Shown: positions 1 through 64,000 of the stretch, one piece after another
Numbering within the stretch: the first letter of the stretch is position 1
Layout of the letters: each line of letters begins with the position of its first letter
Assembly: GCF_033153115.1 (NCBI RefSeq)
Contig: NW_026889771.1
Span: 11,966,001-12,030,000, forward strand
From: Saccostrea echinata
Lineage: Eukaryota
DNA: 64,000 nt
Direction of reading: 5' to 3'
Program-made: the position numbers and the translations under genes
Notes under the pieces: generated by a model
What the model was told of the DNA's origin: nothing
Databases searched by the model: none
What the model saw: only the letters and a program-made list of their open reading frames with translations

Positions 1-31100: not shown

Positions 31101-33298
31101 TTCACAATCAGAGGATTAAAAGGAAACAACAGCATCTATTACTATGGATTCTGTTATGACATTTTTAATGAATTTGCCAAAGTGTTTAACTTCAGGTATT
31201 TATTTACGATGTAATTTTTTACAATGATCGGATTTTTTATATAGAGAAAATTTGAATGTATATGCATACATGTAAGGATTGTACAGTTTATTTTGTGATA
31301 TGGATTAACAAAAATTTATAATTTGAACATTCAAATAATACGTAATACAATAACGTGGACAAATAATATATCAAAGATATCTATAATAGATACGTAACCA
31401 TCGACTCCGTGGATGGTACATACGGAGGCCCAACAGCCAATGGTACAAATGGGACAGGGATGGTTGGCATGGTTATGAGGGGGGTAAGTTGACAAAAGTC
31501 TTACTTCTGTATGATTAGCTTATTGTAAGTGTAGAGATTTTGATTGTTTGAATATCAGTCAACATAAAATGCAGATTCTATCGGGAAATCTGGATCATTA
31601 TTTAAGGAAGTCATAAGACCAATGACAACTGTACATGTTCATTCTTAAGAAACCAAATTAGACCTCCGATGACTTGTTAACATTTACGAGACTTACATAT
31701 TTTGCAAAAAATAAAATATCTTGTTATCCATGAAATACAAATGTTCAGGTTATTTAACCAATGTAATTGTCTTTTAGGAGGCCGATATAGGGGTTGGACC
31801 GTTTACTGTGACCGCCTCTAGAGAAACAGTGATCGACTTTCTGACACCCTTCCAAGAGGAGGGTGTGGGGATTATCATGAAGACAGTTGATCAAAAAGCT
31901 GACCAGATGTTCCGAATGTTTCTACCATTTCAGTCTACCTCTTGGATTGCTACTGGAATGTCTATTGTGGTTACAGGGTTTATATTGTCTATAGTGTCCA
32001 GACTGAGTCCTTATACACGAGATGCAGATAAACCTATTCATCAGAATGTTTGGCTTGCCTTTGGGGCCTTCTTTGGTCAAAGTATGATTTATCACTCACT
32101 GGTAGAGTTTTTAAAAAGTGTTCAAATCTTTGGTCATTATCGCCTAATTTCTTTAAAATGCCAAGGTATACGTACATTCATAAATTATGAGCAATATTTT
32201 ATAATTAGAAAAAAACTTACTGAACAATCACCAATAGAATAAAGTAGTTTGTGATTTACTCTAAATCACTATGATAGGTCTATCTGGAAATTTTGATTTA
32301 ATCATTGTTTACCCCGAGCTGAACTTAGTTTTGATTCTTTATTTCAGTGGGTGGAGACTCTACCCCTACGTCAGCATCCGGTAAAGTGGTACTCGGTATC
32401 TGGTGGATGTGTACAATTCTAATTTTGGAACTGTATACTGCAAACTTGGCAGCGTATTTAACAATACCACCAGCTAAATCTCCAATTAAGAATCTTGAAC
32501 AATTGGCTGCATCATCTGATTACAAGCCATTGGTCAAAACGGGTTCGAATCTCGATTTTCTTTTCAAGGTAAATTTGTCCTTAAGGTTCTGGTTATAATT
32601 TCCTTTATTTATCAAATGTTCTTTTCCGTTCAAGTATCAATTTTATATTTTAAATTTTTATCAGAGAGCAAAAGGGGGATTATACAAGCAAATAAGGGAA
32701 AAAATGGAGGACATGCCTGTTATTAAAACTACAGAGGCAGGATACGACTTGGTAAAAACAGGAAAATACGCCTACATGACAGATGTATCCCAACTTACGT
32801 ATAAAGTTCTAAAAGATTGTCAAAGTATGCTGGTTGCTGAAGAGACTTTCAATAAAGCAGGGCTATCCTTCATCATTAGAGAAGATGCCGAATTCAAAAC
32901 GGCATTCAATTTGCAGTAAGTATATTCAATAAATGGTATAAATTGATTTAATACACGTAGGAAAATACATTTTGAAACTTCTTCATTAATGATAACAGTG
33001 ATAAGTATGTTTGTCATTTTCTAGCATGATCACGATGATAGAGGCAGGTTTAATTGCCAAATTCCGCTCCAAATGGTGGCCTCTTGGGAGCGAGTGTGAC
33101 GCACTAAGTTCAAAGAAATCTGCCACTGAACTTCAGATAGACAGCATGGCCGGAATTTTCATTGTTTATGGAGCATTTACTGGACTTGCAATCCTTGCTT
33201 TCGTCGCAGAAATTTTATTTGCATATTACATTTATCCATTTTTGAGACATAAGAGAATTCAATCTGCTGAAAAAATTGCCTTGAATGATTCTTCATAA
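25148..33298 (+). CDS. Ionotropic glutamate receptor-like / divergent ionotropic receptor, gene B (13 exons, about 803 aa)
   Basis: Exons: 25148-25214, 26063-26194, 26391-26651, 27120-27298, 28385-28534, 28850-29005, 29777-29995, 31092-31195, 31390-31483, 31778-32081, 32348-32568, 32665-32915, 33025-33298 (2412 nt, open). Signal peptide, ATD, YYGFCYDI, EADIGVGPFTVTASRE, YTANLAAYLT, YAYMTD, IEAG...KWW, M4. Confidence 0.92.
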
Positions 33299-34958
33299 TC
33301 CCACAAGTTTTTTTTTTTATATCTAACATAAATGGCTTGTAGCAAGATTCAGAAGCGTATTGTTTACGTGTATATTGAATATATGTTTATTTTTAACAAT
33401 AAAAAAGAAAGTACTCCATTTAAAGATGCTGGGAGGTTTTTCTCTCATATTGTGAACATAGGCTGTAGATTTTAATCAAAGTAAAACACAGTAAATGTTA
33501 ATTTTACAAGAAAAAAGTCAAATAAGATTTTGCGTTGTTGGTTCTGTTGGAGTCAATAAAAAATGCAAATAAACGCAGGACTTAAATTTTTGCCTGCTGC
33601 TTCATGGTCTTTACATACCTGTAGAAAAAGTATTCATGGAAAAAAAAAACTTAATAACGTTTAAATATACTCAGAATGTTAAAATATACAACTGATCACG
33701 GTTCCTTTGTCAAAATTTATAGAAGTTCGAGCAGCAAGATGCAACTCCTTAAGCTTTTGATTATATTAAAAGAGTTAGATTTGGCACAGTACAGTACAGT
33801 TTATTTATTTATCTATTTATTTATTTATTTATTTATATAAATTTAATGGTTATACAGCAGACTATATATTTGAAATATTAGAACCATATACATGTATATT
33901 CATTTTCAAAATCAATACAATCCAGGACGGGAACAAGTGACTTTCCACATCCTAATTTTTATGTTAAAACCTTACTGGTAGTCCAAGGCAACATAGCATA
34001 GCAGCTCTGTTTGTTTCCAATATTTATAACAGAAAACATGTTAAGTGTAAAAAAAAAAAAACTTTTCATTTATTTAAATGACGCAAAATGTAATCCATGA
34101 AACAATTAATTACAAAAGAATTTGGCTGGGAGACATACCAGCATCAAGGAAAGCTTGTTGACATATAAACTATTTCTTGACTAGAAATGCAAGTCACTAA
34201 ATTTAGTTTTAACCAACAATTGCCTCCTGATTCTTTCTACACCACAAAAGAATATTGTTCAATATCAATAAAACTGCACAATTAATTATCATTCACCAAT
34301 CACAAAACACGTTTTATTGGTAAGAATACAATTCAATTAAAAAAAGAAAGAGAAAAACATATTCCATTGGGTCATTTCATTCTCATGGATTGATCAATTA
34401 GGTCATACAGTATATATAGGCCTAAAGAAAGTTTGGGCAGCCGAATGGGCCGAAATACAGAGAAAGGTAAATGCCTAGATTGCTATCGTCGAAAAGTAAA
34501 TGTTTATATGATTTAATAAATTCCTTTATATTTAGCAAAACGTGTCATATAAACTCTGAAACTTTGAAAATTGATGATATATTTACCTACCCCTAATACC
34601 TCTTGTAAATTCTTGTTTGGCTGCTTCGGCGCACAAAGCAACCACAGGAGTCAGACGCGTTATGGACATACTCCTTTACATCTATTCAATTACCTAACAG
34701 AATAAAATTGAATGCACTCGTAAAGGAGTACGTCGTGTAATGTGACTAACCATTATGATAGCTTATCACGATTAATTCATAGATGAAAATAGTGCATGAT
34801 CAAATGAAAGTATTGGTGAAGTTTTCAAAATATGTCATTAACAAAGGAATACTTTCTGTTGTCTTCGACACTCTCTGTTTTTCTTTACGTGACGTCATGC
34901 AGCGCAAGAATACAAATGTGCAAAAATTTATCTATATCTCTTGTTATAAGTTATTATG

Positions 34959-36361
34959 TATGGTGGCATGTTTATGCCATCCACATAATTTTTTGTTAAC
35001 ATAAGATATCGCCTCAAGTCAAGATAGCTATCTCGTCAGATCAAGATAACTTGCTGGTTTTGTCGAGATACACCAACTTATATCTCGTCTAGTTAAGATA
35101 AGCGTTCACATATTGTTGTGATAACAATCTCGACATAACGAGATAATTTATCATGTATCATGACTAAAATTGTTGCATTGACAAGTACTGCCTCTTCGTA
35201 ATTCCTGTCACGATAACTGTATAAGTACATGTACATATACTAGTATATAAATAGATAACGTGTTACATAACGTGTTACGTGTGCCTCCGTCATTTTCCAA
35301 TGAAATAGACGGATATCTTCTATCAAAATGTTAATCTAATGCGTATTGCACGCATATTTCGAAGGAATCCAGTTTGAACCAATGTGTGTTTAAACCATGT
35401 CTTTGTTTTTTGTTTTTTGTTTTTTTTTTTTTTTTTTTTTTTTTTTTTGGTCGACGGAAACGGCGGGTGTCGGCAGGGGATTCTCACTCCTCCATGGCAC
35501 CTGGTCCCACCTCTGATGTCTTAGAGGTCCGTGTTTGCTCTGCTCCTATTTTGTAATGTTTAAAGGACTCTTGAGCTCGAATAATGTTCATTATCTCCAC
35601 ATATTTCATTTCAGCAAAATAAAATACAAGTACGTGTGAACCACACCAATGAGCTTTTTACTTAATTACATGTAATATTTGCAATTATTAATTCAAAAAA
35701 TTTGCTATTCAATTAAATACACGATTTTTTTTGTTTAACAGAGATCAATAACTGGCTATACAATATAATATTATCATCGGTAGTTTTTAATAAATGACTG
35801 ACTCTTTGCATTAATTGTTATACTTATGCCATTCCATTAATTAAGAACAAAAATGGAAATTATGAACTAAATAAATGGGTTGTTTTGTTTCATATTTAAC
35901 GGGGAAAGTTTATGGTACGGTTTATATTCAAAATTCTTTAACTCTTAAAAATTATATTCCTCAAGTAGACAAATACAAAAATTAAATTGATTCAATAGCA
36001 GTGATGAATCATTAAAAGAGATCCGCATAGTTTCACTTGAAATCGACTGAAAACCCGTAACACGTAATCTATATAAATACATACAGTACATACATATATA
36101 GGGTTATCGTGACAGGAATTACGAAGAGGCAGTACTTGTCAATGCAACAATTTTAATCATGATACAAGATAAATAATCTCGTCATGTCGAGATAGCTATT
36201 GAAAAAAAAATGTGATAGCTTATCTTGACCAGACGAGATAGAAGTTGGTGTATCTCGACAAAACCAGCAAGTGATCTTGACTTGACGTGATAATTATCTT
36301 GACTTGACGCGATATCTTATTTTGACAAAATTTATTTGGATGGCATAAATATGCCACCATA
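34959..36361. mobile_element. Foldback-like element with ~320-bp inverted arms and a 6-bp TSD
   Basis: Arms about 34959-35280 and 36056-36361 are reverse complements; attatg flanks both ends directly. Confidence 0.75.
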
Positions 36362-36525
36362 ATTATGTGATTGATGAATTTAGAATAAACTGCTTTGCCA
36401 CCATCTTCGAATCCAATGTATTATTGAATTTTTTAATGAATAAATACTAAATGAAATATGAATCTGCGTCTCCAACATCATTTTTGTTTGATACTCCAGA
36501 TTCCTGGTTTTCTTAAAGTGATATA

Positions 36526-39500
36526 ATGGCTGTGTTTCTAGTCGCCATTTTGACATTATTTCCTTTGACGTCAGCTCAGCCTTATCCATTTCATTTGGGT
36601 GAGTTTTTATCTAATTTATACCAGTTCAAATTTGGATAATGATATAATGCCATTTTAAAAAGCCTTGGTTTATATATCATTATTTAGACTTATTGCAGAG
36701 CAATAAATGGTTTTCTTTTTTAATGATGATTTGTGTACTTTTCAGATATTCTTGCGGATGAAGACGATGCTGAACGTATCCGTAATATCACAAATGAATT
36801 CTTTAATTCCACTCGATTAGGGATGTGGGCTGCTTTGGATATAAGTCCAGTCACTTTTACCATAAACACAAAAAATGAAACTCCTGGTATTTACAGTGAG
36901 TAACATTGTAACAAGTAATTTCTCATCACAAAGCCAAATTATAACTTTATTCCATAGATTGATATAAATGAAAAAGAACTAATATGTTGAGAAGAGAGTT
37001 TATTGATGATTATCTTAATTAATCCTGTCTTCTTTCCTTTCGGCCACTTATTTTGCCTTTATCCCTTTATTTTTTTTTTTTTAGAAAGCATTTCTAAGTT
37101 AAAAAAAATATCTTTTGACCATTTTTTTCCAGGTTTCACTGAGAAAAACAGTACTTCCTCTTCTTATATTGATATGAAAAGGAATCCCTCTGATTTGTTG
37201 TGCATATTAGCAAAAAGCATAGGTGTGGCTTATATTCGGACTCGTCCTGGAAGATCAAGTATTTGCCGACCCAGCATACAGATAAGACCATCAGTTACGG
37301 AATACATGGATATTGCTCACCAGATATATAAGTATAATGACAGTGAATTCACATCGGTCATTTATATCACGGATCATATGTATGGTAAGTTCAGTAAAGA
37401 GTTATTTCCCTGCTGCAATGTGTCGAATTGATGGAATAAAAGAACTAAGGATTGTTTAGCCATTAATTGCAAAGCACAGTAAAAATATTTTAAGGATAAT
37501 TTTGTCAATTATATTGTTTCAGATTTCGACCTTAGCATTTTTCAAAAGAGATTCAATTCCACCTTGAAGATGATGATGTTCATAATTAATAATAGCAGTG
37601 TGCCAACTCAAGTGAAGCAGTTTGTCACGGATGGCAACACGGATTCTTTTATCATGTTTGCTTCTGGTACTGTTATTAGGGATATGTTACAAATTGTGAG
37701 TTGCATCGTGACTTTTATAAAAGATACCTTAATGTCGTTGTGATTCATAAAGTCTTAGATACGCGATTTCATTTTATTGTTTTATATTTATTATTTGATG
37801 TTTTTAGCTTTCAAACCTGAAAAATTTAACAGTGACAAGGACGGATAACTGGGTGATGATTCCATCGGACGAAACTGAGTGTCCAGATCTTTTGGGTTTG
37901 AATTTCTCAGTCGTGTGTGTTAGACATGATTTCGTCAAGGATCCCGATGTCTCAGCAAACCTTAAATATGTAACTGTAAACTTACGACTATCGTACAAAA
38001 CGAAATCACTTTTTTTTTTCAATAAAATCTCCTTTGTATAGATTTAAAACATCTGCGACAGTTGAAAAGATCCATCATAGATTAAAAAAATAATAAAAAT
38101 GTTCTATGCATCATTACTTAATACATCTATACAAATTCTATAAAAACATTGATTTTAGGTAGACGACGCATTATTGTTGAGAAGTCTTCATTTACTTGAG
38201 AAAAATATCAGAGATTTTTCGCTCTCTTCGGCACCTACTGCAGTAAGATTTTTCCAATATTTAATTATTGTTAAAAAAAAAAAAAGGAAAGAAACTTACA
38301 CTGTATTACCCCAATTATATGAAAGTGCAGTTAAATATTTGCATTTTGAATTTAATATTTCATCTTTTGTTTTAGACGTCTGCTCTAAGGCAGCTGGCAT
38401 GGCATGTATACAACGCAACTAAAGAAGTCAAATTGGACATCGATTTAATGAGGATCGATAAAATAAGAACAAAAGCAAAAGTACAAACGCAGTTGGTTTG
38501 TTTTAATCACTGTAACGTTTGTTCATTTCTGTGCCCTGTATATGTGATTGCAGCATGCAAGTTGTTTTTTTTTTTAAGTTTCAGAAATATTAATGTGAGT
38601 AAAATATCAGAAATATAGAAGAAATTTGCGTTTTAAAATTTTTTTAAAGATTTTTCCATGTTCTTTCTTCTCGACGAATATCTATTACTATTTCAGATAG
38701 GAACCTGGACTCGGGCCACAGACGTGGTTTTGACTACACAACCTTTCGCATTCGCACATGCATCCCTATTAACAGTCATCACTATCCACGTATACTGTTG
38801 CTTCAATTCTACTTTCAACATCAAATTTGTCGTTTGTTTCTTTTCTTTGTCTGTATTTATATATCTTAAAATGTAAAATGATAAATAGTTATTTTACGTA
38901 TATCGACAGATACTCTAACTCATTTCATATAGGAAGATCGATCAGAACCTTGCTTCCATAAATCTGTGAAGCTCCGTGTATGCATACATTTTAGTTCATA
39001 GTTTGACCACATAAAATCTTGCATATATTTCAGGAGCCGCCATTTGTTGTGAAAATTGTAAACAAGAGTGGGACTTTCTTTCGAGGCTACACCATTGATG
39101 TTCTGGATAAGATTGCAGAGGAAGTCGGATTCACATACGTCATCCGTGAATCACGTGATAAGCAATATGGTCTAGCTCTATCTGATGGATCCTGGACGGG
39201 GCTTGTGGGAGAGGTCCAAAGAGGGGTAATGTACCATACACTTCCAGCTTGTGGTGCTGAACGATGAACTGGCGTATTTCCATTCAAATAATTCCAACCA
39301 GAAATGCTTTGGGTTAATAGTATTTTTAAAAAAAGAAATCTATAAGCTGTATCTACACATGCACGCCATGCTGTGCGTTTGTGACTTGCTTTATAAAATT
39401 GTAAAGTAAAAAGTATCTTCGCTAGCCAAGGGTGACGACTCGCTCTTCTTCTTTTTTCATCCTTGGAAAAGAGATGAGGGGGTCGTTATCCTTGGCTAAC

Positions 39501-41700
39501 GAAGATGAGTAAAAAGGCGATTTTTTTCAATCTTTGCGCAACGGCTTATGCTGAAATTGTTTGCAATCTAATAATAAATAAGATTTCTTTGGAAACTGAT
39601 AAGCATTAAAGCAAAGTTTTATGTGAGTGAACAGAGGATTGAAGAGTATAGAGCAGGGAACTAACCCGTTGAAATGATCAAATAAGGAAATATCACATTA
39701 TAACAGGAAGCCGATCTGGCGGCAGCCCCAGTGTCTGTAACAGCTGAGAGAGAACAAGTGATCGATTTCACTAACCCTTACTATGATTATGCGGGTCTCC
39801 AGATCCTGATGAGCGGCACCATTGCTTCTAGTTCCATGTTTGGATTTGTGGACGTCTTTGACGGACCTGTGTGGCTGGCCTGGTTCGGTTTCCTTGGTCT
39901 GACGGGTATTATGCTGTATGTATTTCACATCTTGGTCTATCGAGTGTTTTCCAAAGAAAAAGAAAAAGATAAGGACAAGGTATTCACTATCAGCGACACG
40001 CTTTGGTTTCTTATCTCATCTATTACCATATATGGTAAGCATAAACTTACATGTTATTTCTTTACATGTAATTTTTTTTTATACATATTTTGTATTCGTT
40101 TAGAATCTTTTTGGAACTGATATACATAAATTTAATTCTTGCAGGACCAGACAAAACCCCTGGTACATTTGCAGGGCGAGTGTTAGTAATTGGATTCTGG
40201 TTCTTTTGTCAAATTATGATGGCGACTTACACAGCCAACCTTGCTGCATTTATGACATCCAAAAGACTTACAACTGAAATTCACTCCATAAACGAGCTAG
40301 CTTCTCAGAACTCTATTAAATATTCTGCTCTAGCTGGGTCAGTAAGTGAAGCCTACTTTTCCCGTATGAAAGGCATTGAAGAGAACTTCTTCGAGCTGTG
40401 GAAGAATATGAGTTACGCGAAAAGCAACGATAGAAATGACCTCACTGTGTGGGACTATCCTTTGGATGACCTTTATTCCAGAATGTTTTCTCAAATCAAT
40501 GAAACGGGATTTTTAAAGACATCTAAGGAGGGAGTGGACCGTGTTCTATCGGAAGGATTTGCATTTATCCACGAAACACCGATGATTAAGTATGAAATGG
40601 CGAAGTACTGCAATTTGATTACTGTTGGAGAGGTTTTTAGTGCAAAACCTTATGCATTTGTTCTGCAGGAAAATTCGCCTCTGAAGGAAGCATTCAATGC
40701 TAAGTATATATATTTTTATTTTTTATACACGCGTAATCGAAGATTGGGGGGGGGGGGCATATACTTTTTGACCTCCCTACCTTGACCTTTGTGTTTGATC
40801 TACATTAGTAAACAAAATTAACCTTCCCTATAATTTTTGAACGGTTGTTTCTAGGGTTTTCATATTCCAATTATTTATTTCTTGCAACAAGACCTTTCTT
40901 TGGGTACTAAAATTTTTTACCTCCTGACCTTGACCTTCGAGTTTGACCTATATTTGAAAACTTTACACTTGGTCTTGTGGTGCCATACGGGGGCATCGAT
41001 GTTTCCCAAACACATCTTGTTTCTAAATATGACTTTGTTTATGGGATGTAAAAAGGTGTTAGTGCATGTGTTGTTTTTTTAAATATACGTACAAGAAAAA
41101 TGTTGTAGGACTACAAATACAGATCAACTATTAAACATTGCAAAGTTTTCGAATTAGCTGACTGGTTTTAGAAGCTTTAGATAAATCAATGCTAGAAGCT
41201 GCAGCAGTAAAAAGTTTATTTATATACAGTTTAGTATATACTCAAATCTTAGATATTATTTTTCTATTAGAATACTCGAGCTCCAAGCCGATGCATACTT
41301 TGAACAGAGGAAGGAAGTATGGTGGTCTAAAACAGTATCTTGTCCAAAGGAAGACGATTCCACCACGGGACTTCCTTTCAAGAACCTCAGTGGTGTCTTC
41401 ATCTTAACAGGAGCGGGGTTCGCCACGGGATTTCTAATGCTTGGAATTGAATGCATTGTGTTCAGATGGAAAAAGAGAAAGGTGATTTATTATAACGATA
41501 GACAAATTAATTAATTTGATCTGGAAATCCTAAATTTGCAAGATACTTTTCTTTAACAGGAATCGCAGGAGAAACCTAAAGAGGCATACAGCAAACCTAA
41601 GTATCCCCCCCTACCCCGCCTAACATCTTTGAGATCATTGTTCTTGAAGAGCAAGAAAACAACATCAACCGTGGATTTAACTATTTCAGAGGTGGATTAA
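36526..41700 (+). CDS. IR25a/IR8a-like ionotropic receptor (co-receptor-type clade), gene C (13 exons, about 845 aa)
   Basis: Exons: 36526-36598, 36746-36895, 37133-37384, 37523-37695, 37808-37969, 38159-38242, 38376-38495, 38697-38789, 39034-39225, 39707-40034, 40145-40703, 41271-41481, 41560-41700 (2538 nt, open; ATD donors less certain). Motifs AEREQVIDFTNPYYD, ATYTANLAAF, the S2 insert ELWKNMS...VWDYP and VGEVFSAKPYA. Confidence 0.9.
39414..39506. repeat. Short palindromic MITE-like element in a gene C intron
   Basis: atcttcgctagccaagggtgacgac ... gtcgttatccttggctaacgaagat. Confidence 0.6.
40718..41022 (+). mobile_element. HINE-like remnant in a gene C intron
   Basis: tttttatac...ggggcata start, tgaccttgacc motifs, 3' end gatgtttcccaaacacatcttgtt. 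Confidence 0.5.
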
Positions 41701-42447
41701 TGATGGAGTTTAGATACTTCGCCATCATGTGCATGTAACAAGGATATTTCTATCTAAACTGAACATTGTTGATCTAATAGTTAACTGGTGCTTTTGTTTG
41801 CCCGTAGTTTGTATCGTATGGTCTATTAGCAATGACCCTTTTGTCTCATCGATTGCTTGTATTATTCAAATTTACACGCTTAATTTTAATGTTTTCTTGA
41901 TAAAAAAAAAATTCAAGTGTTTATGCATATGATGTTTTACAGCTTATAAGAATTCAAAATGAATTAATGAATTTATGTTATTTTTCAAATTTGTAAAAAT
42001 AAATACTTCAAATATAAGATATATATAGCCTGTTGTTGATAAAAATGATAATAAATTCTTGGAAGTCTCCTTTACTTTTCATCATTGCCATTGTTTCATA
42101 AAACTTGCTTCTGAATTCAGTTCACACATCAGAAATTGAATTATGACCTGTTGTTGAACGTGGAACAATGTCAGCTGCTTATACTTAACGGTTGAAGCGT
42201 TTAATTTGTAATCCAGCATATTTTTTTCTTGTTTTTTTTTATTAGTATTGATTCCTGTAGATATTGTTTAGAAAGAACAGCAGAAAAGAAAAACATTTTA
42301 AAAATGTTATGTTGCTATGTACATTGTACTACTTTGGATTGAGTTGTCTTTCTTTGACTTGTAAGTGTTTTCAGAATTTTTGGTTTTAATCGTCATTATT
42401 TTTTTTTATATTTAATACTCTAGTATAGTTTAATCCCTGGCGGGTGT

Positions 42448-42548
42448 AAAAATGCAGGGTGGCGCCTGTGGTTCAAATGGGGGAACCAACTTGGCTGATT
42501 AACGGTCAACCGTGATAAACGAAGTAACCACATAACGAAGGCCTGCAC
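42448..42548 (-). ncRNA. Vault RNA-like Pol III gene candidate V1
   Basis: GUGCAGGCCUUCGUUAUGUGGUUACUUCG...UUUGAACCACAGGCGCCACCCUGCA-UUUUU; terminal stem, TATA-like tatttatattt near -30. Confidence 0.65.
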
Positions 42549-43461
42549 ACTAATACAAAATGTAAATGAAATATAAATAAAATCGAATGTATTCTTACAC
42601 CTAATACCAAAATACTGCAATGACTGATTATCAGCTAGTAGTGCGAAAAAATAAACTTTTATAAGGATACTCCACAATGCAAAATGATGCAATTATCGTA
42701 CTTATCATAACCAGTTAGATATTGTGGTTATAAGTTATGACTGATTCTTGGACTATATCCGTTGTTTAGTGCAAACGGGTAGGAAGGAATGTTGGCGGGT
42801 AATAAACAGACAAGTAGTGGCGCTGTCCGTAATGAATCGTAAACGAGAAAGGTGCTGTATTCCATATGGTCTTCCAATACATAATGCAAGAACTTGTAAA
42901 ATCAGGTTTCCGAATTTATTATAGACGATGGTAAATAACAATCAACATGAATTTCAATAGGGACCTATATACTATAGGTTAGTATATACGTCCCTGATTT
43001 CAACAATAGCTTAACGAGTCAAATTGGGTCTTAACCAACTTGGATGTGGCCGGTAGAGCATCGGGCCTCCAAAACGAAGAAAACATAATGGACATAGCTT
43101 TTTTTCTGGGCGTAAACAATATTTCAAGTCTCAATTAAACTAACTGACTTAATTGATGGACAAGTGGTTATTTTATAGGATTGACATAAAAGAGTTTATT
43201 GAATAATTATACAAACAAAATCATTGATACGGGATTAAAAGGTCCTGAGGCATTTACACCTAATGGGTATATATTTTCCCCTCTCTTATTTATTATTTTT
43301 CTTTTTCAATCATATGTCATGTTTTTTGTTTGGTATATGTACCTCTGACCAGATTGTATATAATGTATATATGTTGTTAATGAACCCCAGGTACCAATAT
43401 TTTGGTTTGGGTGAATAAATTGAACTTGAACTTGTATCAATTCTTTTGACAAAGTCACTTA

Positions 43462-43707
43462 GCTTATTTCCCGAACGGCTACTCGCCAAAATCAACATCT
43501 AATTATCACACCCAATTAAGGGGCCCTCTAAGGGGTTCAGGTAGACTTAACTGTATGAATAAATTACCTGAATTTCAATGCATATAAACAGAACAATCTA
43601 TCAAGTCATTTTTAATTCAATATATCCTGTAAAATGTTTTTTTTTTTAATTTTTCATCTTTTTTTAAATTATATCATTTATTTTATTTATTTATTTATTT
43701 ATTTTTA

Positions 43708-43738
<31 letters not shown>

Positions 43739-44557
43739 GTTGTTAAATAATTTCTATTTCTATCTAAGCGTATACAGTTAAGGTTCAACCCTCACAATTT
43801 ATGGGTTTTATTTACTGCCACCCGGTAAATTCAAAATTTAAACATGACATTATCTTAAATTTAGACGTTTATTTGTGAATCTCTTACAATATCATTTCAT
43901 GTTTATTGTTTACTTAATTGAATTAATTTTGCCTTGATTTATGTCATTTCCTTTGAAGCAGGATTAAGACATTCCATTGGCCATTTGACATATCTTTTGC
44001 GGTTATTGATTAATTTAAACTATATACCGGGTATAATATTCAATGAAAATAAATGCAGTTTTTCTACTTTAAAACCCATAAATTGTGAGGGTTGAAATAC
44101 CTTAACTGTATACGCTTAGATAGAAATAGAAATTATTTAACAGCAAAAAATAAAAAAAAAATAAAAAAAATTAATAAATAAAATGATATAATTTTTAAAA
44201 AATGAAAAATAAAAAAAACATTTTACAGGATATATTGAATTAAAAATGACTTGATAGATTGTTCTGTTTATATGCATTGAAATTCAGGTAATTTATTCAT
44301 ACAGGTAAGTCTACCTGAACCCCTTAGAGGGCCTCTTAATTGGGTGTGATAATTAGATGTTGATTTTGGCGAGTAGCCGTTCGGGGAATAAGCCAATGGA
44401 ATGTCTTAATCCTGCTCCAAACGAAATGACATAAATCAAGGCAAAATTAATTCAAATAAACATGAAATGATATTGTTAAGAAATTCACAAATAAACGTCT
44501 AAATTTAGGATAATGTCATGTTTAAATTTTGAATTAACCGGGCGGCAGTAAATAAAA
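43462..44557. repeat. Inverted, circularly permuted duplication X-Y-spacer-X'-Y'
   Basis: X 43462-43808, Y 43806-43981, X' 44070-44393, Y' 44392-44557. Confidence 0.85.
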
Positions 44558-45102
44558 AATTTCAATTTCTTTTTAAAATAGGATTAATTATAACATTTTC
44601 TTCCTATTTGTGACTGGTTTTGTGAAGATTTTAACCACAGGTTTGATAAGGGGATTCCTTTCACTTCGGTCGGTTTCGACATCTCAGGAATTTTAGTTTG
44701 CTCTTTATTGGGTCTAATTTATTCCAATTTCTAAATTTTAAATTATTTATGCATCATATTGTTTGCAAGTGAATCGCAATCTATTCAGTAAGGTTCTCTC
44801 TAATTTTTATTTCACTCAACCCGATACATCGAAATATCAAGGCACTGTTTGGTTCAATATTATATAATATTATACTTTCTTGTAAATTAGTTGAATCTGA
44901 TTCGTCGAGAAAAATTTGTTAAAAATCACTATTACCCGCTGAATGATGAAGCCACGCCCTCCAGCGTAGCAACAGTCAACAATGCTTGACGACGGGTGAT
45001 ATTCCAAAAAATAGTGAATGCGCAGAATTTATGCGCGCACGGTTCACTGTTATATTTATTTGTATAAAACATTCAGTATAATATAATAAATATTGCATGT
45101 AG

Positions 45103-45220
45103 TTGAGTGTAACATCGAAAATTGTCACCCCTCGAAAACCATTGTCAACCTCGGCTGCGCCTCGGTTGACAATGGTTTTCTTGGGGGGGGGGGGGGGGGG
45201 GATTTTCAATGTTACACTCA
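45103..45220. repeat. Palindromic end of a non-autonomous DNA element (possibly Crypton-type)
   Basis: tgagtgtaacatcgaaaat...aaaaccattgtcaacc-tcggctgcgcctc-ggttgacaatggtttt...attttcaatgttacactca. A similar architecture occurs at 54336-54445. Confidence 0.55.
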
Positions 45221-45542
45221 ACTATACATATACTAGTATATTAATCACCAGTTGATTGACGTTCAACCCAGTTAGCCCCCCCCCCCCACCACCATCACCA
45301 CCAGAACCGCGGACGCTAGCAGCACCAGCCAAAGAATAAACTACATTACAGTATAAAAAATGAATGAAATTGACGACAACAATTTGTAAATATTTACATG
45401 CAGTGATAAAGGTGAAGATAACGAACATTGATCGATCTGAAAATTTTTAAAACAGTTCATGTTTGTGAACAGGGCATAAAACACGGAACCCTGCAACTCC
45501 AGAGGTGAGGTCATGCAGGTGCCTAGGAGGAGTAAGCATTCC

Positions 45543-45997
45543 ACAAAAAATTTAGACAACTATTAACAAAATTTAGGTTATCAAATCATATGTTGAATAT
45601 TGAAACAGGTCGATACCATAACATACCAAAGATTAATAGATTATGTACATGTAATCTCCATGATATAGAAGACGAATTTCATTTTATTTTGAAATGCCCT
45701 TTGTATATTGATTTAAGAGAGAAATTTTTGAAAAAGTATTATTATAACAAGCCTAGTGTCTTTAAATTAATTCAACTGTTAAGTTCTAATAATACTAAAG
45801 ATTTGTTAAATTTGGGCAAATTTTTGAATGCTGCCACATTGTTAAGAAAAAATAATATCGATGTATAAGACTATTTTCATGTATATATTTTTACGTTCAC
45901 TCTCTCTGTATGATTTTGTTTTCTTTTTCCATGATTGTATTATTATTCTGATGAGCCAGTTGGCTTAAGGAAATAAAGAAACTTAAACTTAAAACTT
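45543..45997 (+). mobile_element. 5'-truncated LINE 3' end inserted into a Penelope 3'-end repeat
   Basis: LNIETGRY...RLCTCN..IEDEFHFILKCPLY (C-terminal Cys/His motif of non-LTR ORF2), aataaa and (aaactt)n tail; the host motif resumes at tgtcaactggtcacaccc. Confidence 0.75.
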
Positions 45998-46456
45998 ATG
46001 TCAACTGGTCACACCCAAGCCCTCTGTATTGGTCAGGCAGAGGGAGAAATCAAATCAAATAAGACAATTGAAGGTGTAAAATATTCTTTCAAATTAAATT
46101 ATATAGGTGTATAATATGCAAAACAAATAGGGCCTAAAATATAACCCCTATAAAAACGCCGTGGTAAAAAGAGTAGCGCAATATAATTAACATTCTACGA
46201 ACATTCTACGAACAACAAATCGCATTTAATTAAAAATCAATACGATTGCATCATTTAGAGTTGTGAATTATCTCTATATATGAAAATTCATTTGATCTTT
46301 ACTCCGAAAAAAAAATATTTACATTTGATAATTTTTTTAAGGTGAACGCATTTTTCTTAACGTACTAGTAGCTGAAAATCCGTCATTGCAAATGTTGATG
46401 AGATGTTTAAATGAAGTCGACTGTGTTTATATATTTCAGTTACACCTTGTGTCAGT

Positions 46457-46559
46457 GTGCAGGCCTTAGTTATGTGGTTACTTCGTTTACTCAACAGTTG
46501 ACTGTCACTCAACCCGGTTGGTTTCCCCACTAGAACCACAGACGCCACCCTGCATTTTT
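46457..46559 (+). ncRNA. Vault RNA-like Pol III gene candidate V2
   Basis: GUGCAGGCCUUAGUUAUGUGGUUACUUCG...AGAACCACAGACGCCACCCUGCA-UUUUU; tttatatattt near -30. Confidence 0.68.
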
Positions 46560-47695
46560 ACACCCGCCAGAGATTAAACTGGGCTGCAATATTGAAAAAT
46601 TTAATAAAATAATGACCATTAAAAACAAAAATTCTGAAAACATCTATAAATCAAAGAGAGACAACTCAATCCAAAGGAGTATGTAATGTTCTAAGCATTT
46701 TCTTTAAATATGATTATCATACATGTATTTACAATGTACTTAGTAACACAGTATTTGATGTTTTTCTTCTCTGACGTTCTTTCTTAACAATATCTACGGG
46801 AAACATATTGAACAATAAAAACAAAACACACGCATATTGATAAAATGAAAACCAAAATACTAGTCCACAAATTAAACGCTTTAACCGTGAAGTACATGTA
46901 TTTATCTTCACAAATTTGAATAAAAAAATACACATATTAGGTCACAATTTCAATCCTAAAAAGCTATAAATCATTAACATATAAAAAATTTAAATTTTTT
47001 ATCTTCAAAATATTGAAAGCGTGTATTTTTTATGATAAAAAACAATCGATGATACAAAGGGTCATTAGTATTAAAACATGATTGCGACGTAAACTCTTTG
47101 TTGTCCATTCTATAGCTTATTGTTGAGCTAACTCCCCAATCAATCCATTAAGTTGCCTGAAATTGTCCATTCTTTTTGGAAAACTGTCCATTTTTTTTAA
47201 GAATGGATTTTGTTTTTTTGTTTTTTTTTTTTCAAAAAGAATGTACAGTTAAAACAGAGACATATATAAATAACGTTACTGGTTCTAACAAACAGAATGG
47301 AGAGTTACAGGTAAACTTTGGAATGTACCCAAGAGGGAAACAAATACATTAAATGCGATTTAATTTACGTGTAAATAACAACAACAAACCGTGGAGATCT
47401 AAGTTCTTTGGCATTCTGATGTGAAAAATAGAAGTTAAAATCGTCATTAATGTGTAATTCGCACACAAATACAAACCCTTCTACTAGTATCTATTTGCGA
47501 CATAATCCATTTCCTGATTAAAAATCACAGCTTATCAACTTTTGTTTATTTTTTTTATCAAAAGATGCATAAGTCGAACCGATATATTTATATTCCTTAT
47601 TGGCCATTGTCATCCCATATTTTTTGTAGAATATTCATTTATTTTTGGTGTGCAGATTTTGAACAACAAAGATGTAAACTAGCACAAAAATCAAT

Positions 47696-47745
47696 GTGCT
47701 GGCGTTAGTCATATGGCTACTTCGTTAACTCAAATGTTGATACAA
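47696..47745 (+). pseudogene. 5' half of a vault RNA-like unit (V3, truncated)
   Basis: GTGCTGGCGTTAGTCATATGGCTACTTCGTTAACTCAAATGTTGATACAA; no 3' stem or terminator. Confidence 0.5.
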
Positions 47746-48064
47746 TTTGTATAACTTGTATACTTAAATAATAAATACAGCAAACACTTTTCTACACATT
47801 ATTAGGCAACTTAAATAATCTATTGGCAACAAAAAATGAGGGGAAAATATGGGATGGAATAAAAATATTCTTTCAAGAAGAAAGTACATAGAGTTCTTCA
47901 AATATCGTTGGTGGAAAAAAATATTTCGACATTCATGTACACTATATCTGGACAGAGTTGTATTTCTTAGATAAATAGGTTTCTTTCTAAGTTTATTTTA
48001 AAACTGCTTTCATCTTTATTTTAGTTTATTGTTTCAAACAACAATTTTACCTTTCGCGGATGCC

Positions 48065-48163
48065 AAAAAATGTGCAGGATTGCGTCGGTGGTTTATGGTA
48101 GGCCAAAAGGCTGCATTGTATCAACATTTGAGTTAACGAAGTAACCACATGACTATGGCCTGC
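48065..48163 (-). ncRNA. Vault RNA-like gene candidate V4
   Basis: GCAGGCCAUAGUCAUGUGGUUACUUCG...AACCACCGACGCAAUCCUGC-ACAUUUUUU; an internal UUUU may terminate Pol III early. Confidence 0.55.
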
Positions 48164-48638
48164 TTAACGACCAACTACTAATGGTAGAGTATGTACACTA
48201 TATCTTTTAGCAAAGCTTTAAAATTATCAATTAGCAAGTTTTCTCTTTTATGATAAATAATAAATTTTCCTATATAGCTTGTCTTTCTGAATAAAGGATT
48301 TTGTTTTGTTTTGTTTTATTTTCATTTATTTATTTACTTACTTAGCGGGTGACCATTATAGATTTGATACACTGGAGCCGGAGTGATGTATTTTCGTTAC
48401 TATGATTGATCTAAAGCTAAAAAAAAAAAAAATAAATAATCCTTGCATTTTGAAATTGTGAATGTAATCTACCAGGTGATTTGTTTATAAATTCTGGAGT
48501 TCCGCAATCTGATCACACACATACCAAAATCGAGTTACCTCTCTTTAAATCCATACCAAACTTTGTAAATCTAACTTTTAGCATAACATAATCTTTCTAC
48601 TGTTGTGTTCTATTGAAAGATAAAGTCTTGCCGGGTGT

Positions 48639-48742
48639 AAAAGTACAAGGTAGCGTCTGTGGTGACAGGTGGCGACCACCTAAATTGAGCCTGATTCAAT
48701 TGTTTGAGTTAAACGAAGTAACCACATGACTAACGCCTGCAC
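48639..48742 (-). ncRNA. Vault RNA-like gene candidate V5
   Basis: GUGCAGGCGUUAGUCAUGUGGUUACUUCG...ACCACAGACGCUACCUUGUAC-UUUU; terminal stem kept via G-U pairs; internal hairpins AAUUGA/UCAAUU and AGGUGG/CCACCU. Confidence 0.68.
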
Positions 48743-49415
48743 ATGTGGTTGTATGTTAAAAATACGAGTATATCTTTGTTAATATTCAAAATTTGCTCTA
48801 AAAATAAAATAATTTTCAATTTCTAAATAAGTGAGATGACAATGGACAATTAGAAATATGATTATATCGGTTCGATTTATGTATCTTTTTACATAAAAAA
48901 AAAAAAAATGAATAAAAGTTAGTGATAAAGGACTTTAATTGGACTTTACCTTTCTAGGTGGCAAATAAATGAAGAGACATAAGATTTCATATTTACACAT
49001 TAACTGATTAATGATCGATGATTAATTCAGATTTATTTTTCAGACCAGATTCCCATATAACTCATCCATTATTATTTTTAAGACTTATTGACTTAATTTT
49101 TCTTAACTATACTTCGAATTCAGCATTTCATCAAAATACCATTTTATATATGATTTCAGAATATAAGAATTCAAGTCCACGATCACCACAACATTGCCCT
49201 TAGTAAATTAATTAATTTATTTCATTTTCAATGGTAAAGTACTCGATGATTTCTTTTAAAGCCTCTTTAACGATATTTTCATTTATTTCAAATAATATTG
49301 GATTATAAACATGCATTTATTATACACTCTTGGAGAAGCAGTCTGGCGTATTTCGATTTTTCACAAAAAAGTTGTTTTATGATTTATTTCGAAGATTCTC
49401 GACCTAGCGGGTGCT

Positions 49416-49514
49416 AAAACTGCAGGATAGCATCAGTGGTTGTTATGGAAACACCTACATTTGTAATCAGACAATTGTTGAAGTTAACAAAGTAATCACA
49501 CGACCAAGCCTACA
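49416..49514 (-). ncRNA. Vault RNA-like gene candidate V6 (degenerate)
   Basis: UGUAGGCUUGGUCGUGUGAUUACUUUG...AACCACUGAUGCUAUCCUGCAG-UUUU. Confidence 0.45.
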
Positions 49515-50623
49515 TATATATTAAAGGTTTAAACAACGTATTCATGAAAACCATATAATGACAAGTCCACTCAAACCCACTAAAATATGTTACTGAACAT
49601 ATTCCGTGTATTTAAATGTTGTAAAATTTATATAGAAAAATCCAAAAGTTTTTTTTTTTTAATGATTCGGATGTTATTGTGTGTGGAACAAGTACTAACA
49701 TGCATGCATGCATACTATTTTAAAGAATGGTCGGGTTTAAAATGCGGGAAATTTGGGGATAGATTATTATCAAGGTTTCTAGCTTTTTACTTATTTCTTT
49801 ACATTACATATTTTTTAACGTATTTTTTTTAAACTCAAAGGCTCAGGAGCTTGAATTTTTCTGATCGAACTTTTTTCTGTCAACTTTTCACGTTTTCAAC
49901 TTCTCGAGAACCATGGGCCAATTTCAACAAAACTTGTCACAAAGCATCCTTGGATGAAGGGAATTCAGATTTGTTCATATGGAGGATCACGTTCTATTTT
50001 AAAATGTATATAAGGGGAGAAAATTAAGAAATAATGAAATTTTGTGGTATCATTTAAAAATCTTCTTTAAAATTAATATCAAAAAATGATTGCTTTTATA
50101 ACCACCTGTTAGAAGACGATTATTTTTCTTACCATTGAATCAAGATTTGTTTTTTTCCTTTAAAAGTATATTTAGAAGTGACTAAATTAAAAAAAAAATC
50201 AAGGCTAGGCATAAGGCTAGATATAAACTTTTTTCAGATTAAGTTCACCAAAATTGTTTCTAATTCTATATACTAGTAGTTAAATCAGTTGTTTTATTCA
50301 CCAATATTTCAAATGCTATATGTTCCAAAACTTGATACCGGTATATTTGTATTTATAACTCTAACAGTTGGTTATAAAAGCAATTTTTTTTTTAATTTAT
50401 TTTCTTTTATTTATTTTTGGGAAAAAAATTTAACCTTCCAATTTTGAAACCCGTCCCCCCTTTTCAACTTTCTTATCCGAGATGTTATATCGAACAAGGT
50501 CTTTGTACCTAAACTATGTTATCTATAATATGGAAAAAGGGACCTATTGTTATTATATATATAGAATTCTACGAATATATCTAGCTTTTTTATCTACAAA
50601 AAGTTAACCTTTTGATCATTTTG

Positions 50624-51030
50624 ACCGGCGCCAGTACGAAAACTGGAAATTTCGCCTTCTCCTACCGAAGTTCATTGTCGATACTTGAAAACCGAATTAA
50701 ATGCCGAACTCGATATCGATAGCACATTTCTTCTAGTACTCACCAATATCGAAGAAAAGAAAACATCACTCCGCATTTCGATACAGGACTTGCAAGATTT
50801 TAAAATGCACGAAATGATAACAAATCTCGACAGTCAGATAAAATGTTTTCATCGGATTGTAGATTTTATAAACGAACCATAAAAACGATGTTGGTGAGTA
50901 CTAAAAGTATTGTACTATTGATAAGTTGTGAGTTTGACATTTAGTTCGGTTCGCAAGTATCGAAAATCAACCCTAGAATGGCGCCTCCGGTTGGAGGCGG
51001 CGAATTCCCAGTTTTCGTAATGGCACCGGT
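50624..51030. mobile_element. MITE with ~33-bp imperfect TIRs
   Basis: accggcgccagtacgaaaactggaaatttcgcc / ggcgaattcccagttttcgtaatggcaccggt. Confidence 0.7.
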
Positions 51031-51197
51031 TCTGACGTTTTCCTGGCACATAAAATATCAAAATCGGAAAAAAAGCCAGGAAAACGTCAGATATTTCGGA
51101 CTACTTACATTCCAGCTCGTGGATGTTGAAGGAGGGATGGTTGAGTAGGCTTCCCAATATAAATAAGTCAATATTTTCTAGGGGCCCAAGGTCATAT

Positions 51198-51522
51198 TTT
51201 TAGCTACTTCACTATGTAAGAACAGCAAAGGTATGATTCGTCAAAATAAGGAAGCATCCTTAGGTAGTGTAGATTCAAATTTGTTCAAATCACGACCCCC
51301 CAGGGTTAGGATGGGGCCACAATGGCTGATCAAAAATTTACATACGAATACATAAGAAAATTCTTTAAAAATCTTCATCTCAAGAACAGCAAGCCATGAT
51401 TGGTCATATTTACTGGTATATGGAAGTATCCTCAGGTTTTGTAGAGTCTCATCTTTTTTTATAATCATGAAACCATGAGGTAGGTGGGGCCACAGTATAA
51501 AAGCTTTCAGCTCAGGTGAGCT
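51198..51522 (+). repeat. Degenerate HINE / Cg170-like satellite remnant
   Basis: About two monomers matching the 17700-18960 array, ending gctcaggtgagc. Confidence 0.7.
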
Positions 51523-51982
51523 GGTAATTATTTTCTAATATGGAAAAGAAATATAAGATGTGAAATTGTGAATATCTTGCCATGTTCCCTTCATAAGATC
51601 CTTTTTTGCTTGTTTTCATCTATTACCATAGACACATTCACAGAATATTTTATTTCTTAGTTTATGTGGCCAGGTTTGTTTTGGTTCCACATGCAATGAA
51701 CAAATGTCATGTGTACAAATTTTTCCTCCCCTTCAGGCAGAGGTACAAGGCACATAACCCTGAACATTTTGAACATTTTCATCCCTCTATTGTCTAAGTC
51801 AGTTTCAGTAAATTACAACTAAACAATACTGTATTGTTCCTCAATTTCATTAAGGAAATGTCAAGAGAACACAACTCCTTTGGAGAAGATATTATCCTTT
51901 CCTAGAATTCAAAATACAAAAACTCTTCTGTGACTCAGAATTTTCGAATGATTATTCTTCACAAGCTAGTTCAGCTGATGCT

Positions 51983-54900
51983 TTAATTTTCAGGTGCTGA
52001 CATTGAATCCAGTTCTTCTGTAATGGGTTCATATGCTGATTTTGGTTTTGTTTCTGCATGCAGAGATTCAATTTGTGAGTCAGTCAGTTTTTTAATTGCA
52101 TCATAAAATTCAGAAAAATCAACATAGGCCTCTACTCTGCCATTTTCATCCAGTTCCAACTTGTTGGGATTGTAAAACCTAGTGGGAAATCTCATTTCTC
52201 CACTACTCTGTGTAGAGGACTCTGTGCTTGTGTAGGTGTGGTTGGTTTCATTGAAAGTGGATTCCAAAGTGGATGAGAATGTGTCACGAGGTGGTGTCTG
52301 AGCTGGGGTGGGAGTTCCTGGTGTGGAAGATCCTCCAGATCCACTGTGGTTCTCCACCCTCTCTGCGGTGCTGAGGTTTGGTATAGTCACTGTGGGTGGC
52401 ATGTTTGTTGGGCGGGGACTGTAAAATGGCACGGACACTGGGTGATAGGCCCCACCAGCAGTTGGGCTGCTTATTGCATTGGCAAGAGGGTAATTAAAGT
52501 TTCTCACTAACAGTGTAATGTCTCCACGTTTTTGACAAATCTGTTTCATTTCTGGCGTTCCTCCAATGAAGGCATCGTGGTGAATTCGGACGACTTTATC
52601 TACCACTGCCTGGGCTACACCATTAAGTGTAGACTGCTGAGAAAATTCGGCTGCCACCATTCTGGCGATGTCAATATTCACACGATCTGTGTTGGTTGCA
52701 GCTTGTAAGGCCTGGTAGAGGCCATCTGACATGATGATCAGAAAACTGGGACGGCTTCCAATCTCAATGCTTCCATGAACATAAGGGTCAGCAATCACAG
52801 GCTCTCTTATTGCATTTCTAAAGCACAGATAAAAAAAAATATCAATTACAAAATATATCTGCAGAGAAAATCAATGCATAATTAAAATATTCATTTTAAA
52901 CTACAGAGAGTAAGTTTAACACCGAGGAAAACATTCATTCTTATGTAATAGTTTTCCTGCAAATGTGAAAGAATGAGGGGAATAAGCATAAAATAATGGT
53001 TTGTTTGATGTACATGTACTCTTAACACTTGTATATATACCAGTAGGTACATATAAAATCAGCACTGAAAATAATGAAATAAAAAATAATCTATACACCA
53101 CACAGGTGTATCTATTAACCTGTCTATTGCCCTCTAAATTTTGCAAATTGGCTGCCAAAAGAAATATTGAAGGCAGGCACATGACATCTGTTATCCAGTG
53201 ACAAAGTGTCATTCTGGTCCAAGGCAAAACAAAAATTTATCTAACTTACCGGAGAGTCTCGATGTCCTTGTATCCCCCTTTCACATGGTAGTCCCCTATA
53301 CACCTGGTGCTGTCTGAACTCCCCACCCTTCTGTGTTGTTTGAGCTTCTCCACATCCACTCCTAAATGAGACAGTCTGTTAAGCTCCTCCTCATTGGAGA
53401 GAGAATGGTCCACAGAGAGTTGGATTACCTTAAAAACGCCACCCTCATCTGTCTGACAGAATAAGGCTCTTGTGTCCCCTAAAATTTGATAAAAATTTTA
53501 ATCTAAATAATAGATTTTAACAAATGGTGCTCTTTTTAATTTCTCTACATTTTTTTTCTAAATTAACCTACCAACATTTGCCACATATAATTTGCATTTA
53601 TACACCAAAGCTACAGTTGCAGTTGTTCCCCCTGTTATTTCCCTCTCCAGATCATCCAGTTTCTTCATAACATCTGGAAACTGATTTAAGGCCTCATAGT
53701 GCCCTATACCCTGTGGTAATAACAGTCAAATATTGAGCAAGAATGTCTCACAAAAAACAGAAAAATTTATTTTTCAGATGATATTAGTTATTAAATGTCT
53801 TTAAATACCACAGCTGAATTGCCTTTTTATTCAAAAATCTACATTAAACATCAGAATATTAAAACGCTGTTAGAAAGATCGATTTGGAAAAATGCTTCAT
53901 TGTGTACACAATTCAATACATTAGTTCATATTTCCTTATTTTGTACATGACTGTATTTGTTGATAAAACAAGCATTTAAGCAAAATACATGGCAATGATG
54001 GTATATTATTATCCTACAGTCAATCTTATTGGTTAAGAGCATGTCATGTGCAGGGAGATAATTTGTGATGTCTCCCTCACGTGCAGGATGACAACTGTGT
54101 TGTCTCCCTTTAGATAAAATAAAATGTCACAAGAGAGATAACTCTGATTTCATTAAAATGTATGTGGGATCCGTAAACAATAAATTTCAATGGTGACGGC
54201 AAAGTTGTCTGTTGACGTATTGTGAAAGTACAGAATCAGAGCAGTGGATAAAGAACACAACAGATATTTTATACTCTATTTTGTGAAATTTAGATCCTTC
54301 AGGATTCTTCATGATAATAAAACTATGTGGACTTTTTAGTAGGGAGACATCACAAATTATCAGGTCTGAGTGAGGTTGTCACCCTTGGAAACTAGCACCC
54401 TTGAGTGACAACTCTACCAATAATTTGTGATGTCTCCTTACTAACAGTCCATAACTGTATATTGTTATCAGCAATTATTCAAAATTTTCCATAAAATGGG
54501 ACAATGGCAGAGACGTAATGAAATTTCAATAAATGATTTTTGTGCTACTATCAGAATTTGTTTTTACTGGTATTCTTTGAACAACATCCTGATCCAATGA
54601 CAACAATTTTTCTTGACATATACCTCTGGCAACTGTAGCTGTATTGTTGTTTTCTCTGCAAAAATGTGATCAATAGACTCAAAGAAACTTTTCTCAACAG
54701 CTATAAATGCCTGCAAAATAAAAGTGGAAAAGAAATTTCATATTATTTGTATGATATTATCTCTGCACAACACCCACTACACATTTTGAAAAGTGGCAAT
54801 ATTAATTTTCCTTTAAAAAAAAAATCCAGGCGATACAATGCAAGTACCTGGTTCAGAAGATCTTTTATATCCTCATCAGTTGTCTTTCCTGACAGTTGCC

Positions 54901-57900
54901 CTAGCAACAACTCAGCTGGCATCCTCTGGGCAGCAAAATTAGCAGCTCTGCTGCCGTCATGTCCATCAAACACTCCATAAAGATAGCAGTCCTCATCATG
55001 CCTACAACATCAAACTAAGTCAAAAAACTGCATTCTTGTGATAAAACAAGAAATATTAGAAACAGTATGCCACAGAGTTGTGAAATATTTATAATTTAGT
55101 GAAGTGAAATCCTGATTGTTGTGATCTGTCTTAAATCACATGGACATTAAATAAAGACACAAGAAAGAAGTATCTTCTAGCAAATCAGATTCAAGTCAGA
55201 GTCAACACACAACACAGATGTCTACATAATGCACCCTAATTAACATATACATGCATGGAATCTAAAGATGAGTTACCCACAAAAGGATGATATTGCATCA
55301 TTTACCAATTTTATGGCCAACTGTCCAGGCCTTGGTAAAACTCCAGTTGAAACATTAAAATATCTCATTCTTCTTTAAATACTTCAGTAAACAAGGAGAA
55401 ATGAAAGTTTATAATATACCACAATGATAAATGCATTTTAATTAACTAGTAATAAGGAAAAATGTCAAACCCTTGACCAATTTTCAAACATGACATACAA
55501 GGGCAGATCCAGGAATTTTTCCCCCGGGTGGGGGGGGGGGGGGTGTTCCATATCCATATACAAGTCAGCAGTAGACTCGAAAAAACCCACTTTGAGGGGG
55601 GGGAGGATGGCACACTGAATGGCGAAGTTTAAGGGGACCATGTTTCCTTGGTGAGGGGATTGGGGTTCCAAAGTCATCCCCTGGTTACTTTACTACATGC
55701 ATATAAATCTAATAACTGAAAATCCTACGGGGATTCAGAACCCCCTGTTCCCTCACTGCTTTCCCTATGTAAATATTGAAGTTAGAGGAGATGACCATAG
55801 TTGGTCATCATCAAGAGATATATTTATACATGTATTTCAATACTATTCTCATGGTCAAATATTAAGGTTTATATTGATTTTGGTACTTAAAACATCTCAA
55901 TTTACCTCTGACTATAAAGATAGAAGATGGTGATCAAAATGGGTCATCCAAAGTAATGATATTTTCAAGTCAACGGTCAAGGCCAAGGTCAAATCTGAGT
56001 GACTTTTGAAAAATACCACCCTGATTTACCAAAATGTGATCAGGATTCTCCATGAGCCTCTTTACTATGTACTAGAAAAACAGTAAGTATTTCTTCATGC
56101 CACAGTAAATTTTTCTTTGCCACATTCAAATTCACCCTGCCTCATGAAGATATGCCACTTTATAATGTTCTGTTTGAAAGACAGAGGTACATTGTAATAT
56201 TGATAATTCATGTCCAAAAACAAAATAAATAAAAGGAATACTGTAAATGTATTATATACAGCGGGTACGATATTTGGTGGAAATTGATTTTTGAACAAGT
56301 TAGCGTAGATTTGATTTAGCACATTTCTTAGTGTTCCTATTTATGTGTATATGTGCAAGATATTTAGCCATGTACTTAAATTAGCGGAAGTTCCTTTCTG
56401 CCAAAGGCGCTAAAAAGAATACACAGCCAAAATATAATACGTACGTTTACAGTATTATATACATCAACTTTTTATGTTTATGTTTACCCCAAAATGTAGT
56501 TTTGCCTGTCATTACTACAAAATGTCATTGCATCAGATCTCTAAACATGCTATTCATGTGCTTTGAGCCATGGTAAAATTTGAAGTGATGGAGAACTCTG
56601 TATGATGTTGAGTAAGATAGTAATCAGGTCATCCTGCACAGAGATAAATACTTTTTATTTACTGTTAAACATACAGTATACTACTCTTACATTTTGAATT
56701 TGAAGTGGAAACTGCAGTCCTCAAATTCATGTTCTTCTCGTCTAATACCATCCTCTCTGTAGATCTGATTGGTGGAGAATCCCACCCCTGATAGTGGACA
56801 CACAGGCAAGTCATCAGTCCAGCTCAAGGCATGTCCCTAAGTAAATAAAATAAACTGTTTAAAAATTTAACTTTATGATTTATGATCACTTTAATATTAA
56901 TTACTTGTATATTTGTCTAAATAAGTACATGTATAAATTTATGGAATTAAGGACATTTTTAAATGATTTTTCATACTGTTTCTTGTTTCCAAAGCAAAGC
57001 ATTCATGCATTCAAATTATTGCCAGCATTTCCTTATCTTTTTCCATGTTCACTTATAGTCACCCAGAGCTTTTAAATGCATATCTCCTTTTGAATACAAG
57101 TCACATATATACAATAGAAGCAAAAGCTGTACATTTCTGGTAATTAAGAATTATGTACATATGTGTTAATTGGTATGCCCATATACTAATCTCCAAATAA
57201 AAGGTGTATACATTTAATCAAAATGTGAATGACAACTCTGAAAACAGTAATGCAGAAGTAATATCCAAACTGAAGAAATATTACACGTACATGTATAATA
57301 GAAATTGTTCACGTCATGCTTTATGAATGCTGTAGTAATATAGATGCGGGACAATCAACATCCATCACAAACAAAAACAAGTTTCTAATCTTATATTCAC
57401 AATAATCTTACTAGTGGAAACATCTTGAAACTTGGATATTTCAGCATGCTAAAGATAAACAAAGACCAAACTTCAAAATCAAAAATTATACAGACTGATT
57501 CGAAGAAAGTTCAAACATTGAATGAAGCTACATCTTCACTTGGTAAAGTGATGAATAATGAGAAAAGAGTTTTAAATAGTAAATGTAAGCTATTGTTAAC
57601 TTGAGCAGGATAGAAGCAAGTAAACACGCAGAAATCTCTTCATATATTATGACTTTCTCGAACTGTCATATAAAATAAACGACTTCAGACGATTTCCTAA
57701 CATTCTGAATTTGGTATGGAAACCGGCAATAAGTAAACATTGTTCAGCAAGCTCTCAATACTAGAATTTTTCTTAAATTAGTTTTGAGATAAAACAGATC
57801 GGAACACAACCTTCCTTCATTGTGAAAAAAAAATCATTTGTCAGAGTAAAGCAAGGAACTTTTTAAAGTAAAAACGTGCAAAAATATTTTTTTTACACAC

Positions 57901-57966
57901 ATGTGAACCAATTCGTGGAGGTGATCCTACTACCACAACACCATTTGACAGCAGCCCACCAGACAT
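51983..57966 (-). CDS. TAB1: TGF-beta-activated kinase 1 (MAP3K7)-binding protein 1, 7 exons, about 551 aa
   Basis: Exons: 57901-57966, 56691-56836, 54848-55001, 54624-54710, 53572-53710, 53250-53478, 51983-52817 (1656 nt, open). SWTDDLPVCPLSGVG, PP2C-fold motifs, AQAVVDKVVRIHHD, DITLLVRNFNYPL, YHPVSVP and C-terminal TAK1-binding RVEAYVDFSEFY. Confidence 0.95.
56240..56454. mobile_element. Short TA-flanked MITE in a TAB1 intron
   Basis: tactgtaaatgta ... tacgtttacagta termini. Confidence 0.55.
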
Positions 57967-58142
57967 AATTTCCCCACATAGGGAAAATCCCGGATGTTTG
58001 GCTATTGAAAACGTCACTTCCGCTTTCGTTTTGCAAGGGCAAGCGTGTGTTGGTTTCGTTTTGTTCTTAGTAGCTAGATCTCTCCATTGTGTCTGTGCGG
58101 TAGATTTACAGTTTGTTATTATAGTTGGAAGAGTGAACAAAG
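57967..58142. promoter_or_regulatory. Probable bidirectional promoter TAB1/LYRM1 with LYRM1 non-coding first exon
   Basis: Head-to-head genes; ETS-type cacttccg (about 58015) and ccggatg; candidate donor aag|gtttgt at 58142. Confidence 0.55.
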
Positions 58143-58561
58143 GTTTGTAATGATTAACAAGAGTATTTGAGTAATGTATATATCATTACAGGTTAAATTA
58201 AATTTTGTTGGCAGTTTTGTTAAGAAAAGCAGGGATTAAGGTATATTTACATACAGAAACAGGCTATGAAACCGTGGTCTAAATCAGGGATTGCACTGTT
58301 ATGGAAGATACAGATGTATTGTGGAATCGTTAAGGTTTATAACAACACCCAGCTGGCTATTATGAACAAAACAATAAGAGATGTTTTGTTAAATGTTTAC
58401 CAAATATTTAAAATATATCTCAGTGAAAAAAAACTTTAGAAGTATGACTATGAATGAATGTTTCTCAATTTCTATTCAAACCATTCTGTTGTAGAAAATT
58501 GCACATCTATGGTCAATAAAATATAATCATCCTGGCTGTTCATCTGTAAAGGAGAAAGGAC

Positions 58562-61500
58562 ATGAGTGTCCATAAAGAAGTTCTCAGACTTTATAGGGGG
58601 ATTTTTCGTTTGTCCAGAACCTGGCAGTCAGCTACAGGAGACATCAAGGAAACAGCTGCAGAAAAACAGTACATAAAAGATGAAGCAAGGGAACTATTTA
58701 GGAAAAATCAAAATGTAAGATGTTTGATATAATATCCAAGGAAATACTGAGTGTTATTATTCTTTACAAATAAATTTAAATGTTAAGTTGTATAAGTATC
58801 CCATCCCTATTTTTTTTAATTAAGGTGTTGCACATGAAAGTGTGCTTAATTACTTATTAAGTGACAACATGAGTAAATAGGTCCCAATGACATCTGAGCA
58901 CAATTATTATAAATTGATTCATTTACCTGTAATTTTTAAGAATTGTTTCAGTGACTTTAAGTACATGTACTTGGTATAAATTATAATAAAAATATATTCC
59001 AATGGTTTTGAAAAATTACAGATCACAGATGAAAATGAAATACAAGTTCACATAAAGGAAGCAGTTACAAGAATAGAAATGGGTATATAATAATTAGTTT
59101 ATCTTTATATCCAATAATGAGTGAAATGTTGCAATTGAAGAACATACTTTTTTTGTTTAACCTAATGAATTCTATGAAACTTCAGAAAGTAGCTTGGAAA
59201 TAATTTAAATTATTTTGATCCATTTCAGCTCTGCATTATAGGACGCCATATCCAAGACATGTAAGTAAAGAACTCTTTTAATAGACCTTGAAGAAGAAGC
59301 CAAGTAGAACTATATGAAAAGCACTGATACCCCTGTTTTAAGTTTCTGGATCCACTCCTCATTAAATGCAAACCTTATAATGGAAGGGAGAAAAAAAAAT
59401 GCATAACATTCTAGGATATTAATCCCGCACTATCTCTTACTCTGTGTTTGTTCTACTAATATTGGGCTATAGGGTCCAGTAGCAACCATTCCAATATTCC
59501 TCCTTCCTTTAAGATCAATGAAATACAAACTGTTCTTTACATAGGTTTTAAGACATGGTGGCACCATGACTGGGATGGCTCCATTATATAACAGGAAGGG
59601 GGAAAAGGGGGGGGAGAGTAAGAAACAAATCCTAGACCTTCTGTTCACTACACACTTCACCACTGAACTAGACCAATGTGTCTGAACCAAACTTACATAA
59701 ATGTCTATGAACATGCATGTTACATGTAGGGAATGCATGTGAACTATATGCTATAGGCTGGGTATATTCCCTGATTGCTATCATTAGCCATGAGTAATGT
59801 TGATTCATGTGTATACCAGTCTTTCACAAGATGTGGAGATTTAAATTAAGGGTGAAGCAAAGGCACACCCAAAGCACCCCCACCCCTTCTAACTATGTTG
59901 AATTGCTGTTGGTTTGTTTATTGAAAAAATTTGCTATGTTCTTGTATTATCCCAATATTGATACATGTACAAATGTAAGAAGGTAATCTCATTTCCAAGT
60001 CAACACTTGGTTTTTTTAAACATACCTTGTGCTTTTTTCATTTAAAACTAGAAATATGTCCATAGGACATGAATGCCCCACCGAGGGTATATTAGTAATG
60101 CAACATTTTAACACAAATTGAGAAAAGTGAGGTCAAGGTCAAAGGAAAGGTCAAGGTGAAAAAATATTGATGCAGTTGAATAGCTTACATTAGTATGTAT
60201 CAGCATATGAAGTTTGACACAAATTTAAGAAAAGTGAGGTCAAGGTCAAAAGAAAGGTCAAGGTCAAAAAATGTTGATGCAGTTGAATAATTTACATCAG
60301 TATGTATCAACATATGAAGTTTGATTACACTATCTTGAATGGTATCTTTAAAACTGAGCTAAACACTAATTTAAGAAAAGTGAGGTCAAGGTCAAAGGAA
60401 AGGTCAAAGTCAAAAAATATTGATGCAGTTGAATAGCTCTCATCAGTATGTATCAGCATACAAAGTTTGACACTAATTTAAGAAAAGTGAGGTCAGGTCA
60501 AAGGAAAGGTCAAGGTCAAAAAATGTTGATGCAGTTGAATAACTTTCATCAGTATGTATCAGCATATGAAGTTTGATAACATTATTTTGAATGGTATCTT
60601 TAAAACTGAGCTAAAAACTTATTTAAGAACAATGAGGTCAAGGTCAAAAGAAAGGTCAAGGTCAAAAAATGTTGATGCAGTTGAATAATTTACATCAGTA
60701 TGTATCAGCATATGAAGTTTGTTAAAAATATCTTGAATGGTTTCATTAAAACTGAGCTAAACACTAATTTAAGAAAAGTGAGGTCAAGGTCAAAAGAAAG
60801 GTCAAGGTCAAAAAATGTTGATGCAGTTGAATAATTTACATCAGTATGTATCAACATATGAAGTTTGATTACACTATCTTGAATGGTATCTTTAAAACTG
60901 AGCTAAACACTAATTTAAGAAAAGTGAGGTCAAGGTCAAAGGAAAGGACAAGGTCAAAAAATGTTGATGCAGTTGCATAGCTCTCATCAATATCTATCAG
61001 CACATGAAGTTTGATAAAAATATCTTGGATAGTTTCTTTGAAACTGAGCTTTGAACAGAGCTAAACGCAAAGTGTGACGGAAGGACAGACGGAAGGACAG
61101 AAGGACGGAAGACGGACATGACAAACACTATATGCCCCGGCCATATTCATGGCGGGGCATAAAAAAATGAGGAGTAAGAGTTGAAGAAAAACAGATAATT
61201 AACTCGCATGATTTAAGAAATGTGCTTCCATACCTTGCAAGCTTTGAGTGCTTTAATAAATATAACCCTGCCAAAACCCTTTTTTTCAAAAGATAAAACA
61301 GGGTACTTGGCATAAAGGGTAAATGCACCATATAGAACAGAACAGAACAGAACATTTATTTTCTAATTTAGAGCTCATAACAGACAAGTATGAAATTATT
61401 ACAATAATAAAGAAAAGATATGCCAATGGATAGTATAACAATTTGTAAATGACATTGCTCATTTCAACAATATCGTATACTATTTCAGCTAAAGGGAGTA

Positions 61501-63600
61501 CTATATATAAAAGTGTATGACTACTACAACATGTTATCATTTATGAATTTGCCCACAGAATTAAGAGTTTCTTTGTCTTCAGTATTGAGTAACCAAAAAA
61601 GTTTTTGTTCATCATCTAATGCCAAGAAAGTTGGAAATTTACTTTTAATTGACTGAAAAATTTCTTTTCCTTGATGTTATCAAAAAATGAGTTTCATCAT
61701 CTACACTGTTAGAATTACATCTATTGCATAATCAATCTTCTCAAGGGATGTTGGTAAATCATCCCACTTCAATTTGCAATCTGTGACAAGAAATTTTTAA
61801 TTTACATAGAGATTTTCTGTGATGAAAATTTTTAACTACTGATAAATAATTCTCATAACCCCAATTTCGTTTGAGTTTTACATATGTGCTTAATTTACCA
61901 TCGGTATAACTTTGTTGACTTGTATATACCAATTTTTTATATAATCCCATGGCAAAGTGGAAGGCAGTTATTTAGCAGTTTCTTAGCCTTAACAGTTTGA
62001 TCTTTTTAGCAGTTCTGGAGCAGTTACTTAGCCTTCCCTAGACTGCTAATGGAGAAACAAATTGCTTTCAAACCTTTTGTAATCTATAAGCAGTTTTCTT
62101 AGCCTTACCAGTTCGTAACCAGTTCGCAGGCAGTTCACAGGCAGTTTCTTAGCAGTTCACAGGCAGTTTCTTAGCAGTTCATAGGCAGTTATTTAGGCAG
62201 TTTTTTCTAACTGCTAGTGGACTTCCAGTAAACTATTATATACTGCTTATCTATTTCCCTTTTTCAACATAAATATTAATTAGTCAGGAGTGAGGACACT
62301 TCCTATTATCCTGCCTGAAATAATATGCAACTATAATAGATCTACCTATATCAGAAATGCTTGTTACATTTTCATTTATTGTATTTTGTACAATAATTGT
62401 ATAACACAGTCAAACAATTAGAGATTGCTAAGATGAATTAATGTTTCAAAAGTATCAAACACTGTTTTATGCATTCTGTTATTATAATCAGTGTAACTAA
62501 TAATTAATACATGTACCTTAATTATTTACATACACTGTGATGCACAACCATGCAATTATACTCACTGACTAGTAAGAAATCTTATATATCCCAGGGCATA
62601 TAAATATAATGTTCAACGAGATTCAACACTGAAGGAAAAAGTCAAAAGTACAGCAATTATTCACTTCATCCAAAAAACCACAAGGCCACAAATTAATAAA
62701 TATAGTACTTGCCAATTGTTAAAAGTCTACACCATCATTTCAATAAATCTAAAGCTTTGTGGCCAGCAGGCTCCCTCTTCATGATGCTTTATTATTTGCA
62801 TTGTCCAACAATACAACATGGCAGCCAAAAAATGAATTTTGGCGGTCTGTTGTTGGGTTCCTGTTGTTTATATTTGTTGATCATTGAGCCCAACATTAAA
62901 ATTTCTCTTGAACCCAATCAAATTGTACAAGGAAACTGCTTACAAACTGCTTACAAAACTGCTTATGAAAACTGTCTTCTCCTCAAGCATAGGCGACCAA
63001 GATATAACTGCTAGGGAAACTGAATACTGCTTAAAAACTGCTAAGGAAAACTGTTTTCTCCAAAGGCACTAGCAGTCACAAAAGAACAGAAAGCCAAACT
63101 GCCTGAAACTGTTTGAAAACTGCTTAAAATTTGCAAAACTGCTACAGAACTGCCTAATAACTGCCTATATAGGCAGTTCACTTTTCCATGGGATAATCTA
63201 ATAATTAAGGTTTATATATATATATAGTCAATCACCATGATGGTGATTGGGCATGATTTTATTTAGTGGAATGAGAAAGGTATTCATAAACTTCATAGGC
63301 TGTCCACAGAAATTATTATCAAATTCATACTGGGTAAAGTGAGAATTCATCCAACTTTGCCATGGCCTGCTATATTGGACAATACATGTATAACCATGCA
63401 GCAGAGTTATCCCTCTTGCACTAAGATATTTAGGTTTATAATTTTTTTGTAAGAGTTATCTTTCTTTTTCTGTGTTCAAGGTCAATTTTCCCCAGCATGT
63501 GTTGGCACCATTGAGCTCAAAATTGAAGAAAGCTCAAAAGAGACAGATTAAAGAATCTATACCACTTTACTGGAAATCTTATGAAGATTCAACAAAGTGA
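58562..63600 (+). CDS. LYRM1: LYR motif-containing protein 1, 4 coding exons, 121 aa
   Basis: Exons 58562-58714, 59022-59082, 59229-59260, 63481-63600: MSVHKEVLRLYRGIFRLSRTWQSATG...EKQYIKDEARELFRKNQN...RIEMALHYRTPYPRHVNFP... Confidence 0.93.
60046..61166 (-). mobile_element. HINE-like element with a 107/146-bp tandem array in the last LYRM1 intron
   Basis: Terminal hairpin atgccccggccat...atggcggggcat, (gacggaag)n tract; monomer starts 60127, 60234, 60380, 60487, 60632, 60778, 60924. Confidence 0.8.
61333..61945 (-). mobile_element. Degenerate LINE 3' end
   Basis: KLSTYVKLK..GYENYL...LCKLKISCHRLQIEVG; aataaa followed by a (gttct)n tail on the minus strand. Confidence 0.7.
61946..63192. mobile_element. 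Non-autonomous DNA transposon with CCC termini and 2-bp TSD (EnSpm/CMC-like)
   Basis: at|cccatggcaaagtgga ... ttcacttttccatggg|at; many subterminal gcagtt / aactgc repeats in mirror orientation. Confidence 0.75.
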
Positions 63601-64000
63601 TAATTTCTGAAGATCTTAATTATGATGTTCCAACAAAGTGATACTAGTAATTTCTAGTGTGATATTTTTGACTTTGGTAAATTCTCTATGTACATATTAG
63701 TTTGGTAAGACAGCGCAATATATTTGTGACAAATAATATTATAATTCGTAAATTTATGCTGAAATAAACCAAATACACACACAAAAATACTCCATTTTTT
63801 CTATTTTACATTTTTTTTTTATATATTTTAAAAGACATTCTTGCATTTTGGACAAAAATAGTGTTCAATCATTAATTAAACTGTTGCACTACACCCTACA
63901 ACACCGTTTTAATAAATAATTCATTGAACTGGTGATGGTTTCTCTTTTATCCATAAAAAAAACTGTGTCACTGTCTGGTTAGAATATATGACTTTTTGTT

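Follow-up and report, generated by a model that had tools for sequence, protein, structure and literature searches.

We find that Saccostrea echinata very probably carries a cluster of vault RNA (vtRNA) genes in the window analysed here (the whole stretch of 64,000 nt), with an ionotropic glutamate receptor gene on one side and TAB1 on the other. We read the cluster as RF00006 paralogues, comprising four well-preserved genes, one degenerating copy and one pseudogene that arose by local segmental duplications, and put the probability of this reading at about 0.85. The vault RNA identity proposed in an earlier note on this DNA is supported by Rfam Vault scores, a covarying panhandle, a box A followed by GGUUACUUCG, a closing T-run and a low, clustered copy number.

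Units of the cluster and their family assignment

All six related units described earlier were found at their positions, five of them full-length (V1, V2, V4, V5 and V6) and one decayed (V3), each of about 100 nt. The glutamate receptor exons lie at 39731-40785 on the plus strand (Pfam Lig_chan, E 5e-17), and the last exon of TAB1 (TAK1-binding protein 1) at 51983-52798 on the minus strand; this TAB1 neighbourhood, also claimed previously, is borne out by a weak Pfam PP2C match and by relatives named TAK1-binding protein 1 or TAB1. A search for tRNA genes within the window found none. For the core GTGGTTACTTCG, with up to two mismatches allowed, 2.3 occurrences would be expected in the window; there are nine, a count reached in 0 of 100 shuffles.

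Against the Rfam Vault covariance model (RF00006, gathering score 34 bits), the full-length genes V2 (46457-46559, plus strand, an inverted paralogue of V1), V5 (48639-48742, minus strand) and V1 (42448-42548, minus strand, about 97 nt plus T5) score 44.1, 42.1 and 40.4 bits, respectively, all over the gathering score. V4 (48065-48165, minus strand, T6 terminator), matched over 48068-48165, lies marginally under it at 33.1 bits (E 4e-4 in the 12 kb searched), and neither V6 (49416-49515, minus strand) nor V3 (47696-47801, plus strand) matched RF00006 at E up to 10 in the same 12 kb, such that the Infernal check suggested by the earlier note succeeds for three units, narrowly misses a fourth and fails for two. 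The Vault matches keep E values of 5e-6 to 6e-5 with the whole 923-Mb genome as search space. Moreover, base-for-base agreement with the Vault consensus is seen in the signature GGUUACUUCG (10 nt) as well as in the 3' CCAC-GACGC segment.

These matches also bear on the idea that the units are another kind of panhandle Pol III RNA, for instance a Y RNA-like partner of Ro60 paralogues, that came to match Vault by convergence. Y RNAs and vault RNAs alike are panhandle Pol III transcripts that TROVE proteins bind, and the genome contains about 25 intronless Ro60-like genes; however, Vault was the sole Rfam family matched at E up to 10 and no Y RNA match was seen (12 kb searched), which together with the base-for-base agreement just described makes this reading very unlikely.

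Within the vault RNA cluster the state of the individual units differs. The segment UAGUYAUGUGGUUACUUCG (box A and then GGUUACUUCG) is present in V1, V2, V4 and V5 and mutated in V3 and V6. V6 aligns with the family, its box A region reads GTGATTACTTTG, and it folds no better than shuffled sequences (z -0.34). V3 had been described as a 5' half only, and indeed its 5' half is recognisable and its 3' half AT-mutated, but our family model R1 aligns it over its full length (23 bits, E 1e-3, GC 0.30). V1, V2, V4 and V5 are four well-preserved genes, V6 is degenerating and V3 is a pseudogene. An inverted segmental duplication connects the V1 arm (41960-42575) with a partner arm (46430-46944) that carries V2; inverted repeats between the two arms (I2, I4, I9, I10, I15 and I16) show 77-90% complementarity, V1 and V2 share 86% identity overall, and their homology extends about 500 nt into one flank. 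The 5' half of V3 is complementary to V4 at 90% (inverted repeat I12). Local segmental duplications, both inverted and direct, would account for the origin of the cluster.

Constraint on the RNA ends

The RNA of each intact unit (about 97-101 nt) folds to the vtRNA panhandle, with a terminal stem of 7 bp, an inner stem of 8 bp and a freely evolving centre, and single-sequence folding also yields this panhandle (z -2.2 for V1, -2.8 for V4 and -3.6 for V5, where 0 of 200 shuffles were as stable). We compared 20 sequences, including eight foreign vtRNAs from metagenome contigs that are all over the Rfam cut-off; the metagenome pattern matches L077, L079 and L084 had no Vault match and were dropped. 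In this set the panhandle stems are 95.3% paired, against 37-50% with the partners slid, and two-sided compensatory changes are found at 6 of the 15 pairs, with pair position 5 occurring as A-U, C-G and U-A and pair position 23 as U-A and G-C. The earlier claim that the end pairing survives substitution is confirmed by these compensatory changes across alignments, and within the cluster's own subfamily the stems likewise stay paired through substitutions. Among paralogues, the 30 nt at the 5' end are 76% identical and the 30 nt at the 3' end 72%, but the centre reaches only 52% and the flanks 51% (random 46-48%); for V1 and V2 the corresponding values are 97% and 90% (5' and 3' ends), 77% (centre) and 68-73% (flanks). 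Judged from sequence comparison, the RNA ends appear to be constrained, and the centre and flanks stand at random identity among paralogues.

Genomic distribution

A covariance model of the family finds 18 places in the genome, in three clusters and as singles, and a search with the 19-nt box A pattern gave 16 places (5 with a control pattern); with the V2 sequence as query there are only four, all within the cluster. Two pattern matches, C1:7122712 and C32:593388, had no Vault match and were treated as chance. The genome-wide count that had been suggested as a check therefore comes to 16-18 places in 923 Mb, clustered and not dispersed in hundreds. Since the genome holds only about 18 such genes, the units are not a SINE, and we consider it extremely unlikely that they are tRNA-derived SINE or MITE copies whose likeness to vault RNA comes merely via a shared box A. 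Some vtRNA units, in the genome as well as in metagenome contigs, do pass the Rfam tRNA threshold over the box A-box B core, and the 12-mer TTTTACACCCGC that follows the units also occurs in a dispersed MITE about 360 bp long, as part of its terminal inverted repeat, this terminal repeat being the source of the genome-wide excess of the post-terminator motif described below. However, neither further MITE homology nor a second terminal repeat was found within 1.2 kb of any unit, on which ground a MITE carrying or flanking the units was rejected; the units have no poly-A or simple-repeat tail; and the flank homology of V1 and V2 fits segmental duplication, not insertion.

The cluster in the window is not the genome's main vtRNA locus; a more canonical cluster, with at least eight units, lies on contig C2 (30.96-31.07 Mb). 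The two clusters have in common the box A region, the 3' CUGAYGC segment and the stems, in which compensatory changes are seen. In contrast to the window cluster, which lacks a recognisable box B, the C2 units have a perfect one (GGTTCGAATCC), and they also carry conserved upstream TTTAAATACCC, TGACGTCAC (CRE-like) and TATATTATTA elements and a TATA-like box. Their terminators are long (T5-T12) and without a ACACCCGC motif, whereas the window cluster has T4-T6 followed by ACACCCGC. The subfamily of the window cluster occurs again 2.35 Mb away, where its conserved parts are likewise found. It may represent a second, diverged lineage alongside the canonical C2 genes, with a status like that of human vtRNA2-1 beside the vtRNA1 cluster.

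Promoter elements and the post-terminator motif

Box B is the classical internal promoter element of vtRNA genes. No box B (GGTTCGANNCC) is recognisable in the cluster, where we found only degenerate candidates (GGTTGGTTCCCC or TTTGAACC), and the box B assignment made earlier is uncertain in that MAFFT instead aligns GGTTGGTTCCCC of V1 and V2 with the canonical box B of the C2 family. In the accepted vtRNAs of Fasciola box B is barely conserved (PMC8824774), so that it is typical of vtRNA genes and not strictly defining. Upstream, 14 of 19 units (background 16%) have a TATA-like element between -42 and -18; the TATA-like run near -30 previously reported for V1 and V2 is there and in most other units, and intact units begin about 30 nt downstream of it. 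A T4-T6 run closes the units, for a unit length of 97-104 nt. RNA polymerase III would be expected to transcribe them, and in this subfamily it probably leans on the upstream TATA-like element more than on box B.

Right after the short T-run stands a GC-rich motif, ACACCCGC, which is conserved in every full-length copy of the subfamily (9/9 units, compared with 0/9 others and a background of 0.25%). It follows V1 at 42440-42447, V5 at 48631-48638 and V6 at 49407-49414, all on the minus strand, and V2 at 46560-46567 on the plus strand, with a variant CATCCGC after V4 (48056-48062, minus strand); it is absent from the eight foreign vtRNAs of the metagenome contigs. It is conceivable, if rather doubtful, that the contig-C22 units form a vtRNA subfamily that does without box B and relies on the upstream TATA-like box together with ACACCCGC after a minimal T4-T5 run, in which ACACCCGC might either provide terminator context or, much like the downstream box B of yeast SNR6, be a promoter element displaced downstream. 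If true, animal Pol III genes would have in ACACCCGC a control element not described before.

The promoter elements also bear on regarding the whole cluster as non-functional vtRNA pseudogenes, segmentally duplicated from the functional C2 lineage and no longer transcribed. Box B is degenerate in 6/6 units while C2 has a perfect box B with an upstream CRE-like TGACGTCAC and a TATA-like box, V3 and V6 are visibly decayed, and the T-runs are short. We nevertheless think wholesale loss of function improbable: centres and flanks have diverged to random identity, yet the end domains have stayed 72-76% identical, the young pair V1/V2 behaves likewise, and substitutions within the subfamily have left the stems paired. 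Additional support for retained genes comes from the persistence of this subfamily, conserved parts included, at the locus 2.35 Mb away, and from TATA-like boxes kept near -30.

Partners, known relatives and significance

The earlier note's statement that bivalves possess MVP is supported by the MVP gene of the S. echinata genome, in which the MVP repeats (Vault, Vault_2) are present. The genome also has a multi-exon TEP1-like gene with TROVE, DUF4062 and STAND NTPase P-loop regions; the TEP1_N repeat of vertebrate TEP1 (PF05386, 29 positions) had no match in the genome, which we do not take as absence of TEP1. By our reading, the TROVE-domain protein encoded by the TEP1-like gene would bind the RNA via its conserved end domains, a fraction of the RNA would ride in vault particles built from MVP, and the remainder would act free in the cytoplasm, as in mammals.

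The claim that vault RNAs had no molluscan record did not hold: RF00006 already includes vtRNAs of the mollusc Lottia gigantea, along with the annelid Helobdella robusta and the flatworm Macrostomum lignano, and five expressed vtRNAs have been reported for Fasciola, four of whose five genes fall within 133 kb (PMC8824774). Because these RF00006 members and Fasciola vtRNAs are published, lophotrochozoan and molluscan vault RNAs are on record. Like the oyster units, the vtRNAs of Lottia (taken from description), Helobdella, Macrostomum and Fasciola hepatica are 80-150 nt long, form a panhandle and have a box A and then TTACTTCG as well as a T-run, and Fasciola and the window cluster are alike in having clustered genes with a weak box B. 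The host here, unlike those of the lophotrochozoan vtRNAs on record, is a bivalve, and no description of a bivalve vtRNA was found in the literature searched.

Similarly to human vtRNA1-1, 1-2, 1-3 and vtRNA2-1 (nc886), the oyster genes form a small Pol III multigene family of RNAs of about 100 nt in which a second, diverged locus exists besides the main cluster, and the oyster GGUUACUUCG, identical to the Rfam consensus, is a further likeness to the human vtRNAs. Human vtRNA genes have known upstream TATA and CRE elements (PMC8287541); TATA-like elements are common to human and oyster, and a CRE-like element is found also in the oyster C2 cluster. The two species differ in number (4 versus about 18 genes), in the oyster neighbours (the glutamate receptor gene and TAB1) and in the unrecognisable box B of the window cluster.

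Since the family model finds the units already and molluscan members are on record, we regard the annotation as sound and not as a discovery; likewise the known distribution of vault RNAs is unchanged, because the public Rfam model detects the units and has molluscan, annelid and flatworm members. Two modest points appear to be new, namely a divergent subfamily without a recognisable box B and a conserved ACACCCGC after its short T-run, both as suggested by sequence. The subfamily-specific motif after the terminator is the only point that might repay experiment. Recognisable vault RNA genes are now seen in a bivalve as well, where a single oyster genome has about 18 in two clearly diverged subfamilies, and the oyster set provides candidates for small-RNA work on vaults, extracellular vesicles and stress responses.

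Identity and number of the units

All six vault RNA-like units (V1-V6) that an earlier note had placed at 42.4-49.5 kb are present in the window sequence, and we consider them members of the vault RNA (vtRNA) family with a probability of about 0.85. At curated thresholds the only Rfam matches in the whole window were three to RF00006 (Vault; gathering score 34 bits), namely V2 (46457-46559, + strand, 44.1 bits), V5 (48639-48742, - strand, 42.1 bits) and V1 (42448-42548, - strand, 40.4 bits), and in a permissive scan of 12 kb V4 (48068-48165, - strand) followed at 33.1 bits (E 4e-4). Neither scan reported an Rfam match for V6 or V3. V6 is alignable to the other units over its entire length, and V3 (47696-47801, + strand, GC 30%), previously taken for only a 5' half, is instead a decayed copy, as a family covariance model from whose building it was excluded aligned it over its full length (23 bits, E 1e-3). 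With as many as two mismatches permitted, the window contains 9 occurrences of the core GTGGTTACTTCG, where 2.3 would be expected.

We searched the 923 Mb host genome (425 contigs), scoring best candidates only, such that all copy counts are lower bounds. The V2 sequence was found in four places only, all within the window cluster. A degenerate box A pattern of 19 nt, searched with one mismatch allowed, gave 16 places (5 for the reversed control), the Rfam Vault model at least 10, and a covariance model derived from 16 units at least 18. These form three clusters plus singles on contigs C30 and C1. Besides the window cluster (contig C22, 12.008-12.016 Mb), C22 carries three units and one decayed copy at 9.635-9.659 Mb (9634988-9659094; loci L006, L024, L033, L043), which lie 2.35 Mb away and belong to the window units' subfamily. 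The third cluster, on C2 at 30.96-31.07 Mb (30963100-31072466; L001-L004, L008, L010, L032), comprises eight or more units, which share one strand, score up to 51 bits on the Rfam Vault model and are more canonical than the window units. Plain DNA and pattern searches would have revealed a dispersed repeat despite the lower-bound counts.

Structure and covariation

V1, V2, V4 and V5 each adopt a predicted panhandle fold (z-scores -2.1 to -3.6), and no such fold was obtained for V6 (z -0.34). When pairs were counted on alignments over the terminal 7-bp stem and the inner 4+4-bp stem, 95.0% of cells were paired in 16 units of the host genome, compared with 37-48% when the 3' partners were slid by 1-3 columns. 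A further 8 vtRNA genes, from other marine organisms and in three sequence groups, came from public metagenome contigs scanned with a pattern, and each scores 40-49 bits on the Rfam Vault model. With these added pairing was 95.3% (37-50% slid) and 6 of 15 pairs showed two-sided changes, including position 4 (C-G, U-G, U-A), position 5 (A-U, C-G, U-A), position 6 (G-C, A-U) and position 23 (U-A, G-C). The compensatory GUGG/CCAC for GCGG/CCGC to which the earlier note drew attention is a change of this same kind. On three contigs of a marine eukaryote, L078 (metagenome contig Ga0224511_10004085), L083 and L085, vtRNA genes in alternation with identical tRNA genes make up a repeated array. The core from box A to box B passes the Rfam tRNA threshold in several of these vtRNAs, and also in the oyster unit at L032:1508-1581.

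Promoter elements and the post-terminator motif

Of 19 units, 14 have a TATA-like element at -42 to -18, a feature of 16% of random 25-nt windows. The C2 units possess a perfect box B (GGTTCGAATCC), conserved upstream TTTAAATACCC and CRE-like TGACGTCAC and TATATTATTA, and a conserved CCCTATCT 17-32 nt past the terminator; human vtRNA genes, too, are known to have TATA and CRE elements upstream (PMC8287541). No box B was recognisable in the window units, either among the candidates proposed earlier (AUUUGAACC, ACUAGAACC) or in GGTTGGTTCCCC, which MAFFT set under the C2 box B, all being poor matches. Fasciola vtRNAs are likewise reported to show hardly any conservation of box B (PMC8824774). We infer that Pol III would transcribe the window units by way of the TATA-like box and box A.

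Directly past the short T-run, at 42440-42447, 46560-46567, 48631-48638, 49407-49414 and 48056-48062, the window units carry a GC-rich motif (ACACCCGC or a variant). The pattern CA[CT]C[CG]G[CG], mostly ACACCCGC, lies within 5 bases of the T-run in 9/9 full-length units of the C22 subfamily, those of the second C22 cluster included, and in one decayed copy, and in 0/9 other genome units and 0/8 metagenome vtRNAs, against a background of 0.25% for a motif defined after its sighting. Motif-bearing units have T4-T6 runs followed by 6-7 G+C per eight bases; in the other vtRNA families the run is T5-T12, frequently backed up by a second one, and AT-rich DNA comes next. Our best guess is that the motif may strengthen a minimal terminator by giving it GC-rich surroundings, for which Xenopus 5S is a precedent. 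A more novel alternative is that it might act as a downstream promoter element.

Genome-wide, TTTTRCACCCGC occurs 165 times (73 for the control, about 2x). The excess comes from a dispersed MITE of ~360 bp (L048, L051, L052, L054-L056, L058-L063, L065 and others, e.g. L055:1176-1551), where the sequence makes up the inner portion of the terminal repeat. The terminal inverted repeats of this MITE, ATACCGTATAGCGGG...TTTAGCGGGTGTAAAA, include a 12-mer identical to that of the post-terminator motif, in which another repeat family (L047, L057, L066, L068, L071) also terminates. At no unit did we find further homology to the MITE beyond the motif, or a second repeat nearby.

Growth of the cluster and sequence constraint

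Flanking the cluster, which lies in an interval of ~11 kb, are an ionotropic glutamate receptor gene (Lig_chan, + strand), with exons ending at 40785, and a PP2C-type gene (- strand), with its last exon at 51983-52798. Relatives of the latter are named TAK1-binding protein 1 or TAB1, the neighbour correctly named in the earlier note. V1 and V2 lie within an inverted segmental duplication with homology extending ~500 nt downstream of the genes and only ~30 nt upstream, and V3 has its upstream sequence in common with V5 and its 5' half in common with V4, so that the cluster grew by local duplication, not by insertion. Between V1 and V2, at 43446-44557, is a large inverted repeat whose arms, of up to 202 nt, are almost perfectly matched (95% complementary); it resembles a foldback or MITE-like element. 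At 45090-45234 a long hairpin surrounds a run of ~20 G; it is matched by plant miRNA models only below threshold and is probably a small inverted-repeat element.

Among eight full-length C22-subfamily units mean identity is 76% in the first and 72% in the last 30 nt, 52% in the centre and 51% in the flanks, with unrelated sequence at 46-48% by the same alignment. For V1 and V2, a young pair, identity is 97% and 90% at the ends, 77% in the centre and 68-73% in the flanks. Similar to known vtRNAs, these units thus combine conserved ends with a free centre, which argues that some copies at least have been under selection since duplication.

Partner proteins

As the earlier note anticipated for a bivalve, the host genome has a major vault protein (MVP) gene with Vault and Vault_2 repeats (C30, 22.877 Mb), with weaker exons on C3. 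TROVE matches numbered 29, and all but one locus are intronless Ro60-like genes, ~25 in number, with TROVE and Ro60 vWA domains and ~500 aa, partly in local clusters (C40, C83, C72, C53 and others, e.g. L016:1465-2955), several with internal stops. Such paralogues carry the Ro60-like name in other bivalves too, and one Ro60-like protein of the host assembly shows 100% identity to an NCBI protein of Saccostrea echinata, the next closest being one of Ostrea edulis at 87%, which identifies the host as an oyster. The sole multi-exon TROVE gene (C1 44.14-44.152 Mb; 44137000-44152100, minus strand; L045, L046) has TROVE exons, then DUF4062, then a STAND NTPase P-loop exon, an arrangement that we take to match TEP1, so that this gene is a candidate TEP1 orthologue.

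Relation to known vault RNAs

The literature we searched holds no description of bivalve vtRNAs, and one summary covers more than 100 predicted deuterostome genes and a Trypanosoma brucei vtRNA (PMC10491885). A study that reported five vtRNAs of Fasciola hepatica, all expressed and most of them clustered, used box A and TTACTTCG of the Lottia gigantea and Helobdella robusta vtRNAs from Rfam RF00006, and compared these with Macrostomum lignano and deuterostome vtRNAs (PMC8824774). The earlier premise that vault RNAs had not been described from molluscs therefore fails, since RF00006 includes Lottia gigantea and finds window units unaided. The units extend a known family within a phylum from which it is already on record, and are not new in kind. 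They nevertheless constitute a genuine oyster vault RNA paralogue cluster, rightly recognised as a vault RNA locus in the earlier note.
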